Shown: piece after piece, positions 1-64,000 of the stretch
Position numbering within the stretch: the first letter of the stretch is position 1
How the letters are laid out: each line of letters begins with the position of its first letter
Source: a virus
Length of the DNA: 64,000 nt
Virus record (IMG/VR): IMGVR_UViG_3300044701_003269
Span: 32,001-96,000 of that record
Strand: one strand, 5' to 3'
Made by a program: the position numbers and the translations under genes
The notes under the pieces: model-generated
Databases searched by the model: none
The model's input: only the letters and a program-made list of their open reading frames with translations
What the model was told of the DNA's origin: nothing

Positions 1-59
1 ATTTATTTCATGTAGAAAGAAAACCACTCGATGAAACAGTGCAGAAGTTTTTTAGTAGT

Positions 60-302
60 TTAGGTGCTCTTATTGCTACTGCTGGTTCCGCAGGTATCAC
101 AATCTATAGATTTATCAAGGCTGGACTTTGATTTTTTATTGGCAGCATCAACTCCAAAGGTTGCTAGAGCAGAAGTAAATACGGATGCTATAAAAGTAGC
201 ATCCATTTTTTTTAAGTAGTCCATATAGTTCAAAGTTAGTAAAGTTGCAGACCATCCAAGAATTGCCAATCTAATTACTGTAAATGAACTTATGTTTTTC
301 AT
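60..302 (-). CDS. hypothetical membrane protein
   Basis: 80 aa ORF with two hydrophobic stretches; ATGA overlap with upstream ORF 299..454. Confidence 0.7.
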   Translation of the reverse strand: MKNISSFTVIRLAILGWSATLLTLNYMDYLKKMDATFIASVFTSALATFGVDAANKKSKSSLDKSIDCDTCGTSSSNKST

Positions 303-454
303 TTTAACTTTCTACCTCTTTTAGCAGGTCTACGAATAAAACGAATTATTTCTGGCGGTTGTTTTTTGGGAATAGGTCTCCTGTTCTCAAGCATTATTCC
401 ATCATTTGTTAGTAAACGAATTAGAACTAAGAGTGATAAAACTTTTCTTTTCAT
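299..454 (-). CDS. small basic hypothetical protein (51 aa, MKRKVLSLLV...)
   Basis: Translated by hand; fills the gap between neighbours; stop overlaps next ATG. Confidence 0.55.
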   Translation of the reverse strand: MKRKVLSLLVLIRLLTNDGIMLENRRPIPKKQPPEIIRFIRRPAKRGRKLK

Positions 455-455
455 T

Positions 456-794
456 TTACGTGTAAGGTTTTACTATACCTTCTGTTAACATTCTTTCATT
501 TACGGTGAATGAATCACCTACAAGATAAAGAGTTCCCAGGATTCTTCCATACTTGTCTTCTTTATGGGTTTCAATAACCCACTCATTAGAACGTGAGAGT
601 TCTTTTTCTAACCAAAGTCTTGCTTTAATACCTTCTGCTTTTTCTGATAAGTTCGTTGTTCTTGTTTCTGCAGCATCAATACCTTTGAGACGAACTCTCT
701 GTTTTATTGTAATATCAAAACCCAAATCAATATCAATGTCAATAGTGTCTCCATCAATGACTCTGTGAATTTTCTTTATCTTGTATTGATACAT
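456..794 (-). CDS. staphylococcal-nuclease (SNase/thermonuclease)-like protein
   Basis: Motifs VIDGDTI, RVRLKGIDAAE, DKYGRILG, VNERML. Confidence 0.85.
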   Translation of the reverse strand: MYQYKIKKIHRVIDGDTIDIDIDLGFDITIKQRVRLKGIDAAETRTTNLSEKAEGIKARLWLEKELSRSNEWVIETHKEDKYGRILGTLYLVGDSFTVNERMLTEGIVKPYT

Positions 795-900
795 CTTTCA
801 TCTCCAGATGTGCTAATCTTAATATGTAATAAATTGTCCAGGCCGTGAATGTTAATCCACATCCAAGTATAACTACTACACCCCAAGGGAAGTCATTCAT
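754..900 (-). CDS. small membrane protein (48 aa, MNDFPWGVVVILGCG...)
   Basis: Translated by hand; one TM-like segment; ATGA overlap with 897..1091. Confidence 0.5.
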   Translation of the reverse strand: MNDFPWGVVVILGCGLTFTAWTIYYILRLAHLEMKDVSIQDKENSQSH

Positions 901-1091
901 AATTTTCCTTCTTTTTTATGTATCCAGGTTTTGAGTTCGTGTAGATATTGTCTCAAGTTATCTGCTTTTTCTAGATGCCAAACATCACCACTCTTGAAAT
1001 ATTCTTGAGTGTGATTGTCGATTGCTTTTAAAATATTATGTATCGGTGCGTTCCAAGGTTCCCTTTTGGGAGTATTCCATTCCCTTGGCAT
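897..1091 (-). CDS. hypothetical phage protein
   Basis: 64 aa ORF downstream of TAAATA late-type motifs on the minus strand (~1113-1140). Confidence 0.7.
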   Translation of the reverse strand: MPREWNTPKREPWNAPIHNILKAIDNHTQEYFKSGDVWHLEKADNLRQYLHELKTWIHKKEGKL

Positions 1092-1166
1092 TGGTGGGAA
1101 AGCAGTTTTAATTATTTAGAATAAAGGGTGTTTATTTATACCGCGCCACCTTAGAGGGTGGGCTCA

Positions 1167-1200
1167 TTGACAGGGTTTCAAAACAGTGTTATGATAAATA
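1167..1200 (+). promoter_or_regulatory. psbA promoter: sigma70-type plus overlapping late-promoter motif
   Basis: TTGACA(1167-1172)-17 bp-TATGAT(1190-1195), overlapping ATAAATA(1194-1200). Confidence 0.8.
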
Positions 1201-1242
1201 CATCAACAGGTTAAGGAATGTAACAGTTCCTTAATCTTTGTA

Positions 1243-1350
1243 ACTCCCACTAACCGAGACCTATGGGGAGTATAAACACGTCTCTCATATCCTAGACTTA
1301 GGGTGTCTAGGAAATAAGTATCTCCACCATTTCCCTGATGGATCTACTTA
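1243..1350 (+). ncRNA. structured psbA 5' leader, likely PhotoRC-II-type cis-regulatory RNA
   Basis: GAGAC/GTCTC pairing; hairpins CCTAGAC-ttagggt-GTCTAGG and CCAT-ttccctg-ATGG with complementary loops (AGGG/CCCT); directly upstream of phage psbA. Confidence 0.65.
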
Positions 1351-1361
1351 CTTTTTAAAAA

Positions 1362-2441
1362 ATGACTGCTACAATTTCACAACAACGACAATTAAATACT
1401 TGGGAACAGTTCTGCAACTGGGTTACTTCAACCGATAATCGTCTTTATGTCGGTTGGTTTGGAGTCCTGATGATTCCCTGCCTGCTTGCTGCAACAACTT
1501 GCTTCATCATCGCATTCATCGGTGCTCCCCCTGTGGACATTGATGGTATCCGCGAACCTGTTGCTGGTTCCTTAATGTACGGAAACAACATCATCTCCGG
1601 TGCTGTTGTTCCTTCGTCCAATGCAATTGGACTGCACTTCTACCCCATCTGGGAAGCTGCTTCCCTAGATGAGTGGCTCTACAACGGTGGTCCTTTCCAA
1701 CTCGTTGTATTCCACTTCCTCATTGGCATCTATGCCTATATGGGTCGTGAGTGGGAACTTTCATACCGCCTAGGTATGCGTCCTTGGATCTGTGTTGCTT
1801 ACAGCGCCCCTGTTGCTGCTGCATCCGCAGTATTCCTGGTCTATCCTTTCGGTCAAGGTTCTTTCTCTGATGCTATGCCTCTTGGTATCTCTGGCACCTT
1901 TAACTATATGCTTGTGTTCCAGGCAGAACATAACATCCTGATGCACCCCTTCCACATGCTTGGAGTTGCTGGTGTCTTCGGTGGTTCTCTGTTCAGTGCT
2001 ATGCACGGTTCTCTGGTTACTTCCTCACTAGTTCGTGAAACCACTGAGAATGAGTCACAGAACTATGGTTACAAGTTCGGTCAAGAAGAAGAGACCTACA
2101 ACATCGTTGCTGCTCACGGTTATTTCGGACGCCTTATTTTCCAATATGCTTCCTTTAATAACTCACGTTCACTTCACTTCTTCCTTGCTGCTTGGCCTGT
2201 AGTTGGCATCTGGTTCACGGCGCTTGGTGTTAGCACCATGGCATTTAACCTGAATGGATTCAACTTCAACCAGTCTATCCTTGACAGTCAGGGTCGTGTG
2301 CTCAACACCTGGGCAGATGTTCTGAACCGTGCTGGTCTTGGAATGGAAGTGATGCATGAGCGTAACGCTCACAACTTCCCTCTCGATCTCGCTGCTGCTG
2401 AGAACACTCCTGTTGCTCTCACTGCACCTGCAATCGGTTGA
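1362..2441 (+). CDS. psbA: photosystem II reaction centre protein D1
   Basis: Full-length D1 ([31 protein letters not shown]); uninterrupted. Confidence 0.99.
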
Positions 2442-2462
2442 GTTAGTTAAAACTTAATCACT

Positions 2463-2488
2463 GGGGGTCTTCGGACCCCTTTCTTTTT
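2463..2488 (+). terminator. Rho-independent terminator after psbA
   Basis: GGGGTC-TTCG-GACCCC followed by T-tract. Confidence 0.85.
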
Positions 2489-2500
2489 CGGAGGTTATAA

Positions 2501-3562
2501 ATGGTATCTTCTGCTTTACAACAACCAATTCAACAAAGGGGGTGGTTCGATGTTCTCGATGATTGGCTTAAGCGTGATAGGTTTGTTTTTGTCGGTTGGT
2601 CTGGCCTTCTCCTTTTCCCTACAGCTTATCTCGCTCTTGGCGGTTGGCTTACAGGAACCACCTTTGCTACCAGTTGGTACACCCACGGCATTGCGTCTTC
2701 ATATTTGGAGGGGTGTAACTTTCTTACTGCTGCTGTCAGCACTCCTGCTGATGCTCTCGGACATAGCCTCTTACTCCTATGGGGTCCTGAAGCTCAGGGA
2801 GATTTCGTCCGCTGGGTCCAACTTGGGGGACTCTGGACTTTTGTGGCACTACACGGCGCTTTCAGCTTAATCGGATTTATGCTTCGGCAGTTCGAGATTG
2901 CTCGACTGGTTGGCATCCGACCATATAATGCAATCGCATTCTCTGGTCCTATCGCTGTATTTGTCAGCGTGTTTCTGATGTACCCTCTGGGTCAATCATC
3001 TTGGTTCTTCGCTCCCTCTTTTGGTGTGGCAGCAATCTTCAGGTTCCTGCTGTTCCTTCAAGGGTTCCACAACTGGACACTCAACCCCTTCCATATGATG
3101 GGAGTGGCAGGTATCCTAGGTGGTGCTCTGCTCTGTGCTATTCACGGTGCTACTGTGGAGAATACTCTCTATGAAGATAGCGACCAAGCAAACACTTTCA
3201 AAGCTTTTGAACCCACGCAAGAGGAGGAAACTTATTCGATGGTTACTGCTAACCGTTTCTGGTCACAGATTTTCGGTATTGCTTTTAGTAACAAGCGTTG
3301 GTTGCATTTCTTTATGCTCTTTGTTCCCGTCATGGGTTTATGGACCTCTAGTATCGGTATCATTGGACTCGCTCTTAATCTTCGTGCTTACGACTTTGTA
3401 TCTCAAGAAGTTCGTGCGGCGGAGGATCCGGAGTTCGAGACGTTCTACACAAAGAACATTCTATTAAATGAAGGCCTTCGTGCTTGGATGGCTCCAGTAG
3501 ACCAGCCTCATGAGAATTTTGTGTTCCCAGAGGAAGTTCTACCGCGAGGTAATGCACTTTAA
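2501..3562 (+). CDS. psbD: photosystem II reaction centre protein D2
   Basis: Full-length D2 ([16 protein letters not shown] ... [10 protein letters not shown]); GGAGG RBS upstream. Confidence 0.99.
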
Positions 3563-3571
3563 AATAAATAG

Positions 3572-3597
3572 AGGAGTTCTCTGGAACTCCTTTTTTT
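3572..3597 (+). terminator. Rho-independent terminator after psbD
   Basis: AGGAGTTC-tctg-GAACTCCT + T-run. Confidence 0.8.
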
Positions 3598-3683
3598 ATG
3601 TTTGGAATCCTAATATTTTTTATTCTCTTTGGGATTTTTATGACTCTTGTATCACTCACTGACCATTATCATTATTAAAATAA

Positions 3684-3803
3684 ATGTCTCATAATCACGA
3701 AGAAGAAGATATTCCCAGTTGGGTTATATGGATGGGAATAAGTATCTTAGTATTCACTGTTCTTTGTTTTGTATTGATGACACTTGGAATGCTCTATTGG
3801 TAA
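3684..3803 (+). CDS. small single-TM protein (39 aa, MSHNHEEEDIPSWVIW...)
   Basis: Translated by hand; acidic N-terminus then hydrophobic helix. Confidence 0.5.
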   Translation: MSHNHEEEDIPSWVIWMGISILVFTVLCFVLMTLGMLYW

Positions 3804-3837
3804 GCAATTTCTAAATAATTTTTTACAATACTTAACG

Positions 3838-4503
3838 ATGCTTTTAGACTTAGCACACACAATTGCTGACTATACTATATGTGGTGAAGGTAACGTATCA
3901 GAAAGAAAAACTGAAGATACTTTTCTAATCAAAGCAAGTGGCACAAGTCTCCATACATTATCAGAAGAAGATTTAGTTCTGGTGAATACTGATGCTCAAC
4001 AATTAAAACCAGAACAAAAGAAACCAAGTATTGAAGTGCTTTTTCATGCATGGATTATGAAGCACTTTCCAGAGATTAACTATATCGCTCATACTCATCC
4101 ACCAAAGACAACCCAGATACTCTGCTCTCCTGCGATAAATGATTTCGCTACTCAAAGATGGTTTCCAGACCAGATCGTAAGGAATGGTGTATTGTCATGT
4201 TTAGTTCCTTATGCTCCCCCTGGAGCTCGTCTACTTCAAAATGTAGACAAGTATGTTGGTGATTTTGTAGATGACTATGGATACTTTCCTAAGTTGATTC
4301 TTCTGGAGAATCATGGTATTATCACAGCATCACCTTACCAAAAGGATTGTGCTGCTGCTACTCTGATGTGTGAAAAATCTGCAGAAATCTTTATTGGTGC
4401 TAAACTTCTTGGTGGCGTTAACTTTCTCCCAGATGAAGAGATTGAGCACTTAGAAAACTGCCCTGGTGAGCAGTATCGTCGTCGCATGTATTTTGTCAAG
4501 TAA
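3838..4503 (+). CDS. class II aldolase/adducin family protein
   Basis: EGNVS, IKASG, KPSIEVLFH, AHTHP, LENHG metal-binding motifs; ATG at 3838 preferred over the track start. Confidence 0.85.
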   Translation: MLLDLAHTIADYTICGEGNVSERKTEDTFLIKASGTSLHTLSEEDLVLVNTDAQQLKPEQKKPSIEVLFHAWIMKHFPEINYIAHTHPPKTTQILCSPAINDFATQRWFPDQIVRNGVLSCLVPYAPPGARLLQNVDKYVGDFVDDYGYFPKLILLENHGIITASPYQKDCAAATLMCEKSAEIFIGAKLLGGVNFLPDEEIEHLENCPGEQYRRRMYFVK

Positions 4504-4529
4504 CTACATAGAAAAGTCGCAAAACTAAA

Positions 4530-4691
4530 ATGAAAACCCTAACACTCACGGAAGACCAGATTAAACTTCTTGCCGATGCGGTATGGATGCGTCAGAGATG
4601 CTTTATTGCTGGCGACAAAAGGTTCAAAGAATATGGAGTAATGCTAGAAAATATTGTAGGAGATATAGAATACATACCATCTCGTTATTAA
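4530..4691 (+). CDS. hypothetical protein (53 aa, MKTLTLTEDQ...)
   Basis: Translated by hand; tightly packed in the operon. Confidence 0.55.
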   Translation: MKTLTLTEDQIKLLADAVWMRQRCFIAGDKRFKEYGVMLENIVGDIEYIPSRY

Positions 4692-4692
4692 A

Positions 4693-4812
4693 ATGATTAC
4701 TTCAGAAACACCTTACAAACTTGCTGAAATTATTAGAGACACTTGGCCAAAACTTTACAGACCGGCAAAAGAAACCTATAATACAAAGAGTCAGAAGAAA
4801 GAGAATGTATGA
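4693..4812 (+). CDS. hypothetical protein (39 aa, MITSETPYKLAEIIRDTWP...)
   Basis: Translated by hand; tightly packed. Confidence 0.5.
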   Translation: MITSETPYKLAEIIRDTWPKLYRPAKETYNTKSQKKENV

Positions 4813-5089
4813 TTATTGGGTGGTGACTGACAAAACTACAGGTAGAGTTATCTCTCACTGTGGAGAAGAACACGACGCGCTTATGATGGTAAGTTTTGAC
4901 CCTGATAGAAGAACTTACCGAAAACAGAAGTTCATTATGGATCAAGTAATTACAATCACATCAACAACAGATAAACAACTTCCAGGTCAACAAGGACTAC
5001 CAGCAGCGAAAGAAGAACTGCAACCAGTAGAACTTCAGCAGCAAGTGTGGCTTCCCGAAGGTCGAGGAGTTCCAGTTAACGCTAAATAA
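4805..5089 (+). CDS. hypothetical protein
   Basis: ORF track 4721..5089; ATG at 4805 (MYDYWVV) is more likely. Confidence 0.65.
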   Translation: MYDYWVVTDKTTGRVISHCGEEHDALMMVSFDPDRRTYRKQKFIMDQVITITSTTDKQLPGQQGLPAAKEELQPVELQQQVWLPEGRGVPVNAK

Positions 5090-5109
5090 CTTTCAGTTTA
5101 TAAAAAATT

Positions 5110-5346
5110 ATGAAGTTCACAGTTTATTCAAAAGATGGTTGCCCGTATTGCACCAAAGTTCAACAAGTGCTAGAATTGGCAGAATTGCAACATGTGGTAT
5201 ATAAACTAGATGTTGATTTTACCCGCGAAGAATTCTATGCAGAATTTGGAACAGGTTCAACATTCCCACAAGTCATCTTGGATGAAAAACATATTGGAGG
5301 TTGTTCCGATACAGTTCAATATCTACAGGAGCAAAATCTAGTTTAA
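5110..5346 (+). CDS. nrdC: glutaredoxin
   Basis: CPYC active site, TFPQV, IGG motifs. Confidence 0.92.
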   Translation: MKFTVYSKDGCPYCTKVQQVLELAELQHVVYKLDVDFTREEFYAEFGTGSTFPQVILDEKHIGGCSDTVQYLQEQNLV

Positions 5347-5705
5347 TGGAAACTAATTTTCACGAAGTTTATAATGATGTAGAGAAAGCTATCGACTATG
5401 CTTTCAACGGACAATTTGTATTAAAGTTTTATGATTATTTAAAAGTTCGTGGAACAAAAAGAGTTGAGGTTGAAGAGTTTATTGAAAGTTCTACCGCAAG
5501 TGAAATTAATAATTTAGTAATGGACCTTGATGACTACCTTGAAGGTGGTTCTGATGAGATGCATAAACAACTTCGGGAAGGATACGGACATATTCCAAAA
5601 CCACAAGCAAGAAAAATTAGAAATTACCTTTATGGTATATTAGAAGATGCCTGGAAGTATAGTCATGACAAAAGACCAGGGAGACGCAAAAAGCAAACTA
5701 AATAA
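5346..5705 (+). CDS. hypothetical cyanophage protein
   Basis: ATG overlaps the glutaredoxin stop (TAATG). Confidence 0.75.
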   Translation: METNFHEVYNDVEKAIDYAFNGQFVLKFYDYLKVRGTKRVEVEEFIESSTASEINNLVMDLDDYLEGGSDEMHKQLREGYGHIPKPQARKIRNYLYGILEDAWKYSHDKRPGRRKKQTK

Positions 5706-5868
5706 ATCAGAACCCCAAATTAATAGGGGTGTTGAGTTATTACTACGCAATAGGAGAAGACCAGAAAAACCAAAAACTTTTCAAGTGAAGTTTGGTAAAA
5801 TGGTCTCTCTTCTGAAGAGAGAGTTCCACTTCTTTATCGACATTCACTTTGACATAAGGAAAAAGTAA
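5647..5868 (+). CDS. hypothetical protein (start uncertain)
   Basis: ORF fills the gap before 5887. Confidence 0.45.
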   Translation: MPGSIVMTKDQGDAKSKLNKSEPQINRGVELLLRNRRRPEKPKTFQVKFGKMVSLLKREFHFFIDIHFDIRKK

Positions 5869-5886
5869 ACTCTCTGGAGAAGACAA

Positions 5887-6120
5887 ATGTTAGCAGTAAC
5901 TCTAACTATAGGAACATTAGTTTCAATCATGTTCTTTTTTGTAGGAGGAGTAGTAGGGTGGTTGGCAAAGGAACACTTCTACCAAACTCAACCAGTTTAT
6001 ACACACCCAGAGATGTTTGATTCAAATGGGAATGTAATACCAGACGAAATTTTAGCAGTGAGATTTGAGAACGATTATGGCTACGACTACGACGACGAAG
6101 AAGACGAAGACAGCGATTGA
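5887..6120 (+). CDS. single-TM protein with acidic C-terminus
   Basis: GGAG RBS; N-terminal TM; HPEMFD motif. Confidence 0.75.
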   Translation: MLAVTLTIGTLVSIMFFFVGGVVGWLAKEHFYQTQPVYTHPEMFDSNGNVIPDEILAVRFENDYGYDYDDEEDEDSD

Positions 6121-6655
6121 AAAACCCATCGAAAGTCTTCCATCAAATCCTTTTGTATTTGAGATTTTAGAACTTGCATCTAAACAGAGAAGTAGTTCTA
6201 AAAAAGTAGAAGTTTTAAAAACATACGACCACCCATCCCTTAAAACTATTTTTATTTGGAACTTTGATGAAACGGTAATTTCACTTCTACCTGAAGGTGA
6301 TGTTCCTTATGGTGATCTAAAAGACCAAAATGTTTACTCTGGATCTTTGTCAGAAAACCTGAGGAGAGAATCTCTAGGTGGAGAATCTGCTACAGGCCAA
6401 GACCTTGATGGTAGAGGGCGCACATCTTTGCGTAGAGAGTATCAAAACCTTTATCATTATGTTAAGGGTGGAAATAATACTCTGACTACAATTCGTAGAG
6501 AGATGATGTTTATTAATCTTCTTCAGGGTCTTCATCCTAGAGAAGCAGAATTGTTGATTCTAACTAAAGATAAGAAACTTACCGATAAATATAAGATAAC
6601 ATTTGAGAATGTTAAAGAAGCATACCCTGATATCACCTGGGGTGGCCGTTCATGA
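6077..6655 (+). CDS. hypothetical T4-like phage protein
   Basis: LPEGDVPY, RREMMFINLLQGLHPREAELL; ATG at 6077. Confidence 0.8.
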   Translation: MATTTTTKKTKTAIEKPIESLPSNPFVFEILELASKQRSSSKKVEVLKTYDHPSLKTIFIWNFDETVISLLPEGDVPYGDLKDQNVYSGSLSENLRRESLGGESATGQDLDGRGRTSLRREYQNLYHYVKGGNNTLTTIRREMMFINLLQGLHPREAELLILTKDKKLTDKYKITFENVKEAYPDITWGGRS

Positions 6656-6990
6656 CAGTAGTTGTTGGAGAAGATATTAAAATGGCAGAATACACTGATA
6701 ATCAAAAACTAGTTCTGCCACATGAATATGGATGTGAAATTCTTCTGGAAAAAACAACTCTAGACAAAGCAAAAGATTCTTCATTTCCAAATGATGCTTA
6801 TTTGATTTGGTATATTGTGAATGGAGATGAGCATATTGATTTAACCAGAGCTGCAAAGAGAGTGAATCTGTTTGATATGTATTATGATAAGTATGGTCCT
6901 GGTGCAGTTCAAAAAATTGATTTTGGATATGGTAGAGTGAGTCCCAAACTTTGGGGATATAAACAACCTGAGAAAAAGAAAAAAAGATGA
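6652..6990 (+). CDS. hypothetical cyanophage protein
   Basis: ATGA-coupled ORF. Confidence 0.75.
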   Translation: MTVVVGEDIKMAEYTDNQKLVLPHEYGCEILLEKTTLDKAKDSSFPNDAYLIWYIVNGDEHIDLTRAAKRVNLFDMYYDKYGPGAVQKIDFGYGRVSPKLWGYKQPEKKKKR

Positions 6991-7175
6991 GTGAAGGTTT
7001 TAGTGAAGAAAAAATAGAAGTATCTATTTACAAAGATGAAGTAAAAAAACTTCTAAAACAATACAAAAAAATTAAAAAATATCAAAGGTCTTCAATTTTT
7101 GAAGTTAAAACTATGGATGGAACAGAAACTTATATTAGTGATTTGCTAAAGGAAGTGGAGGATAATCCACGATAA
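6987..7175 (+). CDS. hypothetical protein
   Basis: ATGA-coupled ORF, 62 aa. Confidence 0.65.
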   Translation: MSEGFSEEKIEVSIYKDEVKKLLKQYKKIKKYQRSSIFEVKTMDGTETYISDLLKEVEDNPR

Positions 7176-7502
7176 ATGGGAAAGCATTATCTTCTTAACT
7201 TATATGGATGCTCGTTTGTCCTTTTGGACGACGAGCGTTGTCTTATAGACTTATTAGAAAACGCAGCAGTTGCAAGTGGTGCTACTGTGATTCAGACTAT
7301 CTCGAAGAAGTTTGAACCACAGGGTGTTACTGTAATTTGTTTGTTATCGGAAAGTCATATTAGTATTCATACTTGGCCTGAGGAAGGTAAGGCAGCGGTG
7401 GATGTATATACCTGTGGTGATTGCAATCCCAAGATTGGATGCGACATTATCATTCACCAACTATCTGCATCTAATCACACGCTTAGTTACATAGAGCGTT
7501 GA
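7176..7502 (+). CDS. speD: S-adenosylmethionine decarboxylase proenzyme (pyruvoyl-dependent)
   Basis: GKH, FEPQGVT, LSESHISIHTWPE (E-S cleavage site), DVYTCG. Confidence 0.9.
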   Translation: MGKHYLLNLYGCSFVLLDDERCLIDLLENAAVASGATVIQTISKKFEPQGVTVICLLSESHISIHTWPEEGKAAVDVYTCGDCNPKIGCDIIIHQLSASNHTLSYIER

Positions 7503-7527
7503 CAGATTAGTAAAGAAGGTGTAGAAT
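7499..7527 (+). promoter_or_regulatory. sigma70-type (early) promoter
   Basis: TTGACA-17 bp-TAGAAT. Confidence 0.75.
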
Positions 7528-7549
7528 CAATCCAAATATACAATTTATC

Positions 7550-7753
7550 ATGGACTACAAACCCTATAGTATGGAATGGAGTAGGCGCAGATATCTTGCC
7601 GAAGCAATCCAAAAATATTTTGACACTGATGCTTCTTTAGATGTTGTTCTAGATGATATCGTAAGTGTCCTTGAAGAAAATGTAGAGCACCATAAAAGTC
7701 GTGCTGAAAGGTTTCAGGGTGTTTTGGATGGATTAAAATCACTCCCATATTAA
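7550..7753 (+). CDS. hypothetical protein
   Basis: 67 aa ORF after the promoter. Confidence 0.7.
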   Translation: MDYKPYSMEWSRRRYLAEAIQKYFDTDASLDVVLDDIVSVLEENVEHHKSRAERFQGVLDGLKSLPY

Positions 7754-7779
7754 TAAATAAACCTATACGGAGATTAAAC

Positions 7780-8097
7780 ATGCTCTCTACTCAGTATCGT
7801 TTACGCCTTGAAGCAATTTGCGAATGTATTGTAAAAGGCGAATCAGTAGAGTTAAGTGAGATGATTTGGGCTGAAAAACTTGCTAAGTCAAATCGTTCTG
7901 CTGCAACCATTTTGAGGCAAGCTAGACGCCGTGCTGCAAATCCAGATATGACAGAAGACAGTCTTGATGGATTTATGAATGCTTTGGACCTGGGGGATCC
8001 TGATCCAACCAATCATAGAACTCGTTTCAATGGCGTGGATGATATTATTGATTTCTTTGGTGGAGATAAACCAGACGACTGGAGACAAAGAGACTGA
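7780..8097 (+). CDS. hypothetical cyanophage protein
   Basis: GGAG RBS; MLSTQYRLRLE ... DDWRQRD. Confidence 0.8.
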   Translation: MLSTQYRLRLEAICECIVKGESVELSEMIWAEKLAKSNRSAATILRQARRRAANPDMTEDSLDGFMNALDLGDPDPTNHRTRFNGVDDIIDFFGGDKPDDWRQRD

Positions 8098-8297
8098 TGA
8101 CATACGAAGAGTTTTTGGATATGCCAACAACTTTTATGGATGACATGCTTAAAGTGGTTAATATTAAAAACAAATATCGTTTAAAGTTTACAGAAGAAGA
8201 AACAGAAATTAATCACCATCTTTTAACTTATTGGGAAGAAATGAAGTTAAATGAGATGAGACATAGATTTGAAAAGTGTTGGGAGATAGAGGAATGA
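8097..8297 (+). CDS. hypothetical protein
   Basis: TGATG-coupled, 66 aa. Confidence 0.65.
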   Translation: MTYEEFLDMPTTFMDDMLKVVNIKNKYRLKFTEEETEINHHLLTYWEEMKLNEMRHRFEKCWEIEE

Positions 8298-8497
8298 AAT
8301 CCTTTCAAGAATTCTTATCTGAAGAAGAGAAATCTTCAAAAAGAACTGCTGGTTATATTAATGAACCAAAGGGAAATGAGAAGTGCTCTAACTGCAATAT
8401 GTGGAGACCACCGAACGCTTGCACTGCAGTGAGTGGTAAGATCTCACCCGATGGTTGGTGCAAGTGGCATCAATATAATAGAAAGAACCAAGATTAA
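8294..8497 (+). CDS. HiPIP-like [4Fe-4S] protein with capsid-targeting-like N-terminus
   Basis: GY-x3-P-x5-C-x2-C-x8-C-x2-V-x-G-x-I-x-P-x-GWC; N-terminus MKSFQEFLSEE; GAGG RBS before ATG 8294. Confidence 0.75.
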   Translation: MKSFQEFLSEEEKSSKRTAGYINEPKGNEKCSNCNMWRPPNACTAVSGKISPDGWCKWHQYNRKNQD

Positions 8498-8512
8498 GAA
8501 ATAATAAAATTG

Positions 8513-8526
8513 GTATAACATTTTAC
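8513..8526. promoter_or_regulatory. NtcA-type binding site
   Basis: GTA-taacattt-TAC (GTA-N8-TAC), 8 bp upstream of the -35 box, with an A/T-rich flank. Confidence 0.6.
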
Positions 8527-8534
8527 AAACCTAC

Positions 8535-8563
8535 TTGACTACATAGTTCAACGGGTCTATTAT
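8535..8563 (+). promoter_or_regulatory. sigma70-type promoter
   Basis: TTGACT-17 bp-TATTAT; predicted start ~8570 coincides with the RNA motif 5' end. Confidence 0.75.
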
Positions 8564-8570
8564 GACCTTA

Positions 8571-8666
8571 CGTTCATCGGAGAAATCCGACGCAAGTAGG
8601 ACGGCGGAACGGTACGTTCATTCGCTATTCGCAAATAGCGAACGCAAACCGCCCGAAGGAACGGGG
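8571..8666 (+). ncRNA. double glutamine-riboswitch-like RNA (glnA / Downstream-peptide class)
   Basis: Two units of CGTTCA-[hairpin]-CGCAA...GGAACG; hairpins TCGGA-GAAA-TCCGA and TTCGCTATT-CGCA-AATAGCGAA; AGTA/GAA E-loop; GGACGG/CCGCCC pairing. Confidence 0.75.
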
Positions 8667-8697
8667 CCTAAAAATCTCATTCTGGAGGAAAATCCTA

Positions 8698-8835
8698 ATG
8701 GCTAAAGTAGTATACCGTGGCATCGAATATGATACCCAGAAGCGTCTGGAGTATCAACAGCAAATGATGCAGCAACCCCAACAGTACAACGAAACCTATC
8801 GTGGTGTTAAGTTCGTAAAGGAGGGACATAAGTGA
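8698..8835 (+). CDS. DUF4278-like small protein (45 aa, two YRG motifs)
   Basis: MAKVVYRGIEYDTQKRLEYQQQMMQQPQQYNETYRGVKFVKEGHK; GGAGG RBS; below the ORF-track cutoff. Confidence 0.8.
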   Translation: MAKVVYRGIEYDTQKRLEYQQQMMQQPQQYNETYRGVKFVKEGHK

Positions 8836-8933
8836 TGCAAAAACTCAACGTACTTCAACTCATTAAAGAGCAAAAGCAAAAAGAGCAACGTCGTCACCAG
8901 GCACTGCTTGCAAACGCAGGAGCAGGAAAGTGA
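8835..8933 (+). CDS. 32-aa basic helical peptide
   Basis: MQKLNVLQLIKEQKQKEQRRHQALLANAGAGK; TGATG-coupled; GGAGG upstream. Confidence 0.65.
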   Translation: MQKLNVLQLIKEQKQKEQRRHQALLANAGAGK

Positions 8934-9016
8934 TTGCTACCATTGCAGCTATTGCAGGTGCATCAACAGCATTCATTTATCTAATTTATTTTGAAGTTCT
9001 ATTGCTAAACAAGTAA
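8930..9016 (+). CDS. 28-aa single-TM peptide
   Basis: GTG start overlapping previous stop (GTGA); MIATIAAIAGASTAFIYLIYFEVLLLNK. Confidence 0.55.
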   Translation: MIATIAAIAGASTAFIYLIYFEVLLLNK

Positions 9017-9174
9017 TGGATAATTACCATTACCACTATGATGATGCGGACAAGGACAGTAGAGGTCCTGCTTGTTATCTTCTAACATATCGAGGATGTC
9101 GCTATTGGTCTTGTTATCGCATTCATCTAGTGCAATGGTTTGAAAAAGTTTTTAAATACGACAGGGAGGATTGA
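9016..9174 (+). CDS. 52-aa protein with LTYRG motif
   Basis: TAATG-coupled; MDNYHYHYDDADKDSRGPACYLLTYRGCRYWSCY... Confidence 0.6.
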   Translation: MDNYHYHYDDADKDSRGPACYLLTYRGCRYWSCYRIHLVQWFEKVFKYDRED

Positions 9175-9199
9175 CACCTCCCTTTTTTTTGTCTATAAT
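9163..9199 (+). terminator. terminator hairpin with embedded consensus sigma70 promoter
   Basis: AGGGAGG-attgaca-CCTCCCT + T-run; TTGACA(9171)-17 bp-TATAAT(9194). Confidence 0.8.
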
Positions 9200-9222
9200 T
9201 AGCTTTGTCAGCGTTCATATGA

Positions 9223-9408
9223 ATGAATAGAGAAAAGCTTAAGTTGATTGTAAGAAATCTTGAGTCTTTGGTAGAATGTCTTAAAGAAGAAATTAATTCT
9301 GATATCGATACTGATATTAAAGACCCATATTACGAAGAAATTAAAACCTACTTAACTGATTACGACGAAGTGTTTTATGACGGAGATGAAGAAGACTATG
9401 CAAGATAA
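9223..9408 (+). CDS. hypothetical cyanophage protein
   Basis: [14 protein letters not shown]...DYDEVF. Confidence 0.7.
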
Positions 9409-10090
9409 TCAAGTCAAATTGATTAGTGTTACACCAGATGCAGAGAAGCATATGGCTTACTGTGCTCGTGTAAGTAATCCTGCTAACCAAGAGAATGAAA
9501 AGTTCTCTGGTTTGTTGAAGTATTGTATTCAACATCAGCATTGGAGTATCTTTGAACAAGCTTCAATGACTGTAGAGATTAATACCACTCGTGGTATCGC
9601 AGCACAAATTCTTCGTCACAGATCATTTACATATCAAGAATTTTCACAACGGTATGCAGATAGTTCCCTTCTAGGAGATACTATTCCTCTTCCAGAACTT
9701 CGTCGTCAGGACACTAAGAACCGTCAGAATAGTATTGATGATGTTGATCCTTATACTATTCAGAAGTATCAGATTCTAATGCAGCATCATTTTGGTGAAG
9801 CAATGAAACTCTATCAGGATATGCTTGATGCTGGAATTGCCAAGGAGTGTGCTAGGTTTGTATTGCCCTTAGCGACCCCTACACGCCTCTATATGACTGG
9901 CTCAGTAAGGTCTTGGATACATTATATTGATTTGCGATCGGGTCACGGTACACAGAAGGAACATATGGATATTGCAAACGCAGTGAAGTGTATCTTTACC
10001 TGTCAGTTCCCTGCAGTATCTGAAGCACTTGGTTGGAACCGTAATGGGTGTTCTGATTGTGTTGATCCACCATCTGTTATTATTGAATAA
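9398..10090 (+). CDS. thyX: flavin-dependent thymidylate synthase
   Basis: HWSIFEQ and ThyX signature [14 protein letters not shown]; ARFVLP. Confidence 0.95.
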
Positions 10091-10119
10091 ATATCTGCAT
10101 ATAAAATGGAGGTCTAATA

Positions 10120-10368
10120 TTGGCAACTTACCCTGTTATTAACAAAGTCACAGGAGAACAAAAAGAAGTTGTTCTCAGTGTTCACGATTGGGATAAATGG
10201 AAAGTAGAAAATCCTGATTGGGATAGGGATTGGTCTGATCCAAGCACTTGTCCGTCTTCTGGTGAGATTGGAGAAGTCTATGATCGACTTAAAAAATCTC
10301 ATCCCGGATGGAATGATGTTCTTCACAAAGCATCAAAAGCACCTGGATCAAAAGTAAAACCAATCTGA
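10120..10368 (+). CDS. hypothetical phage protein
   Basis: TTG start after GGAGG; sits immediately upstream of phoH. Confidence 0.75.
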   Translation: MATYPVINKVTGEQKEVVLSVHDWDKWKVENPDWDRDWSDPSTCPSSGEIGEVYDRLKKSHPGWNDVLHKASKAPGSKVKPI

Positions 10369-10375
10369 ACTAAAC

Positions 10376-11131
10376 ATGCCCGCAAAAAGAAATTCCCCTA
10401 AGTCTCCAGTACCTTTTGGAATGAGTAATAAGCAAATGAAAAGGAAAAAGCCAATCAACACTGATTTAATGAGGAAGATTGAGCCTCTTACTGACAATCA
10501 AGAGGAACTCTTCCGTTGTTACAAACTAGACCAAAACCTTGTAGCCTATGGATGTGCTGGTACTGGTAAGACTTTTATCACTCTTTATAATGCTTTAAGA
10601 GATGTACTTGACGAGAGAACCCCTTACGAAAAAATTTATATTGTACGTTCCCTTGTGGCAACTAGGGAGATTGGTTTTCTTCCGGGCGATCATGAGGATA
10701 AATCCTCTCTTTATCAGATTCCATATAAGAATATGGTAAAGTATATGTTTGAGATGCCATCAGAAACAGATTTTGAAATGCTTTACGGTAATCTCAAAAC
10801 ACAAGGAACTATTAGTTTCTGGAGTACTTCTTTTATTCGTGGAACTACCCTTGACAATGCAATCATCATTGTAGATGAATTTCAAAACTTGAATTATCAC
10901 GAACTTGATAGTATAATTACTCGTGTAGGTGAGAATAGTAAGATTATGTTCTGTGGTGATGCCACTCAATCTGACCTTATTAAGACGAATGAAAAGAATG
11001 GAATTGTTGATTTCATGAAAGTTCTTCGTATCATGCCTTCAGTTGATATTGTTGAATTTGGAGTAGAAGATATTGTTCGCTCTGGATTGGTGAAAGAATA
11101 CATCTTGGCAAAAATGGAAATCGGAGTATGA
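10376..11131 (+). CDS. phoH: PhoH-like ATPase
   Basis: GCAGTGKT Walker A, IGFLPGD, IRGTTL, DEFQN, GDATQSD, DIVRSG. Confidence 0.95.
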   Translation: MPAKRNSPKSPVPFGMSNKQMKRKKPINTDLMRKIEPLTDNQEELFRCYKLDQNLVAYGCAGTGKTFITLYNALRDVLDERTPYEKIYIVRSLVATREIGFLPGDHEDKSSLYQIPYKNMVKYMFEMPSETDFEMLYGNLKTQGTISFWSTSFIRGTTLDNAIIIVDEFQNLNYHELDSIITRVGENSKIMFCGDATQSDLIKTNEKNGIVDFMKVLRIMPSVDIVEFGVEDIVRSGLVKEYILAKMEIGV

Positions 11132-11808
11132 GTTTTATTCATCATAATTATTTGGGTGATATTGAATTAGATTGCAAAACAACAGAAAGCATCCGTCTCT
11201 ATAATCTTCCTAATGGAGACTGGGTGCCTTCTATTACATCTGTCACTTCTTTTTATAATCGACAAGTATTTGTTGATTGGAGGAAGCGTGTAGGTATTGA
11301 AGAAGCAAATCGTATTACAAAAAAGGCAACAGCAAGGGGAACGGATTTTCACCAAGTATGTCAGGACTATCTTGAAAACAAGGAGTTGAATTGGGATGAT
11401 TATCAACTCTTGACAAAACATATGTTTTTTCATGCAAAGCCATATTTGGATAAGATAAATAATATTCACGCAATCGAGAGAACTCTTTACTCAGAATATC
11501 TTGGACTTGCGGGAAGAGTAGACTGTATCGCAGAGTATGAAGGAGAACTTGCAGTTATTGACTTCAAGACTTCTGAAAAAATTAAACCAGAAAAGTGGAT
11601 TGAAAATTATTTCGTGCAAGAAACTTTTTATGCAGCTGCATATTATGAACTCACTGGACAAGTAGTTAAAAAACTTATTACACTGATGGTTACTCCTGGA
11701 GGAGAAGTCCAAGTATTTGACAAAAGAAACAAAGGGGATTATATTAAACTATTAGTTCGTTATATTAAAGAATTTGTACATCACAATACTGGGTCAGATG
11801 GAGAATGA
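11128..11808 (+). CDS. PD-(D/E)XK exonuclease
   Basis: PSITSV, RGTDFH, GRVDC, IDFKTS, YFVQ..AY. Confidence 0.88.
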   Translation: MSFIHHNYLGDIELDCKTTESIRLYNLPNGDWVPSITSVTSFYNRQVFVDWRKRVGIEEANRITKKATARGTDFHQVCQDYLENKELNWDDYQLLTKHMFFHAKPYLDKINNIHAIERTLYSEYLGLAGRVDCIAEYEGELAVIDFKTSEKIKPEKWIENYFVQETFYAAAYYELTGQVVKKLITLMVTPGGEVQVFDKRNKGDYIKLLVRYIKEFVHHNTGSDGE

Positions 11809-12055
11809 ATTAGAAAAAGCATTAGAAAGTAAGTTCTTTTGTCCATCAAGGTTCGCACAAGAGATTGAAAACCTTGTGCAAATTAATCCAGAAATGAACT
11901 ATATTGATGCTATCGTTCATTTCTGCGAGCAAAATAATATTGATTTAGAATCAGTTCCTAAACTTATTTCTAAACCATTGAAGGAAAAGATTAAGTATGA
12001 AGCAATGGAACTTAACTTTCTAAAGAAAACTTCCCGCGCAAAATTAGTTTTTTGA
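11798..12055 (+). CDS. gp33: late-promoter transcription coactivator
   Basis: YIDAIVHFCE, KLISKPLKEKIKYEA; T4-like gp33-gp59-gp32 order. Confidence 0.88.
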   Translation: MENELEKALESKFFCPSRFAQEIENLVQINPEMNYIDAIVHFCEQNNIDLESVPKLISKPLKEKIKYEAMELNFLKKTSRAKLVF

Positions 12056-12652
12056 ATGATGCCTGTTGATGCTTATCGTTGTTATCTGTCTTTAAAGAAT
12101 CACTTTACTAAAGACAGTTATGATTATCACAAATACTGTGGTAAAAGTCGTGCTACCGTACAATCTTTCTACAAACGTAAAGATAGATTTTGGTTCGAGA
12201 AAGTATCAAGACAAAAGACAGATCAAGAAATTGTTGAATTTTTCGTATCAAATTTTGTTGCATGTACTGATCCCAGTAAATTGTGGATTGGTGAGATGAT
12301 GCGTGATGGTGAAGATAGATATGAATCTTGGAAAAAGAGAAACCAGTCTCTTTCTTATGTTTTCAAAGAAGAAACTCAAAGTTTATTTGAAGACCAAAAA
12401 GTAGATGAGGTTTTTGATTGTTCTAAAGGTCATCCACCCATTCTTAAAAATTTCCTGAGCGGGAAGATTAGCCCTGAAACTATGGTGATTTATGATAAGA
12501 TTTTCCTGTTCGGGAAAGATTTTGATAGGAAACTTCAAGACCCTGTGTGGGAAACCGTCAGTCGTAGACTTAAAAAATATTCTTCATTTCTAAATATTGA
12601 TGTACCACGTTATAAGAATATTTTGAAAGAAATTATTCTGAAGGGAAAATGA
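12056..12652 (+). CDS. gp59: helicase loader
   Basis: YLSLKNHF, YDYHKY, FYKRKDRFWFEK. Confidence 0.9.
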   Translation: MMPVDAYRCYLSLKNHFTKDSYDYHKYCGKSRATVQSFYKRKDRFWFEKVSRQKTDQEIVEFFVSNFVACTDPSKLWIGEMMRDGEDRYESWKKRNQSLSYVFKEETQSLFEDQKVDEVFDCSKGHPPILKNFLSGKISPETMVIYDKIFLFGKDFDRKLQDPVWETVSRRLKKYSSFLNIDVPRYKNILKEIILKGK

Positions 12653-12993
12653 GTTTCTTTAATTCTGAAGTTGTCCGTGCAGAGATGACTGAAATCAGTG
12701 AACTACAGGAAGAGGTTTATCAAAACGTCTTCAAGTTTCCTTCAATGTCAAAGGAAGAAAAACTACATCATGTAAATATTCTAGAAAAACTTCTTGATAA
12801 ACAAAAAGTTCTTTATACTCGTTTGAGTCTATCTGATGACCCAGAAGCGATTCAAATGAAAGAACGTATTACAGAGTCTGCATCAATGATGGGCCTTCCT
12901 CCCAACGTTGATATGAATGTCATCTTTAACAATATGTCTCAGATGCTAGATGTCATGAAGCAGCAGATTGACAAGACAGGTTCCGACCTGTAG
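12649..12993 (+). CDS. DUF1825-like protein
   Basis: MSFFNSEVVR, YTRLSLSDDPEA. Confidence 0.75.
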   Translation: MSFFNSEVVRAEMTEISELQEEVYQNVFKFPSMSKEEKLHHVNILEKLLDKQKVLYTRLSLSDDPEAIQMKERITESASMMGLPPNVDMNVIFNNMSQMLDVMKQQIDKTGSDL

Positions 12994-12996
12994 AAT
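12968..12996 (+). promoter_or_regulatory. sigma70-type promoter for gp32
   Basis: TTGACA-17 bp-TAGAAT. Confidence 0.75.
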
Positions 12997-13042
12997 AACA
13001 AGGTACACAAAGGCCAAATCCTTACAAATACGAGGTAATCTA

Positions 13043-13957
13043 ATGTCTTTTTCTGATCTCAAAAAGCAATCTTCTCTTGGTTCGTTGACTTCCAAACTGG
13101 TAAAGGAAGTAGAGAAGATGAGCAATACTTCTGGTGGCGCTGATGAGCGTCTCTGGAAACCTGAAATGGATAAAACTGGTAATGGTTTCGCAGTTATCCG
13201 TTTCCTCCCTGCACCTGAGGGAGAAGAACTTCCCTGGGCGAAACTCTATACTCATGCCTTCCAAGGTCCTGGTGGTTGGTATATTGAAAACTCTCTGACT
13301 ACAGTTGGTCAGAAAGATCCTGTATCCGAGCACAACCGTGAACTCTGGAACAGTGGTAGTGATGCTGACAAAGAAACTGTTCGTAAGCAGAAGCGTAAGC
13401 TGTCTTATTACTCTAACATCTATGTTGTAAAGGATCCTGCTAATCCTGCAAACGAAGGTAAAGTCTTCCTATTCAAGTATGGTAAGAAGATCTTTGATAA
13501 GATTATGGAAGCAATGCAACCTGAGTTTGAGGATGAAACTCCTATCAATCCTTTTGACTTCTGGCAAGGTGCTAACTTCAAACTCAAAATCGTAAAGAAA
13601 GATGGGTATTGGAACTATGACAAGTCAGAGTTTGACCGAGTTGCACCACTGCTGGATGATGATGATGCTCTTGAAGCCGTCTGGAAGAAAGAGTATTCTC
13701 TCGCAGCAGTAACTGCTCCAGACCAGTTCAAGTCTTATGAAGATCTTGAGAAGCGTCTCAAGTATGTTCTAGGTCAAAAGTCTGCTAATCGTCCTCGTCT
13801 GGATGAAGAGGTAGATAATGAAGATAATGATCGTGGTAGTTATACTCCCGACTTTACTTCACGTCGTCCCGAACCAGAACTTCCTGTTGTAAGTTCTTCT
13901 AATGATGAAGACGAAGATGATGCACTCTCATACTTCCAGCGTCTTGCTGAAGAATGA
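13043..13957 (+). CDS. gp32: single-stranded DNA-binding protein
   Basis: DERLWKP, AVIRFLP, WYIENS, GANFKLK, acidic tail; GAGG RBS before ATG 13043. Confidence 0.95.
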   Translation: MSFSDLKKQSSLGSLTSKLVKEVEKMSNTSGGADERLWKPEMDKTGNGFAVIRFLPAPEGEELPWAKLYTHAFQGPGGWYIENSLTTVGQKDPVSEHNRELWNSGSDADKETVRKQKRKLSYYSNIYVVKDPANPANEGKVFLFKYGKKIFDKIMEAMQPEFEDETPINPFDFWQGANFKLKIVKKDGYWNYDKSEFDRVAPLLDDDDALEAVWKKEYSLAAVTAPDQFKSYEDLEKRLKYVLGQKSANRPRLDEEVDNEDNDRGSYTPDFTSRRPEPELPVVSSSNDEDEDDALSYFQRLAEE

Positions 13958-14626
13958 TTAGTGGAATAATCTAATATTTTCTCCTCTCTTCAAGGTGTCG
14001 CTTACATACTGAGCGCCACCTTTTTTGTATTTAAAGATAGATTCTAAGTCTCTGAATACAACAGTTAAGTATTGTGGTTTAAGGACAAAAATATTTCTCT
14101 TATCGTCTTCAAGTTTTTGTTCGTATTGATAGTTGGTAACTTCTCTTGTGATATTTGATGCTGTTACTTTTCTTTCTAGTCCATCATCAAAATAACTTGT
14201 AGAAAAATCAGAATCAACTATAAGACCTTCTGGAATAATTACAATTCCATTTGAATTCTTTACTTCAACTGTTTCATAATGTTTGGTTGCATTGATTTTT
14301 TGGAATGTTCCATACTTCTCAAACAAATAATTTTCAAATGAATCTTGAGTTAATGGCCATTCTGTTTGGATATTTAAAATATTATTTGAAAGTAAAATAA
14401 CCCAATCTAAAGTTGGATCATCATAAAGTTTAAAAGCAACATTGTCAGGTCTTTCATCTCCAATTATTTTATATTTTTCAAAGAACTGTAGATTATTAAA
14501 AATGTCCTCTCTTATCTTTCCTCTTTTGAAAAGATTTTTGACAGTCTGATAATCAGATATTCTCTGACTATCTTTATTCCTATTAACGTAATCGAAGTCT
14601 GGAACTCTGCGGAAGTAATTTGACAT
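13958..14626 (-). CDS. gp53: baseplate wedge subunit
   Basis: ERPDNVA..LY, WVILL.N, EWPL, HYET motifs. Confidence 0.85.
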   Translation of the reverse strand: MSNYFRRVPDFDYVNRNKDSQRISDYQTVKNLFKRGKIREDIFNNLQFFEKYKIIGDERPDNVAFKLYDDPTLDWVILLSNNILNIQTEWPLTQDSFENYLFEKYGTFQKINATKHYETVEVKNSNGIVIIPEGLIVDSDFSTSYFDDGLERKVTASNITREVTNYQYEQKLEDDKRNIFVLKPQYLTVVFRDLESIFKYKKGGAQYVSDTLKRGENIRLFH

Positions 14627-14627
14627 A

Positions 14628-16010
14628 TTAGTAACCTATAGGATGACCATCTGCATAAAGATCATTGTATAGTGGATCAAGTTCGCCAAATCTTAATGTT
14701 AATTGATATGATGTCATTGTCTTTTCTTTATCATTAAATGTCATATAACTTCCATCTGGAGTATAGTCAATATCGCATCCAAGAAGAGCACAATCTTTTA
14801 TTCTATTTAATGACTTATGTTGTGAACTTGGACCTGAGCAGTATTTAATTGAAAAAACATAAGGTGCCTTTAAGAATACTCCAGATTCTGCTGTTCTTAC
14901 TGCCATCCCTGCTTTGAAAAAATAAATTATATCTTTTACAATTTTTGCTTCTCCTTCACTTCTTGGAGATAAACGAAATGTAAAATTAAAGGACCTTAAT
15001 GTTGGACCATTAAATAACAACTCTAGATTTGGATTTAGAATAGCTCCTGTTGCTCTAGAAAACAGTCCCTGGGCCCCAACTGCTTCTTGTGCAAGGTAAA
15101 GATTTATAGCTTGTTTATAATCTTCATAATTTCTTTTAAATTGATTGGCAGCAAGTTTAAATTGTTCTGTTATAGCCTGTGTCACTTGCCCTTCAGATTC
15201 TGCGATTGCTAAAGATGCTCTTCCTGCAAAAGCTGAAAGAGGGTCTAATGTAGAACCGCCCCAATCAACCCCATTACTGTCTGATATTGAAGGTTGTATT
15301 GGTAATACAACTCTTCCAAATTCATCAGAGAGTGCTTTAGTTCCAAAACTGAAATTTGTATCTTTTCTATTTGTTCCTGAAAAATCTCTTCCTGTTATTT
15401 CTTTTAGTCTGAATAGAATACTATCTTGCGTCTTCTCATCTAATTTTTCTGGATATCTTACATCAATTGCAGCGAGTCTACTTCTTACTGTTCCTTCAGA
15501 TTTTCCAGATTTAATTGTCCCACCAAGCTTTTCAATTGTTTCATTCTCAGTAGATAGTGGTACAGATGCCGGTTCTGAATCTGGACCAGTACCTGCTGCT
15601 GGTCCTGGTGTTCCCCCAGGAGTAGCAGTATTTGGGAATATTAATTGTCTTGCTTGTTGCTGCGGCACTCCTGCCTTTTCCACAATCTGTACAGCTTGAT
15701 TTTTTGTACTTGATTGGCCAACAACGCTTGAAAAATATAATCTTTCTTCTGGTGTGGCAAGGGAGTTTGGGTTAAATGATCCATCTTTTGCATATGTTCC
15801 TACTGTTACATCTACACTTTCTCCAGAAAGACCTACTGATGCAGCAGCATCTCCTTGCACTGTTGGCCTTTTTACTGTAATAGTTCCATCATCATCTATT
15901 AATGGATAATATTGTTTATTATTGAGTTTTGATTCAGTTTCTACTCCATTTAAAAGAAATTTTTCGGGAGGCCTAAATCTTTTATTTGTACTTCTAGAAC
16001 CAAATGACAT
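14628..16010 (-). CDS. gp48: baseplate tail-tube cap
   Basis: NPNLELLFNGPTLRSFNFTFRLSPRS, YTPDG, L.FGEL in C-terminal half. Confidence 0.8.
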   Translation of the reverse strand: MSFGSRSTNKRFRPPEKFLLNGVETESKLNNKQYYPLIDDDGTITVKRPTVQGDAAASVGLSGESVDVTVGTYAKDGSFNPNSLATPEERLYFSSVVGQSSTKNQAVQIVEKAGVPQQQARQLIFPNTATPGGTPGPAAGTGPDSEPASVPLSTENETIEKLGGTIKSGKSEGTVRSRLAAIDVRYPEKLDEKTQDSILFRLKEITGRDFSGTNRKDTNFSFGTKALSDEFGRVVLPIQPSISDSNGVDWGGSTLDPLSAFAGRASLAIAESEGQVTQAITEQFKLAANQFKRNYEDYKQAINLYLAQEAVGAQGLFSRATGAILNPNLELLFNGPTLRSFNFTFRLSPRSEGEAKIVKDIIYFFKAGMAVRTAESGVFLKAPYVFSIKYCSGPSSQHKSLNRIKDCALLGCDIDYTPDGSYMTFNDKEKTMTSYQLTLRFGELDPLYNDLYADGHPIGY

Positions 16011-16089
16011 CAGATATCCCCCTCAAATGCAAGAGGACTATTCATCTCAATTTTTTGTAGAGTATGAGACATTTATACTGGTTTTTTAT

Positions 16090-16476
16090 TTATTTAGTCC
16101 TGAATTTTGCATATTGAAGTGAACGGAGATATTCAATCTCATTCGGTTTAATCTCTAATAATTTACTATTTACTTCAATCCAGGTATAATTTCTAGGTTC
16201 TCCCCAATGAAAATTAATTCCTTTAAATCCCCATCTTTCAATATCAGTCACTGCAACAAGAGGGAATTCATCATAAGTAACTCCCTTAGTCTTAGCTGAA
16301 TAGATGAATGTATAATACTTTCCCACATCAGGAATAAATTCACCTTCTCGAAAGACTTCCATTATTGTCAGCATTATATCATCTGGGTCAGTGTATCCAG
16401 TTGATATTAATTTTTCCCTGAGAGTATTAACTCTCCTTGATCCAGATTCAATATATTGTCCGAACCCTTCTGCCAT
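16090..16476 (-). CDS. gp2: DNA end-protector-like protein
   Basis: GKYYTFIY.AK, YDEFPLV, FKGINFH; adjacent to gp4. Confidence 0.6.
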   Translation of the reverse strand: MAEGFGQYIESGSRRVNTLREKLISTGYTDPDDIMLTIMEVFREGEFIPDVGKYYTFIYSAKTKGVTYDEFPLVAVTDIERWGFKGINFHWGEPRNYTWIEVNSKLLEIKPNEIEYLRSLQYAKFRTK

Positions 16477-16919
16477 TATTTTATACCTAGATTGTCTTCG
16501 GTGATGACTTTGAATTCGATTAATCTATCAGCACAAAACTCTTTTGCTGCTTTCCACTTTGCTTGATTGACTGCATAAGTTTTGCACTCATACAAGTAAG
16601 ATTTAGTCACTCTCGATTTTTTCTGTGGTGGAACAGTTTGTCTCTTTGGTTTCACTTCAATCACATATGTTTTAATTTCTCCAGTTTGTTCTCTTACCTT
16701 TATAATAAAGTCTGGAAAATACTTATGAACTCTATTATCAACTGGTGATATGTATGGGATATAAAATTCTTCAGAACCCCAAGAAATTATATTTTCACTT
16801 AAATCACACCAACGACAAAACTTCCGCTCCCAACTACTTCTGCATATAATATTGTTGGGATTTCCTTTGTATTTTTGTGGGTACTCTGGTTTGTACTTAC
16901 TTTTAATACTTTCTGCCAT
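16476..16919 (-). CDS. gp4: head completion nuclease
   Basis: KYKGNP, RSSWE, WGSEE, YFPDF, IEVKP, NQAKW; exact TATAAATA on the minus strand at 16950-16957. Confidence 0.9.
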   Translation of the reverse strand: MAESIKSKYKPEYPQKYKGNPNNIICRSSWERKFCRWCDLSENIISWGSEEFYIPYISPVDNRVHKYFPDFIIKVREQTGEIKTYVIEVKPKRQTVPPQKKSRVTKSYLYECKTYAVNQAKWKAAKEFCADRLIEFKVITEDNLGIK

Positions 16920-16962
16920 TATCCCGACTACATAATATATCAATAGAAATATTTATAGATAG

Positions 16963-17832
16963 ATGGCATCTGTCAGTTCCTCAAATAAAACACCAAGTCG
17001 TAATCCAACGACGGAACTGAAATCAAAGTTATTAATGCGTCCAGCATTAACTTCTCATTATGCAGTTTACATAGATCCTACAGTAATTCAAAGTAAGACT
17101 AGTGGACCGAATGGAGGTACTAAGGCAGCATCATTTTTCACATCCCGTCAAGCAAATATTGATGGAGAAACTTTGACATTAGCTTGCTCTGAAGCATCTC
17201 TTCCAGGATCCTCTTTTGCAACTCATGAAGCTAATAATGACTTTACCGGTGTGACCGAAAGACATGTGTATAGAAGACAATATGATGATAGAATTGATTT
17301 TACTTTCTATGTCGATCACGATTTAACAATTATAAAATTCTTCGAAACTTGGATGTCTTGGATTGTTGGGGAAGATCAATTTCAAAACCAATCTAACCCT
17401 AATTTTTCTTATAGAGTTAAATTTCCTGACGAATATAGAACTGACGTTTACATTCAAAAATTTGAAAAAGATTTTACAAATGCTACTGAATATGCCTTTA
17501 TTGGTGCGTATCCAACGTCAATTACATCTATGCCAGTTTCATATGATTCTTCTCAACTTTTAAAATGTACTGTTTCTATGAGTTATATTAGATACTTTAT
17601 GAATAATTCTGTAGCTCTTTCTCAGTTTGGTGTTGATAATACTGGTCAATTTGGACAAACTGGATCGGATTTAAATAAAAATCCTTTTAATTCTCCAATT
17701 CCCGGATTTACTTTAGGTCAAGGAATTCTGGATGATATTTCATTTGAAAATGCATTTAGACAAACGCCAACACAACCAACACAAGGACCAATAAGAATAC
17801 CGGTTATTCCTCGTCCCGAACCTTTATTTTAA
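16963..17832 (+). CDS. tail tube-like / baseplate tube initiator (gp19/gp54 fold)
   Basis: CSEASLPG, FTFYVD, FFETWM, AYP.SI motifs; position upstream of gp26. Confidence 0.7.
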   Translation: MASVSSSNKTPSRNPTTELKSKLLMRPALTSHYAVYIDPTVIQSKTSGPNGGTKAASFFTSRQANIDGETLTLACSEASLPGSSFATHEANNDFTGVTERHVYRRQYDDRIDFTFYVDHDLTIIKFFETWMSWIVGEDQFQNQSNPNFSYRVKFPDEYRTDVYIQKFEKDFTNATEYAFIGAYPTSITSMPVSYDSSQLLKCTVSMSYIRYFMNNSVALSQFGVDNTGQFGQTGSDLNKNPFNSPIPGFTLGQGILDDISFENAFRQTPTQPTQGPIRIPVIPRPEPLF

Positions 17833-17869
17833 TTGATAAATAATCACACTGAAACTTCTATAGGACATT

Positions 17870-18589
17870 ATGCCTTTACCAAAGATTTCTACACCAACAT
17901 ATGAGTTGGAATTGCCTTCTACCGGACAAAAAGTAACTTACAGACCATTTCTAGTAAGAGAAGAGAAACTATTAGTTCTTGCACTAGAATCAGAAGATAC
18001 AAAACAGATTACCTCAGCGATTAAGAGTGTAATTAAGAACTGTATTAATACAAAAGGTATCAAGGTCGAATCACTTCCGACATTTGATATCGAATATCTT
18101 TTCTTAAACATTCGCGGCAAGTCTGTTGGGGAAGAGATTGAAGTTAATGTCATCTGCCCTGATGATGAGGAAACTTATGTTCCAGTAACTCTCAATATTG
18201 ATGATATTAAAGTTCAAAAAGATGAGAACCACAGCAATAAAATTCAAGTAGATGATAGTATTGTGATGGAAATGAAGTATCCTTCACTTGAGGAGTTTAT
18301 TAGAAATAACTTTGACTTTAGTGAAGATACTACAATGGAGCAGTCTTTTGAATTGATTGCTTCTTGTGTTGATAAAATTTACACAGAAGAAGAAGTATGG
18401 TCTGCTTCTGATGTTACCAAAAAGGAACTAATGGAGTTCCTAGATCAAATGAACTCAATTCAATTTAAGCAGATTGAGAAGTTCTTTGAGACAATGCCTA
18501 AGCTTTCTCATACAGTTGAAGTTACAAATCCAAATACAAAAGTGAAGAGCGAAGTTGTTCTTGAGGGTCTTTCAAGTTTTTTCGCATAG
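17870..18589 (+). CDS. gp26: baseplate hub subunit / assembly chaperone
   Basis: MPLPKI..PTY, YRPFLVREEK, DIEYLFLNIRGKSVGE, FFETMPKL. Confidence 0.88.
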   Translation: MPLPKISTPTYELELPSTGQKVTYRPFLVREEKLLVLALESEDTKQITSAIKSVIKNCINTKGIKVESLPTFDIEYLFLNIRGKSVGEEIEVNVICPDDEETYVPVTLNIDDIKVQKDENHSNKIQVDDSIVMEMKYPSLEEFIRNNFDFSEDTTMEQSFELIASCVDKIYTEEEVWSASDVTKKELMEFLDQMNSIQFKQIEKFFETMPKLSHTVEVTNPNTKVKSEVVLEGLSSFFA

Positions 18590-18591
18590 CA

Positions 18592-18768
18592 ATGGTCCAT
18601 ATGGACCTTGAAAATTATTATAAACTCAACTTTGCTTTGATGCAGTATCATAAATATTCATTATGGGAAATTGAAGGATTGATACCCTGGGAAAGGGATG
18701 TTTATGTTGCAATGTTAAAGAATTATTTGGAAGAAGAAAAAGCAAAGCAGCAGCAAAATGGGACCTGA
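18592..18768 (+). CDS. gp51: baseplate hub assembly catalyst (58 aa)
   Basis: Translated by hand: MVHMDLENYYKLNFALMQYHKYSLWEIEGLIPWERDVYVAMLKNYLEEEK...; missing from the ORF track. Confidence 0.8.
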   Translation: MVHMDLENYYKLNFALMQYHKYSLWEIEGLIPWERDVYVAMLKNYLEEEKAKQQQNGT

Positions 18769-20968
18769 CGAACTCGATGACCTACTAAACAATAACGGAG
18801 CGGAATCTGGAAAAGGATCCGCTCTTGCTTTGTATGAAGGAACGAGAGAGGAGGACCTGGTTGATGAAGAGATTGATGAAAGGGTATTAGGACTTTTAGG
18901 ATTAGAAGATGTTTTTGATATTGACTACGGCACATACATAACTCTTCTCAAAGAAAGACTTGCAGCTTCTAGGAATTTTGAAAAGAAATTATCCTCTGAA
19001 GAAGATGAACTTCTTGTATCAGAGTTTAGAAGAGTAAAAGGTAAGGTTGGTAGATTTAAGTTAAAAAAAAGAAAAGTAACATCAGAAGATATTGGCGTAA
19101 CTGGCCCAATCAAAGTATCATCTAGTAAGTTTTTGCTTGCTGGTAAAGCAGTAATACCAGAAAGAGAAGCAACAGAATCTTCTAGTGATATTGCAGATAT
19201 TCAAAAATCACTTGATGCTATCCTTAAAACTCTCACTCTGCAGAATAAGGATAAGAAGAAAGCAAGTGAAGATGAGAGAAAGAAAAGTGAAGATAGAAGA
19301 AGAAGAGCAAGAGAAGGTGATTTAGAAAAACCACTGTCCCAATTAAAATCACTCGCTCAGAAAATCATTGCTCCAGCACAAGGAATACTTGACCGTATCT
19401 TTAGGTTTATTAAATTTACATTACTTGGTTATGCATTTAATCAATTAGTAAAGTGGTTTAGTGACCCCAAGAATGCAGAAAAGGTAAAAGTTCTTGGTAG
19501 ATTTCTAAAGGACTGGTGGCCTGCACTACTCTCTGCCTATGTATTATTTGCAACTCCTTTTGGTAAGTTTATAAGAGTAACTCTTAAACTGTTGAGAGGA
19601 TTTATTCCTCGAATAGCTAGGTTTATTGCAGCAAATCCTAAGGTATTTGCCACAGTTGCTCTAGTTGGAGGATCTGTTGTAGCTGGAACTTATCTAGAAT
19701 CTAGGTCAAGAGGAGTTGATGAAAACTTATTGCAGAGAAGAATTCAAGAATCAAAAGATCAGGGCAAACCATTATCAAAGGAAGATATTGAAAAAACTAG
19801 ATTAGAAAATTTACAAAAAAGAGTTGAAGATATTAGAGGGACTAACATACCAGGATCTGCTCTTGCTGGTGGAGGAATTGTTCCTAGACTTAGAGCTTTT
19901 ACTGGTGGAGCTCAAGTTAAAAAAGAAGTAGATGTAAAAGATATTCAACCCCAAAGTAATCTAATAACTGAGGATACTGGATTAAAAGTTAAAGGTGCTG
20001 GTCCGGATACTCAACTGGTTGCGGCAATGCCTGGAGAGGTTCTGATATCAAAAGAAGCAGTTGATACTTATGGTGCAAAATTCTTCTTAGATTTGAATAA
20101 GAAGGGTGGAGGAACTAATATTCCTAGAATGGTGAATAATATTCAACTTGCTGCTGGTGGTGGATTAATTAAGAAACCAATTAAGGCATATCAAGGCGGA
20201 GGAATGATTGGTGGTGGGAATTTGTTAAAAGGAATATATCCTGGGTATTCGCGTAGTGTTGGAGGAACCATGGCTTCCTCTGGTGGAATGGGTGGAAGTT
20301 CTAACCCTGCATCAATGTCACCGATGAAGATAAGTTCTCTCGGGGGAATGAGTGGTTCTAGTGGTGGAATGATGCGTGGTAGTGGGGGAATGAGTGGTTC
20401 TATTGGTGGAATGATGCGTGGTTCCATTGGTGGAGCAATGAGTGGTGCCGGTGCTTCTAGTGGTGGCGGAATGTCTATCAACAATTATAGACAATCTCAA
20501 AACACTTCTAATAATTTCTTTATGGGTTCTAGTGGTGCAGGAAACTCTAGTAGTTTAACTAACATAATGAATACAATTAAGAACACAAGTAATTACAAGT
20601 TACCATCTATATCCAGTAACACACAAGAATTTGGCAGTGATAGAAATAAATTATACTCACCTCAGACTGTAGCAACACTTTCTTCAAAAAATGTTTTAAA
20701 TCAAAGTGTGATAGGAAGTAAGACCCTTCCTAACATTCAACCAATCAATATATCTCCACCCCCAACCCTCCCTGTTGCTCCTGGGCCACCAGTAATTTAT
20801 ACAAAGACAACTTATACCATTCTTCCTCCAATTAAAGCCCCAAGTAAAGCACCACCTTCTGTTCCTAGAGGTTCCAAATTACCAGAATTTTCTGCATCAA
20901 GTAGCGGTGATTCTAGATCTAAGATCGCAACAGCATTGGGTATTACCGACTTAGTGGGGGTAGTATAG
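18758..20968 (+). CDS. tape-measure / baseplate hub-like virion protein
   Basis: Charged coiled-coil, amphipathic helices, PGE.LISKEAV..YG motif, GSM-rich linker; follows gp26/gp51. Confidence 0.6.
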   Translation: MGPDELDDLLNNNGAESGKGSALALYEGTREEDLVDEEIDERVLGLLGLEDVFDIDYGTYITLLKERLAASRNFEKKLSSEEDELLVSEFRRVKGKVGRFKLKKRKVTSEDIGVTGPIKVSSSKFLLAGKAVIPEREATESSSDIADIQKSLDAILKTLTLQNKDKKKASEDERKKSEDRRRRAREGDLEKPLSQLKSLAQKIIAPAQGILDRIFRFIKFTLLGYAFNQLVKWFSDPKNAEKVKVLGRFLKDWWPALLSAYVLFATPFGKFIRVTLKLLRGFIPRIARFIAANPKVFATVALVGGSVVAGTYLESRSRGVDENLLQRRIQESKDQGKPLSKEDIEKTRLENLQKRVEDIRGTNIPGSALAGGGIVPRLRAFTGGAQVKKEVDVKDIQPQSNLITEDTGLKVKGAGPDTQLVAAMPGEVLISKEAVDTYGAKFFLDLNKKGGGTNIPRMVNNIQLAAGGGLIKKPIKAYQGGGMIGGGNLLKGIYPGYSRSVGGTMASSGGMGGSSNPASMSPMKISSLGGMSGSSGGMMRGSGGMSGSIGGMMRGSIGGAMSGAGASSGGGMSINNYRQSQNTSNNFFMGSSGAGNSSSLTNIMNTIKNTSNYKLPSISSNTQEFGSDRNKLYSPQTVATLSSKNVLNQSVIGSKTLPNIQPINISPPPTLPVAPGPPVIYTKTTYTILPPIKAPSKAPPSVPRGSKLPEFSASSSGDSRSKIATALGITDLVGVV

Positions 20969-20969
20969 A

Positions 20970-23900
20970 ATGGCAACTATAGACGCTAAAAAACTACTAC
21001 CACCAAGTAAGAAAACTGCAGCGATAGAGAAACAAAAGTTTCTTGTGCCTCTGCAAAATATTTCTGTAAATAAAAAACCTGCTGGTGATTTAAGACCAGT
21101 AGATAAAGAAACAAAATCATCTGAAGATCTTTCAATTGTAAAGAAAAAGATTAACCAGTTAAGTCTTTTACTTAATGAAAGTTATTTAATTGAAAAGAAA
21201 GATAGGGAAGCAAGAAGAAAGGCAGAAGAAAGAAGAAAGTTCGAACAAAGAGAAAAAAATATTGAGAAGAAGGTAAAGAAAAATCAAGTATCTTCTAATC
21301 TAATACCATCGATTCCGGGTCAAAGTATTTTTGACAAGATTAATCGTTTTATTGGATTTACTCTACTTGGATACTTGTTTAATAACTATGGAAAAATTCT
21401 TCCAAAACTTTTGGAATTTGGAAGTGTTTTGAAACCAGTTGGAGAATTTGTTGAAAGTTTTGCTAAAAATCTTCTTAAGGGTGCAATTGATTTTGTTGAG
21501 TTTGGTTATAAAGCATACGACCAGACAAGAGATTTTGTTAAACAAGTCGGTGGTGAAGGAGCACAGAAAACATTTGATGAGTTTTCTAAGAACTTAAATC
21601 TTTTATTGAATGGTGCTATAGCAGCTTCAATGTTGGTTGCAAGCACATCTCCCGGAAGACCTGGTAGACCTGGAAAACCTGGAAGAATGCCTGGTGGGAA
21701 ATCACCATCTTTACCAAGGAATGCAAAACTTTCTTCATATTTGGGAAGAGACGCTCAAACCAAATTAATCGAGAGAAGATATGGCAATGATGCAGCAAGA
21801 ATGTATGAGGCAAGAAAGTCTCAAGGTGCATCGGCAAGTCGTGCTCGTGCTGACGTTCTTAAAAGGTTTGATAAATTTGAAGGACCACAAAGAGGTCTCG
21901 CTGGGGGAACCGGAAAAGGTTCAATTCTATCTCGCGGATTTGGTAAGTCTGCAAATAGAGCTGCTCTTAAGGTTCTTGGTAAGACGGGAACAAGAATTGC
22001 AAAGGGTGTATTTGGTAGAGTTCCTATCATTGGTGGTTTGTTAGACTTTGCATTCTCTCTTGCTATGGGAGAGAACCCAGGAAGAGCAGCAGCAAAAGCA
22101 GTCGGTGCTACTGTTGGTTCTGCTTTAGGGACATTAATTCCTATTCCTGGAGTTGGAACTATTGCTGGTGGTATTCTTGGTGATATAGTTGGTGGAGCAA
22201 TGTATGATGCTTTAGTTGGAAGTAAGAAACCACAAGGTCGTGCAGAAGGTGGCCAAATATCTGGAGGAGGTCAAAAGTCAGTTGCTACTTCGAGAAGAAT
22301 AAAAACAACTACAAGAAAAGCACCTCCAAGAATTCAACCACAAAAGACCCAACCAGGAAAAGATGTTGGTGGAAAACTGAAGATTGAAGAACTCTATGGT
22401 AAGGATGAACCAGGACAAAGAAGTGCATTAAGAGCACTTCGTAAGAGTTCTGAGGATGCTAAAAAGATAAAATCTATTAATGGTCTTGTTGGTTCAATGT
22501 TTGGTGCTGGTATTGATCTGGCATTAGGACAAAGACCAGATAAAAATTTACCAAAAAATCTTGGAAACATTTTTGGTTCTGTAATTTCTTCTGCAATTGA
22601 TATGGAACTCAACAAATCTTTTGGTGATATTTCTAAGACTATTGCAATGGCAGGCGGTGGTGCTGTCCCTTCAAGAGAAATCGGAAGACAATTGAGTATT
22701 GGTGAAAGGATTGGTAGTTTTATTTCAAGAGCACTTGCGATTTCTATTGAGAGCTCTGCTACAAGAATACTTCAGAATTTACGTAATGAGATGAATATGG
22801 AAGGTGATGGAACTGGAGATGGTGATGGTGGTGGGGGTGGTGATGGAGGCGGTGGAGGCGAAATCCCAGGCGATGCTCCCCCAGAAGTTAAGGCAATGCT
22901 TGAAGCAATTTCTGCTGGGGAAGGAAGTTGGGATTCTGTAAATCCATCAACAACAGTACCTGGATTAAGCAATATGACAATTGCCGATGCTCGTAAAGCT
23001 GCAATAGCAAAGGGCATAAATCAACTTGGCGGATCTGGCGCTATGGGTAAGTGGCAGCAAATGCCAGATTTCATTCTCGGAAGAGCAAGAGATTCGGGGT
23101 TAGACCCAAATAAAGATAAATTTACTCCGGAAAATCAAACTAAAATTGCTAGAATGTTGATGGCCTCTGTTTATCCTGGAGGTGAGGCGCAACTAGTTAA
23201 AGACGCTCAGAAAGATCCAATGTCTGCCGCTGCAAAGTTAAGAGGGACTTGGCCTTCTTTGCCCGGAGGAAGGCAAGCAAATACTACAGAGAAGCAATTT
23301 AGAGAAAATTTTGCAAAAGCACTACAAACATATAAATCGCCAACTGCGAAACCAACAAAAGGAGCATGGGCAGCAGTTCTTCCAAGGGGTAATCCAGTTC
23401 TTAATGAGGGATTTGGTTATTCTGCCTGGAGGGGTAGAGTACATGAGGGTATTGATCTTGGCGTAGATGCTAACTCGCCAGTAACCGCATTGGCAGATGG
23501 AAAAGTTGTTGATATTTATAGAAATTTTGGCACGCATGGCGATGCAGTTTTAGTTCAGCAATCTGATGGAAATGTAATGGTATATGGTCATGTTAATGCT
23601 AAAGTTAGGATAGGAGATCCGATTAAAAAAGGACAAACTATTGCTACTGTGAAATACTGGTTACAAAGAGGTAGAGATAATACACATTTGCACTTGGAAA
23701 GACGTATTGGAAGTTCAACTGGAAGAGCTGTAGATCCAACTGGGTATTTGAATTCGCTAGTACCAAAACCAGCATCAGGTATCGCAGCAGCACCAGGAAC
23801 TAAAGTATCATTTAATGGAACTACCTTTTTTAAAGGAACTAATGGTAAGTATTATAAAATGGGACGTGGAAATGTTCCAGTTGAAGTTGATAAAGGAACT

Positions 23901-24104
23901 TATGATAGTGCAAAGTCTGGTGGAACATTGATTTCTTCTTTACAGCAAAGACCACCGGCATCACTAGCACCATCACCACCAGCAGTTGCATCATTGAATA
24001 GGTCTGGAGTTTTGGAAACAGACACAAGCAATATGATTGCAGTAGTAAAAGAAAACTATTATCTCCAGGAAATTATAACTCCAAGTCCAACACAAGTAGC
24101 GTAA
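20970..24104 (+). CDS. tape-measure-like virion protein with lysozyme-like and M23 peptidase domains
   Basis: AMLEAISAGEG...GAMGKWQ...FTPENQ (lambda-lysozyme-like); HEGIDLG, YGHV, HLHLE (M23). Confidence 0.8.
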   Translation: MATIDAKKLLPPSKKTAAIEKQKFLVPLQNISVNKKPAGDLRPVDKETKSSEDLSIVKKKINQLSLLLNESYLIEKKDREARRKAEERRKFEQREKNIEKKVKKNQVSSNLIPSIPGQSIFDKINRFIGFTLLGYLFNNYGKILPKLLEFGSVLKPVGEFVESFAKNLLKGAIDFVEFGYKAYDQTRDFVKQVGGEGAQKTFDEFSKNLNLLLNGAIAASMLVASTSPGRPGRPGKPGRMPGGKSPSLPRNAKLSSYLGRDAQTKLIERRYGNDAARMYEARKSQGASASRARADVLKRFDKFEGPQRGLAGGTGKGSILSRGFGKSANRAALKVLGKTGTRIAKGVFGRVPIIGGLLDFAFSLAMGENPGRAAAKAVGATVGSALGTLIPIPGVGTIAGGILGDIVGGAMYDALVGSKKPQGRAEGGQISGGGQKSVATSRRIKTTTRKAPPRIQPQKTQPGKDVGGKLKIEELYGKDEPGQRSALRALRKSSEDAKKIKSINGLVGSMFGAGIDLALGQRPDKNLPKNLGNIFGSVISSAIDMELNKSFGDISKTIAMAGGGAVPSREIGRQLSIGERIGSFISRALAISIESSATRILQNLRNEMNMEGDGTGDGDGGGGGDGGGGGEIPGDAPPEVKAMLEAISAGEGSWDSVNPSTTVPGLSNMTIADARKAAIAKGINQLGGSGAMGKWQQMPDFILGRARDSGLDPNKDKFTPENQTKIARMLMASVYPGGEAQLVKDAQKDPMSAAAKLRGTWPSLPGGRQANTTEKQFRENFAKALQTYKSPTAKPTKGAWAAVLPRGNPVLNEGFGYSAWRGRVHEGIDLGVDANSPVTALADGKVVDIYRNFGTHGDAVLVQQSDGNVMVYGHVNAKVRIGDPIKKGQTIATVKYWLQRGRDNTHLHLERRIGSSTGRAVDPTGYLNSLVPKPASGIAAAPGTKVSFNGTTFFKGTNGKYYKMGRGNVPVEVDKGTYDSAKSGGTLISSLQQRPPASLAPSPPAVASLNRSGVLETDTSNMIAVVKENYYLQEIITPSPTQVA

Positions 24105-24128
24105 ATAGTAATACGGTAAGTAAAAATT

Positions 24129-25403
24129 ATGACGGGAAGTAAGCAAGCAGCAACTACTGATATATTCGAAATAAGTTCCAACTCTGGTGGGGATTCTTTT
24201 GATGTAAGAGCTGGTGCTCCTAGAATTGAATATCGTGAGAGTATGATTGATAATACTATTCGTCTCACTGCAGCAATCGTTGATACGGGACAATCCTCAA
24301 GTTCTGTATCAGAAGCTTTAAAACTTCAAGGTGGCGAAAAAGTTTTGTTTAAATATACCGATGCTGCAGGAAATGTTTTAGATTTTTCTGATGAAAATGC
24401 TTTAAGACTATCAAATAAAAGTCTTGAGATACGGTCATTTAAATCATCAAGTTTTATCGCTCAGGTTGTATCTAAGGAATTTCTTGATAATAAACTTTTA
24501 AAGAACAGAGTTACAAAGAGATATAGTGGAAAGATATCACAGACAGTTGAAAGTATTTTACGAGATGATTTAAAGACTGATAAGGATTTAGATATTAGTG
24601 AAACTCTTAATACTTTTTCTGATTTTGGATTAAGAAAAGAACCTTTTGATGTTATTCTTCAACTCCAACAAATATCAATTCCTACTGTAGGAGGAAAAAC
24701 TGCAGGGTTTTTCTTCTGGCAAACTTCAAAGGGATTTCATTTTAAGTCTGCTGATGAAATTTTTAATGGCACTCCAATTAAAACATATGTTTATAATTTT
24801 AAAAGTGAAAGAGAGGAAGTTCCTGTAGGTTATGATGATAAAATTTTAGATGCAAATTATGTACGAGTTGCAGATGTAGAGAAGCAACTCGACAATAATG
24901 CATTTGGAACAGTTACAGAAACTTTTAACCCTAGTAATTTAGAATTTGCTAAAGAAACTCCATTACTTGCAGAGGGTGCTGGTAAGATTCTAGCAGGCAA
25001 TGATTTGCCAAACTATAGCGATTACACAGGAGAAGCAACAGATTTTTTTGCTACACCAATATCAGTTGGTAATGCATTTGGAACTGGAGATTCTCTGGAG
25101 CAACAACTTGAAAAATCGAAAATAGAAAATGTTAATATCAAAGAAACTTTAGGGCAAGCAATACAAAATTATAGACAAAGATTAAACTTTATGATTGAAG
25201 TTAAAATACCAGGAGATTTTAGTTTAAAGGCAGGTGATATTATACGGTGCGATTTACCAGAATTGAGTTCGAAGACCACTCCGGAATTAAGTCCTTTAGA
25301 TAGTGGCATATATATGATATTAGAGTTATGTCATTACATTTCTCCTACACAAACTTACACTGGATTGGTTTTGGTTAGAGACTCTTTTGGTGTAAAGGCT
25401 TAA
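24129..25403 (+). CDS. baseplate hub / tail protein (gp27-like)
   Basis: Y.ES, FFFWQT.KGFHFKS, IPGDFSLKAGD, SGIYMI..LCH. Confidence 0.65.
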   Translation: MTGSKQAATTDIFEISSNSGGDSFDVRAGAPRIEYRESMIDNTIRLTAAIVDTGQSSSSVSEALKLQGGEKVLFKYTDAAGNVLDFSDENALRLSNKSLEIRSFKSSSFIAQVVSKEFLDNKLLKNRVTKRYSGKISQTVESILRDDLKTDKDLDISETLNTFSDFGLRKEPFDVILQLQQISIPTVGGKTAGFFFWQTSKGFHFKSADEIFNGTPIKTYVYNFKSEREEVPVGYDDKILDANYVRVADVEKQLDNNAFGTVTETFNPSNLEFAKETPLLAEGAGKILAGNDLPNYSDYTGEATDFFATPISVGNAFGTGDSLEQQLEKSKIENVNIKETLGQAIQNYRQRLNFMIEVKIPGDFSLKAGDIIRCDLPELSSKTTPELSPLDSGIYMILELCHYISPTQTYTGLVLVRDSFGVKA

Positions 25404-25414
25404 GGTAAACAACA

Positions 25415-25627
25415 ATGGAAAAATCACTTCAACAACACATTAATGATGACCGCGATGAACTTGATAATCCAAATACAAGTGGCCAACGTCGTCGTCACTT
25501 AGAAGATGAACTTGATGCTCTGGAGCAATATCAAGTTAATCATCCCGATGAAGATAAAGATCCAAACCCATTAGAATTGTATTGTGATACCCATCCAGAT
25601 GCACTTGAATGTAGAGTTTACGAATGA
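25415..25627 (+). CDS. cp12: CP12 Calvin-cycle regulator
   Basis: C-terminal PLELYCDTHPDALECRVYE (C-x8-C); QRRRH..DEL. Confidence 0.92.
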   Translation: MEKSLQQHINDDRDELDNPNTSGQRRRHLEDELDALEQYQVNHPDEDKDPNPLELYCDTHPDALECRVYE

Positions 25628-28068
25628 CTAGTTATATTAGAGGAACCATACCATCTTCTGTTTTAATAAAAAGATTTATAGGTATCGGCCAAATATCTAC
25701 AGATACCTATGAAAAATATTGTATTCCTGACCGTGGAGGTGAGAAAGGGAAGGATGCAAAAGGTTGGTCTGAAAAATATAAGGTTCGCATGTGTTTTTTG
25801 AATTCTGAGGAAACACCAGATAATGATTTGCTAATAGTAGAAAGAGAAACCAATTTTCCTTCAGGGCAAGCTGCAGTACAAATGTATATGCCACTGGCTC
25901 CTGGCACTAATGTTGAGGTTTATGGGTATTCTTATGGAGAGGGCCCCATTTTTCGATATGTAATGGGTTTTCCAATTACTAATCCCTTATGTGCTTTTGA
26001 AAAAAATAAAGATGGTAAGGATAATAAGGGTTGCAAACCAGTATCTGGATTTATTCCGGGATCAGGGCAATTCACAAGAGTTCCCTCATCCAATATTGAT
26101 GGTTCCGATATTGTAAACTTAGCAGGTGCTGGAGCAGATTGTAAATTCTCACAATCCGATAAAGATCTTGATAAACTAAAAGCGAATTTTTTTGTTCCCC
26201 CTGCTTGTAAACCTTTTGACAGCAGCGCGATTAATAGCACAATTAAAAATCTAAAGAAAGATATTGAAGGACTAAAAGAAAGAATTAATGGACCAGATAG
26301 TGCTTTGTCTGATGCAGAAACTTTTCTAAGAGAAAAGCAAGCAATTATTGATGGTTTTGCTGATAAAATAACAGGATATATTAAGTGGTTAGTTGGATTT
26401 ATAAAAGAGATTGTAACTAGAGGGGTTAATTGGGCTGTAAATAAAGCAAAAGCAGCAGCGTTTTTAAATCAAAGGATACCTTTACAAGAGAAGAAAGCAA
26501 AAGCAATAGATTTAATTCTCTGTTTGTTTAATAAAATTATTGATAACCTAGCTAAGATAGTTGCAGACTTCTTGAAGTCTGCAGTTGATCGTTATGTCAA
26601 CGTAGCAGCATGTGCTATTGAAAAGTTTCTTACCGAACTAGTCGGACAAATTATCGGACAAATACTAGGGGCAGTAAGTGGAATCATTAGTGCTGTTCTT
26701 GGAGCTATTAGTGCAGTTAAGGGATTAATTAATTCTATTCTTGATTCAATTTCATCTCTTTTAGATTTTCTTACTTGTGATGTAGTAGCAGAGTGTGCTG
26801 AAGTTACTGAGTGGAGCCCACTTGAAGGTGCAAAATCATCTGCTGTTTCTTTGAATGTTGGTGGAATTATAAATTCTGCCAAATCTGTTATTTCTTCTTT
26901 TGATTCCATTGCATCATCAATCAACCCTAGTAATTTTAATTTAAATATTGATATCAATTCATTAATTTCGGATGTTGCAGATTCTTGTAATGTTGGACCA
27001 TTATTATGCGGACCTCCGAGTATCAACTTCCTCGGAGGAGGTGGAGGGCAAGGAGCATCTGCAAATGCTGTAATAGGTGCTGCTGGTGAAATTTTGGGTA
27101 TTGATGTAGTCGGAACGGGATTCGGATATACAAGAGCACCTATTGTAAGTATCGAAGATTCTTGTGGAAGAGGTAGAGGAGCTACTGCTGTTGCGCGGGT
27201 TGGTAGAGTTCCTTATGTTCCACCACCAGGTGGTGGTGAAGGTGAAACAGGTGGTGGAGGAACTGGAACCGGCGGTGGAGGTGCAGGAACTGGAGCGGGA
27301 ACAGGAACAGGTGCCGGAGGTGCGGGAGGCACTGGAACTGGTGCTGGAGGCACTGGGACAGGGACAGGTGGTGCTGGAGGCGCCGGTGGAGGAACTGGGA
27401 CTGGTGAAACTGGTTCAAGACCAAGACCTGGAGATATTGTTGATGGTATTATAGATGTTATAATAATTGAAAATGGATTTGGTTATCTACAAAAACCAGA
27501 TGGTAGTTTGGGAGGAGATGGAAGAACATGGGCTGACAGATGTAGAACAAAAGTTAGAAGAGACAATGGAGTTTGGGAGTTCCCATATAATCCAGGAGAA
27601 ACGGTGGAGATACGGGTTGGTGATTTAGTTCAATTTCCTGGAGATACTGCTTTCACTGCAACAGAAAATTCTTCAATAACTGCACCACCTTGCCCTCCTG
27701 AAGATGCAGTTGTTAAAGATCCATCATCTTCAAATGGAACTTTCCCTGTTGTATTGGAACTTGTTGATACTGAAATTTTAGATCCTGGATTTGGTTTTGT
27801 AGATGGAGAACCTATCACTGTCACTCCAAGTAATGGCGCAGAATTAGTTCCAAAGATAGGCAATAACGGACAAATCACAGGTATCGATGTTGTTAGAACT
27901 GGTATTGGTTTTACTGCCATCCCTGAAATCAATATAGATAGTCTGAATGGTTATAATGCAGTTATTAGACCAGTGTTTAAAGTTGTTAAAGGTGAAAGTG
28001 TGAGAAGACTGAGAGAAAGAGGTGTGTTGACTGTTGATGTAGTTGATTGTGTAGGAAAACCATTATGA
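25624..28068 (+). CDS. gp5: gp5-like baseplate hub/spike protein
   Basis: N-terminal YKVR/OB-like region, helical middle, G.GY..AP repeats, VVDCVGK end; synteny. Confidence 0.6.
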   Translation: MTSYIRGTIPSSVLIKRFIGIGQISTDTYEKYCIPDRGGEKGKDAKGWSEKYKVRMCFLNSEETPDNDLLIVERETNFPSGQAAVQMYMPLAPGTNVEVYGYSYGEGPIFRYVMGFPITNPLCAFEKNKDGKDNKGCKPVSGFIPGSGQFTRVPSSNIDGSDIVNLAGAGADCKFSQSDKDLDKLKANFFVPPACKPFDSSAINSTIKNLKKDIEGLKERINGPDSALSDAETFLREKQAIIDGFADKITGYIKWLVGFIKEIVTRGVNWAVNKAKAAAFLNQRIPLQEKKAKAIDLILCLFNKIIDNLAKIVADFLKSAVDRYVNVAACAIEKFLTELVGQIIGQILGAVSGIISAVLGAISAVKGLINSILDSISSLLDFLTCDVVAECAEVTEWSPLEGAKSSAVSLNVGGIINSAKSVISSFDSIASSINPSNFNLNIDINSLISDVADSCNVGPLLCGPPSINFLGGGGGQGASANAVIGAAGEILGIDVVGTGFGYTRAPIVSIEDSCGRGRGATAVARVGRVPYVPPPGGGEGETGGGGTGTGGGGAGTGAGTGTGAGGAGGTGTGAGGTGTGTGGAGGAGGGTGTGETGSRPRPGDIVDGIIDVIIIENGFGYLQKPDGSLGGDGRTWADRCRTKVRRDNGVWEFPYNPGETVEIRVGDLVQFPGDTAFTATENSSITAPPCPPEDAVVKDPSSSNGTFPVVLELVDTEILDPGFGFVDGEPITVTPSNGAELVPKIGNNGQITGIDVVRTGIGFTAIPEINIDSLNGYNAVIRPVFKVVKGESVRRLRERGVLTVDVVDCVGKPL

Positions 28069-28676
28069 CAGATACAAAAGTAAGTTGGGATTTTTCTCGT
28101 ATAGGAACAACTCAAGGTGAATTAAGATTTGGTGACGTTGCCCTTGATGGAACAAAACTTGCGGTGCTTCTTCGCAATGTAAATCCATCAAAATCAACAG
28201 ATCATTTAATGTCATTTATTAATTCTGGAAAGTTTAATGGATCTACCTTGAATGTATGCCCCAGTGCATATCAAATTATTTGTGGAAAGACCCCGGTAGA
28301 TGGAGTTTCCTTCGTGACATATGCAGAAAATGGTGATATGATTATTGGGGCTCCGAATGGTAGAATTAGAATATTTGCAAAAGATATTGAATTAACTTCA
28401 ACAGGTAGTAGCAATTCAACTGGATTTATTCAGATGAATGCAAACGGGGGCATTGAAATCAACTCAAGATCAAATATTAATATTCAGACACCTACTAATA
28501 TTAACGTTACTGCAGAGAAGCAAATTTTAATTGCATCTCCGGGAGAAGTTAAAGTTAGAGGCCCTGGAGGTTGGAGAGCCCCTGTTGATTTTTGTTTTGG
28601 ACCCATTGTTGGAGGAACAACCACATTACAATTTCTTGATGGACTTAAAAAATTAATTGGTAGTATAGGAGGTTGA
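28065..28676 (+). CDS. beta-helix spike-like virion protein
   Basis: AENGD..I.APNGRIRIFAKDI beta repeats; ATGA-coupled. Confidence 0.6.
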   Translation: MTDTKVSWDFSRIGTTQGELRFGDVALDGTKLAVLLRNVNPSKSTDHLMSFINSGKFNGSTLNVCPSAYQIICGKTPVDGVSFVTYAENGDMIIGAPNGRIRIFAKDIELTSTGSSNSTGFIQMNANGGIEINSRSNINIQTPTNINVTAEKQILIASPGEVKVRGPGGWRAPVDFCFGPIVGGTTTLQFLDGLKKLIGSIGG

Positions 28677-28677
28677 T

Positions 28678-29757
28678 ATGGCAGATTTTGGTGAACTTTT
28701 AGTTGGCGGACAGTTTCAGGTAACTGCAGGTCTTCCCGGAGGTCTTCCAGGACCTCCCCCAACAGTATTTGGAGGTAGTGCTGCAGGACCTCCAGTAAAT
28801 GGTAGTGCTTGGATTGAAGGACCTATGTTGATTGGTTCTCCAATTGCATATCCATTACCTAGGCCAGCAGCAACTTTTATGTTAGGTAGAACACAAAACT
28901 ATCTAGCACCAGAATTAAAGGGTTTACCAATACTAGCAATTACAAGTAGGGGGTTTGCACCTACTCCAACTGACTTATTGATCGGAGATCCTGCTGGTAT
29001 TGTTGGAATATCGATTAATTCATCAACTATCACTGTAACTAATAAAACAACAATTGGTATTTTTTCCAAAAATCTTACTGGAGTAATTCCAAAAGTAAAT
29101 TTGGTTGGTAAAAAATTAGGTATAATAGCAAAAACAACTGTTACTGGTAAGACCTCAATTATAGGAGTAACTAAAGTTACGCCAAAATTAGCTGTTTTGG
29201 GTAAGGCAAATATTAATGGTAGTTTAAGAGTTGCTGGGAAAATATCCAGCCCTACAATTGCAGAATTAAGAGCAAAAATTGCAACTAAAAAGACTAGACC
29301 ATTTGATATGCCACACCCCAATAAAAAAGGGTGGAGATTGCGCCACGTTTGTATAGAAGGACCAGAAATTGCAGTTTATTGTAGAGGAAAAGTTCCCGAG
29401 GATGGTATTATTAATCTTCCATCTTTCTGGGAAGGTCTTGTAAATGTTGAAGATATGTCTATTAATATAACTCCTCTTGGATGTTGGCAAGAACTTTTTG
29501 TTAAAGAGGTATTATGGGGTAAGCAAGTTGTAGTTCGCAATAATGCAGGTGGTCCTATTAATGCAGACTATCATATTGTAGCCCGTCGCATAGACGATGA
29601 CCTGATAGTTGAATATGAGGGAGAATCCCACGAAGACTATCCGGGTGGTAATGAAGATTATTCTTTTGATTTTGAGAGTAATTATGTTGAAAACTTAATT
29701 AAAGATACTGTTCGTAGTCATATTGACAGTAAACTGCAAATCGCTGATACAAAATAA
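28678..29757 (+). CDS. virion spike/tail-associated protein
   Basis: PFDMPHP..KGWRLRHVCIEGPE..VY.RG C-terminal module. Confidence 0.6.
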   Translation: MADFGELLVGGQFQVTAGLPGGLPGPPPTVFGGSAAGPPVNGSAWIEGPMLIGSPIAYPLPRPAATFMLGRTQNYLAPELKGLPILAITSRGFAPTPTDLLIGDPAGIVGISINSSTITVTNKTTIGIFSKNLTGVIPKVNLVGKKLGIIAKTTVTGKTSIIGVTKVTPKLAVLGKANINGSLRVAGKISSPTIAELRAKIATKKTRPFDMPHPNKKGWRLRHVCIEGPEIAVYCRGKVPEDGIINLPSFWEGLVNVEDMSINITPLGCWQELFVKEVLWGKQVVVRNNAGGPINADYHIVARRIDDDLIVEYEGESHEDYPGGNEDYSFDFESNYVENLIKDTVRSHIDSKLQIADTK

Positions 29758-29778
29758 ATATTCTAAAGATTTATAAAA

Positions 29779-31173
29779 ATGGATCCCAGATATTATAAAA
29801 TTCTTAATGATACTTTCAGAACGAATTTAGATGAATCGAACACGGCAATTGAAGAAACTCTAGAATCAATCATTGAGTTGGATGGTTCTAAGGCTCCCTA
29901 TGATGACATTATTTTATCTCTTGATGCAGATATTTTCAATGAAGTAGGAAATGTAAATTCAAAAATTATTGATGTTGCATCTGCATATCAAGATAGGATT
30001 AATGTTGGTTGTAGGACTGATGTATTTTGGAGAGTAACTGGGGTTGCGGGAACTGTTTATACGCTAGTTGCAACCAAATTGTCTCTTGCTGGTTATGCAG
30101 GAACCCTTCCAACAGTAGAATACTTTGATGGAAGCACAATCACATCTTATGATAATTTTGATATTTTTGGATTTGATTCAGAACCGGCATATGGAATCAA
30201 ATATTATGACGAACCACTGACAGAAGACCTTGAAGATACTTTTGTTACAAGTTTTACTGGTATTATTGAGTCGGGATCATCCGAATTAATTACACTATCT
30301 CCTGTAGGGTCTTCCTCAACAATTGGTATTTCCACATCTTCGGGCCAATTAGTCATCTCTTCAAAACAAGATGTTTTACCATCTTCAAGTAATATTATAG
30401 GTATTGGAACCACTACTCTATCGAGATCTATTCTAGGAATATCTACAGAAACTCCTGTCACAACTCTGACACTTGACTCCATTGCAATTGGTGATGCATC
30501 CGCTCCAGAATCTGATGGATCTTATGTTACTTTTACCGTCCTTTCTTCAGTATCAGATCTTAATATTGAATATTATGATTTACTTTCAGAAAAGGACCCA
30601 TCTATTCCACAAATTATTGGCATTATTACTTCTGGCAATCTAGGTATAGGTGTTTCAATTCAATATGATAATTCTGGATTTGAACCAAATGTTATTGCTT
30701 GGAATCCTGATGCTTTTGATCCTGATGCATTTGATGAAGAAAACCCCACCGTCACTACTTCTGAACCTGAAGTTGGTGCTGGTAATTTTTATTTCCCAGT
30801 AGGATTTTCTTCTTATCCAATTACTTTAAGTGGTGAAAGAGTTTCGGTTGGATTTGTGACAACTGTAAATATTAGTCAAATTGCAGGTATTCTTTCGTCA
30901 ACATCGCCTTGTCCCACTCAAGAAACTAATTTAACTAATGCAATCAATACATTAAACATTGCGAAGTCTGATATTGCATCTGGTATCAGCACTCTCAATT
31001 ATAAAATTGATGTGTCAAATACTTTTAGAGAACAACGCAAGGAAATTCAATCCGAAATTTGGACTCTAAGACAGCAAATTGCAGAATTCCGTGCAGATAT
31101 TATTAAATTTGATAAGGCCCTTAACTTCCTTGGCGTGTCAACGGTGACTGATATAATCTTAGAAACCCCTTGA
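29779..31173 (+). CDS. putative virion structural protein
   Basis: 464 aa acidic ORF after an ATAAATA late motif. Confidence 0.65.
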   Translation: MDPRYYKILNDTFRTNLDESNTAIEETLESIIELDGSKAPYDDIILSLDADIFNEVGNVNSKIIDVASAYQDRINVGCRTDVFWRVTGVAGTVYTLVATKLSLAGYAGTLPTVEYFDGSTITSYDNFDIFGFDSEPAYGIKYYDEPLTEDLEDTFVTSFTGIIESGSSELITLSPVGSSSTIGISTSSGQLVISSKQDVLPSSSNIIGIGTTTLSRSILGISTETPVTTLTLDSIAIGDASAPESDGSYVTFTVLSSVSDLNIEYYDLLSEKDPSIPQIIGIITSGNLGIGVSIQYDNSGFEPNVIAWNPDAFDPDAFDEENPTVTTSEPEVGAGNFYFPVGFSSYPITLSGERVSVGFVTTVNISQIAGILSSTSPCPTQETNLTNAINTLNIAKSDIASGISTLNYKIDVSNTFREQRKEIQSEIWTLRQQIAEFRADIIKFDKALNFLGVSTVTDIILETP

Positions 31174-31198
31174 CACCGACCCCTGACGGTGGTATGAT
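31170..31198 (+). promoter_or_regulatory. sigma70-type promoter
   Basis: TTGACA-17 bp-TATGAT with extended TG. Confidence 0.75.
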
Positions 31199-31223
31199 AC
31201 TTGGGTAATCAACGGATGACCTA

Positions 31224-31406
31224 ATGCAAGACGAGTATCTCTCACGCTGCGTGGTGGACCCTATCAAGCGTACAGTGTATTTGTATTCCAATGAAGGGTC
31301 AGAGAAAGAAGTGGTATGCGATACCGTGGATGAGTTTATGAACGTGTTAGAGTTTGTTCGTGCTACAGTGGATGCAGAGACTCTCTCATACGCAAATCCA
31401 CTTTAG
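31224..31406 (+). CDS. hypothetical cyanophage protein
   Basis: 60 aa ORF after the promoter. Confidence 0.75.
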   Translation: MQDEYLSRCVVDPIKRTVYLYSNEGSEKEVVCDTVDEFMNVLEFVRATVDAETLSYANPL

Positions 31407-31497
31407 CTTCCATTTTTGGTCGGAAAAAATCTTCCGGCAAATCAATCTTATTAGATTTTTTAGGTGGAATATTTATCCCCCATAAATAATAATAGAT

Positions 31498-31926
31498 ATG
31501 AATAAACTTATGGATGATTTTAGTTGGTTAGTGGGAATTTTTGAAGGAGAAGGATGGTTCGGACTTAAAAAAAGAACATCTAAAATTCAAAACAAAACTT
31601 ATATCTACTATTATCCTCATATGTCTATTACTATGACGGATGAAGACATCATTAAACGTTTGAGTTCTATTCTAAAACACGAACACTATAGAACTTTCAC
31701 TCCTTCCGGAAAAAACGTAAAGGGTGAAAACTATAAAACAGCACATCGTTTATCAATCTGTGGACCTAAAGCAATGTATATTGCTGAAAAAATGGAACCT
31801 TTCTTATCTGAAAGAAGAAAGGAACAAATTAAATATGCTCGTGAAAATCAATCACGAAAAACAACATATAAAGAAGGATATACTCCGGTAGTTAAAAAAC
31901 AAACAAATTATGGTTTAATGTTTTAA
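31498..31926 (+). CDS. free-standing single-motif LAGLIDADG homing endonuclease
   Basis: WLVGIFEGEGWF helix, I.MTDEDII, PFL..RRKEQI; ATAAATA late motif upstream. Confidence 0.8.
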   Translation: MNKLMDDFSWLVGIFEGEGWFGLKKRTSKIQNKTYIYYYPHMSITMTDEDIIKRLSSILKHEHYRTFTPSGKNVKGENYKTAHRLSICGPKAMYIAEKMEPFLSERRKEQIKYARENQSRKTTYKEGYTPVVKKQTNYGLMF

Positions 31927-31928
31927 AA

Positions 31929-32108
31929 ATGAGACCAGAAACAAGAGAATCGATGGAAATGCTGTTCGCAGCAAAATGGAATGTACCAACGGCAGCAAAG
32001 AACTGTAATCTTACCAACAAAGAAATGAAGATTACATTCAATGAATACTGCCGTTTACATCCTCCAACTTATGTTGTAGAATCAGGTAGTCAACTCAGTT
32101 TCTTCTGA
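31929..32108 (+). CDS. hypothetical protein (59 aa, MRPETRESMEMLFAAKWN...)
   Basis: Translated by hand. Confidence 0.65.
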   Translation: MRPETRESMEMLFAAKWNVPTAAKNCNLTNKEMKITFNEYCRLHPPTYVVESGSQLSFF

Positions 32109-32116
32109 GTTTTTAT

Positions 32117-32398
32117 GCGAGTATGGTGGAATCGGTAGACACACCAGACTTATGAAAATTGAGCCTCATTTGAGAAATCTTATGAGTGTAATTCCTCAAA
32201 TTCGGTGAAACCTGTAAAATGGCAATACCGAGCCAAGCATCGTAAGATGAAGGTGTAGAGACTAGACGGGGAACACCTAAACCGAAAGGTATGGTGAAGG
32301 TATAGTCCAGACCACAAACCGAAAGGGTAGTGAAAACTATAGTGGTACGAAAATCTGTTGGGCGTATGCCCGTGGGAGTTCAAGTCTCCCTACTCGCA
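32117..32398 (+). tRNA. trnL: tRNA-Leu(UAA), intron-containing (exons 32117-32151 and 32350-32398)
   Basis: Acceptor GCGAGTA/TACTCGC; D-arm; spliced anticodon arm CCAGA-CTT^AAAA-TCTGT; long variable arm GGGC-gtat-GCCC; T-arm GGGAG-TTCAAGT-CTCCC. Confidence 0.92.
32152..32349 (+). mobile_element. group I intron (198 nt, trnL(UAA)-like)
   Basis: Follows U, ends in G; ATTGAGCC IGS; P AAATTCGGTGAA, Q AATACCGAGCC, R GTAGAGACTA, S AAGGTATAGTCC; P7 GACTA/TAGTC. Confidence 0.9.
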
Positions 32399-32443
32399 CT
32401 GAGGTTTATCCTCTAAATACTCAAAAGTAATAGGAATATTACT

Positions 32444-32713
32444 ATGAAGTACAGAATTGATGCCGCTTATGTCTGGTACAATCGCGGAAGACAAATCGTT
32501 TTAATGTACTTTATAAATTCTATTCCTTTTACTTTTGACGAACTCCCTGACGAATCTTTATTTGACTTGGAGTTAATTGAATTAGCAGACAAAGAAAGAC
32601 GTTTTGAACCTGAAGACTTATATCAATCTTCTTATTACTTAATTTTAGAAGAATGCCACCCTTTGCTTTATGAGTTGGATTTAGAAAATCCAGAGTGTAT
32701 GCCTGCTGATTAA
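32444..32713 (+). CDS. hypothetical cyanophage protein
   Basis: 89 aa acidic ORF after a CTAAATA late motif. Confidence 0.75.
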   Translation: MKYRIDAAYVWYNRGRQIVLMYFINSIPFTFDELPDESLFDLELIELADKERRFEPEDLYQSSYYLILEECHPLLYELDLENPECMPAD

Positions 32714-32715
32714 AT

Positions 32716-32787
32716 GCCCTTGTAGCTCAGTGGTAGAGCAACGGTTTTGTAAACCGTTGGCCGTCTGTTCGAATCAGATCGGGGGCT
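32716..32787 (+). tRNA. trnT: tRNA-Thr(UGU)
   Basis: GCCCTTG/CGGGGGC acceptor; ACGGT-TT-TGT-AA-ACCGT anticodon arm; TTCGAAT T-loop; no encoded CCA. Confidence 0.92.
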
Positions 32788-32808
32788 TTGAGTTCTATAA
32801 AACTCCAA

Positions 32809-32967
32809 ATGTCACTTATTTCACAACAAGACCGCCAAATGGTCATTGAAGCACTTGAGTATTATGTTTACGATATGGAAAAAAATAACTGCAACGATGC
32901 GGCAATTTATTCCTACAACACACTCCTTAACTGGATACGACTCGAACACTTCAAACATGAAAATTAA
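32809..32967 (+). CDS. hypothetical protein (52 aa, MSLISQQDRQMVIEALEYY...)
   Basis: Translated by hand. Confidence 0.6.
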   Translation: MSLISQQDRQMVIEALEYYVYDMEKNNCNDAAIYSYNTLLNWIRLEHFKHEN

Positions 32968-33130
32968 TCTTTGGTATTGTGATGGGATGAAGCAATGGCG
33001 GTGGACACTGACTGATTCTTCACGCCCTATTAGCAGACAAGAATCTGGTCAAAGACCTTTTCTTCGTGATGCTATGAACGATGTAGCAAATACCGTAGAA
33101 TATATGTTAGAATGCAAACAAAGTGAGTAG
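32957..33130 (+). CDS. hypothetical cyanophage protein
   Basis: MKINLWYC..MKQWRWTL; ATG at 32957 within track ORF 32846..33130. Confidence 0.7.
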   Translation: MKINLWYCDGMKQWRWTLTDSSRPISRQESGQRPFLRDAMNDVANTVEYMLECKQSE

Positions 33131-33140
33131 AAATACTTAG

Positions 33141-33761
33141 ATGAAATCAGATTTTTATATAGATAGGGTAGGTAAAGAAGAAATAAAAGAACTTCTTTAT
33201 ACCTATCATTATCTTAAAGACGAATCTAAAGATTTCAAATCGCATTTCAACTATGGGCTTTTCAGATCCTCAGTTTCTGATATTCTTAGGGTTGGTGGGT
33301 GCTTGGGCACTTGTATCTTTACTGGGTTACCAGTCCCCGAAATAGCAGTAGGTGCGTTTGGTTTAGAAAGAAACCAACAAGAAGGTATATACGAACTCTC
33401 AAGACTTTGTATACATCCCCTTATTCAAAAAGAAGAATATAACATCACATCTTGGTTCGTTAGTCGTTGCATAAGGAGATTTAAAAAAGATGCCCGCGTT
33501 CGTGCTATTCTTAGTTACGCTGACAATAATCAGCACTCTGGAATTATATACAGAGCTTGTAATTTTCAATACTATGGTTTGACTGATAAGAAATCGGACT
33601 TCTGGATAAAGCAATCTGATGGTTCCTTCATAAAACATTCAAGAGGTCCAATTAAAGGATTAGAAGGTGAATGGAGAGATCGTAGTCGTAAACATAGATA
33701 CCTGATGATATTTGATAAGGAACTGAAGAAAAGGTTGACGTGGGAAGAGAAATCGTGGTAA
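33141..33761 (+). CDS. Mom-like (GNAT-fold) DNA modification protein
   Basis: YHY, ELSRL, LSYAD, G.IYRACNFQYYG, KHRY motifs. Confidence 0.65.
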   Translation: MKSDFYIDRVGKEEIKELLYTYHYLKDESKDFKSHFNYGLFRSSVSDILRVGGCLGTCIFTGLPVPEIAVGAFGLERNQQEGIYELSRLCIHPLIQKEEYNITSWFVSRCIRRFKKDARVRAILSYADNNQHSGIIYRACNFQYYGLTDKKSDFWIKQSDGSFIKHSRGPIKGLEGEWRDRSRKHRYLMIFDKELKKRLTWEEKSW

Positions 33762-33806
33762 AATAAAAAAGGTGATACTAAACCAAACCCCTTCCGTGTG
33801 ACTTGA

Positions 33807-33829
33807 AAACCTCCCCTGGAGGTTTTCTT
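33807..33829 (+). terminator. terminator hairpin
   Basis: AAAACCTCC-cct-GGAGGTTTT. Confidence 0.65.
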
Positions 33830-33859
33830 GTAATAAATACTCAAAACTTATTATTAGGT

Positions 33860-34060
33860 ATGACTGAACAACAAAATCATCTTTTTCAAATTGTCGAGCA
33901 ACAAAAACAAATTATTAATGAGATTAATATTCTTAACGGTCAATTAAATTCAAAAAAAGAGCATCTATATAAACTCCAAGGTGCAATTGAATATCTTGAA
34001 GGAATTGGAGTTTCTCTTCCAGAATCAGATACTGAGATTGAAGAAAGTATTGAAGATTAA
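33860..34060 (+). CDS. small coiled-coil protein
   Basis: MTEQQNHL...KLQGAIEYL; late motif and AGG upstream. Confidence 0.7.
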   Translation: MTEQQNHLFQIVEQQKQIINEINILNGQLNSKKEHLYKLQGAIEYLEGIGVSLPESDTEIEESIED

Positions 34061-34064
34061 AAAT

Positions 34065-34094
34065 AAAAACCTCCAGGTGCCTGGAGGTTTTTTT
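34065..34094. terminator. bidirectional terminator hairpin
   Basis: AAAAACCTCCAG-gtgc-CTGGAGGTTTTTTT. Confidence 0.75.
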
Positions 34095-34135
34095 AATGGA
34101 TAAATAATCTATAACAGAACTTATAAAAGAATAAG

Positions 34136-37100
34136 ATGGGATTAAGTCGTCTTGATAATTTCCTAAAGAATACACGAGGAGAGATTTTATATGTAGATCC
34201 TTCAAGTGCTGACTCTACTGATTCTATAGAAAATCGTGGAAATAGTTTAACCAGACCTTTTAAAACTATTCAACGTGCATTTATAGAAGCAGCTAGGTTT
34301 TCATATCAGCGTGGATTAGATAATGATAGGTTTGGCAAAACAACTATCATGCTCTACCCAGGAGAGCACATAATTGATAATAGACCAGGATGGATTCCAA
34401 TTTCTACTAACGGAGGAACCTTCCAAACAAGATCTGGCGATATTGAAACAGACTTCCAAGAATTTGATCGCGCAACAAATTTTGATATTAATTCCGAAAA
34501 TAACGTTCTTTATAAGTTCAATAGTATCCACGGTGGTGTAATTGTTCCTCGTGGAACATCTCTTGTTGGTATTGATTTAAGAAAAACAAAAATAAGACCA
34601 AAATATATTCCAGACCCAGTTAATTCAAATATTGAAAGATCTGCAATTTTTAGACTTACTGGTATCTGCTATATGTGGCAGTTCAGTATTCTTGACGCAG
34701 ACCCAAATGGTTCTTGCTTCAAAGATTATACAAGCAACTCTTTTGTTCCTAATTTTTCTCACCATAAGTTAACTGCATTTGAATATGCAGATGGTGTAAA
34801 CAACATTAATATTGATGACAATTTCTTAACCTATTCTGCAGAAAAAACAGACCTTGACATATACTATGAAAAAATTGGAATTGCATATGGTCCTTCAAGT
34901 GGCAGAGAAATTCTTCCAGAAACCATCAGTTCTCCTCTCGATATTCAACCAAAAATTGATGAGTTCCGTATTGTTGGTTCAAAAGGTGGTGATGTTGGAA
35001 TTACTAGTATTAAAGCTGGTAATGGAATAATTCCGACGACTACTGTTACAGTCACTCTAGAAGAAAATGATCTTGGTTTAGATGTTGATACTCCTATTCG
35101 TATTGAAGGAATTAATGCTTCTGGATATGACGGCCAATTTGTTGTCAGTGAAGTTGTAAGTTCTACAGAAATTAAATATCAAGTATCTAATCCGCCAGTA
35201 GAAGCACTTCCTGCAGTTACTGGATCAACCCTTAACATTTCAGTTGATACCGTTACTTCGGCATCTCCATATGTGTTTAATATTTCTATGCGTTCTGTTT
35301 ATGGAATGTGTGGTCTTCATGCAGATGGAAATAAGGCTAATGGATTTAAATCCATGGTCGTTGCACAATTTACTGGTATCGGACTTCAAAAAGATGATAA
35401 TGCATTTGTAAAGTATAATTCAACATCTGGTCTCTATGAAGATAGCACTGTAAGTGGCAATGAGAATATTCATACAGATTCTAGAGCAAGATTTAAACCA
35501 GATTATGAAAACTACCATATTAAGTGCTCCAATGAAGGATTTATTCAGGTAGTTTCTGTTTTTGCTATTGGTTATGCAAATCACTTCCTTGCAGAAACTG
35601 GTGGTGATTTATCAATTACTAACTCCAACTCCAACTTTGGTGCAAAAGCACTAGTATCTTCTGGATTTAGATTAAATGCATTTCCAAAAGACGATGTTGG
35701 CTATATAACTCATATTATTCCACCAAAAGAATATGAACCTACAGAAACAACATTAGAATTTTCTGCTATTGATATTGCAAAAACAGTTGGAATTGCGTCA
35801 ACAAATCGTTTATATCTCTATGAAGAAACTAATCGTTGGATTCCCCCAGATAATGTTCTCGAAGGTTATAGAATAGGTGCTAAACCAGGCGACACTTTAA
35901 ATGTATTGCTATCTCAATCTGGAATTACAACTCAGTTTTCGGCAAGAATTATTATGCCAGATACTGAATTTAGTGGAAATGAAATAACCGCAGAAAAATC
36001 ATATAGAGTTAGCACTTCTGGAGGTTCTAATAGTATTTCTAGTAATATTATTACACTAACAACTTCACATTCATTGAATGATGGCGAAACTGTAAGAGTA
36101 TTGAGCAATAATGGCCAACTTCCTGATGGAATAGTTCCAAATCACGTATACTATGCAATTACTACAGGATTATCTGCTAACCAGTTAAAGATAGCACAAA
36201 GTTTGAATGATGCTTTAGATGGTTCGGAAGTTAGTATTAATAATAAAGGCGGTGTTTTAACGGTTGTAAGTAGAGTATCTGACAAGCACACTGGTGATGT
36301 CGGACACCCTATTCAATGGGATAGTACTGAGGGTCAATGGTATATTAATGTTGCAACTGCTTCGAGTGAGAATTCAATATATTCAAATATAATTGGGTTT
36401 GGAACAACCGGTTTAGGTGATGCATCCTCAAGAACTTTTATTAATCGTCAGTATGATGCAAGAATACTGGATGATTCAATCTATAGGGTTCGTTATGTAA
36501 TTCCAAAAGATTCTCCAGAAACTGCAAGACCTCCTTCAGATGGATTCATTATACAGGAATCAAATTCTACGATTGGAAATACTAATACTGAAATTGCCTA
36601 TCAATTTAATCCATCATCAGTCACACTTTCAAATGTTACTGATCTAAGAAACCAAAAAATAATTGCAAATGCAACTTGGGATGGAACTCAAGCAAATATT
36701 ATTACAGAAATTCCTCACAAATTGCAAGTGGGTTCTGAAGTTAAAATTTTAAATGTTGCAAGCACAGGCAATTTAGCTGGAGCTGCGAATTCTGCATATA
36801 ATGGAACTTTTACCGTAGCGGGAATTAGTAGTTCAAAACACTTTAGTTATGCTCTTGCAAATGATCCTGGAACATTTACAAACGATGTCTCCAGTCGCAC
36901 TTCTTCACTTCCTTACTATCAAAGAAAGAGATATAATACGACTTATGTAATTTACAAGACTAAAGAAATTAAAAGATATATTAAGAACGAACAGGATGGT
37001 ATATATCATTTAACTCTTCTGAATGCATCAAATTCTCCAAATGTTGCTCCATTTGATAATGTCAGACTTATACAACCTATTGTTAATCTTTATCCCCAAT

Positions 37101-39595
37101 TAAATAGAGACAATTTAGTTTCTGATCCAGAAGCAACTGTAAGTTATGCTTTACCCGAACCTATCGGACAAGTAACGATAGATGAACCACAAAATAGTAT
37201 TACAAGAGAAACAATTGAAAAAGTAGTTTCTGATTTTGGATTTGGTGTCGGTGTAGGTATTACTAACATCGTATCAAATGCAACAGGAACAGCACACACG
37301 ATTTTCACCTCAGCAGATCATGGGCTAAACAGACTAACTGGATTCTCTATTGTTAGTGGAGGAACTGGATATGGTACAGGTGTAGGAACTGAAGTCTTCT
37401 ATAATGCTAAACTTATTGGCGGATCAGGCACTGGAGAAAACGCAACTGCAAGAATTACAGTTAATTCTGGATCTGTAACCAACATAAAGATTATGGATGG
37501 TGGTAGTGCTTTTGGTATTGGAAATACTTTCTCTGTTCTTGGAGTTGCAACCACTACTGGATTTTCTCCTGCTACTGTAACGGTAACATCAATTTATGAT
37601 AATACCGATGAAATTATTCAGATTACTGGAATTAGTTCCTTAGGATTTAGAAATTACAATAGTCTCTATAGAATTTCTGCAGTTGATCCTGGTTCTTCAA
37701 ATAAATTTGAAGTTATACCTATATCAGCAGTAACTCCAGTTTCTCAGTCTGGAATTGGTAGTCTTATCACTGTAAATGCTAGTGCTTCTCTGGTTGGCAA
37801 ATCTGTCGGAGTTTCTTCACTAAGATATAACTCAACAACAGGAATTGCAACTGTCACAACAACCAGTAGCCATGGTTTTAATGTTGATAATGTAATTTCC
37901 CTTGGCGGAGCAGACAATTCCCTATATAATGACTCATTTATAGTTAATAGAGTTAATAGTCTATCTTCATTTGAAATTGTAGTTGGAGTAGGAACAACTG
38001 CACCTGCAGGGTCTGGAACAATTTATGCATTTAGAAGAGGTATTGCTTCAAATGCAGGAAATGTAACTGTAACTGATGAAAACATTGATGGACGTTTATA
38101 TGCAAAATATGATAATGTATCCACTACTTTATCTGCTAATATTACAGGACCAACAGTAAATACTATTACTATTCCTGTTACTGGTCTAGACTTAAACGTT
38201 GGAGATTATCTTGAAATAGGTAACGAAATTGTTAGAATTAAATCAACGGTAACGAGTAATATAGTTTCTGTTTATAGAGGTGTTCTTGGAACATCAAGCG
38301 GCACTCATCCTTCTGGAACAATTGTCAGAAGAATTAAACCTTTCCCTGTAGAACTGAGAAGGCACTCTATTATTCGTGCATCAGGACACACATTTGAATA
38401 TGTTGGTTATGGTCCTGGTAATTACTCTACTGCATTCCCAGATCGTCAAGATCGCCAAATTTCACCACAAGAAGAAATAGTTTCTCAATCATTCAAAAAT
38501 GATGGAGGTATCAACTTCTTCAGTGGAATGAATGATAAGGGAACTTCTTATTCTGGCAATAAAAAATTAAGCACCATTTCGGGCCAAGAAGAAATATTTG
38601 ATACTCCTATTCGAACAATTACTGGTGAAGATATTTCTTTCCAACCTTCAATTAACATCACTAGCGCAGTTGAAGGAAACTTCAGCAATTCAATCAGTGT
38701 TGAAGGTGGCCCAGACAATAAAGTAACATCAAAATTTGACGGTCCTGTTGTTTTCTCCAACAAATTAACATCAATATCGGACAAAGGAATAGAAGCACAT
38801 TCATTATTCTTACAAGGTGATGCTACTATTTCTAGAAACTTTACTGTTGGTGTTTCCACCCCAACGAATGCAGGAAACCCTGGAGATGTTGTTTATAAGG
38901 CAACTCCAGAAAGTGGTGGTTATAGTGGTTGGGTTTATACTTCACATAATGACTGGAAGAGATTTGGACCTATTAGTACCTCATCAAGTTCTGTCAATAT
39001 AGTTGTCGATCAAATAGATGCTACATCATTCATTGGAACATTCATTGGGGATGGATCAAATCTGACTAATGTTTCTGATATTTGGGAAGTTGATGCTATT
39101 GGTATTCATACTAATACTCCTATTGGTATTGGAACTACTAGTGCAAGAGCAGGTTTCGGTCTGTATGTTGAAGGTAGTACATCAATTAATGGAACTCTAA
39201 GAGTTTTTGAAATTATTGAAACTGCAACTATTAGTTCTGGCATTTTGACTGCAACAACTCAAAATATTGACTTGGGTGATAATAATGTTTACTATTATAC
39301 TTCAGAGGCCGCGGACAACTGGACTATAAACTTTAGAAGTAATGCTTCTCAGACTTTGAATGACTTCTTGACAGTTGGAGAATCTACAACCGTTGCAATA
39401 TTGACAACTCAAGGATCCACTGCATATTATAACAGCACGGTTCAAATCGATGGTGTAAACCAATCCGTAAAATATTATGGAGGTGTTCCAATAACTTCAG
39501 GAAACCCCAATAGTATTGACGTATATACCTATGTAATTATTAAAACTGCAGCGAATACCTACACGGTTCTTTATTCTCAGTCTCAATATACTTAA
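34136..39595 (+). CDS. large virion structural / tail fibre-like protein (1819 aa)
   Basis: MGLSRLDNFLKN, PFKTIQRA beta-helix cap, SITNSNSNFG, RASGHTFEYVGYGPGNYSTAFP. Confidence 0.8.
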   Translation: MGLSRLDNFLKNTRGEILYVDPSSADSTDSIENRGNSLTRPFKTIQRAFIEAARFSYQRGLDNDRFGKTTIMLYPGEHIIDNRPGWIPISTNGGTFQTRSGDIETDFQEFDRATNFDINSENNVLYKFNSIHGGVIVPRGTSLVGIDLRKTKIRPKYIPDPVNSNIERSAIFRLTGICYMWQFSILDADPNGSCFKDYTSNSFVPNFSHHKLTAFEYADGVNNINIDDNFLTYSAEKTDLDIYYEKIGIAYGPSSGREILPETISSPLDIQPKIDEFRIVGSKGGDVGITSIKAGNGIIPTTTVTVTLEENDLGLDVDTPIRIEGINASGYDGQFVVSEVVSSTEIKYQVSNPPVEALPAVTGSTLNISVDTVTSASPYVFNISMRSVYGMCGLHADGNKANGFKSMVVAQFTGIGLQKDDNAFVKYNSTSGLYEDSTVSGNENIHTDSRARFKPDYENYHIKCSNEGFIQVVSVFAIGYANHFLAETGGDLSITNSNSNFGAKALVSSGFRLNAFPKDDVGYITHIIPPKEYEPTETTLEFSAIDIAKTVGIASTNRLYLYEETNRWIPPDNVLEGYRIGAKPGDTLNVLLSQSGITTQFSARIIMPDTEFSGNEITAEKSYRVSTSGGSNSISSNIITLTTSHSLNDGETVRVLSNNGQLPDGIVPNHVYYAITTGLSANQLKIAQSLNDALDGSEVSINNKGGVLTVVSRVSDKHTGDVGHPIQWDSTEGQWYINVATASSENSIYSNIIGFGTTGLGDASSRTFINRQYDARILDDSIYRVRYVIPKDSPETARPPSDGFIIQESNSTIGNTNTEIAYQFNPSSVTLSNVTDLRNQKIIANATWDGTQANIITEIPHKLQVGSEVKILNVASTGNLAGAANSAYNGTFTVAGISSSKHFSYALANDPGTFTNDVSSRTSSLPYYQRKRYNTTYVIYKTKEIKRYIKNEQDGIYHLTLLNASNSPNVAPFDNVRLIQPIVNLYPQLNRDNLVSDPEATVSYALPEPIGQVTIDEPQNSITRETIEKVVSDFGFGVGVGITNIVSNATGTAHTIFTSADHGLNRLTGFSIVSGGTGYGTGVGTEVFYNAKLIGGSGTGENATARITVNSGSVTNIKIMDGGSAFGIGNTFSVLGVATTTGFSPATVTVTSIYDNTDEIIQITGISSLGFRNYNSLYRISAVDPGSSNKFEVIPISAVTPVSQSGIGSLITVNASASLVGKSVGVSSLRYNSTTGIATVTTTSSHGFNVDNVISLGGADNSLYNDSFIVNRVNSLSSFEIVVGVGTTAPAGSGTIYAFRRGIASNAGNVTVTDENIDGRLYAKYDNVSTTLSANITGPTVNTITIPVTGLDLNVGDYLEIGNEIVRIKSTVTSNIVSVYRGVLGTSSGTHPSGTIVRRIKPFPVELRRHSIIRASGHTFEYVGYGPGNYSTAFPDRQDRQISPQEEIVSQSFKNDGGINFFSGMNDKGTSYSGNKKLSTISGQEEIFDTPIRTITGEDISFQPSINITSAVEGNFSNSISVEGGPDNKVTSKFDGPVVFSNKLTSISDKGIEAHSLFLQGDATISRNFTVGVSTPTNAGNPGDVVYKATPESGGYSGWVYTSHNDWKRFGPISTSSSSVNIVVDQIDATSFIGTFIGDGSNLTNVSDIWEVDAIGIHTNTPIGIGTTSARAGFGLYVEGSTSINGTLRVFEIIETATISSGILTATTQNIDLGDNNVYYYTSEAADNWTINFRSNASQTLNDFLTVGESTTVAILTTQGSTAYYNSTVQIDGVNQSVKYYGGVPITSGNPNSIDVYTYVIIKTAANTYTVLYSQSQYT

Positions 39596-39607
39596 GGAGA
39601 AAGATAA

Positions 39608-42600
39608 ATGAGTCCACTTCTAGGTGCCATAGGAGATGCCTCTGAATACGCATACAGAGGAACACTTGATGATGTCCCTGAGGATTTTAATTTTACTAGT
39701 ATAGTTGATGCGGAGCCAGGTGTAGCATACACAACTGGTCCAATTACAATTACTGGACTCAACAATAAAGTTCAAGTGGTTGTGAGTGCAGGAGCATCAA
39801 TTGCCGTAAACAGTGGTATCTTTACAAGTGGACCAACATTTATAAGAAGTAATGACACAATAGCAATTTATACTCCAACTACTCAAGGAACTGATGATGA
39901 TTTTTCTAAAACTTATACAATAACAGCAACGGTTGGCCAAACTTCAAAAGATTGGACTGTAACAACAAGAGATAAAGATTCATTACCAGATTCTTTTTCA
40001 TTTACAACCGCAACGAATCAGGAACTTGATACTACGGTAACAAGTAATACAATTATTTTATCTGGATTAGAACCAACAGTTTCTTCAGGAGCACTTATTA
40101 CATCTGGTATTGGATCTTTTAGCAAAAATGGAGGAGTTCCAGGAACTGCTTCTACTGTAGGAAATGGGGATTCATTAGCTGTTGTATTACAATCTCCAAT
40201 TGATTATTCAAAAACAAACACAACGACATTGCAAGTTGGTACTTTTAGTACTGATTTTTCTGTTGTAACCAGAGATGCTGATACTACAGTAGACCAATTT
40301 TTCTTTACCAATTTTACAAACGTAGCTATATCATCTTCTTTTGACAGCAACTCAATTACTCTAAGTGGCGCAGATACAAATACTGTAGATGCACCTGTTC
40401 CATTAACTGCAACAGTAACTGGTGGATTTTTGAAAGTAGATAGAGGTGCTATCCCCATTAGAGATTTTAGTGTAGATCCTATTACGGTTTTTAATGGAGA
40501 TACTCTCACCTTAAAAATTAATTCTTCTCCGAGTTATAGTGAAATCAGAAATGCAACATTATCTATCACTGGGGTCAATACTCCTGTTGGGGTTGCAAGC
40601 ACATTTAGCGTTACGACAAGGCCAAATATAAGTGATACTGTAGTAAATAACTTCCAATTCGTAGATAAATCAAATCAAGATAGAGGTGTACTCGTAATTA
40701 GTGATCCAATCACAATTTCTGGCATAACAACAGGTGCTGATGATTTTGCAAGTATTTTTCTAACAAATAATGCTGATGGTGGAGAGTTTAGAATAACAAG
40801 AAATGGAGTCGTTGTCAGAGATTTTGGTACTGCAAATAGTGGAGTTCGCCAAGGAGATCTTGTAGATCTTAGAATTAGAACATCACCAGCATCTGAAGGA
40901 ACTGTTCTTACTAATGTGAATATTGCAGGAACAGATAATAATGATATTAATAATGTTTTTAGTCAAACACGTACTGATACCTGGGTGGTTAAAAGTGCTA
41001 AGAGAAACTGTCCCCTATCTTTACCAACTTTTCAAACCGTTACTGGCGTAAATCCTGGTACAGTTCAATCAGTTACATTTATTCCAGCAGGTTATGATAC
41101 TGACTGTAATGTAAAAGTCAGTACATCAAATTCAAATTCTACTCTTTCTGTAGGAGGTACAACAGGAAATAATTTAGTAGTTGCTCCTGGAGTTGCTTGT
41201 ACGGTATTTTTGACTGCAGGATCATTTGGCCAAAGTAGGACCACAACGATAACGTTAACTGCAAATAATAATATTCCAACTCCAATTTCTACAACATCCA
41301 ATTTCACAGTAACTACAAGAGCATCATCAGATCCCACAATTACTAGGTTTACCGTAACTCCAAGCACAGTTCAATGCGGACAACAAGCAGTCATAGAGTG
41401 GGCTACACAAAATACAGTTTCTATTTCACCTAGTGGATTCTCTGGAGTAACTACATCAGGATTTGCTTTTGTCACACCAACATCAAATACAACTTATTCA
41501 TTAACTGCAACTGGACCTGATGCAACCACACAAACACTAAGTGTGCCGGTTATTGTTACGGGAGTAACTAACGCAACTCTACAAGCAGATTTTCAGTCAA
41601 TTCCTTTTAATGACACTGCAACTTTATTCTGGAGTACTCAAGGTGCAGCATTTATTTCCAATAATTTTGGTGCTCCCAGCAGTCAATTAAGTGGTTCAAA
41701 AGTTGTTGGCCCTTTAAAGCAAACAACAACATATACTCTAACTGCTTTTTCAGGATCTTCGTGTCCAAATTCTCCACAACGATCAGTAACCATCAATGTT
41801 GCTCCCTGTACCGAAGAAGTTACAACAGAAAGTATTGTGTCGGGAGTAGATCTAACATTCACTGTCGCCAATGCTGGTAATGGTTTTGCCGATTATCTTA
41901 CTAGTTTTGGTGGTTTTAATCTTTCTAGTCCAGCAAGAGCACCTATTAGCGGTGGAACCCAAACTTTTCAATCCGGACCTACCCTTGGGTCATATGGTGC
42001 AGGAACTTGCTCTAGTTTTCAATCAGATTCTTGTGTGGCATTCGCTCAATTCAATTCTCCTTCTCAAGCTTGGCAAGTTCCTGCTGGAGTTACTCAAATT
42101 CAAGTAACTGTTCTTGGTGCTGGTGGTGGAGGAGCAGGAGGAGGTTCCTCTGTGAGAGGTGGACGTGGTGGAGATGGAGCTCAAACTTCAATAACTGTAA
42201 ATGTTAGTCCCGGACAATTTGTTAGATATGATGTTGGTGCTGGAGGACAAGGAGGTCCACAATGTGAGTCGGGTAATATTGGTGGGGGTGGTATTGGTGG
42301 TGGACCAGGAGGAACAACATTTGCCAGATTTGATAACGGACAGTTTTGTTATGCAACAGGTGGTGGAGGCGGCCGCAGATCTAACTTCCAAACTCTTGAT
42401 GGATCTCCTGGATTTAGTGATCCTGGAGGAAGTCTTAATTTCAGTAGTGGAGGTCTTGGTGGTACTTCTGGAAACTTCCGTGGAATATGTATCGGCGGTA
42501 GAGGAGGCCAGGGTCAGGGAGGAAGACTTTTCATAACTTATACGCAAAATATAGAGGGCGCAAGTTGGAGTTCTCTTCTTAGCACAATTGTTAATCAGTT

Positions 42601-42766
42601 CCAATCATCTTTTAATAGAAAACCAACTGCGGATGAAGCTTTTGAATATATAAGTCAATACGTAAATTCTAGTATAGATCTTGGTACTTTAGCTTCACGA
42701 ATTTCTTCTTCTGGTGCATTTAGATCTTCTACTGGTCTCATATCTTTTTGTGGCGCTAGATTATAA
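39608..42766 (+). CDS. virion protein with Ig-like repeats and glycine-rich domain
   Basis: Repeated PD.F.F...TT beta modules; C-terminal Gly-rich region. Confidence 0.7.
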   Translation: MSPLLGAIGDASEYAYRGTLDDVPEDFNFTSIVDAEPGVAYTTGPITITGLNNKVQVVVSAGASIAVNSGIFTSGPTFIRSNDTIAIYTPTTQGTDDDFSKTYTITATVGQTSKDWTVTTRDKDSLPDSFSFTTATNQELDTTVTSNTIILSGLEPTVSSGALITSGIGSFSKNGGVPGTASTVGNGDSLAVVLQSPIDYSKTNTTTLQVGTFSTDFSVVTRDADTTVDQFFFTNFTNVAISSSFDSNSITLSGADTNTVDAPVPLTATVTGGFLKVDRGAIPIRDFSVDPITVFNGDTLTLKINSSPSYSEIRNATLSITGVNTPVGVASTFSVTTRPNISDTVVNNFQFVDKSNQDRGVLVISDPITISGITTGADDFASIFLTNNADGGEFRITRNGVVVRDFGTANSGVRQGDLVDLRIRTSPASEGTVLTNVNIAGTDNNDINNVFSQTRTDTWVVKSAKRNCPLSLPTFQTVTGVNPGTVQSVTFIPAGYDTDCNVKVSTSNSNSTLSVGGTTGNNLVVAPGVACTVFLTAGSFGQSRTTTITLTANNNIPTPISTTSNFTVTTRASSDPTITRFTVTPSTVQCGQQAVIEWATQNTVSISPSGFSGVTTSGFAFVTPTSNTTYSLTATGPDATTQTLSVPVIVTGVTNATLQADFQSIPFNDTATLFWSTQGAAFISNNFGAPSSQLSGSKVVGPLKQTTTYTLTAFSGSSCPNSPQRSVTINVAPCTEEVTTESIVSGVDLTFTVANAGNGFADYLTSFGGFNLSSPARAPISGGTQTFQSGPTLGSYGAGTCSSFQSDSCVAFAQFNSPSQAWQVPAGVTQIQVTVLGAGGGGAGGGSSVRGGRGGDGAQTSITVNVSPGQFVRYDVGAGGQGGPQCESGNIGGGGIGGGPGGTTFARFDNGQFCYATGGGGGRRSNFQTLDGSPGFSDPGGSLNFSSGGLGGTSGNFRGICIGGRGGQGQGGRLFITYTQNIEGASWSSLLSTIVNQFQSSFNRKPTADEAFEYISQYVNSSIDLGTLASRISSSGAFRSSTGLISFCGARL

Positions 42767-42831
42767 TAAAACTATAATTATTTAAATGTGTGTCATATCA
42801 TAAATACTTAAAAGTTTCTATACCATAACCA

Positions 42832-43167
42832 ATGGCAGCAGTAAGCGAAGTACATTTAGTTATTCATAAAGGAACTTACTTTGAGGAAACCTTTTCATTA
42901 AGTGCGGAGGATGGTGGTGTTCTTAATTTGACAAACACTACTGCAGTTTCAAAACTCAAAAAGCATCCAACTGCTGGTATTGCTTACACTTTTTCTACCA
43001 CTATTACAGTTGGTGATAGTACTGTAAAGATTTCAATGCCAGGGGCTTTAACTCAAACTTTACCCAGCGGTAGATGTGTTTATGATTTGGTTTTAACATC
43101 TTCTAGTGGATTGCATTCCAAAGTCGTAACAGGAACCGCACTAGTTCAGGAGTCAGTAAGCGTATGA
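42832..43167 (+). CDS. small virion structural protein
   Basis: I.KGT.F, LPSGR.VYD, V..G...V pattern; late motif upstream. Confidence 0.65.
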   Translation: MAAVSEVHLVIHKGTYFEETFSLSAEDGGVLNLTNTTAVSKLKKHPTAGIAYTFSTTITVGDSTVKISMPGALTQTLPSGRCVYDLVLTSSSGLHSKVVTGTALVQESVSV

Positions 43168-43457
43168 CTTACCAAGTTAGAGTATCTTCAAAATCTAAAA
43201 TCAAAGCAACCGTAGCATCAGGAGTAATCATGGCTAGAACTCTGGATGAACTATTAGATGTAGATGTCTCTGGAGTAAATGATAAGTATGTGATTATGTA
43301 TGACGCAACAACGCAGAAATATACTGCGGTTAATCCAGATGAAGTTTTCTCTGCAGCAACGTCAGAACCAATTCAACCTGGATTACCTAATGATTTTATG
43401 GATATGTTGGATGACGATTTGGATAACCGTATTGATTTCGATGGCGGCAGTTTTTGA
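43164..43457 (+). CDS. small virion protein
   Basis: L.EL.DVD, D.G.F C-terminus; ATGA-coupled. Confidence 0.65.
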   Translation: MTYQVRVSSKSKIKATVASGVIMARTLDELLDVDVSGVNDKYVIMYDATTQKYTAVNPDEVFSAATSEPIQPGLPNDFMDMLDDDLDNRIDFDGGSF

Positions 43458-43492
43458 ATACTAAATAATAATATAATAAAAAAAAGAAGAAG

Positions 43493-45901
43493 ATGACTGC
43501 ACCTGTTATTCAGTTTAAGAGGGGTCTTCTTGCTAATCTTCCCGGTTTAAGGGCAGGTGAACCTGGTTTTACTACAGATAGTTACGATCTGTATGTTGGT
43601 CTTACCTCAGAAACATCAACTAATAAATTCTTTGGATCTCATAGATATTGGACTAAGGAAACAGAATCTACTGGAAGTGGATTAAACCTTGTAGAGGGAA
43701 CTTCCAATGGTTCTGATTATATTACTATCCAATCTCCCAATTCTCTTGCTGGAATTGTAACTTATATCCTTCCAGGAGTTCAAGGTGCCGTTCAAAGTGT
43801 ATTAACAAATGATGGAAGTGGAAATCTAACCTGGGCTAGTGGTTCGCTGAACGCAGTATTCAGTGGTATTACTACGATTGGTGGAGATTTTCTTGATGTA
43901 AATGTCAACAGTGATTTTGCTGGCATCACGACATTCAGCAATACCGAAGATAATACATTAGGCGATCCAAATACAGGTGCCGTTCAAATTGACGGTGGTT
44001 TAGGTGTTGATAAGAACGTAACGATTGGAGCAGGCCTCTCTGTTTCTGGAGAATCATACTTTATTGGCACTGCAACCTTCTATGGTGGTACTTTAAATCT
44101 TGGTGATAGTGATGGAGATAATATTAACGTAGCTGGTGAGTTTGTTTCCAATCTAACTCCAAATGCTGACGATACATATGATATTGGCGATAATTCTACA
44201 CCTAAGAGATGGAGACACTCAGCATTCTCTGGTGTAGGTACATTTGCAACTGGTGTTGTTGCCGACAATGTTCGCCTTGGAATTGGAGGTAATGGCGTAG
44301 TTGATACTACATCAGGTTCTCTTTATCTAGATTCGGCAAGTGGAACTACAATAGTTAATGACCGTTTAGATGTTCTTGGTGACTTAGATGTAGCCGGAAA
44401 CGTTTTCATTGGTGGAACAACAGTTACTCTTCGTGGTGAAGATGTCTTCATTGAAAACAAAGATATTGTTCTTGGATATACAACTTCAATAACTCCAAAT
44501 GATACAACTGCAAATCACGCAGGTGTTGCCATTGCATCAACAGAAGGCACTCCGTTAGTACCTTTTGCTGCATCTGGAATTAATACTCTTCCAGACACAT
44601 ATAAGCAATTGATGTGGTTCCGTAGCGGAACTCTTGGATTTGCAACTGATGCATTTGCCTTTAACTATGGTGTGGCAATTGGAACCACAACAATGGCAGA
44701 CGGAGTTCGTCTTGCTGTTGGTTCTAGCGTTACAATATCTGATGATACTATTACGGCACCAAATTTATCATTAACTTCCGCAACAGTAAGCAACTTAACA
44801 CAAGGCAGAGTTGTTCTTGCAGGAGCATCAGGAATTCTTGAAGATAGTGCAAATCTTACTTTTGGCGCGGGTGGTTTAATAGTTGGTGCTGGTGGAATTA
44901 ATGTTACTGGAGTTTCAACATTCTCGACAGATTTGGTTGTTGGTGGTGACGTAAGAATTAACGGCAACGATATTCAAGCATCTGATGGAAATGCTAATAT
45001 CACATTAACTTCCAACACACTAACAGCATTTGCGGGTGATATTAGAGTTAATGGAAATGATATTCAAGCATCCGATGGAAATGCTAATATCACGCTAACT
45101 TCAAATACCCTGACAACATTTGCTGGTGATATTAAGGTCTCCGGTAATGATATTCAAGCATCTGATGGAAATGCTAACATTACATTAACCTCTAATACAT
45201 TAACCACATTTGCTGGTGATATTAAGGTTACTGGTAATGACATTCAAGCATCTGATGGTAACACCAATATTACATTAACCTCTAATACATTAACAACATT
45301 TTCTGGTGACATTAAGGTTACTGGTAATGACATTCAAGCATCTGATGGAACTACTGCCATCACAATGTCCTCCGCAAATGTTACTGTTGCTGGAGACTTA
45401 ACTGTCGGTGGTAGTGATATTAAGGCAGCAGACGGAACTACTGCATTAACACTTGCCAATTCTACTGGTGCTGTTACCACATCAAATGACTTGACCGTTA
45501 GTGGAAATCTTTTTGTTTCTGGCAACACAACTCAAGTCAATACAGCAGCTCTAACTGTAGAAGATAGAACGATTGATTTGGGTATTGTGAATGGTGCTGC
45601 ACCAGCATCTTCAACTACTTGGGATTTGGGTGTCCTTTTTAATTATCATTCAGGTGGTTCTGCAAAGAAATCTGCGGTTATTTGGGAACACGGAGACACC
45701 AGATTTAAGTTTGCAAGTGTTCTCTCTGCAGATACTGATGGTTCTGATAATAGTACTCCACAACTTTCAGTTACAACCTTTGCTCCCATCGAAATTGGTG
45801 CATTATGGGTAAATGATTGTGCTGGTTCCTCTCAGGTTATTTCTTGCACTGGCACTGAAAGATTCCTTGAGAATATCACTATTGATGCTGGAACTTTCTG
45901 A
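43493..45901 (+). CDS. tail fibre protein
   Basis: IQFKRG...L.AGEPGF N-terminal module; 30-aa repeats; IDAGTF end. Confidence 0.75.
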   Translation: MTAPVIQFKRGLLANLPGLRAGEPGFTTDSYDLYVGLTSETSTNKFFGSHRYWTKETESTGSGLNLVEGTSNGSDYITIQSPNSLAGIVTYILPGVQGAVQSVLTNDGSGNLTWASGSLNAVFSGITTIGGDFLDVNVNSDFAGITTFSNTEDNTLGDPNTGAVQIDGGLGVDKNVTIGAGLSVSGESYFIGTATFYGGTLNLGDSDGDNINVAGEFVSNLTPNADDTYDIGDNSTPKRWRHSAFSGVGTFATGVVADNVRLGIGGNGVVDTTSGSLYLDSASGTTIVNDRLDVLGDLDVAGNVFIGGTTVTLRGEDVFIENKDIVLGYTTSITPNDTTANHAGVAIASTEGTPLVPFAASGINTLPDTYKQLMWFRSGTLGFATDAFAFNYGVAIGTTTMADGVRLAVGSSVTISDDTITAPNLSLTSATVSNLTQGRVVLAGASGILEDSANLTFGAGGLIVGAGGINVTGVSTFSTDLVVGGDVRINGNDIQASDGNANITLTSNTLTAFAGDIRVNGNDIQASDGNANITLTSNTLTTFAGDIKVSGNDIQASDGNANITLTSNTLTTFAGDIKVTGNDIQASDGNTNITLTSNTLTTFSGDIKVTGNDIQASDGTTAITMSSANVTVAGDLTVGGSDIKAADGTTALTLANSTGAVTTSNDLTVSGNLFVSGNTTQVNTAALTVEDRTIDLGIVNGAAPASSTTWDLGVLFNYHSGGSAKKSAVIWEHGDTRFKFASVLSADTDGSDNSTPQLSVTTFAPIEIGALWVNDCAGSSQVISCTGTERFLENITIDAGTF
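44945..45460 (+). repeat. 90-bp (30-aa) tandem repeat, ~4 near-perfect plus 2 degenerate copies
   Basis: GDI(R/K)VxGNDIQASDGNANITLTSNTLTTFA. Confidence 0.9.
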
Positions 45902-45924
45902 TAATTTAAATTAGATAATCTCTA

Positions 45925-45955
45925 AATACACCTAGTCAACTAGGTGTATTTTTTT
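45925..45955 (+). terminator. terminator hairpin overlapping a late motif
   Basis: AATACACCTAG-tcaa-CTAGGTGTATT + T-run; CTAAATA at its 5' end. Confidence 0.65.
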
Positions 45956-46144
45956 ATGTCTGAAGAAGATTTGAAGTTGGTTCTTTCAAAATATCAACAA
46001 AAAACATTTGAGTTATTCAACCAAAATATTGTATTGGAAACTCAAGTAGAAAAACTAAATTCAACAATACAAGTATTAAATTTAGAATTAGAAAAGTTAA
46101 AGAAGCCTAAAAGAGGAGCAAAAGCGGAGGATGAATTCTCATAA
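45956..46144 (+). CDS. small coiled-coil protein
   Basis: MSEEDLK...QNIVLETQ. Confidence 0.7.
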   Translation: MSEEDLKLVLSKYQQKTFELFNQNIVLETQVEKLNSTIQVLNLELEKLKKPKRGAKAEDEFS

Positions 46145-46200
46145 ATAATAAAAACTCTTATATAAGAGTTTCTACGGTCTCTACCAAAATGAGAGGTTGA

Positions 46201-48063
46201 ATGGCAGATCCAAATATAAGAATTAAACGATCTTCGGTTCCCGGGAAAGTTCCATTACCAGGACAACTTCCTTTAGGAGAACTAGCTCTCAATACTTATG
46301 ATGCAGAATTATTTGCTCGTAGAGAACGTTCAGGCATTGGCACCGATATTGTAAGACTTGGTGCAGGCGCAACAGTTACTAATATTTTATATGTCACACA
46401 AGACGGAAGCGACTCCAACACAGGAAAAAAACTTGGAGACGCAAAAAGAACAATCGGAGCAGCACTCACAACAGCAACAACAGGAACAGTTATTAAAGTT
46501 AGTGCTGGATCTTATATAGAAAATAATCCTCTCACAATACCAGAACAAGTATCAATTGTTGGAGATAGTTTAAGAGAAGTATCAGTATCTCCACAGAATG
46601 CAGATCAAGACTTGTTCTATGTCTCAAATGGCAACTATATTGCAGAAATGTCTTATACAGGCACTCTCAATAATGGAAAGGCAATATTTGCATTCAATCC
46701 AGAAGAAATAGGATATTTCGATCAGTCTCCTTACGTCCAGAACTGCACTAATTTCATTCCAAATAGTATTGGAATGAGAATTGATGGACTAAAAGCCATT
46801 GGTCCAACAAAATCAATGGTTGTTGATAGTTATACTCAATACAATCAAGGTGGTATTGGTGTTTCTATTACTAATGAAGGTTACGCACAACTAGTTTCAA
46901 TCTTCACTATCTGCAACGATACAGCAATCTATTGTGGTAGTGGTGCTGCTTGCGACCTTACAAACTCTAACTCATCATTCGGAAACTTTGGTTTAGTTGC
47001 TGATGGTCTTGGACCACTAAAATATACTGGAATCATTACTGCAGCGGCCGCAGAAAATGCATTTGAGTTTGTATTGGACCTAAATGTTCCAACACTGAAC
47101 GTTACAAACGCACTTTATGATAATACTACGGGTCTTACAACAATTACTGTAGATTCCAACCATAATTTTAATGTTGGAATGGGAGTTTCGATTGTTGGAC
47201 TTGGATTTACTTGCCCTTCAGGTCCTGGAATTGTAACATATCCATCTGGCAATAAAGGATATGTTTTTGAAGTACAAGCAACTCCTTCATCAACTTCTTT
47301 TGAGGTTTATGTTGGTGTTTCTACACTACAACATACTTATGATTCTGGTGGAACTGTAAAGATTAATGCAGTTCGTCCTTTTGACGGTCAGGTGATTTAT
47401 TTTGATTCTTTATATTACACAATTGATGGAGTTACCGTAAGTTCTGGTGGAACTGGATATACAGATAATGTTGATATTACTTTTGATGATCCAAGTGAAC
47501 CTTGGGGTATTCCAGCAACTGCTATTGGAGAAGTTAAAGATGGTGTAGTGACTAATGTTGAAATGATTTCAAATGGAAGAGGATATACAACAGCACCAAC
47601 CGTGACATTTGCTTCTCCCGATGTAGGCATAAACACTGCAACCGGAGAGGCACATTTAGTTCCGACTTATTATGTTATTCAAAGTTCAACACCAATTTCT
47701 GCTGGAATTTGTACCATAACTATTACAGATAATGTTCCTTATGCGATTGGGGTTGGTACAACAGTTCCATTCTTTAAGCAAAGTCGTGTATTAGCTTCAG
47801 GCCACTCAGTTGAATATATTGGTTCTGGAACAAATATTGCTGCAGCTCTTCCTCAGAATGGAGGAATACCAATTCAAGATAATGAAACTGTTTCTCGTAA
47901 TGGTGGTCTGGTTGTTTATACTACAACCGATCAGTCTGGTAATTTTAGAATTGGCGATGGTGTTGTTATTAATCAACAAACTGGAACTATTACCGGAACA
48001 TTTTTCTCAAAGAGTTTATTTTCAACCGTGACGCCTTTCATACTCGCACTAGGAGGAGACTAA
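46201..48063 (+). CDS. tail fibre / beta-helix virion protein
   Basis: IRIKRS.VPGK.P..L..GELA; SPYVQNCT, SMVVDSYTQ, LTNSNSSFG, TDQSGNFRIG. Confidence 0.75.
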   Translation: MADPNIRIKRSSVPGKVPLPGQLPLGELALNTYDAELFARRERSGIGTDIVRLGAGATVTNILYVTQDGSDSNTGKKLGDAKRTIGAALTTATTGTVIKVSAGSYIENNPLTIPEQVSIVGDSLREVSVSPQNADQDLFYVSNGNYIAEMSYTGTLNNGKAIFAFNPEEIGYFDQSPYVQNCTNFIPNSIGMRIDGLKAIGPTKSMVVDSYTQYNQGGIGVSITNEGYAQLVSIFTICNDTAIYCGSGAACDLTNSNSSFGNFGLVADGLGPLKYTGIITAAAAENAFEFVLDLNVPTLNVTNALYDNTTGLTTITVDSNHNFNVGMGVSIVGLGFTCPSGPGIVTYPSGNKGYVFEVQATPSSTSFEVYVGVSTLQHTYDSGGTVKINAVRPFDGQVIYFDSLYYTIDGVTVSSGGTGYTDNVDITFDDPSEPWGIPATAIGEVKDGVVTNVEMISNGRGYTTAPTVTFASPDVGINTATGEAHLVPTYYVIQSSTPISAGICTITITDNVPYAIGVGTTVPFFKQSRVLASGHSVEYIGSGTNIAAALPQNGGIPIQDNETVSRNGGLVVYTTTDQSGNFRIGDGVVINQQTGTITGTFFSKSLFSTVTPFILALGGD

Positions 48064-48067
48064 TACA

Positions 48068-48397
48068 ATGGCACTAGCACTTAATATATTTAAAACTGTT
48101 ACATCGATTGTTGATACAACTCCAGTTGTGGTTTATACGGCACCAGTTGGTTATACAGGTGTTGTTCTTTTAGCACAAGTAGCAAATACTGGTGTAACTT
48201 CTGAAGACACAACATTCGTCCATCGTAGAAATTCTACGGATACTGAAATATTAAAATCATTTCCAATTGCTTCGCACGATACTGCAAATCTTCTTGTAGG
48301 AAAATTAGTTCTTGAAAGTGGAGACAAATTAGTTTTATCTGGTAGCAATAATACCAATCTTAAGTTTATTGCAAGTATTTTAGAAACACTCAACTAA
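48068..48397 (+). CDS. small virion protein
   Basis: VYTAP, KLVLESGD motif; AGGAGG RBS. Confidence 0.7.
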   Translation: MALALNIFKTVTSIVDTTPVVVYTAPVGYTGVVLLAQVANTGVTSEDTTFVHRRNSTDTEILKSFPIASHDTANLLVGKLVLESGDKLVLSGSNNTNLKFIASILETLN

Positions 48398-48408
48398 TAT
48401 AGAAATCA

Positions 48409-51400
48409 ATGTCTAAGTATACCAGTAATCGTCAAAGAAATTTAAAGATTGGTATTAGTTCTTATACCGATAGTAGTACAGTATTAGAAGTTACTGGTAG
48501 AGTTGGTATTGGTACATCTAATGCTTCTACTAACTTAGATATTAATGGAGACCTGAGAGTTCGTGGAGCACTTTATGATAAGGACAACGAATCGGGTACG
48601 ACAGGGCAAATATTAGTTTCTACTGCTTCTGGTATTGACTGGCAGAATATTGATAGTATTCAAACAATTGAAACTATCATAAACACTTCTCTTACTGGTA
48701 TTAACATAAAAGATGAAGGTGTTGGTATTGGAACAACCTTCACTGCAATTAATTTTATAGGACTCGGAGTAAGTGCATCTGCGAATGGAACAACCGCAGA
48801 TATAACTTTCGAGCAACAGGTAGGTCCTCAAGGTATTCAAGGTACTGAAGGAACTCAGGGCACTCAAGGTATTCAAGGTACTCAAGGTACTCAAGGAATT
48901 CAAGGCAATGAGGGAACTCAGGGCACTCAAGGTATTCAAGGAGTTCAAGGCACTCAAGGTATTCAAGGTACTGAAGGTACTCAGGGTATTGAAGGCCCAG
49001 TAGCAGGTTCTGCATATCAAGTTGTTTATAAAGATGGGTCCAATGTTGCAACAGGATCAACTAATCTGACCTTTAATGGAACTGAGTTAGTCACTTATGA
49101 TTTAACAGTTCTCAATAATACAGATATTAATGGCAATCTGAATGTTGATGGAACTATCACAATTGGTGGTACAACAGCACAATTAAACACTCAACAATTA
49201 ACAGTATCGGACCCAGATATTGTTCTTGGTTTAGGAACTGATTTTTCACCAACAGATATTACCGCAAGTCACGGTGGTATTGCGATTGCATCAACTGAAG
49301 GAACTCCTCTTGTAAGTCTTGCGATTGGTGGCGAAACCAACCCAGACACATATAAGAAAATTATGTGGTTCCGTGGTGGTGATATTGGTGCTGGATATAC
49401 TGATGCTTGGTTATTTAACTATGGAGTTGGTATTGGTTCCACACAAGTTCCAATTGGCGTAAGACTTGCTGCTGGCGGAATGCAAGTTACTGATAGCACC
49501 ATCAGTTCTCCACAACTCAATATCTCTGGCGTTTCTACTTTTGGTGGAGTAATTGAACTTGATGGTGGTTTAAAAGATTTCTATGGAAACACGGGAATAG
49601 GAGGTTCAATTCTTGTTTCTACTGGTACTGGTGTTTCTTGGACCACTCCATTTGCTGCCGGTATCCAGGGTATCCAGGGCACAACAGGTTCTCAAGGTAC
49701 TGAAGGATCTCAGGGTACTCAAGGTATCCAGGGTATTGAAGGATCACAGGGAACTCAAGGTATTCAGGGTATTAAAGGTGAAGATGGTATAATTGGTGTT
49801 AATGGAGCTCAGGGTACTCAAGGTATCCAGGGAATTCAAGGTATTCAGGGAATTCAAGGTTCAACTGGATTAAACGATTGGGAATTAAAAACAAGCACTT
49901 ATACTGCAGTAAGCGGTGACAGATTAATTGCCAATACATCTGGCGGCACTTTTACAATTAATCTTCCATCAAGTCCTTCATTAGGAGATAATGTTGCTAT
50001 TGCTGATGGATCAAACTGGGAAACTACAAATCTAACAGTTAGTAGGAATGGATCAACAATTGAAGGATTGAGTGAAGATTTTACTTTAGATATTACGGGT
50101 ACTGTCGTTCAATTTGTTTATGATGGATCAACTTGGCAGGTTTATGCAAATATTGGAACTCAAGGAACTACAGGAGCACAGGGGACTGCAGGAAGCCAAG
50201 GTATTCAAGGTTTTAGTTTTAATAAAACTATTGATACTTTTACCGCAACTGAGGGCCAAACAACATTTACAGTTAATTATGTTGTTGGATATGTTGATGT
50301 TTATTTGAATGGAGTTCATTTATCAGAATCTGAATTTACGGCAACAAATGGCACATCTATTATTCTTGCTGTAGGAGCTACAGCAGGAGATCTTATAGAT
50401 GTAATTAGTTTTACTGCCGCTGGTCCTCAAGGTACTCAAGGTACTCAAGGTACAACAGGTGCAGGTATTCAAGGTATTCAAGGTATTAAAGGTGAAGATG
50501 GTATAATTGGTGTTAACGGAGCTCAGGGTACTCAAGGTATCCAGGGAATTCAAGGATTTAGTTTTTCTAGACAAGAAACTAGTTTTACAGCAACTGAGGG
50601 GCAAACAACATTTGCAGTTAATTATGTTGTTGGATATGTTGATGTTTATTTGAATGGTATAAGATTAGGTGACGGCGAATACACTGCAACAAATGGAACT
50701 AGTATTGTTCTTACTGTTGGGGCTAGCGATGAGGATATAGTTGATGTAATTTCTTTTGAATCTGCTGGACCTCAAGGTACTCAGGGTACGATAGGTATTC
50801 AAGGTGCAATAGGAGCAGGGGCTCAAGGTATCCAGGGAATTCAAGGAATATCTGGTGCCAACTTTGACAAATCAACAGTAGTATATACAGCAACTGATGG
50901 CCAGACCACATTTGCCGCAACTTATACTGTTGGTTTTGTCGATGTTTATCTAAATGGTATTAGATTATCGCCTTCTCAGTATACCGCAACTAATGGGACT
51001 TCTGTTATTTTATCTGCAGGAGCAAGTTTAGGTGATATTATAGAGTTAGTTACTTACACTGGTGGAACTTTAGGAGCTCAAGGTGCTTCTGGCGTTAGCT
51101 ACGATAAAGCAGTAACTGTATATACTGCAACTGATAGTCAAACAACATTTGCTGTCACTTATACTGTTGGTTTTGTTGATGTCTATTTGAATGGTATAAG
51201 ATTATCACCATCTCAATATACCGCATCTAATGGAACATCAGTCATTTTATCTTCAGGAGCAAGTTTAGGTGATATTTTAGAATTAGTCGCTTACACCGGA
51301 GGAACTTTAGGAGCTCAAGGTATTCAAGGACCTCAAGGAACAACAGGTATCCAAGGTGCTGAAGGTACTCAAGGCACCACTGGAGCACAGGGTACTGAAG

Positions 51401-51792
51401 GTATTCAAGGCATTCAGGGTACTGAAGGTATTCAAGGTACTGAAGGAACTCAAGGAACTCAGGGTACTGAAGGTATTCAAGGCATTCAGGGTACTGAAGG
51501 TATTCAAGGTATTCAAGGCATAATTAGCCCAGTAGCAGGTTCTGCAAATCAAGTTGTTTATAAAGATGGTTCCAATAATTCAACAGGTTCTGATAATTTA
51601 ACTTTTACTGGCACAAATCTTGGAATAGGAACTAATAATCCAATATCAAAACTTACCGTTCAAGGTGACGCAACAATTAGTGGTATTGTTACTGCAAGTG
51701 CTTTTGTTGATGACGGAACAAACCTTCTTACGGAAATCAATACAAAACCATCTACAGGTAAAACTATTGCACTGTCTATTATTTTTGGATGA
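48409..51792 (+). CDS. collagen-like tail fibre protein (1127 aa)
   Basis: Multiple (G-x-Q)n tracts interleaved with four ATxGQTTF..Y.VG.VDVYLNG domains. Confidence 0.85.
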   Translation: MSKYTSNRQRNLKIGISSYTDSSTVLEVTGRVGIGTSNASTNLDINGDLRVRGALYDKDNESGTTGQILVSTASGIDWQNIDSIQTIETIINTSLTGINIKDEGVGIGTTFTAINFIGLGVSASANGTTADITFEQQVGPQGIQGTEGTQGTQGIQGTQGTQGIQGNEGTQGTQGIQGVQGTQGIQGTEGTQGIEGPVAGSAYQVVYKDGSNVATGSTNLTFNGTELVTYDLTVLNNTDINGNLNVDGTITIGGTTAQLNTQQLTVSDPDIVLGLGTDFSPTDITASHGGIAIASTEGTPLVSLAIGGETNPDTYKKIMWFRGGDIGAGYTDAWLFNYGVGIGSTQVPIGVRLAAGGMQVTDSTISSPQLNISGVSTFGGVIELDGGLKDFYGNTGIGGSILVSTGTGVSWTTPFAAGIQGIQGTTGSQGTEGSQGTQGIQGIEGSQGTQGIQGIKGEDGIIGVNGAQGTQGIQGIQGIQGIQGSTGLNDWELKTSTYTAVSGDRLIANTSGGTFTINLPSSPSLGDNVAIADGSNWETTNLTVSRNGSTIEGLSEDFTLDITGTVVQFVYDGSTWQVYANIGTQGTTGAQGTAGSQGIQGFSFNKTIDTFTATEGQTTFTVNYVVGYVDVYLNGVHLSESEFTATNGTSIILAVGATAGDLIDVISFTAAGPQGTQGTQGTTGAGIQGIQGIKGEDGIIGVNGAQGTQGIQGIQGFSFSRQETSFTATEGQTTFAVNYVVGYVDVYLNGIRLGDGEYTATNGTSIVLTVGASDEDIVDVISFESAGPQGTQGTIGIQGAIGAGAQGIQGIQGISGANFDKSTVVYTATDGQTTFAATYTVGFVDVYLNGIRLSPSQYTATNGTSVILSAGASLGDIIELVTYTGGTLGAQGASGVSYDKAVTVYTATDSQTTFAVTYTVGFVDVYLNGIRLSPSQYTASNGTSVILSSGASLGDILELVAYTGGTLGAQGIQGPQGTTGIQGAEGTQGTTGAQGTEGIQGIQGTEGIQGTEGTQGTQGTEGIQGIQGTEGIQGIQGIISPVAGSANQVVYKDGSNNSTGSDNLTFTGTNLGIGTNNPISKLTVQGDATISGIVTASAFVDDGTNLLTEINTKPSTGKTIALSIIFG

Positions 51793-51823
51793 TGCTAAAT
51801 AACTATCAAGGAGATTTAAACAA

Positions 51824-52192
51824 ATGGCTGCACCCAATATAGTCAATGTAACAAGCGTCTATGGTAAAACTATGGGTGCTGCTTTAGGAGTAACTCTTAC
51901 TACAAATATTTTAACTTGTCCTGCAAATAAAGTTTTAAAGATTAACTCTATCATCGTTGCGAATGTTGATGGAACAAATAATGCTGATGCGAGTGTAACT
52001 TTTTATGATAGTAGTGCAGCAGCAGGATATAGACTTGCAAGTACCGTTACAGTTCCAGCAGATTCTACTTTAGTTGTACTTGGAAAAGATTCACCAATAT
52101 ACCTTGAAGAATCTGATGAAATTCGTGCAGGTGCAAGTGCATCGGGTGATTTAGAAATTATTATTTCTTATGAAGAACTTGATGATGCTTAA
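51824..52192 (+). CDS. small virion protein (MAAPNIVNV type)
   Basis: KINSIIVANVDG, VPADSTL, IYLEE, SYEE. Confidence 0.7.
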   Translation: MAAPNIVNVTSVYGKTMGAALGVTLTTNILTCPANKVLKINSIIVANVDGTNNADASVTFYDSSAAAGYRLASTVTVPADSTLVVLGKDSPIYLEESDEIRAGASASGDLEIIISYEELDDA

Positions 52193-52207
52193 TAGGAGGT
52201 AAGAACA

Positions 52208-53455
52208 ATGCCAAAATGGTTAGGTGGTATATTTGGGAATACGGTTTCTTCTACTGCTGATGGTACTGAAATAAAAGGAGTTTTTAGTTCTAGTGATCGA
52301 TATTATATGAAACGAGAGGGGGGTGCGGCATTTGCGACTTATTCTGTATCTCCTTCTACAACATCACTTAATGAAGGTTCATCGGTTACTTTTACTGTTA
52401 GTACCTTTAACGTTTCTGACGGTACTACTTTATATTGGACTTTAAATACAGTTTCTGGAACCATCAATGCATCTGATTTTACTGGTGGAGCAACTTCTGG
52501 TTCTTTCACTATTACAAGTAGTTCTGGTTCTGTTGTTCTTACGCTAGCAAATGATTCAACCACAGAAGGTTCAGAATCATTCCAATTACAAGTAAGAAAA
52601 GACAGTACTTTGGGAACTGTTGTTGCAACTAGTTCAACAATAACAATCGGAGATACTTCACTAACTACAGTTACAGCAACTGGTGGAACTGTTATTGATA
52701 GTGATGGATTTAGAATTCACGTCTTTACATCTCCAGGTTCCTTTGTAGTTTCTAATGCAGGTCCGGGAACTGTTGAGTATCTTGTGGTTGCTGGAGGTGG
52801 TGGTGGTGGAACTGGAGATGCTGGTGGAAGAAATGGTGGTGGAGGTGGTGCCGGTGGTTTTAGAACTGCTACTGGATTTTCCATAACTGCAACCACATAT
52901 CCTATTACTGTAGGTGGTGGAGGACCAACAGGAGGTTCTGGTGGTGCTGCTCCTAAGGGAAGTCCTTCAATATTTTCAACAATAACTTCTGCTGGAGGTG
53001 GTGGAGGTGCAGGTGGACTTGTAAGCACAAACGTAGCTGCATCTCCTGGTGGTTCTGGTGGTGGTGGTCAGAATGCATCTGGAGGTAATGGAAATGATCC
53101 ACCAGTTTCACCACCACAAGGAAATGCTGGAGGATCTACTGGAAATGCTTGTGGTGGCGGCGGTGCTGGAGGAGTAGGGTCATCTTCTCCTTCAGGTTCT
53201 GGTGGAGTAGGGTCTCCAATCACTTGGTTACCAGCATCTTATGGAACTCCAGGGCCTGCACCAGGTAGATACTTTGCTGGTGGAGGTGGTGGAGGAATTG
53301 CTGGTACTGGAGGTGCCGGTGGTGGAGGTAACAACATAACACCAGGTACAACAAACACTGGCGGTGGTGGCGGTGGTGGAAGAGGTCCTGGAGGAACTCC
53401 TGTCACTGGTGGTTCTGGTGGTTCCGGAATCGTTGTAATCAGATATCCCATATAA
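52208..53455 (+). CDS. glycine-rich virion/tail protein
   Basis: Calx-beta-like EG..V.F.V domain; ATGG..HVFT..YLVVAGGG..GGSGIVVIRY. Confidence 0.75.
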   Translation: MPKWLGGIFGNTVSSTADGTEIKGVFSSSDRYYMKREGGAAFATYSVSPSTTSLNEGSSVTFTVSTFNVSDGTTLYWTLNTVSGTINASDFTGGATSGSFTITSSSGSVVLTLANDSTTEGSESFQLQVRKDSTLGTVVATSSTITIGDTSLTTVTATGGTVIDSDGFRIHVFTSPGSFVVSNAGPGTVEYLVVAGGGGGGTGDAGGRNGGGGGAGGFRTATGFSITATTYPITVGGGGPTGGSGGAAPKGSPSIFSTITSAGGGGGAGGLVSTNVAASPGGSGGGGQNASGGNGNDPPVSPPQGNAGGSTGNACGGGGAGGVGSSSPSGSGGVGSPITWLPASYGTPGPAPGRYFAGGGGGGIAGTGGAGGGGNNITPGTTNTGGGGGGGRGPGGTPVTGGSGGSGIVVIRYPI

Positions 53456-53483
53456 AATTTAATAAATACTTAGAAAAAAGTAA

Positions 53484-54983
53484 ATGGATAAGACCAGACA
53501 ATCTGCAAATCTGGTTTCGGAAAATAATATTTTTTCCGATATCACTAATAACAGAGTTGGTATAGCAACCACAAATCCAACATCAACACTTCAAGTCATC
53601 GGTGATGCAACAATTAGTGGTGTTGTTACTGCATCAAGTTTTGTTGGAAATCTAACTGGTACGGCATCCACAGCAACAGAAGCAGGAACTGCTTATGGAC
53701 TAACTGGAAGTCCTAATATTACTGTTGGAACCGTTACTGGTAACTTAACAGGAACTGCTTCTACAGCAACAGAAGCAGGAACTGCTTATGGACTAACCGG
53801 AAGTCCTAATATTACTGTTGGTATTGTTACTTTATCAAGTGCGGTTGTTAGTGGAAACGTAAGTATCGCAGGAACTCTTACATACGAAGATGTAACGAAT
53901 GTAGATTCGATTGGGATTGTAACAGCTCGTGCTGGTATTGTTCTTGGACCAACAGCAAATACAATTCAGTTAGGAACAGGAACCACGATTAGTTCTCCAA
54001 GTTCTGATACATTTACTGTAAGTACTAATGGTAGTGAGAGAGTTAGGGTTGATTCGAGTGGGAGACTGGGTATTGGCAATACGAGTCCTGATACAAAACT
54101 AGATTTAGATGGCGCGTTCTTCTTGCGGCCAACATCAGAGTCATTCCCGTCTGAAAATGGCGGGGGCCTAAGGATTAGATCGGACACGTCGACTCTTGAA
54201 CTACGGGGATTACAATGGACACCCAGTGTTGTTTATTACGATATAAATTATCAGGGACTGCAGCATTACTGGAGTGTTAACGGTAGTGAGAAAGCGCGCA
54301 TCGACAGTTCCGGAAGATTTGGCTTGGGTACGTCGAGTCCTGGAGCAACTCTTGATGTTTCGGAAACTTCATCGGGCGCAACAGTCACAAGTCTGTTCCT
54401 GCGCAACCCTGCTGCTTTAGCTGCTGGAACTGTTTCTCGTCTTGCAATGACTGCTGTCAATACAGGCAGTCGATTTGCATATATAGATGCTGGAGTCACT
54501 GGAGCATCCGATAACGGGCATTATTTAGCCTTTGGAACCAACCCTGCTGGGGGTGCCCCGACAGAAAAAGCCCGAATATCATCATCAGGTGGTTTCTCAG
54601 TAGGAACCACAGCAAACCCTGGAGCAGGAGCAATCTATGCAACAGGAGACATCACTGCATTCTATTCATCAGACATCAGATTAAAGAAAGATATTGAACC
54701 AATCTCAGAACCCATCAAAAAACTGATGGAGATTTCTGGTGTTACTTATAAGTGGAATGAAGAATATCTGAAAGATAAGGATGTTGATGGATACTTTGTA
54801 AGAGAAACTGAAGTTGGTGTGATTGCACAAGATGTTGAGAAAGTTCTCCCAGAAGTTGTTGCAACTCGTGAGAATGGATATAAGGCAGTTAGATATGAGA
54901 AACTGGTTGCTCTTCTGATTGAAGCAGTTAAAGATCAACAAAAACAAATCGACGAACTGAAAGCAAGATTAGAGGAGGTTTGA
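53484..54983 (+). CDS. tail fibre with C-terminal S74 intramolecular chaperone
   Basis: SSDIRLKKDI, GVIAQDVEKVLPE, V.YEKLVALLIEAVK coiled coil. Confidence 0.88.
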   Translation: MDKTRQSANLVSENNIFSDITNNRVGIATTNPTSTLQVIGDATISGVVTASSFVGNLTGTASTATEAGTAYGLTGSPNITVGTVTGNLTGTASTATEAGTAYGLTGSPNITVGIVTLSSAVVSGNVSIAGTLTYEDVTNVDSIGIVTARAGIVLGPTANTIQLGTGTTISSPSSDTFTVSTNGSERVRVDSSGRLGIGNTSPDTKLDLDGAFFLRPTSESFPSENGGGLRIRSDTSTLELRGLQWTPSVVYYDINYQGLQHYWSVNGSEKARIDSSGRFGLGTSSPGATLDVSETSSGATVTSLFLRNPAALAAGTVSRLAMTAVNTGSRFAYIDAGVTGASDNGHYLAFGTNPAGGAPTEKARISSSGGFSVGTTANPGAGAIYATGDITAFYSSDIRLKKDIEPISEPIKKLMEISGVTYKWNEEYLKDKDVDGYFVRETEVGVIAQDVEKVLPEVVATRENGYKAVRYEKLVALLIEAVKDQQKQIDELKARLEEV

Positions 54984-54986
54984 TAA

Positions 54987-55997
54987 ATGGCAACACCTTC
55001 AGGTCAGATTGCATTTTCTCAGGTAAATGCTGAGTTAGGAGTTTCTCCAACATCAACACAAGCAAATATGGGTTCTGCACCTTTTAGAGGTCTTGCAGGT
55101 GTTCCTTCTGGCCAGATTTCGATGAGCAATCTAAGAGGTAAGAGTAGTTTTAGTGCGACTGGTGGAACTGTTATTGATAGTGGAGGATTTCGAATTCACG
55201 TCTTTACATCTCCAGGATCTTTTGTAGTTTCTGGTTCAGGAACTGTAGACTATCTTGTAGTTGCTGGTGGAGGTAGTGGTGGATCTGATGGAGGGGCCGG
55301 TGGTGGTGCTGGAGGATTTAGAACTGCTACTGGATTTCCTGTAACTGCAACCACATATCCAATTACAATTGGTGGAGGTGGAACTGGAGGAACTGGAGGT
55401 ACAGGTAGTGATGGATCTGTCTCCACCTTTTCTACAGTAACTTCTACTGGTGGTGGAGGAGGTGGGTGGTATGCAATTGGAGCAGGAAATGCTGGCCGAG
55501 CAGGAGGTTCTGGTGGTGGAGGAGGTGGTGGAAGTGGCGGTGGTGGGTCCGCAGGAGCAGGAAATACTCCACCAGTATCTCCACCACAAGGAAATCCTGG
55601 AGGAGCCGGGTTTCCTGGAGGTTGTGCTGGTGGATGCCCTAATGCTGGCGGTGGTGGAGCAGGAGCAGCAGGAGCAGCAGGAGGAACTTCTCCCGGAATT
55701 CCTGGAGGAAATGGAGGTCGAGGTGGTACAGGTTTACCAATCACTTGGTTACCAGCATCTTATGGAACTCCAGGACCTGCACCCGGTAGATACTTTGCTG
55801 GTGGAGGAAGTGGAAATAGTAATAACGGAGCAAATACTCCAGGCGGTGTCGGTGGAGGGGGTAATGGTGGATTTAGAACTTCCGGTCTTGGAAGTCCAGG
55901 AACCACAAATACTGGAGGCGGCGGCGGTGGAAGTGATGTAGGAAACCCTAGTGGAAACGGTGGTTCCGGAATAGTCGCAATCAGATATCCAATCTAA
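54987..55997 (+). CDS. glycine-rich virion/tail protein
   Basis: PSGQI..S.VN.ELG..SGQISMSNLRGK head; same Gly-rich domain as 52208. Confidence 0.75.
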   Translation: MATPSGQIAFSQVNAELGVSPTSTQANMGSAPFRGLAGVPSGQISMSNLRGKSSFSATGGTVIDSGGFRIHVFTSPGSFVVSGSGTVDYLVVAGGGSGGSDGGAGGGAGGFRTATGFPVTATTYPITIGGGGTGGTGGTGSDGSVSTFSTVTSTGGGGGGWYAIGAGNAGRAGGSGGGGGGGSGGGGSAGAGNTPPVSPPQGNPGGAGFPGGCAGGCPNAGGGGAGAAGAAGGTSPGIPGGNGGRGGTGLPITWLPASYGTPGPAPGRYFAGGGSGNSNNGANTPGGVGGGGNGGFRTSGLGSPGTTNTGGGGGGSDVGNPSGNGGSGIVAIRYPI

Positions 55998-56013
55998 ATA
56001 AAACAAAAACAAT

Positions 56014-56436
56014 ATGGCTCACTACGCAGAACTGAATGAAAACAATGAAGTAATCTACGTTGCCTATATGGATAACGAGACTATTACTGATGAAAATGAC
56101 AATGAAGTAGAAGAACTTGGTATTCAACATCTTCATACTCATCACGGTGCAGATCGTAGATGGGTAAGAACATCATACAGAGGTAACTTCCGCAATAAGT
56201 ATGCTGGTCTTGGAGATACTTATAGAGAAGATCTTGATATGTTTATTTCTCCCCAACCATTTGCATCTTGGATTTTGAATGAAACGACAGGTCAGTGGGA
56301 AGCACCTACACCTCAACCAGAACTTACTGAAGAACAACTAAATGATGAAACATACACCTATTACTATTTCTGGGATGAAGAAACTCAAAGTTGGTCCTTA
56401 AATCAAATTGAAAAACCAACAGAACAATCTGCATAA
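56014..56436 (+). CDS. tail-associated small protein (MAHYAEL type)
   Basis: WVRTSY.GNFR.KYAG.G.TY..D.F..PQP..SW. Confidence 0.75.
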   Translation: MAHYAELNENNEVIYVAYMDNETITDENDNEVEELGIQHLHTHHGADRRWVRTSYRGNFRNKYAGLGDTYREDLDMFISPQPFASWILNETTGQWEAPTPQPELTEEQLNDETYTYYYFWDEETQSWSLNQIEKPTEQSA

Positions 56437-56453
56437 TTTTTGAGGGAGTTATT

Positions 56454-56798
56454 ATGTTTAACTTATTTCGTCAATTTTTCATCAAAAAACCATACACCTG
56501 TTGTATGGAACTTCATAACGCTCTTGGTTGTTATATTTCAATTCATCATCCCTCATCAGGTCCGATTGAAGGATACAACCAGTTTTTCTATGAAAATAAC
56601 TTTATAATTATAAGTAATCTAAGAGAAGAACAAAATGTTTCTGATGTTCTCTCTTCCGTTTATTCCTTTGATATGAAGAGTTCAAACATCAAAATCATTA
56701 AGGGTAAGAAAAAAGTTTATCTACCAAATAAAACATTTGTTTCTTTAGATGAGAACTCTGTGTTTGTTTATGATAAAAGTAAAATTAAAATTGTTTGA
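56454..56798 (+). CDS. hypothetical protein
   Basis: 114 aa; GGGAG RBS. Confidence 0.6.
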   Translation: MFNLFRQFFIKKPYTCCMELHNALGCYISIHHPSSGPIEGYNQFFYENNFIIISNLREEQNVSDVLSSVYSFDMKSSNIKIIKGKKKVYLPNKTFVSLDENSVFVYDKSKIKIV

Positions 56799-56838
56799 TA
56801 AATACTTTAAAAGTAAAGTAAAGTAGTTAATAACACCA

Positions 56839-57708
56839 ATGCCTTCCCTTTCTTCTTTTATAGGTTCATCATACATAGGAGCTCAAGGTGTTCAAGGCAT
56901 TCAGGGAACACAGGGAACACAGGGAATTCAAGGTCTTGATGGTGAATATGCCGCGCAAGGAATACCGGGAACTCAAGGCACTCAAGGTACTACAGGTACT
57001 ACGGGTGCTCAAGGCGATACTGGAACTCAAGGTACTGAAGGAACTCAAGGAACTCAAGGTACTGAAGGAACTCAAGGTTTAGAAGGTCCCCAAGGCATTC
57101 AAGGTACTGAAGGAACTCAAGGTACTGAAGGAACTCAAGGAACTCAAGGTTTAGAAGGTCCCCAAGGCACTGAAGGTATTCAAGGCGCTACTGGAACTCA
57201 AGGTTTAGAAGGTCTCCAAGGTACTCAAGGTATTCAAGGCCCTCAAGGAACTCAAGGTTTAGAAGGTCTCCAAGGTACTCAAGGTACTCAAGGTATTCAA
57301 GGCCCTCAAGGAACACAAGGAACACAAGGAACACAAGGAACACAAGGAACACAAGGAACACAAGGAACACAAGGAACACAAGGTATTCAAGGTACATTTG
57401 GACCATCAACAATACCTCAAAACTCACAAACATCGGCATATGCTCTTGCTATTGGTGATGTAGGAAAACATATTTCTATTACTACAGGCGGAGTTACAGT
57501 TAACTCTGGCATATTCAGTGCAGGTGATGCAGTATCCATATACAATAATTCTTCTGGCAATCAAACAATTACTCAAGGCGGATCAGTGACGATGTATCTT
57601 GTTGGAACAGCAACAACTGGTAATAGAACATTAGCACAAAGAGGTGTTGCTACTATTCTTTGTGTTGCTTCAAATACGTTTGTAATCTTCGGAGGAGGTT
57701 TAACCTGA
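56839..57708 (+). CDS. collagen-like protein
   Basis: Long (G-x-Q/E)n tract; C-terminal IPQN..TSAY.L...D.GK domain. Confidence 0.85.
   Translation: MPSLSSFIGSSYIGAQGVQGIQGTQGTQGIQGLDGEYAAQGIPGTQGTQGTTGTTGAQGDTGTQGTEGTQGTQGTEGTQGLEGPQGIQGTEGTQGTEGTQGTQGLEGPQGTEGIQGATGTQGLEGLQGTQGIQGPQGTQGLEGLQGTQGTQGIQGPQGTQGTQGTQGTQGTQGTQGTQGTQGIQGTFGPSTIPQNSQTSAYALAIGDVGKHISITTGGVTVNSGIFSAGDAVSIYNNSSGNQTITQGGSVTMYLVGTATTGNRTLAQRGVATILCVASNTFVIFGGGLT
57307..57378 (+). repeat. perfect 9-bp tandem repeat (CAAGGAACA x8)
   Basis: Counted directly; encodes (QGT)8. Confidence 0.9.
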
Positions 57709-58538
57709 TGTCAATACTACAAAACTTTTTTGCAAGTGCTGCAGCTGCATCTCCAGTTTCTATTGAAGTTCTTATGATGGCTGGCGGTGGTGCAGCAAAC
57801 AATACAAGTACAAGTATGGGTGATGACGGATTCCCATGGGGCGTTGGTGGCGGCGGTGGCGGGGGGGGTTTATATATCTATTCCACTACTTTAGCTCCTG
57901 GGACAAGTAGAACTGTTACTGTTGGTGGTGGTGGTGCCGTTCCAAGTCCAGCTGGATCTAACACCTCATTTACTGGTGCTTCAGATGCTATTGGTGGAGG
58001 TCGCGGTGCGGGTTCCGTCGGCACCGTCTCAACAGTAGGTTTTCCTGGTGGTTCTGGTGGCGGTAGTATAAATTCACCAGCTGGTGGAGCAGGAACTGCT
58101 GGACAAGGAAATTCTGGAGGTTCCGGAACTAGAGGACCTGCGTCTGGCACTGGCGGCGGCGGCGGCGGAAAGGGGGGAGCAGGATCCGCCGGCACCCCAA
58201 CCGTTGGCGGCACTGGTGGAGCTGGATATAATCTATCTACTTTTAGGGGAGGTAGTTCTCTAACGGTTGCTTTTGGTGGTGGCGGTTCTGCTGGGAATTA
58301 TTACGGATTGAATAGTTTTGGAATTAATGGCGATGGCACAACAAATATCAGCCAGGCAGCAAATACTGGTGGCGGTGGTCGTGGAACTGGTGCACCTGGA
58401 GCATCCGGAAGAGTTATTGTGAGATATGCCGGAACAGTTGCAAAGGCAACTGGTGGAACCATTACTACAGCAAATGTCTCTGGAACTGATTATGTAATTC
58501 ACGATTTCACTGCAACTGGAACTTTTACCGTAACTTAA
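57708..58538 (+). CDS. glycine-rich virion/tail protein
   Basis: TGATG-coupled start MSILQ; SGRVIVRY..ATGG..IHDFT. Confidence 0.75.
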   Translation: MSILQNFFASAAAASPVSIEVLMMAGGGAANNTSTSMGDDGFPWGVGGGGGGGGLYIYSTTLAPGTSRTVTVGGGGAVPSPAGSNTSFTGASDAIGGGRGAGSVGTVSTVGFPGGSGGGSINSPAGGAGTAGQGNSGGSGTRGPASGTGGGGGGKGGAGSAGTPTVGGTGGAGYNLSTFRGGSSLTVAFGGGGSAGNYYGLNSFGINGDGTTNISQAANTGGGGRGTGAPGASGRVIVRYAGTVAKATGGTITTANVSGTDYVIHDFTATGTFTVT

Positions 58539-58546
58539 TTAAACTT

Positions 58547-59026
58547 ATGGCACACTTCGCAGAATTAGATCCTGATAATGTAGTCACGAGAGTAATCGTT
58601 GTTTCGAATGATGACATTCTAGATGAAAATGGTAATGAGTCTGAACAAAAAGGAATTGAATTTCTGCACAATTTATTCGGACAAGATACTAAATGGATTC
58701 AAACTTCATTTAATGGAAATTTTAGATATAATTTTGCTGGAATAGGAGACACTTATGATCCAGAAAGTGATGTTTTTATTCCTGAAGGATATTCTTATAA
58801 TGAACAATATCAAAGATATTTGCCTCCTATTCCAGAACAACCACATCCTCTTTGGTGGTATGACCCAGATAGATTAAAGTGGAGGCCACCATTTCCAAAA
58901 CCATATGATACATATCAATATGAATGGGATGAATCTATTTCAAATTGGAGGCAAGTTGAAGGGTCCGAAGGTGAAAGAGCGTGGACTCTTGATATGGAGC
59001 AACCAGTATTCGAAAGAAAATATTAG
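58547..59026 (+). CDS. tail-associated small protein (MAHFAEL type), paralogue of 56014
   Basis: WIQTSFNGNFRYNFAGIGDTY. Confidence 0.75.
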   Translation: MAHFAELDPDNVVTRVIVVSNDDILDENGNESEQKGIEFLHNLFGQDTKWIQTSFNGNFRYNFAGIGDTYDPESDVFIPEGYSYNEQYQRYLPPIPEQPHPLWWYDPDRLKWRPPFPKPYDTYQYEWDESISNWRQVEGSEGERAWTLDMEQPVFERKY

Positions 59027-59083
59027 AAAAATAATATAAAAGTTGACGTATTATGCTATGATAAGTTAAATATACAATATATT

Positions 59084-59728
59084 ATGGAAAGAAAAATTAA
59101 TATTTTAAAAGATCCATTTCCACATTTGATTATAGAAAATTTCTATGATCAAGGGGAATTGGATCTTATTTGGGAAGAATTAAATTTTTTAAATAAACCG
59201 GGAAAACTTTATGATCCTGGCCATGATCATGGTGCGCAAAATCCAGAAACCAAAGAATTTTATACAAAATCAAAAGCAATTGAATTAGAGACCGCTTATA
59301 ACAATATTAATCTCTCAAATATTATTTCAGTTTCTCAGAAACTTTTTAATCATGGATTTTTAAATATTTTTTACGATAAATTTCCACAATATAAAAAAAT
59401 ATTATATCCAAATTATTGCAAAACTAAAGTTAGATATTATAAAAACAAAGATTATTATGCACCACATATTGACATTAGACACGATTTTTTAGCTTTTAGT
59501 TACTTTTATAAAGAACCTAAAAAGTTTTCTGGTGGGGAATTATTTTTCCCAGAATACGATGATTATGAAGTTGAATGCTCTAATAATAGTTTAATATTAC
59601 TTCCTTCATATCCAATTCATGGAGTTAAATTAGTTACTATAGATGATAATGATTATTCCTCTGGATATAGTCGATATTGTATCTCTCACTTTTTTGGCAT
59701 AGACCATAATACTTTTATTTTAAATTAA
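59084..59728 (+). CDS. 2OG-Fe(II) oxygenase
   Basis: PFPH.IIENF, YAPHID (HxD), FSGGELFF, HGV, RY.I. Confidence 0.88.
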   Translation: MERKINILKDPFPHLIIENFYDQGELDLIWEELNFLNKPGKLYDPGHDHGAQNPETKEFYTKSKAIELETAYNNINLSNIISVSQKLFNHGFLNIFYDKFPQYKKILYPNYCKTKVRYYKNKDYYAPHIDIRHDFLAFSYFYKEPKKFSGGELFFPEYDDYEVECSNNSLILLPSYPIHGVKLVTIDDNDYSSGYSRYCISHFFGIDHNTFILN

Positions 59729-59740
59729 TACATTTAAATC

Positions 59741-60508
59741 ATGCAAACAGCGTTAAATGCTGGTCAAATATATCATACAGCATACTGTGGTTCTACTTTA
59801 ATGGCATCATTATTGGCAGGATCTTCGACAGTTTATTGTGAACCTCCATGGACCAAGTTATTATTGCAAGACAATCAAGAAGAAATTTTGAATATTTTAG
59901 AAGAACAATTTAAAAAATATGAAGGAAAAATTGTTGTAAAATTTCAAAGTATTCTTTGCTTTGCGTCTAAAAATTTTACTGATAAAAAAATATTTTTACA
60001 TAGAAAGTTGATTCATCATCTATTTAAATATAAATCTTCATCACCCTTAAGGTACGATGATATTTTAATTTATAAGTATCAAATTCATAAAGATCATTGC
60101 CATCCAGCATTAAAACATCTTCACTTTGAAAGTGATTTAGAAAAGATACTGTTTATTTGGGCAAATAATGTTCATTGGATGTTGGAATCTAATAATGTTT
60201 TATGGATTGAATCAAATAATTTTTTTAGAAATAAACAAAAAGTTATGAGTGATGTTTGTAATCATTTAGAATTAGATATGGTTACCAACTTTGAATTATC
60301 TAACTTTTATGTGAAAAGTTTTAATCTAAATGGAAATGAACATAAAATTAACAATTTGGAAATTCCTAATTTAGGAACCTCCAAAACTTTATATCCCTCA
60401 TATGGAATCATTGAAGATGACATGTGTAAGCAATATGATGATATTAATGAATTAATAGAATGGTCACATAAAAATATGCCAACTATATCTAAAGAACTTT
60501 TACAATAA
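59741..60508 (+). CDS. sulfotransferase-like protein
   Basis: N-terminal IYHTAYCGSTLMASLL resembles the PAPS-binding loop; EP motif follows. Confidence 0.55.
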   Translation: MQTALNAGQIYHTAYCGSTLMASLLAGSSTVYCEPPWTKLLLQDNQEEILNILEEQFKKYEGKIVVKFQSILCFASKNFTDKKIFLHRKLIHHLFKYKSSSPLRYDDILIYKYQIHKDHCHPALKHLHFESDLEKILFIWANNVHWMLESNNVLWIESNNFFRNKQKVMSDVCNHLELDMVTNFELSNFYVKSFNLNGNEHKINNLEIPNLGTSKTLYPSYGIIEDDMCKQYDDINELIEWSHKNMPTISKELLQ

Positions 60509-60625
60509 TTGCAAACTACAAAAGTGGCCAAAGAAATTCTTTATTATGAGTGGATTTATGATCCAGATACTGAGACTTTCACGGATCCACTAGAACCTGA
60601 ACCTGTAAGCGAAGAAACAACTTGA
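60509..60625 (+). pseudogene. possible 3' remnant of a small tail-associated gene
   Basis: Open frame ...EWIYDPDTETFTDPLEPEPVSEETT* with no ATG or RBS, followed by a terminator. Confidence 0.35.
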
Positions 60626-60631
60626 TTTTTA

Positions 60632-60655
60632 AGAGGGGTAACACCCTCTATTTTT
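60632..60655 (+). terminator. terminator hairpin
   Basis: AGAGGG-gtaaca-CCCTCT + ATTTTT. Confidence 0.65.
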
Positions 60656-60691
60656 ATATAAACTTAATTGATAAATACTTATAAAAAGTAA

Positions 60692-61990
60692 ATGAATAAG
60701 ACCAGAAGATCTGCAAACCTGGTTTCTAAAAATAATATTTTTTCTAGTATTACCAACCATAGAGTTGGTATAGGAACCACAATACCACAATATCAACTTG
60801 ATGTTCTTGGTGATATTAATTTCAGCGGATCCTTAAATCAAGGTGGTAGTTCATTTGTTGCATCTAGATGGACTGCTGGAACTGGAGATGATATTTACAG
60901 ATTAAGTGGTGACGTTGGCATAGGAACCACAAATCCTCAATATAGCCTTGATGTTCTTGGAGATATTAACTTCACAGGGACCTTTAGACAAAACGGTAGT
61001 GCATTTGTTGCATCTAGATGGACTGCTGGAACTGGTGACGATATTTATAGACTTAATGGTGATGTTGGAATTGGAATATCAAATCCCCAATATAGCCTTG
61101 ATGTTCTTGGTGATATTAATTTTACAGGGACCTTTAGACAAAACGGTAGTGAATTTGTTGCATCTAGTGTTGCAACCAATTCTGTTGGTCTTGGAACTCA
61201 TACTTATGGTGACTATGTAAAAGATATTATAGGAACTGCAAATCAAATTACAGTTACTTCGGGAACTGGTGAGGGTTCTTCTCCAACACTAAGCATACCA
61301 AATCAATTTACAGCACCACAAGACGTTAGGATTACAAGAGATCTTCAAGTTGATCGTGATTTAAATGTAAATGGTAATATCACAATTGGTGGTACATCAG
61401 CTACATTATTCACCACAGAATTAAAAGTTTATGATGCTGATATTGTTCTTGGTATAAGAACTGATGAAAGTGGTAATGATATCTCAACAGATAATACAGC
61501 TAATCACGGTGGTATCGCTGTAGCATCAACAGAAGGAACACCACTTATCAGTCTTTATGATGTTGGAATAGGAGAAACAAATCCAGCCACATATAAGAAA
61601 ATTATGTGGTTTAAGTCCGGTACTTTTGCTGGACTTGGAACTGATGCTTGGTTGATTAACTACGGCGTCGGTATTGGAAGCACCCAAGTACCTGATGGAG
61701 TAAGACTTGCTGCCGGATCAGTTCAATTTACCGAGAGTGATTTATCGGTTGTCAGAAATATTAATGCAACTGGTATTGTTACTGCTACCAGTTTTAGTGG
61801 TGATGGAAGTTCTATTACTGGTATTGCTCGCGGCGGTGGTTCTGACGAAATCTTTTATGAAAACGGACAGACAGTAACCACAGACTATACAATCAGCACA
61901 TCCAAAAATGCGATGAGTGCAGGGCCCATTGGTATTGCAACAGGAATTACAGTCACTATTCCATCAGGTTCTACCTGGACCATCGTATAA
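60692..61990 (+). CDS. tail fibre protein
   Basis: Three VGIG..PQY.LDVLGDINF repeats; C-terminal NAMSAGPI....TVTIPSGSTWTIV. Confidence 0.8.
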   Translation: MNKTRRSANLVSKNNIFSSITNHRVGIGTTIPQYQLDVLGDINFSGSLNQGGSSFVASRWTAGTGDDIYRLSGDVGIGTTNPQYSLDVLGDINFTGTFRQNGSAFVASRWTAGTGDDIYRLNGDVGIGISNPQYSLDVLGDINFTGTFRQNGSEFVASSVATNSVGLGTHTYGDYVKDIIGTANQITVTSGTGEGSSPTLSIPNQFTAPQDVRITRDLQVDRDLNVNGNITIGGTSATLFTTELKVYDADIVLGIRTDESGNDISTDNTANHGGIAVASTEGTPLISLYDVGIGETNPATYKKIMWFKSGTFAGLGTDAWLINYGVGIGSTQVPDGVRLAAGSVQFTESDLSVVRNINATGIVTATSFSGDGSSITGIARGGGSDEIFYENGQTVTTDYTISTSKNAMSAGPIGIATGITVTIPSGSTWTIV

Positions 61991-62004
61991 GGAGGTAAAA
62001 ACAA

Positions 62005-62487
62005 ATGCCCGTATCAATTAATGGAGATGGTATTGTCTCTGGAGTTACTACCTTTGTTAATACTACAACACCTTTCACTTTTGTAGGTGTTACTACTTTT
62101 GGTTCTATTGAGGCTAATGCTATTAATGCTGGTGTTGTTACTTCTACAAGTTTTGTTGGCAATGTTACTGGTAATGCCACTGGACTATCAGGAACACCAA
62201 ATCTAAATGTTGGTGTTGTTACTGCATCAAGTTTTGTTGGCAATGTTACCGGTAACGTAACAGGAAATGCAACAGGATTAAGTGGAACTCCAAATCTAAA
62301 TGTTGGTGTTGTTACTGCATCAAGTTTTGTTGGCAATGTTACTGGTAATGCCACTGGACTATCAGGAACTCCAAATCTAAATGTTGGTGTTGTTACTGCT
62401 ACTTCTTATTATGGCTCAGGGGCCAATCTTACTAATTTAAATATACCTGCAGGTTTCAATGAACTTGATGCTGCTTTGTTTAACTAA
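62005..62487 (+). CDS. short fibre-like protein with internal repeats
   Basis: Three copies of FVGNVTGNATGLSGTPNLNVGVVTA; AGGAGG RBS. Confidence 0.75.
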   Translation: MPVSINGDGIVSGVTTFVNTTTPFTFVGVTTFGSIEANAINAGVVTSTSFVGNVTGNATGLSGTPNLNVGVVTASSFVGNVTGNVTGNATGLSGTPNLNVGVVTASSFVGNVTGNATGLSGTPNLNVGVVTATSYYGSGANLTNLNIPAGFNELDAALFN

Positions 62488-62508
62488 ATAGAAATAAAAG
62501 ATGTAAAG

Positions 62509-62922
62509 ATGTCTCTTAGAAGAACTAAATTATTACACATTCAGTCAGTTACAGGTATTGCAACAGTTGGTATTTTTACTGTTGGAACTACCCAAACTGC
62601 TGGTGGTGTTGGTATTGCATCAACTACTTATCTGCGTGGTGTAGTGATGCATAATACAGGTCTTTCAACAGCAACTTCATCACTCTACATTTATCCAAAC
62701 AGCGTTTCATCTCCAGTAACTGGGGTTGGCCAAACAGCATACCGATTATCAAGAATTGATTTGAGATCTAATGAAACATTCTTCTTTGAGACAAATTATC
62801 CGATAGTTCTTGGGCACGGCGATAAGGTAGTTGTAGAAATTACACAACCAGCAGTTACAGTTGGTGGTGCTGGAATTGGTAGTGCTGTAAATTACCAAAT
62901 ACTTGGCGACACTGATATTTGA
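62509..62922 (+). CDS. small virion protein
   Basis: TY.RG..MHN, ETFFFE..YPIVL...D. Confidence 0.65.
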   Translation: MSLRRTKLLHIQSVTGIATVGIFTVGTTQTAGGVGIASTTYLRGVVMHNTGLSTATSSLYIYPNSVSSPVTGVGQTAYRLSRIDLRSNETFFFETNYPIVLGHGDKVVVEITQPAVTVGGAGIGSAVNYQILGDTDI

Positions 62923-62935
62923 GGAGGATAGATAA

Positions 62936-64000
62936 ATGGGCGTAAGATCTACTGATTTAGCATCATCTTTCTTTGATCGTTTCTTGAGAACTCAGAATGG
63001 GGGAACTAATCCACCCAATACAGGATTAACAGCAACTGGTGGTGTTATTAGTGATTATACAACTCCTCCAGGAGCAGTTTATAGAGCACACATTTTTACT
63101 TCATCAGGCACTTTTATTGTAAGTTCTATTGGTGATTTTGATGCTACTGTAGAGTATCTCGTAGTTGCTGGTGGTGGGTCTGGCGGAGATACTGGTGGTG
63201 GTGGTGCTGGTGGATTTAGAACTAATGTATCCGGACATCCATTAGCAGGATCAGCATTTCCAGTTAGTATTTCTTCATACCCAGTAGTTGTTGGTGCAGG
63301 TGCTGCTCCCGGAGGGGGGGATACCTTACGGGGTGTTAATGGCAATCCTTCTACTTTTTCTACAATAACTTCTGCTGGTGGTGGAGGAGGAGGGGGAGAA
63401 AGTGCCCCGATTTCTCCTGGTTTGTCTGGTGGATCTGGTGGTGGGGGTGGATATAATTCGCCAGGATCTTTTGGATCTGGTAATACTCCACCAACATCAC
63501 CCCCACAAGGAAATCCTGGCGGAAACGGAGGAACATCTGCTTCCGGTGCTGGGGGAGGTGGTGCTGGCGGCGCTGGTGGTAATGCTTCTGGTGGAACTGC
63601 TGGCGCCGGTGGAATAGGATCTCAAATATCTATTACTGGAATCACTACTTATTATGCAGGAGGTGGCGGAGGAGCATCATCTCCAGGAGTTGCCGGTGCA
63701 GGAGGATTAGGTGGAGGTGGAAATGGTGAGCAGGAGAATGCTGGTGCCGGTGCTGGACAAGAAAACACTGGCGGTGGCGGTGGAGGATTTTGGGGGCAGA
63801 ATCTCCCACTGGGAAATACTGGCAACGGTGGTTCCGGAATCGTAGTAGTCCGTTACCAGATAGGACAATTGACAGCAACTGCAAAAGCAACTGGTGGTGC
63901 TATAAGTTACTTTGGTGGTAAGACAATTCATACCTTTACGAGTTCTGGTACTTTTACCGTTACTAGCCCAACATTAACTTCTGCGGAATACCTGATGGTT
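62936..64000 (+). CDS. glycine-rich virion/tail protein (partial, runs off window)
   Basis: GAGGAGG RBS; MGVRS...ATGG..YRAHIFTSSG..YLVVAGGG..GSGIVVVRY..KATGG; no stop seen before window end. Confidence 0.8.
   Translation, partial: MGVRSTDLASSFFDRFLRTQNGGTNPPNTGLTATGGVISDYTTPPGAVYRAHIFTSSGTFIVSSIGDFDATVEYLVVAGGGSGGDTGGGGAGGFRTNVSGHPLAGSAFPVSISSYPVVVGAGAAPGGGDTLRGVNGNPSTFSTITSAGGGGGGGESAPISPGLSGGSGGGGGYNSPGSFGSGNTPPTSPPQGNPGGNGGTSASGAGGGGAGGAGGNASGGTAGAGGIGSQISITGITTYYAGGGGGASSPGVAGAGGLGGGGNGEQENAGAGAGQENTGGGGGGFWGQNLPLGNTGNGGSGIVVVRYQIGQLTATAKATGGAISYFGGKTIHTFTSSGTFTVTSPTLTSAEYLMV

What the first reader, a model, noticed from the sequence alone, without database searches (positions are those of the whole stretch)
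8294..8497. HiPIP-like iron-sulfur protein with a T4 internal-protein capsid-targeting-like leader
Seen: four cysteines in C-x2-C-x8-C-x12-C spacing with upstream Tyr and terminal P-x-GWC-x-W; no Tat/Sec signal; N-terminus MKSFQEFLSEE. Established: this Cys/aromatic pattern typifies small HiPIPs, which are normally periplasmic electron carriers of proteobacteria. T4 internal proteins begin with a capsid-targeting sequence (MKTYQEFIAE) cleaved after Glu by gp21. Inference: a redox or Fe-S protein packaged in the head and injected with the DNA, as an electron carrier, redox sensor or iron cargo.
Basis: partly seen in the sequence, partly recalled or inferred. Interest (0 to 1): 0.78.

Follow-up and report, generated by a model that had tools for sequence, protein, structure and literature searches.

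The report
Head-targeted iron-sulfur HiPIP of a cyanophage
A freshwater T4-like cyanophage encodes a tiny iron-sulfur electron-carrier protein (HiPIP) whose bacterial export signal is replaced by the ten-residue tag that T4-type phages use to load proteins into their heads, so the virus probably carries an iron-sulfur protein in its particle, though no experiment has shown this.

Summary
ORF 8294-8497 (+) encodes 67 residues with C31-x2-C34-x8-C43-x12-C56, Y21, W37, a P-D-G-W-C-K-W end and no signal peptide. It is a genuine PioC-type HiPIP. A profile of 18 homologues hits PioC (PDB 6xyv) at E 2.3e-14. A confident model (pLDDT 86.9) superposes on PioC at 1.4 A.

The leader MKSFQEFLSE matches T4 IPII/IPIII MKTYQEFIAE, read from the T4 record, at the four positions that published mutagenesis defines (4, 7, 8, 10). 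It is under peptide-level purifying selection: L8 is invariant through four codons and dN/dS is about 0.09.

The same leader type heads virion-proven enzymes of cyanomyoviruses S-SCSM1 and S-SM1 and at least 120 distinct proteins in IMG/VR. In other phages the HiPIP module is fused to MuF and prohead-protease proteins. None was found in 401 sampled cyanobacterial genomes.

Packaging, cleavage, ejection and iron binding are inferred, not shown. The window's own contig is a fragment without the head genes.

This scan noted the same protein on at least four other genomes. I found no paper describing it.

The parts
8294..8497 (+). HiPIP gene: 67 codons plus TAA (protein P0001)
   Evidence: Pfam HIPIP E 3.1e-4, 21.4 bits against a cut-off of 22. 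Profile A1 against PDB PioC 6xyv, E 2.3e-14. 88% identical to S-SRM01 gp061.
8294..8323 (+). Leader, codons 1-10 (MKSFQEFLSE): T4-type capsid-targeting-like propeptide ending in the L-x-E protease motif
   Evidence: T4 IPII/IPIII begin MKTYQEFIAE. The roles of positions 4, 7, 8 and 10 come from passages of PMC9026906. K2, F7, L8 and E10 are invariant in 47 distinct gene sequences, L8 through 4 codons; dN/dS 0.09. In the model it is a low-confidence separate helix (pLDDT about 60).
8327..8473 (+). HiPIP domain, residues 12-60, aligned to PioC residues 3-51
   Evidence: alignment. AF2 residues 11-60 have pLDDT above 90. Foldseek: 6xyv TM 0.79, rmsd 1.4 A; 1isu TM 0.73, rmsd 1.1 A.
8384..8461 (+). 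The four predicted cluster-ligand Cys codons: C31 at 8384-8386, C34 at 8393-8395, C43 at 8420-8422, C56 at 8459-8461
   Evidence: Read directly. Invariant in A1. The spacing equals that of Iro (Cys24, 27, 36, 49) quoted in PMC10654088.
7499..7527 (+). Sigma-70-like promoter TTGACA-17-TAGAAT (11 of 12), ahead of the run of four small + strand ORFs that ends with the HiPIP gene
   Evidence: This is a consensus match only: 16 such sites were found against 14.1 expected in the region.
7750..7757 (+). AATAAATA, a cyanomyovirus late-promoter-like motif, 22 nt before the ORF starting at 7780
   Evidence: The same motif sits at the same place in S-SRM01. The NATAAATA consensus is from passages of PMC2984593. 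45 of 69 related IMG/VR loci have NATAAATA within 700 nt upstream.
7780..8097 (+). Upstream ORF of 105 aa, co-oriented; homologue of S-SRM01 gp060, which directly precedes the HiPIP gene there
   Evidence: BLASTP 55% identity, E 5e-38. Synteny.
8097..8297 (+). Small ORF of 66 aa inserted between the two genes here; its stop overlaps the HiPIP start (ATGA). S-SRM01 annotates no gene between gp060 and gp061.

Best explanation
The gene encodes a minimal PioC-type HiPIP, a [4Fe-4S] one-electron carrier. The bacterial Tat export signal is replaced by a T4-type capsid targeting sequence.

Proposed mechanism, step by step:
1. The 67-residue precursor is made in the infected Synechococcus, and the host Fe-S machinery loads the cluster onto C31, C34, C43 and C56 (inferred).
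2. The leader MKSFQEFLSE, through F4 and F7, docks the protein onto the scaffolding core of the assembling prohead (inferred from T4).
3. The gp21-type prohead protease cuts after L8-S9-E10 (inferred from the L/I-x-E rule). This leaves a basic 57-residue HiPIP, net charge about +5 and pI about 9.3, among the packaged DNA.
4. The small compact protein leaves with the DNA at the next infection and is present in the new cell before any phage gene is expressed (inferred).

Shown here: the HiPIP identity, the leader match, selection on the leader, virion location of other proteins that carry the same leader type, and fusion of the HiPIP module to head-interior proteins in other phages.

What it does after delivery is open. 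My preferred guess, about 0.3, is an early takeover or counter-defence redox role. In other phages the module travels fused to counter-defence-type cargo (Acb1, NUDIX, NMNAT-like cytidyltransferase, InPase).
For: HiPIP identity:
- Profile against PDB: PioC E 2.3e-14, and 9 of the 14 sequences listed are HiPIPs.
- Pfam HIPIP E 3.1e-4.
- AF2 with 133 sequences gives pLDDT 86.9 and pTM 0.70. 17 of the 19 Foldseek hits listed (20 counted at E <= 10) are HiPIPs, with PioC at TM 0.79 and rmsd 1.4 A.
- The Cys spacing and the three aromatic positions are in register with Iro/PioC as described in PMC10654088.

Leader:
- It matches T4 IPII/IPIII: 6 of 10 residues are identical and 4 conservative, including positions 4, 7, 8 and 10.
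- Family variants read MKTFKEF, identical to the first 7 residues of T4 IPI.
- K2, F7, L8 and E10 are invariant in 47 distinct genes; leader pS is 0.58, pN 0.097 and dN/dS 0.09.
- PioC alignment starts at residue 12, so the leader occupies exactly the place of the signal peptide.

The leader as a general virion tag:
- The pattern M-K-x-F-x-x-F-[LIVMF]-x-E hit 8 places in 5 cyanophage genomes. All were ORF starts on the coding strand, with 0 hits for the reversed-pattern control.
- The hits include S-SCSM1 NMNAT, a virion protein by mass spectrometry (PMC9602691), and S-SM1 SSM1_190 (T4-GC190), detected in virions (PMC3037559).
112 of 120 are at ORF starts. 116 cargos fall into 47 clusters, and 85 of 116 have pI above 9.
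- The same contig has a 227-aa very basic protein that starts MRSFQQFMSICEE.

Fusions: of 28 long relatives scanned, 6 carry MuF or head-maturation-protease domains, 3 a cytidyltransferase, 2 InPase, 3 GH19 and 1 a PNK-like domain.

gp21-type protease (PF03420) is present in S-SRM01, S-SCSM1 and a complete 247-kb leader-bearing IMG/VR contig.

No host counterpart: 0 of 401 sampled cyanobacterial genomes and 0 of 5 picocyanobacteria match the profile. The positive control on the own contig gave E 2.5e-32.

The sigma-70-like promoter is not an objection. T4 ipI, ipII and ipIII are themselves preceded by early-type promoters and have no TATAAATA within 150 nt.
Against: - No direct evidence exists that this protein is in virions. 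The S-SRM01 paper reports no virion proteome (passages only).
- The window's own contig (83% complete) holds no gp21, no gp23 and no NMNAT homologue, so protease and scaffold are inferred from relatives.
- The residue after the predicted cut is Glu (E10|E11). It is Ala in T4 IPII/IPIII and in the cyanophage NMNAT leaders.
- Position 4 is Leu in 3 of 47 distinct genes.
- The second leader-bearing ORF of S-SCSM1 (gp030) is not annotated as a virion protein.
- S-PM2 has no such leader at all, so the tag is not universal in the family.
- The nearest promoter-like site upstream of the four-ORF run is early-type, and 24 of 69 related loci lack any NATAAATA within 700 nt.
- 33 of 133 short relatives have neither signal nor leader, so unpackaged cytoplasmic forms may exist.
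- Basic charge is only modestly higher than in signal-bearing relatives: +5.7 against +2.9.
- Iron binding is predicted from sequence only.
Confidence: 0.58

Rival explanations
1. Unpackaged auxiliary redox protein. The HiPIP stays in the cytoplasm of the infected cell and shuttles electrons for a phage or host enzyme. The N-terminal helix is only a structural extension, or its likeness to the T4 tag is convergent.
For: The gene lies among metabolic genes (speD-like ORF 7176-7502, thyX-like 9377-10090, phoH-like 10376-11131), in a photosynthetic cyanophage that carries two Photo_RC-family genes, psbA and psbD by my reading of order and length. A sigma-70-like early-type promoter lies at 7499-7527. 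33 of 133 short relatives have neither signal nor leader. There is no virion proteome.
Against: The leader matches T4 at all four functionally defined positions and is held by purifying selection. The same leader type is on virion-proven enzymes. The HiPIP module is fused to MuF or prohead protease in other phages. Unlike typical cyanophage metabolic genes it has no counterpart in 401 sampled cyanobacteria, so no obvious host partner exists. T4 IP genes also have early-type promoters.
Confidence: 0.25
2. Packaged, but working inside the capsid rather than as an injected effector. For example it could be a DNA-bound redox buffer that traps oxidative damage during the free-virion phase, or a compact basic counter-ion or assembly factor of the head core.
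For: The mature part is basic (+5, pI 9.3). The module is fused to head maturation proteases and MuF, proteins that act during assembly.
Against: T4 proteins with this tag are delivered into the host cell (PMC9026906 passages). The fusion partners include enzymes that make sense only in a host cell: Acb1, NUDIX and cytidyltransferase. Nothing here measures either role.
Confidence: 0.2
3. Not an iron-sulfur protein in this setting. The four Cys bind zinc or form disulfides, and the fold is reused as a small stable knot.
For: Cluster binding is not testable here. The single-sequence Pfam score is just under the cut-off, 21.4 against 22. L32 zinc-ribbon proteins appear as weak hits at E about 0.08.
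Against: The aromatic residues that shield the cluster in HiPIPs (Y21, W37, W55) are conserved in register with Iro/PioC. The profile match to PioC, E 2.3e-14, is far stronger than to any zinc protein. All top fold matches are cluster-bearing HiPIPs.
Confidence: 0.07

Closest known systems
PioC of Rhodopseudomonas palustris TIE-1 (PDB 6xyv), the 54-residue minimal HiPIP; also Iro of Acidithiobacillus ferrooxidans and the Rhodocyclus tenuis HiPIP (1isu)
   Same: 39% identity over 49 aligned columns. Profile E 2.3e-14. Same Cys spacing and aromatic positions. Same compact fold: TM 0.79, rmsd 1.4 A. The mature length after leader removal (57 aa) is about that of PioC.
   Different: PioC is exported to the periplasm and passes electrons from PioAB to the photosynthetic reaction centre (PMC10654088 passages). 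The phage protein has no export signal and a T4-type leader instead. It is encoded by a virus whose host phylum showed no HiPIP in 401 sampled genomes.
T4 internal proteins IPI, IPII and IPIII with their capsid targeting sequence, processed by the gp21 prohead protease
   Same: A ten-residue N-terminal leader, M-K-[TS]-[YF]-Q-E-F-[IL]-x-E, with L/I-x-E before the cut. A small basic mature part. A gene preceded by an early-type promoter and placed away from the head genes.
   Different: There is no sequence similarity beyond the leader. The cargo is a metal-cluster redox protein, whereas IPI is a restriction-endonuclease inhibitor (PMC3012670 passage). The residue after the cut is Glu, not Ala. 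Packaging is not demonstrated.
Virion-associated NMNAT/cytidyltransferase (T4-GC190) of T4-like cyanophages (S-SCSM1 ORF91, S-SM1 SSM1_190, Syn9 gp184)
   Same: It starts with the same leader type: MKSFLQFLKEA, MKKFSAFLNEA, MKNFHQFITEA. It was detected in purified virions by mass spectrometry. In some uncultured phages a cytidyltransferase of this PHROG family and a HiPIP domain are in one polypeptide (P0051, P0060, P0061).
   Different: It is an enzyme of about 400 aa encoded in the late structural region. The papers whose passages I read do not mention a targeting leader, and no paper in the library pairs cyanophage with the T4 tag.
Encapsulin cargo loading, including ferredoxin and ferritin-like cargo (recalled, not looked up here)
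   Same: A short terminal peptide directs a redox or iron protein into an HK97-fold shell.
   Different: It is a cellular compartment, not a virion. The targeting peptide is unrelated, and there is no protease trimming and no ejection.

Membership tests
HiPIP (Pfam PF01355) | Four Cys ligands in C-x2-C-x(8-16)-C-x(12-13)-C | tested here: met
   C31-x2-C34-x8-C43-x12-C56. Invariant in A1. Identical to the spacing of Iro Cys24/27/36/49.
HiPIP (Pfam PF01355) | Conserved Tyr and aromatic residues that shield the cluster | tested here: met
   Y21 (C31-10), W37 (C31+6) and W55 (C56-1) are in register with Iro Tyr14, Phe30 and Tyr48/Trp. Y21 is invariant and W55 is at least 90% conserved in 133 sequences.
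HiPIP (Pfam PF01355) | Significant sequence-model match | tested here: met
   The single sequence is just under the Pfam cut-off (21.4 against 22 bits, E 3.1e-4). The family profile hits solved HiPIPs: 6xyv at 2.3e-14, 3h31 at 7.4e-5, 1isu at 7.1e-4.
HiPIP (Pfam PF01355) | HiPIP fold | tested here: met
   Predicted model pLDDT 86.9. The Foldseek top hits are HiPIPs, with PioC at TM 0.79 and rmsd 1.4 A. This is a prediction, not a solved structure.
HiPIP (Pfam PF01355) | [4Fe-4S]3+/2+ cluster with a positive potential (+50 to +500 mV; PMC7462912 abstract) | not testable with these tools
   Needs UV-visible and EPR spectroscopy and voltammetry of the protein.
HiPIP (Pfam PF01355) | Tat/Sec signal and periplasmic location (usual, not strictly defining) | tested here: not met
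   The N-terminus has no RR motif and no hydrophobic stretch. By my script's classification, 57 of 133 short relatives carry signals; this clade carries the leader instead.
T4-type CTS-bearing internal head proteins | Leader at the extreme N-terminus resembling MKTYQEFIAE, with aromatic residues at positions 4 and 7 (targeting) | tested here: met
   MKSFQEFLSE against T4 IPII/IPIII. The roles of positions 4 and 7 are from PMC9026906 passages. F7 is in 47 of 47 and F4 in 44 of 47 distinct genes.
T4-type CTS-bearing internal head proteins | L/I-x-E processing motif at positions 8-10 | tested here: met
   L8-S9-E10. L8 and E10 are in 47 of 47 genes. The motif is from PMC9026906 passages. P1' is Glu rather than Ala.
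T4-type CTS-bearing internal head proteins | Genome encodes a gp21-type prohead protease and a T4-type head | tested here: inconclusive
   PF03420 and PF07068 were not found in the window's own contig, an 83%-complete fragment. PF03420 is present in S-SRM01 (which encodes the 88%-identical homologue), S-SCSM1, T4 and a 247-kb leader-bearing contig.
T4-type CTS-bearing internal head proteins | The same leader on several unrelated proteins of one phage and its relatives | tested here: met
   The own contig has a 227-aa basic protein starting MRSFQQFMSICEE. S-SRM01 has 4 leader-bearing ORFs. IMG/VR has 47 cargo clusters.
T4-type CTS-bearing internal head proteins | Physical presence in the virion, removal of the leader, and ejection | not testable with these tools
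   Only indirect evidence: leader-bearing NMNAT/cytidyltransferase was detected in S-SCSM1 and S-SM1 virions.

The most novel reading that the evidence does not exclude
T4-like cyanophages, and other phages through MuF, protease or portal fusions, routinely pack a [4Fe-4S] high-potential redox protein next to their DNA and inject it. The first phage-made molecule to act in the cell would then be an electron-transfer or iron-sulfur effector of a type the cyanobacterial host does not itself encode. This would be a redox arm of early takeover or counter-defence, or a built-in protector of the packaged genome against oxidative damage.
Probability: 0.35. Interest if true: 0.85.

Novelty: new variant of a known kind. 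Interest (0 to 1): 0.66.

Why it matters
Proteins packed with phage DNA act before any phage gene is expressed. The known examples are nuclease inhibitors, ADP-ribosyltransferases and polymerases.

An iron-sulfur electron carrier as head cargo would add redox chemistry to that repertoire. It would put iron inside virions of abundant aquatic phages, which is relevant to iron budgets and to virion stability in sunlit, oxic water. It would also give a simple sequence rule, M-K-x-F-x-x-F-[LIV]-x-E at the N-terminus, for predicting the injected proteome of cyanomyoviruses.

The idea is directly testable on an existing isolate. S-SRM01 gp061 is 88% identical to this protein.

I found no paper describing a phage-encoded or virion HiPIP or a capsid targeting sequence in cyanophages. 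That library lacks most subscription journals.

Tried and rejected
- PHROGs gave no family for the protein.
- The first AF2 run, with 18 close homologues, was useless (pLDDT 49.8). I did not fold-search it. A 133-sequence alignment fixed this.
- tblastn against isolate phages found only S-SRM01, present as two records of one phage.
- Exact TATAAATA is absent near the gene: 4 matches in the window, all on the minus strand and far away, against 5.1 expected by chance.
- I searched the own contig for gp21, gp23 and the NMNAT homologue. None was found. The contig is a fragment, so this is no evidence of absence.
- The search for related loci on genome contigs with the diverse alignment A2 failed because no stretch was conserved enough. 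I used the one scan on the Photo_RC-family ORF at 1362-2441 (psbA by my reading) to obtain cyanobacterial handles instead.
- Metatranscriptome contigs of 4 runs laid on 7450-8750 covered the glutamine-riboswitch region (8565-8750) and, in one run, parts of the upstream ORFs. They did not cover the HiPIP gene. These are contigs with small shares, so this says nothing about expression.
- The supplement search of PMC3037559 for the cytidylyltransferase row of Table S8 found nothing. I rely on the main-text passage and the GenBank note 'T4-LIKE GC: 190'.
- The neighbouring ORF 8097-8297 starts MTYEEFLDM. I considered it as a second tagged protein and rejected it: it has no K2, the register is shifted, and there is no Glu at the cut position.
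- A second L/I-x-E, I22-N23-E24, lies inside the domain. It is followed by Pro, and position 22 is Q in most relatives, so I do not take it as a cut site.
- Charge as a discriminator: the leader class is more basic than the signal class, but only modestly, and the whole subfamily is basic.
- Of 7 large leader-bearing IMG/VR contigs tested for T4-type head genes, 3 were positive. The 4 negatives are 30-66% complete fragments.
Full report
**1. What is there**

The window is bases 32001-96000 of a 174,186-base viral contig, CheckV 83% complete and linear. The contig carries two Photo_RC-family genes, which I read as psbA and psbD. Near the finding lie speD-like, thyX-like and phoH-like ORFs; those names are my reading of the translations, apart from phoH and thymidylate synthase, which appear as annotations under DNA matches. 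The nearest isolate is the freshwater Synechococcus myovirus S-SRM01 (Kyanoviridae), whose gp061, annotated 'hypothetical protein', is 88% identical to the protein in question.

The ORF at 8294-8497 (+) encodes 67 residues. Its ATG overlaps the stop of the preceding small ORF. The ORF listing also offers a GTG start at 8276. In related loci the in-frame open stretch upstream is only 2-9 codons, and S-SRM01 is annotated from the same ATG. MKSF... is therefore the real N-terminus.

**2. It is a HiPIP**

- Pfam HIPIP scores E 3.1e-4, 21.4 bits against a cut-off of 22.
- A profile of 18 close homologues searched against all PDB sequences gives PioC (6xyv) at E 2.3e-14, the Rhodothermus HiPIP 3h31 at 7.4e-5 and 1isu at 7.1e-4. 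Nine of the 14 listed sequences are HiPIPs. The rest are weak L32 and cytochrome hits at E of 0.08 or more.
- The exhaustive representative search finds 2,353 relatives at E <= 0.001.
- With 133 of these as alignment, AlphaFold gives pLDDT 86.9 and pTM 0.70, with residues 11-60 above 90. The first attempt, with 18 sequences, had failed at pLDDT 49.8.
- Foldseek against the PDB returns PioC (TM 0.79, rmsd 1.4 A, 39% identity) and 1isu (TM 0.73, rmsd 1.1 A). Of the 19 hits listed (20 counted at E <= 10), 17 are HiPIPs and two are benzylsuccinate synthase small subunits.
- The Cys spacing equals that of Iro (Cys24, 27, 36, 49). Its three stabilising aromatic residues are matched in register (passages of PMC10654088).
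- Cluster binding and redox potential cannot be tested here.

**3. The leader**

PioC aligns from residue 12 of the phage protein. In bacterial relatives a signal peptide precedes that point; many show an RR motif and a hydrophobic stretch. By my script's classification, 57 of 133 short relatives are of this kind. In this clade the first ten residues are MKSFQEFLSE instead.

From the T4 record, IPII and IPIII begin MKTYQEFIAEA and IPI begins MKTFKEF. Passages of a review of Black's work (PMC9026906) state the following:
- The first ten residues of IPIII suffice for loading into the head.
- Targeting depends mainly on residues 4 and 7, and processing on residues 8 and 10.
- gp21 cuts after Glu in the motif L/I-x-E.

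The phage HiPIP has F4, F7, L8 and E10.

Among 73 genes extracted from 80 related IMG/VR loci (47 distinct DNA sequences), K2, F7, L8 and E10 never change. L8 is written with four different codons. Positions 3, 5, 6 and 9 vary. Synonymous divergence in the leader is near saturation (pS 0.58) while pN is 0.097, giving dN/dS of about 0.09, against 0.04 for the core. The peptide, not the DNA, is what is conserved. In the model the leader is a separate, low-confidence helix.

**4. Is this leader a virion tag in cyanophages?**

Three independent lines bear on this.

(a) Isolate genomes. A degenerate pattern for M-K-x-F-x-x-F-[LIVMF]-x-E was run on five isolate genomes. It hit 8 places, all at ORF starts on the coding strand, with no hit for the reversed-pattern control:
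- S-SM1: 1 hit
- Syn9: 1 hit
- S-PM2: 0 hits
- S-SCSM1: 2 hits
- S-SRM01: 4 hits

The S-SM1 hit is SSM1_190, a cytidyltransferase of cluster T4-GC190. Sullivan et al. report T4-GC190 as detected in purified S-SM1 virions (PMC3037559 passage). One S-SCSM1 hit is the NMNAT (ORF91), one of 45 proteins found in that virion by mass spectrometry (PMC9602691 passages; RefSeq note). Its homologues start MKSFLQFLKEA, MKNFHQFITEA, MKKFSAFLNEA, MKKFSAFLSEA and MKSFAQFVKEA. The other S-SCSM1 hit, gp030, lies between two 'virion protein' genes but is not itself so annotated.

(b) IMG/VR. 112 of the 120 have at most 30 open codons upstream. The 116 cargos of usable length fall into 47 sequence clusters, and 85 of 116 have pI above 9. 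By eye they include ADP-ribosyltransferase-like and many lysine-rich proteins. Of seven large contigs carrying such genes, three have T4-type gp21 or gp23. The four without are 30-66% complete.

(c) The window's own contig. It has a second tagged gene outside the window: a 227-residue, very basic protein starting MRSFQQFMSICEE. It has homologues in P-TIM68, S-SM2, S-B05 and others.

**5. The HiPIP module and phage heads elsewhere**

I scanned 28 long relatives from the top 150 hits against Pfam and PHROGs. The partner domains found were:
- Mu F-like head morphogenesis domain: P0044
- DUF2213/head maturation protease: P0048, P0088, P0157
- S78 prohead protease with ChaB: P0096
- Acb1 with a protease-like region: P0150
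- InPase, with PHROG names 'minor head protein', 'virion structural protein' and 'DarB-like antirestriction': P0077, P0119
- The cyanophage-type cytidyltransferase: P0051, P0060, P0061
- GH19 lysin domains: P0035, P0066, P0067
- A polynucleotide-kinase-like domain: P0065
- No named partner: the remaining 13

Several of these also begin with leaders of the M-[KR]-x-x-[DE]-L-x-E type. This agrees with earlier notes of this scan, which report the module on a portal and on an ejection protein. I did not check those two cases.

**6. No host counterpart**

The 133-sequence profile found nothing in five Synechococcus/Cyanobium genomes. It found nothing in 401 genomes drawn across the cyanobacterial phylum. 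It finds the window's gene at E 2.5e-32. This is 'not found in those searched', not proof of absence. It sets this gene apart from host-derived cyanophage metabolic genes.

**7. Expression signals**

A good sigma-70-like site (TTGACA-17-TAGAAT) lies at 7499-7527, ahead of four small co-oriented ORFs that end with the HiPIP gene. Such sites are no more frequent here than in shuffles.

AATAAATA, the cyanomyovirus late-promoter consensus (PMC2984593 passage), lies 22 nt before the ORF at 7780 and at the same place in S-SRM01. 45 of 69 related loci have such a motif within 700 nt upstream; these loci are homologous and not independent.

T4 ipI, ipII and ipIII are themselves preceded by early-type promoters and have no TATAAATA within 150 nt. 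An early-type promoter therefore does not argue against a head protein.

Metatranscriptome contigs gave no information on the gene.

**8. Reading**

Best explanation (0.58): a PioC-type HiPIP loaded into the prohead by a T4-type tag, trimmed after E10, kept with the DNA and probably co-ejected.

Main rival (0.25): an unpackaged cytoplasmic redox protein.

Within the packaged reading, an in-capsid role (0.2) competes with an injected-effector role.

A non-iron role of the fold is unlikely (0.07).

Weak points:
- There is no proteome of this phage or of S-SRM01.
- The head genes are missing from the contig.
- Glu rather than Ala follows the predicted cut.
- Position 4 is Leu in 3 of 47 variants.
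- 33 of 133 short relatives are 'bare', with neither signal nor leader.

**9. Novelty**

HiPIPs and the T4 tag are both well known. Their combination, an Fe-S carrier as head cargo, was not found in the searchable library: 'HiPIP' with 'phage' gave 20 papers, of which 15 were listed, none on a phage-encoded HiPIP by title or abstract. 'Polyvalent proteins' with 'HiPIP' gave none. 'High potential iron-sulfur protein' with 'bacteriophage' and 'virion' gave none. 'Cyanophage' with 'capsid targeting sequence' gave only the T4 review.

That library omits most subscription journals, and I did not read the supplements of the proteome papers beyond one search.

This scan has already noted the same protein on at least four other genomes, and tagged cargo in many cyanophages. 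The present window is a further instance, with independent tests.

Noticed in passing
window 8569-8667 (+): A glutamine riboswitch (Rfam RF01739, 37.2 bits against gathering 35) lies directly downstream of the HiPIP gene. It follows a sigma-70-like site at 8535-8563 and precedes micro-ORFs at 8698-8835 and beyond. Metatranscriptome contigs of three runs cover 8565-8750.
   Followed up: partly
L002:4971-5654 (G000:C1:129971-130654, outside the window): A 227-aa, very basic, Lys/Arg/Ala-rich protein starts MRSFQQFMSICEE, with a terminator-like hairpin and a TTGACT-18-TATAGT promoter-like site upstream. Homologues are in P-TIM68, S-SM2, S-B05 and SynMITS9220M01, and many are in IMG/VR with MKTFQEFI.EA leaders. 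It is a candidate internal head protein of this phage.
   Followed up: partly
window 8097-8297 (+): A 66-aa ORF is inserted between the gp060 homologue and the HiPIP gene; S-SRM01 annotates no gene between gp060 and gp061. It starts MTYEEFLDM, reminiscent of the tag, but it lacks K2 and the Glu at the cut position.
   Followed up: partly
L135 (S-SRM01 176324 onward) and L133 (S-SRM01 126582 onward): S-SRM01 has two more leader-bearing ORFs with TATAAATA motifs just upstream. One is a 447-aa low-complexity basic protein (MKSFSQFLEES...). The other is a 102-aa acidic protein of a family that recurs in IMG/VR (MKSFKQFISESVNI.GDFNG...) and as S-SCSM1 gp030 between two virion-protein genes.
   Followed up: no
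Proteins P0014-like cargos in L014, L078, L089, L113 (IMG/VR): Leader-bearing proteins show an 'YHGT ... STS'-like pattern that looks like ADP-ribosyltransferase motifs by eye. This would parallel T4 Alt. I did not scan them against any family library.
   Followed up: no
P0020, P0022, P0026 (representative library): The closest signal-bearing relatives of the phage HiPIP are tandem double-HiPIP proteins of 154-164 aa. Their organisms are unknown, because the library holds no names.
   Followed up: no
window 1362-2441 and 2501-3562 (+): Two adjacent Photo_RC-family genes of 359 and 353 aa, psbA and psbD by my reading. The first is 95% identical to a Synechococcus MAG copy and 93% identical to Cyanobium and Synechococcus isolates, which fits a freshwater or estuarine picocyanobacterial host.
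   Followed up: partly

Follow-up and report, generated by a model that had tools for sequence, protein, structure and literature searches.

A glutamine-I three-way junction that shares its P3 helix with a circularly permuted second junction upstream of a DUF4278-like gene of a T4-like cyanophage

The window analysed here is a stretch of 64,000 nt, a section of a 174-kb virus record whose genome is 83%-complete. Judged from its genes and nearest matches, it belongs to a T4-like cyanophage; all of its blastn matches (19/19) are Synechococcus phages. Two copies of the pattern CGUUCA-hairpin-CGCAA-loop-GGAACG lie close together in the window and raise the questions of how they fold, what the folded RNA senses and what it controls. 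A sequence-only reading had offered two drawings, either two tandem units that kiss through their loops or one three-way junction with a permuted second junction nested in its P3 helix. Every element on which that reading was built is present in the sequence. Unit 1 consists of CGUUCA (8571-8576), a hairpin (8577-8590), CGCA-AGUA (8591-8598), GGACGG-C (8599-8605) and GGAACG (8606-8611). It is joined by the linker GUA (8612-8614) to unit 2, which consists of CGUUCA (8615-8620), a hairpin (8621-8642), CGCA-AA (8643-8648), CCGCCC (8649-8654), GAA (8655-8657), GGAACG (8658-8663) and G8664. The proposed complementarity of the two loops was likewise found, with five pairs between the units and the single mismatch A8601.C8652. 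Simulated 64-kb windows contain the single-unit pattern 0.007 times on average, versus two real occurrences, at 8571 and 8615, and the paired units of the window are not due to chance. The Rfam model RF01739 matches positions 8569-8667 with 37.2 bits, above its gathering threshold of 35; its alignment joins the 5' part of unit 1 to the 3' part of unit 2 and skips 52 nt, which it treats as inserted into P3.

Comparison with homologues indicates that the RNA 8571-8664 is almost certainly one glutamine-I three-way junction that shares its P3 with a second, circularly permuted junction. Its parts are as follows.

8571..8576, plus strand: outer P1 5' strand (C1 = 8571) and A6; partner 8659-8663
8577..8590, plus strand: P2a hairpin of the outer junction; top-ranked covariation
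8591..8598, plus strand: outer J2/3; G22 = 8592, linchpin C23 = 8593 with G8664, E-loop strand AGUA 8595-8598
8599..8604, plus strand: 5' strand of the shared P3; partner 8649-8654, one A.C mismatch
8605..8620, plus strand: inner, circularly permuted P1 hairpin and A 8620, supported by covariation; G54' = 8606, 3' strand 8607-8611 (C58' = 8610, G59' = 8611), loop GUA, the first base of which (G60' = 8612) is the inner linchpin, and 5' strand 8615-8619 (C1' = 8615)
8621..8642, plus strand: P2b hairpin of the inner junction; covariation
8643..8648, plus strand: inner J2/3; G22' = 8644, C23' = 8645 with G8612; AA in place of the E-loop strand
8649..8664, plus strand: P3 3' strand 8649-8654, E-loop GAA 8655-8657, G54 8658, outer P1 3' strand 8659-8663 and linchpin G60 8664; Rfam match and covariation

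Homologues were collected by four pattern scans of viral contigs and one scan for the second half, which yielded 345 complete elements, the window included, with 217 unique cores. The nested element is thereby present on at least 345 viral contigs, among the isolates in S-PM2, S-CREM1, S-SM1, S-TIM5 and DSL-LC02. It occurs in a single copy per genome, and no second copy was found in the 83%-complete genome of the window. Nearly all homologues have a single AGUA half and, after it, a single GAA half. In the scans, one partner of a pair was fixed; the linchpin partners were free to vary, and in one scan the P1 partner as well. Many of the contact nucleotides were demanded by scans and parser, which accounts in part for their 100% conservation; checks free of this demand brought to light only a few exceptions. 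A scan with the first strand and the E-loop as its sole anchors found 120 loci, of which 81 were already in the set and 39 were new. The latter included 22 canonical single or tandem aptamers, 14 loci lacking a P2 stem, one ending at the contig edge, one nested element whose inner loop measures 45 nt and one without the inner 3' strand. Natural decay forms have lost the inner 3' strand (L594) or the inner 5' strand (L191, L227, L229). Among the matches listed from a loose and mostly noisy pattern scan of genome contigs, no host-encoded nested form was seen except in L508, a contig of 3.8 kb from a genome bin that looks phage-like itself.

The two repeats in the window are identical, so that only variants can decide between the drawings. 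The four diagnostic pairs of the nested drawing are Watson-Crick in 345, 345, 343 and 332 of the 345 homologues, versus 289, 289, 174 and 173 for those of the tandem drawing. The outer pair 5-55 is C-G in 340 homologues and U-A in 5 (345/345), the inner pair 55'-5' is G-C in 289, C-G in 54 and A-U in 2 (345/345). In the outer linchpin, nucleotide 23 of the first half pairs with the base that follows the last strand (C-G 238, G-C 105, broken 2 of 345); in the inner linchpin, nucleotide 23 of the second half pairs with the first base of the linker (G-C 268, C-G 64, broken 13 of 345). When GGAACG of the first half is changed to GCAACG or GAAACG, the 5' strand of the second half changes with it while the first strand stays the same (56 cases), and an altered first strand is accompanied by an altered last strand (5 cases). 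Among the 217 unique cores, the nested drawing fits better in 40 with respect to P1 and in 87 with respect to the linchpin, the tandem drawing in none.

The same picture emerged from the alignment as a whole. Out of 3403 column pairs, the nested pairs rank 7th (the outer linchpin), 8th, 10th and 52nd in covariation, three of them in the top ten alongside pairs of the P2 stems, versus ranks of 159 to 3270 for the tandem pairs. RNAalifold, unaided, recovered both nested P1 helices. On a rough tree of neighbouring genes, the partners change on the same branch in 17/17, 27/27, 24/24 and 2/2 cases, counts that are inflated by recombination and missing data and, as the tree is poorly resolved, do not represent independent events. 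Each of the three common swaps was seen in 6-12 different P3 sequences. The inner P1 loop has at least 3 nt in all homologues; the scans had permitted 2. The folding energy of the window element is -27.7 kcal/mol when nested versus -20.3 kcal/mol in tandem, where the kissing helix is unscored, and single-sequence folding is uninformative, with a z value of -1.9. As the covariation shows, the first strand pairs with the last to form the outer P1, and the two middle strands with each other to form the inner P1 with its 3-nt loop.

Of the two drawings, only the nested one stands. Separate aptamers in tandem that make a loop-loop kiss, or a pseudoknotted hybrid of glutamine-I and -II, are scarcely tenable. 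The identical repeats of the window can be paired in either way, and the first unit, which is transcribed first and is able to fold alone, may exist as a transient intermediate. The tandem drawing nonetheless requires C.C or G.G mismatches in P1 of 56 homologues and in the linchpin of about 170 and never fits better, and true tandem glnA units, as in SAR86 and other marine genome bins, have a P3 hairpin of their own in each unit. Regarding the hybrid of the glnA and Downstream-peptide classes that had been proposed, RF01704 scores 24 bits on the window, below its gathering threshold of 33, and no glutamine-II pseudoknot is present: within the first six tail positions no loop-to-tail pair is among the top covarying pairs, and the loop strand of the window pairs inside P3. 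The C23-G60 linchpin is not diagnostic of glutamine-II, since it is present in a plain single glutamine-I aptamer (L608) and is replaced by G-C in 105 nested homologues.

Covariation of the helix between the units, GGACGG/CCGCCC, had been named as a check, and the helix does covary, at positions 1, 4, 5 and 8 of P3. Position 1 is A-U in 179, G-C in 28 and G-U in 7 homologues, position 5 is G-C in 185, A-U in 15 and G-U in 10, and position 3 is frequently A.C or C.A. L129 and L235 have GGAAGG/CCUUCC, a variant in which every position pairs. The E-loop spans both units as foreseen, with AGUA contributed by the first half and GAA by the second; in the window the putative outer E-loop is at the base of P3 (8595-8598 / 8655-8657), and RAA is conserved in the homologues. 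The inner junction has no E-loop and instead AA/C (290/345). Only a few homologues (L302, L322, L329, L282, L361) have AGUA/GAA in both junctions. This is likely the ancestral state, and these homologues fit an origin by duplication. In a common long form of P3, the strands are nearly the same sequence and pair with two A.C mismatches, which would be expected if two P3 hairpins had opened and then paired with each other. The nested element may accordingly have arisen by tandem duplication of a glutamine-I aptamer, a strand swap via the two P3 loops and loss of the inner E-loop. A phage glutamine-I aptamer in L587 (5075-5210) and L588 has a different long P3 insert with a further AGUA-helix-GAA module.

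In both glutamine-I and glutamine-II, glutamine is contacted by C1, G22, C58 and G59 together with a metal ion, on scaffolds that differ (PMC6698751). The contact nucleotides C1, G2, G22, C58 and G59 are present in both junctions of the window, a conservation that is partly imposed by the search. The P1/P2/P3 three-way junction is backed by covariation on the outer as well as the inner side, and the long-range Watson-Crick pairs 23-60, C8593-G8664 and C8645-G8612, both covary. A single P3 joins the two junctions head to head, both of which have a 23-60 linchpin of their own, and each junction would form a glutamine pocket of C1, G22, C58, G59 and a metal ion, giving two glutamines per RNA. The outer pocket very probably binds glutamine. 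By analogy with the crystal structures of glutamine-I and -II, the inner pocket rather likely does so as well. The different ligand that had been considered for the RNA is unlikely, since the contact nucleotides are all kept and canonical single aptamers control the same gene in sister phages.

The inner junction might nevertheless be a ligand-free scaffold, or serve chiefly to control the ORF found in P2b of many relatives, with glutamine bound by the outer pocket only, which we regard as rather unlikely. Singlet glycine riboswitches, which carry a "ghost" aptamer, offer a parallel. For such a scaffold speak the AA/C that stands in for the E-loop, a linchpin broken in 13/345 inner versus 2/345 outer junctions, the natural losses of an inner strand, the single aptamers that serve the same gene alone and the Shine-Dalgarno-like inner loop GGAG, which is found only together with a P2b ORF (63/63), though not on independent branches. 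Yet the inner linchpin swaps compensatorily from G-C to C-G in 64 cases on 8 P3 backgrounds, and in known aptamers the 23-60 pair belongs to the ligand-bound pocket. Moreover, G22' is retained wherever the second half was seen, glutamine-II makes the same pocket without an E-loop, and core conservation is equal in the 123 homologues that are free of ORFs. That the inner pocket binds another ligand and the RNA serves as a two-input gate is very improbable: the inner scaffold is of a third kind, with neither E-loop nor pseudoknot, but all contact nucleotides match a glutamine pocket. Also very improbable is an RNA that is no metabolite sensor but binds a protein, or a site of cassette insertion at the DNA level that resembles an aptamer. 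That many phages have ORFs in both P2 loops, and that the same palindromic hairpin turns up in either P2 position, would suit these proposals; the covariation of the tertiary linchpin, the E-loop, the conserved OFF helix on the ribosome site, the NtcA box, the single copy per genome and the interchange with canonical aptamers all argue against them. Our preferred reading is that both pockets bind glutamine.

A permuted junction also exists alone. In 14/20 genomes of one marine gammaproteobacterial family, a permuted glutamine-I aptamer, opened in P2 and with P1 closed by a 4-nt loop, is found upstream of the glutamine synthetase gene or, in the one other gene checked, of a TonB-dependent receptor gene (L461:4930-5072, L627, L646); sometimes it is doubled. 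Rfam missed both of the stand-alone permuted aptamers tested. They retain the E-loop, so that they do not prove the inner scaffold of the phage element to be functional.

In the window, P2a and P2b are plain hairpins with no ORF in their loops. In the homologues, the P2b loop exceeds 60 nt in 189/345 and the P2a loop in 68, and the long loops that were translated contain a whole small ORF that begins right after the stem. Such ORFs were confirmed in S-SM1 (L619), S-TIM5 (L620) and DSL-LC02 (L647) and also found in L012. The loop genes, located in P2a and/or P2b, encode a hydrophobic N-terminus and two cysteines and belong to phrog_504 and its relatives; at least one P2b ORF family is phrog_504, which comprises 311 phage records and whose context was examined in S-SM1, S-TIM5 and DSL-LC02. 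Many of the P2b frames stop within the P3/E-loop strand. No phrog_504 homologue was found in the 83%-complete genome of the window. Rfam missed the one ORF-bearing contig tested. Many homologues share the sequence of the P2b palindrome (8621-8642 in the window), which turns up at either P2 position (74 in P2b versus 15 in P2a) and suggests exchange between the halves or a protein-binding site; the genome of the window has one copy of it.

The element is flanked by the following features.

8513..8526, plus strand: candidate NtcA-type box GTA-N8-TAC, centre about 51 nt 5' of C1 (consensus PMC6212724)
8535..8563, plus strand: sigma-70-like promoter TTGACT, 17 nt, TATTAT; consensus scan 10/12
8653..8688, plus strand: expression platform; predicted OFF helix of the end of P3 plus the E-loop strand (8653-8658) with 8680-8685, which extends into the Shine-Dalgarno sequence GGAGG 8684-8688
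8698..8835, plus strand: DUF4278-like (IF17-like) ORF of 45 aa with two YRG motifs, the regulated gene; phrog_5049
8832-8933, 8930-9016 and 9016-9174, plus strand: three overlapping micro-ORFs of 33 aa, 28 aa (hydrophobic) and 52 aa (YRG)
9163..9190, plus strand: intrinsic terminator at the end of the unit, in overlap with the -35 box of the promoter that follows

Transcription is predicted to start at about 8570-8571, the first nucleotide of the aptamer. An NtcA-type box centred at -45 to -56 was found in 161/286 unique homologous upstream regions versus 1.3 in shuffled ones. Around the -10 box there is a 4-bp inverted repeat (8554-8557/8564-8567), whose sequence varies across the homologues; 264/339 homologues have a hairpin of 4 bp or more close to where the upstream region ends, a raw count not set against shuffled sequence. 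In many homologues TAAATA, which resembles a T4 late promoter, is present about 33 nt 5' of C1. Directly 5' of the element, a 67-aa ORF (8294-8497) weakly matches HiPIP, with an E value of 3e-4 that narrowly misses the cut-off.

In homologues with a C23-G60 linchpin, all six pairs of the OFF helix (6/6) are formed in 112/138 versus 5.1 expected, and the changes are consistent; at position 3, A opposite C occurs in none of them. The mean change in this class is -2.5 kcal/mol versus -0.2 and -0.04 in two shuffles. Two cruder tests of the ribosome site, one of which omitted the P3/E-loop strand while the other averaged over four bases, gave no or a weakly OFF signal for the class. In the G23-C60 class, C60 begins a helix on the Shine-Dalgarno sequence, and the ligand lowers the cost of opening in 83/83; a helix of this kind, from C60 on the Shine-Dalgarno sequence, is the mechanism proposed for gifB. 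The window's own OFF helix has 5/6 pairs with a folding signal no better than shuffled sequence, so that the ON direction is here taken over from the family; the platform may have a weak inner stem (8663-8666 with 8675-8678). Known type 1 and type 2 switches ahead of DUF4278 genes are ON switches, and this one is probably an ON switch too.

In the absence of ligand, the 3' strand of P3 and the E-loop would pair with the ribosome-binding site, as supported at the level of the family. Glutamine would stabilise P1, the linchpins and P3, the ribosome site would be freed and the DUF4278 micro-operon turned on. The OFF fold excludes P3, so that both pockets oppose it, and because both need the helix that is destroyed in the OFF fold, binding may be cooperative; the Hill slope could perhaps exceed 1. 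The balance tips towards the full model, a translational ON glutamine riboswitch built as a nested double aptamer with two pockets.

The 45-aa ORF matches Pfam PF14105 with an E value of 0.0017, below the cut-off, and a YRG/DUF4278-like protein is encoded 3' of the element in 324/345 homologues. In L586 and L614 the same gene (42-44/45 identical residues) is led by a canonical single glutamine-I aptamer. The portion of IF17 that makes contact with glutamine synthetase is absent from the DUF4278 proteins of picocyanobacteria. Neither the 33-aa nor the 52-aa ORF had a family match. S-PM2 likewise has three small ORFs 3' of the element. Phages with this unit would make an IF17-like peptide when the glutamine level of the host is high. 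Elsewhere in the window, positions 32142-32331 and 1231-1325 hold a group I intron match near tRNA genes and PhotoRC-II RNA, respectively.

The element resembles glutamine-I riboswitches (RF01739; gifB leader, PMC6212724; structure, PMC6698751) in the three-way junction, the E-loop, the contacts, the 23-60 linchpin, the location before a DUF4278 gene and the predicted ON control of translation. Unlike them, it is phage-borne, its P3 runs into a permuted junction without an E-loop rather than into a hairpin, and the P2 loops of its relatives often contain whole genes. The outer junction has all testable features of glutamine-I; the inner one lacks the E-loop. Tandem glutamine riboswitches (157 doublets and 4 triplets, classed as pseudo-cooperative; PMC9481103) also have two glutamine cores per leader, but they are treated as serial independent units, whereas here each half is incomplete alone and one helix is common to both. 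Independent serial folding is contradicted here by the four covarying pairs across the units and the shared P3. The review (PMC9481103) makes no mention of nesting. With glutamine-II (RF01704; PMC6698751) the element has in common the same pocket, the C-G linchpin, the DUF4278 target and, in the inner junction, the lack of an E-loop, but the pseudoknot and the second helix of glutamine-II are missing. Glutamine-II was crystallised as a strand-swapped dimer; the swap proposed here is intramolecular and evolutionarily fixed.

The c-di-AMP riboswitch contains two pseudo-symmetric junctions. To our knowledge, none of the c-di-AMP, THF, preQ1-I, glycine and guanidine-II riboswitches is a duplicated, strand-swapped copy of an aptamer that also works as a singlet. 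Two ligands are bound by the single aptamers of the c-di-AMP, THF and preQ1-I riboswitches and by the dual aptamers of the glycine and guanidine-II riboswitches (PMC9481103 Table 1). Two identical ligands acting on one expression platform, as in those systems, are also proposed here, where the second ligand is presumed.

Riboswitches have been judged rare in phages, and a census in 2017 listed no more than two glutamine aptamers for the genomes of cyanophages (PMC5473149). The founding glnA alignment includes S-PM2 and ocean sequences of the nested type, with the second half alone aligned, as one aptamer, so that some of the catalogued single or tandem glutamine riboswitches are mis-drawn. In the literature covered, which is incomplete, we came across no account of glutamine aptamers that are nested or permuted. 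Tentatively, the element may be a natural intramolecular domain-swapped riboswitch in which two cooperative pockets gate the ribosome site via the same helix, one whose permuted half has a stand-alone counterpart at work in bacteria and which folds around one or two translated genes in many cyanophages. The 94-nt, ORF-free form of the window is a handy construct for ITC or crystallography. If both pockets bind, duplication and strand swap would have built a two-site sensor from a weakly binding singlet, with natural intermediates in existence, and if the domain-swapped reading is true, the element would be a common phage sensor of the nitrogen status of the host.

Follow-up and report, generated by a model that had tools for sequence, protein, structure and literature searches.

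Can a tRNA gene of a phage be split by a self-splicing intron, and if so, is the intron still at work and where does it come from? This question is raised by a tRNA-Leu(UAA) gene in a window of 64,000 nt, by which we mean the whole stretch of viral DNA analysed here (positions 32,001 to 96,000 of IMG/VR record IMGVR_UViG_3300044701_003269). According to a 2014 review, the phage introns found to date were all located in protein-coding genes, despite the many tRNA genes that phages carry (PMC3984707). The answer that we reach, with high confidence, is that this tRNA-Leu(UAA) gene is interrupted within its anticodon, at U34/A35, by a compact group I ribozyme without an ORF, which belongs to a virus-borne lineage.

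The window comes from a linear virus record of 174,186 bases (estimated completeness about 83%) of an uncultured virus. The virus behaves as a T4-like cyanomyovirus: in nucleotide comparison the window matched cyanophage records only, a glutamine riboswitch and a PhotoRC-II motif are present in it (Table 1), and the locus is syntenic with that of Synechococcus phage S-CAM4 (Kyanoviridae). In S-CAM4 an intron-less tRNA-Leu is accompanied by a homologue of the conserved small gene downstream of the tRNA (41% identity, annotated as “T4-like GC61”), a tRNA-Thr(UGU) and a tail protein, in this order, while a tail-fibre gene of 1,819 aa (phrog_529) lies shortly downstream of the locus in the window. 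The promoter candidate upstream of the tRNA (Table 1) is only weakly indicated, since promoter-like sites were no more frequent in the region than in shuffled sequences.

To routine annotation the gene is invisible. ARAGORN with default settings called no tRNA gene at 32117-32398. In intron mode (-i) it found a split tRNA at 32117-32399, in which the intron is forced into the canonical 37/38 position and the gene is wrongly labelled Tyr(ata). When the intron position was left free, the gene was called as tRNA-Leu(taa) with a 198-nt intron, in agreement with the split gene that an earlier note on this DNA had proposed. The extent given in that note, 32117-32398, turned out to be exact by direct reading (a 35-nt half, a 198-nt insert and a 49-nt half).

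The junction of the two halves (CUU/a...g/AAAA) is set by the intron-less alleles of S-CAM4 and S-TIM5. Splicing in silico gave an 84-nt product, a class II tRNA, which ARAGORN called as tRNA-Leu(UAA) and which aligned gap-free across the junction with the intron-less tRNA-Leu of both phages, the anticodon stem-loop being identical in all three. In general, the exons are 91-94% identical to intron-less cyanophage tRNA-Leu genes, and in the BLAST comparison of the locus with S-CAM4 both exons meet at one point. Removal of the insert thus restores the anticodon loop CU-UAA-AA, as the earlier note had stated, and the related phages do hold intron-less alleles, in S-CAM4 at the syntenic site. The anticodon stem is closed at its top by a C.U mismatch (32144 with 32358), which is conserved in the clade of the window's intron; because S-CAM4 and S-TIM5 have it too in their intron-less genes, we ascribe it to this phage tRNA-Leu rather than to the intron.

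The insert can be assigned to the group I introns, by class and site to the classical “Leu.3Ug” type (IC3). Rfam model RF00028 (Intron_gpI) matched positions 32142-32331 with 62.4 bits (E 2e-13; gathering cut-off 50 bits) over the full model (1-253), which was the single match of this model in the whole virus record. The core from P3 to P7 aligns to the model, and the covariance-model result agrees with the earlier reading as a trnL(UAA)-type intron. We built a structure model of the cloverleaf and P1-P9 by hand (Table 1) and checked it against alignment A1, which comprises 44 distinct homologues from viruses. It turned out that 95.3% of the model cells pair, vs 31-41% when the partners were slid by 1-3 columns, and that 47 of the 78 pairs show two-sided changes. 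The covariation score is 0.482, vs 0.05-0.10 in the controls, and none of 500 shuffles reached the observed values. The helices are paired in 82-100% of cells, except the single loop-closing pair of P6a (helix 12; 51%).

Compensatory changes are present in P2, P3, P5, P6a, P8 and P9. For instance, all four pairs of P9b have them, with 100% pairing. P4 and P5 (helices 8-9) are paired in 99.7% and 98.9% of cells, and P7 in 100%, with five of its six pairs invariant and one compensatory. Five GNRA-type loops and all core helices are conserved, while the U.G pair at the 5' splice site (CUU pairing with GAG), the terminal G, both of which the earlier note had pointed out, and the J6/7 and J8/7 strings are invariant in all 44 sequences. 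The split cloverleaf covaries too, in the acceptor, D, anticodon, variable and T arms. Besides, the minimum free energy fold has a z-score of -3.73, is equalled by none of 200 shuffles and recovers most of the helices. Covariation and conservation of both parts argue that the ribozyme and the tRNA are both under selection, and from the pairing across 44 homologues together with the invariant U.G and terminal G we infer that the intron is very likely a working ribozyme. The stem of P8 (CCUAAA...UAUGG) resembles what we take to be an 11-nt tetraloop receptor, by analogy with the Azoarcus intron. On the plus strand of 32152-32349 no ORF was found, so the window's intron has no endonuclease gene inside.

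Table 1. Features of the split tRNA-Leu(UAA), of its surroundings in the window and of related viral loci. Plain positions are those of the window; L numbers denote loci of our survey.
Feature	Position	Strand	Remarks
PhotoRC-II RNA motif	1231-1325		78 bits
Glutamine riboswitch	8569-8667		37.2 bits
Free-standing LAGLIDADG-type homing endonuclease gene	31498..31926	+	142 aa; some 190 nt 5' of the tRNA
Sigma-70-like promoter candidate	32054..32082	+	TTTACA-17-TAGAAT; 10/12 matches; about 35 nt upstream of the tRNA
5' exon of tRNA-Leu(UAA)	32117..32151	+	Acceptor 5' strand, D arm, anticodon-stem 5' strand, C-U-U34; ends GACUU
ORF-less group I intron	32152..32349	+	198 nt; IC3-like, site type “Leu.3Ug”; starts with A, ends with G
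P1	32149..32163	+	Exon CUU and intron A1 (32149-32152) with UGAG (32160-32163, internal guide)
5' splice site	U32151.G32161	+	Wobble in P1; C-G, U-A, U.G invariant in 44/44
P2 hairpin	32165..32186	+	GAAA tetraloop 32174-32177; two-sided changes in 6/7 pairs
P3 5' strand	32189..32197	+	Partner 32265-32275; compensatory changes in four pairs
P4	32201-32207 with 32226-32232	+	Classical P and Q elements; encloses P5
P5	32211-32222	+	Minimal, 2 bp; inside P4
P6/P6a	32233..32253	+	GUAA tetraloop; covariation helices 10-12
P7 5' strand (R element)	32258..32264	+	Proposed guanosine-binding helix; partner 32303-32308, P3-P7 pseudoknot
P3 3' strand	32265..32275	+	From the covariation alignment
P8 hairpin	32276..32294	+	GAAA loop; covariation helices 14-15
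P7 3' strand (S element)	32303..32308	+	Covariation helix 13
P9 three-way domain	32312..32345	+	Outer stem, P9a (GNRA loop), P9b (GAAA loop); helices 16-19
Terminal (omega) G, 3' splice site	32349	+	Invariant in 44 sequences
3' exon	32350..32398	+	Starts AAAAUC; A35 A36 and rest of anticodon arm, then long variable arm, T arm, acceptor 3' strand, discriminator A
Conserved 89-aa gene	32444..32713	+	phrog_4134; marker of synteny on the downstream side of the tRNA
Mom-family DNA modification gene	33141-33761		Pfam PF25680, E 2.8e-21
Intron in short-variable-arm tRNA bodies	L052:2742-3013, L101:2788-3060, L119:11077-11347, L079:1303-1577
HNH genes near split tRNAs	L056:3690-4166 (-), L030:3113-3574, L058:519-992, L063:11721-12185, L079:1623-2090, L011:6022-6510, L027:8160-8636
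HNH ORF inside an intron	L261:596-1165 (LR756511)		189 aa; in the P6 loop

To figure out what the gene may mean for the phage, we compared its tRNA complement with its codon usage. The virus record contains 11 uninterrupted tRNAs besides the split tRNA-Leu, and no second tRNA decoding UUA/UUG. Across 32 long ORFs taken from the window, Leu is most often encoded by TTA (32.3%), and TTG accounts for another 10.6%, so that the two make up 43% of the Leu codons. Since the split gene is the only UUA/UUG decoder, the supply of this tRNA would depend on splicing; the idea that tRNA maturation here depends on self-splicing, also put forward in the earlier note, fits every test run. These data bear on the possibility that the locus is a decaying relic, namely a pseudogene in which a dead intron has inactivated the tRNA-Leu gene. 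That standard tRNA finders miss the gene and that the phage is uncultured would be in line with it, but the compensatory changes point to purifying selection on ribozyme and cloverleaf alike, the splice-site nucleotides do not vary, and the phage would lose its only UUR decoder, which makes a relic very improbable.

The splicing of a functional intron would proceed as follows. The precursor would be transcribed as a single RNA, in which the intron would fold into P1-P9 around the P3-P7 pseudoknot. An external guanosine would attack directly 3' of the U in the U.G wobble of P1, and the freed 3' OH of U34 would then attack after the terminal G, joining the exons to the 84-nt tRNA-Leu(UAA). By analogy, the exons probably assist by forming the anticodon stem; for the Anabaena intron such help has reportedly been shown. 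The counterpoint to this scheme is the shortness of P5 (2 bp) and P1 (4 bp), owing to which a protein helper or the folded exons may be needed for efficient splicing.

In its stronger form, this counterpoint says that the intron is no longer efficient alone and relies in vivo on a host or phage protein, either a chaperone or a maturase. Apart from the strongly reduced peripheral structure, it is in favour of such dependence that protein cofactors are required by many group I introns in nature (PMC3984707), whereas the conserved core helices and GNRA-type loops argue for an intact ribozyme, and no maturase-like gene consistently accompanies the intron among the viral loci listed. A case for comparison is the tRNA intron of Azoarcus, which presumably shares with the window's copy a compact size (about 200 nt), the J6/7-P7-P3 core string and two contacts of GAAA-loop/receptor type, and presumably differs in following a CAU anticodon (“Ile2.5Ug”) and in having just one P9 hairpin together with a long P5. 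This equally compact intron (205 nt) splices robustly unaided (PMC13168695). We therefore regard protein dependence as improbable and prefer a self-splicing ribozyme, probably assisted by its exons.

To see how far the intron is distributed, we searched a 20-nt degenerate core pattern over viral and genome collections, which gave at least 120 matches in each. Among the matches listed, 84 of 122 viral ones are located in split tRNAs, most of which (60 of 84) are tRNA-Leu(UAA), the others being Arg(UCU), Met/Ile2(CAU), Lys(UUU) and singletons. On the bacterial side, 100 of the 121 matches listed are in split tRNAs (61 in tRNA-Leu(UAA)) across Proteobacteria, Acidobacteria, Cyanobacteria and others. 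This wide bacterial spread agrees with the map of Williams (2020), who located 5,292 such introns and named the classical type Leu.3Ug, with phages unmentioned (bioRxiv 10.1101/2020.01.27.920355).

Among the viral loci, Arg(UCU) genes are split in L055, L043, L064 and L068, CAU genes in L041, L113, L114 and L103, and Lys(UUU) genes in L042, L122 and L091. The intron of L041 has a 3' end which we take to be that of an Azoarcus-type Ile2(CAU) intron. L050 and L032 also hold split tRNAs of group I type, for which the ARAGORN labels “Pyl” and “Arg” are doubtful and the 3' splice sites are unplaced. These two may be suppressor tRNAs. L010 was also considered as a suppressor and rejected, as comparison with L122 identified it as a mis-parsed tRNA-Lys(UUU).

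By BLAST, the whole pre-tRNA occurs in nine viral contigs at 97-98.6% identity to the window; about the best 50 matches are all viral, and the top bacterial match has 74% identity. Three large phage genomes carry a tRNA-Leu(UAA) split at the same site, namely LR756501 (735 kb), LR756511 (595 kb) and Agrobacterium phage Atu_ph07, a cultured jumbo phage with a 278-nt intron (MF403008, about 112,890-113,250; L260, about 1194-1555). In MF403008 no tRNA is annotated at this copy and a “hypothetical protein” covers part of it. The introns of Atu_ph07 (L260) and LR756501 (L001, 1494-1784) are clear homologues which align well to the window's 62-bit copy, and yet Rfam cmscan gave no match on either of them even at E <= 1e-3. 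This shows that the public RF00028 model fits the virus-borne lineage poorly and under-detects it, and a missing Rfam match is therefore not evidence of absence for this lineage.

For the origin of the intron, its likeness to the trnL(UAA) intron of cyanobacteria had been emphasized from the beginning. Both have the same site, gene and anticodon, the U.G pair, the terminal G, the core and no ORF, and the U^AA layout, which the earlier note had claimed to be shared, was recovered in 8 cyanobacterial loci. There are differences as well: the sampled cyanobacterial introns have 220-312 nt vs 198 nt here, and the window's copy sits in a phage genome and a phage-type tRNA body, with its minimal P5 and a forked P9 of two GNRA hairpins. 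We inferred an IQ-TREE phylogeny with care from 160 distinct tRNA-embedded introns; a quick tree, in which the window's clade lay in a polytomy, was set aside because the AU run revealed a tree better by 84 log-likelihood units. In the careful tree the window's intron falls into an all-viral clade of 19 members (support 93/93), whose sister is the cyanobacterial trnL clade (UFBoot 65, SH-aLRT 91), and a joint viral and cyanobacterial clade was not rejected by the AU test (p 0.94). Kinship with the cyanobacterial trnL introns is thus suggested by the sister position, with weak support and at low identity of the window's copy to the cyanobacterial ones, and the two lineages may share a deep ancestry.

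A recent capture of the whole intron-bearing gene from the trnL(UAA) of a cyanobacterial host would be a more direct explanation of the same site and class, of the weak sister position and of the P1-P2 opening (UUGAGCCU...GAGAAAUC), which resembles the cyanobacterial copies. Against it, the window's intron is at most 67.5% identical to cyanobacterial copies and up to 99% to viral ones, its clade is not nested within the cyanobacterial clade, and its exons are of the phage type described above and visibly unlike those of cyanobacterial tRNA-Leu. To score intron-less alleles on the host side, 401 cyanobacterial genomes were scanned for a 17-nt anticodon-arm pattern (2 mismatches allowed), but the outcome was too noisy for this purpose. 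Instead, RF00028 was searched in one cyanobacterial family, presumably Prochlorococcus/Synechococcus to judge from its genomes of 1.3-2.2 Mb with 31% GC, in which 2 of 151 genomes had a match, neither of them in a tRNA that ARAGORN could call. Low identity, a viral clade of its own, phage-type exons and rare matches in the cyanobacterial family searched together indicate that the intron is not a recent capture from a host gene, a scenario which we consider very improbable.

We rather suggest a virus-borne lineage which is gained and lost among the tRNA-Leu genes of cyanophages and which appears to have entered unrelated tRNA bodies. Four viral loci (L119, L052, L079 and L101) have an intron with 91-96% identity to that of the window, while their exons are only 61-64% identical and form a tRNA body with a short variable arm, with the same GACUU/AAAAUC arm at the same syntenic site. 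Further intron-bearing tRNAs with short variable arm and UAA anticodon were observed in L013, L035, L093, L098 and L105; this combination is not the normal architecture of a bacterial tRNA-Leu.

Homing endonuclease genes are found near several copies. In the window, the LAGLIDADG-type gene upstream of the tRNA is located in an insertion of about 460 nt, which is specific to this phage and separates two small genes that are conserved. It matches phrog_5046 (E 2.9e-23) and contains the motif LVGIFEGEGWF, with Pfam LAGLIDADG_1 below threshold, and it is 37% identical to a “putative LAGLIDADG homing endonuclease” of Synechococcus phage ACG-2014f. Among the 120 viral loci listed, no homologue of it was found beside other intron copies. 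It might assist the intron in moving. The nearest relative of the window's copy (L056, intron 99% identical) has instead an insertion of about 515 nt with a 158-aa HNH gene 34 nt downstream of the tRNA. Such HNH genes occur at 34-48 nt from the split tRNA in L056, L030, L058, L063 and L079, and the family (about 155 aa) lies within 0-48 nt of split tRNAs when L011 and L027 are included. In the 595-kb phage LR756511 a 700-nt intron, which occupies the identical site of tRNA-Leu, contains an HNH homologue (49% identity) in its P6. Most intron copies among the 120 viral loci listed have no endonuclease neighbour.

Hence four stages are seen: no intron, intron alone, intron with a neighbouring endonuclease and intron with an internal one. 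The spread of the intron is probably aided by adjacent free-standing homing endonucleases. Viral and bacterial introns interleave in the tree. As a separate observation, three viral/bacterial pairs in it (L071/L204, L103/L241 and L022/L144) involve Skermanella, Accumulibacter and Pyrinomonadaceae, and a prophage origin of the viral contigs, mis-binning or genuine transfer could explain them. The suggestion that phages act as a vehicle for this intron lineage is made plausible by the intron shared among unrelated bodies, the interleaved tree and the flanking endonucleases.

Comparable arrangements are known from phages. The psbA intron of cyanophage S-PM2 pairs with the free-standing endonuclease F-CphI (PMC6083498), and mobE of T4 is a parallel case (PMC2790892). 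Like the psbA intron, the window's ORF-less intron has a free-standing endonuclease gene nearby, which makes the two a candidate pair for collaborative homing. With the T4 td, nrdB and nrdD and the S-PM2 psbA introns the window's copy shares the phage-borne, self-splicing nature, presumed in its own case, and some of them are likewise ORF-less with a free-standing endonuclease next door; they differ in their protein-coding hosts, whereas the window's intron is in a tRNA and of the bacterial tRNA-type ribozyme class.

For tRNA genes, Devoto et al. (2019) described “enigmatic” introns in the tRNAs of Lak megaphages, presented as the first phage tRNA introns, which they left unclassified and for which group I is never mentioned (PMC6784885). 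These also lie within phage tRNA genes and are missed by bacterial-mode tRNA finders; unlike them, the window's intron can be recognized from its sequence as a bona fide group I intron. The word “intron” is absent from the huge-phage paper (PMC7162821) and from the Atu_ph07 paper (PMC6102473), and a full-text literature search, with most subscription journals outside its range, yielded no account of a group I intron in a tRNA gene of a phage. The ribozyme type itself is well known; its setting here is a phage tRNA, and the copy is one of a common, unannotated virus-borne lineage.

In conclusion, the finding contradicts the textbook-level rule that phage group I introns reside only in protein genes (PMC3984707), and the exception is common among the viral matches listed; even the cultured Atu_ph07 carries a copy that was overlooked in its own genome paper. 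Its interest lies in the phage setting, the abundance, the invisibility to routine annotation and the surrounding mobility system. Because bacterial-mode tRNAscan-SE and ARAGORN are blind to such genes, phage tRNA repertoires and the codon-usage arguments built on them are systematically incomplete, and in the window the overlooked gene is the only decoder of the most-used Leu codon of the phage. Besides, it has long been debated whether the trnL(UAA) intron was inherited from ancient times or transferred laterally; to this debate, a virus-borne lineage which uses this site in several tRNA bodies, and whose endonuclease partner is absent, adjacent or internal, offers a concrete and testable vector. 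We put forward, as a speculation with only a modest chance of being right, that the Leu.3Ug introns of phages are actively mobile invaders of any tRNA gene with the GACUU/AAAAUC anticodon arm, driven by adjacent or internal homing endonucleases, and that the intron would protect the endonuclease-carrying phage from its own enzyme. If so, phages, and not vertical descent alone, would have seeded the patchy trnL(UAA) introns, including the cyanobacterial and plastid lineage.
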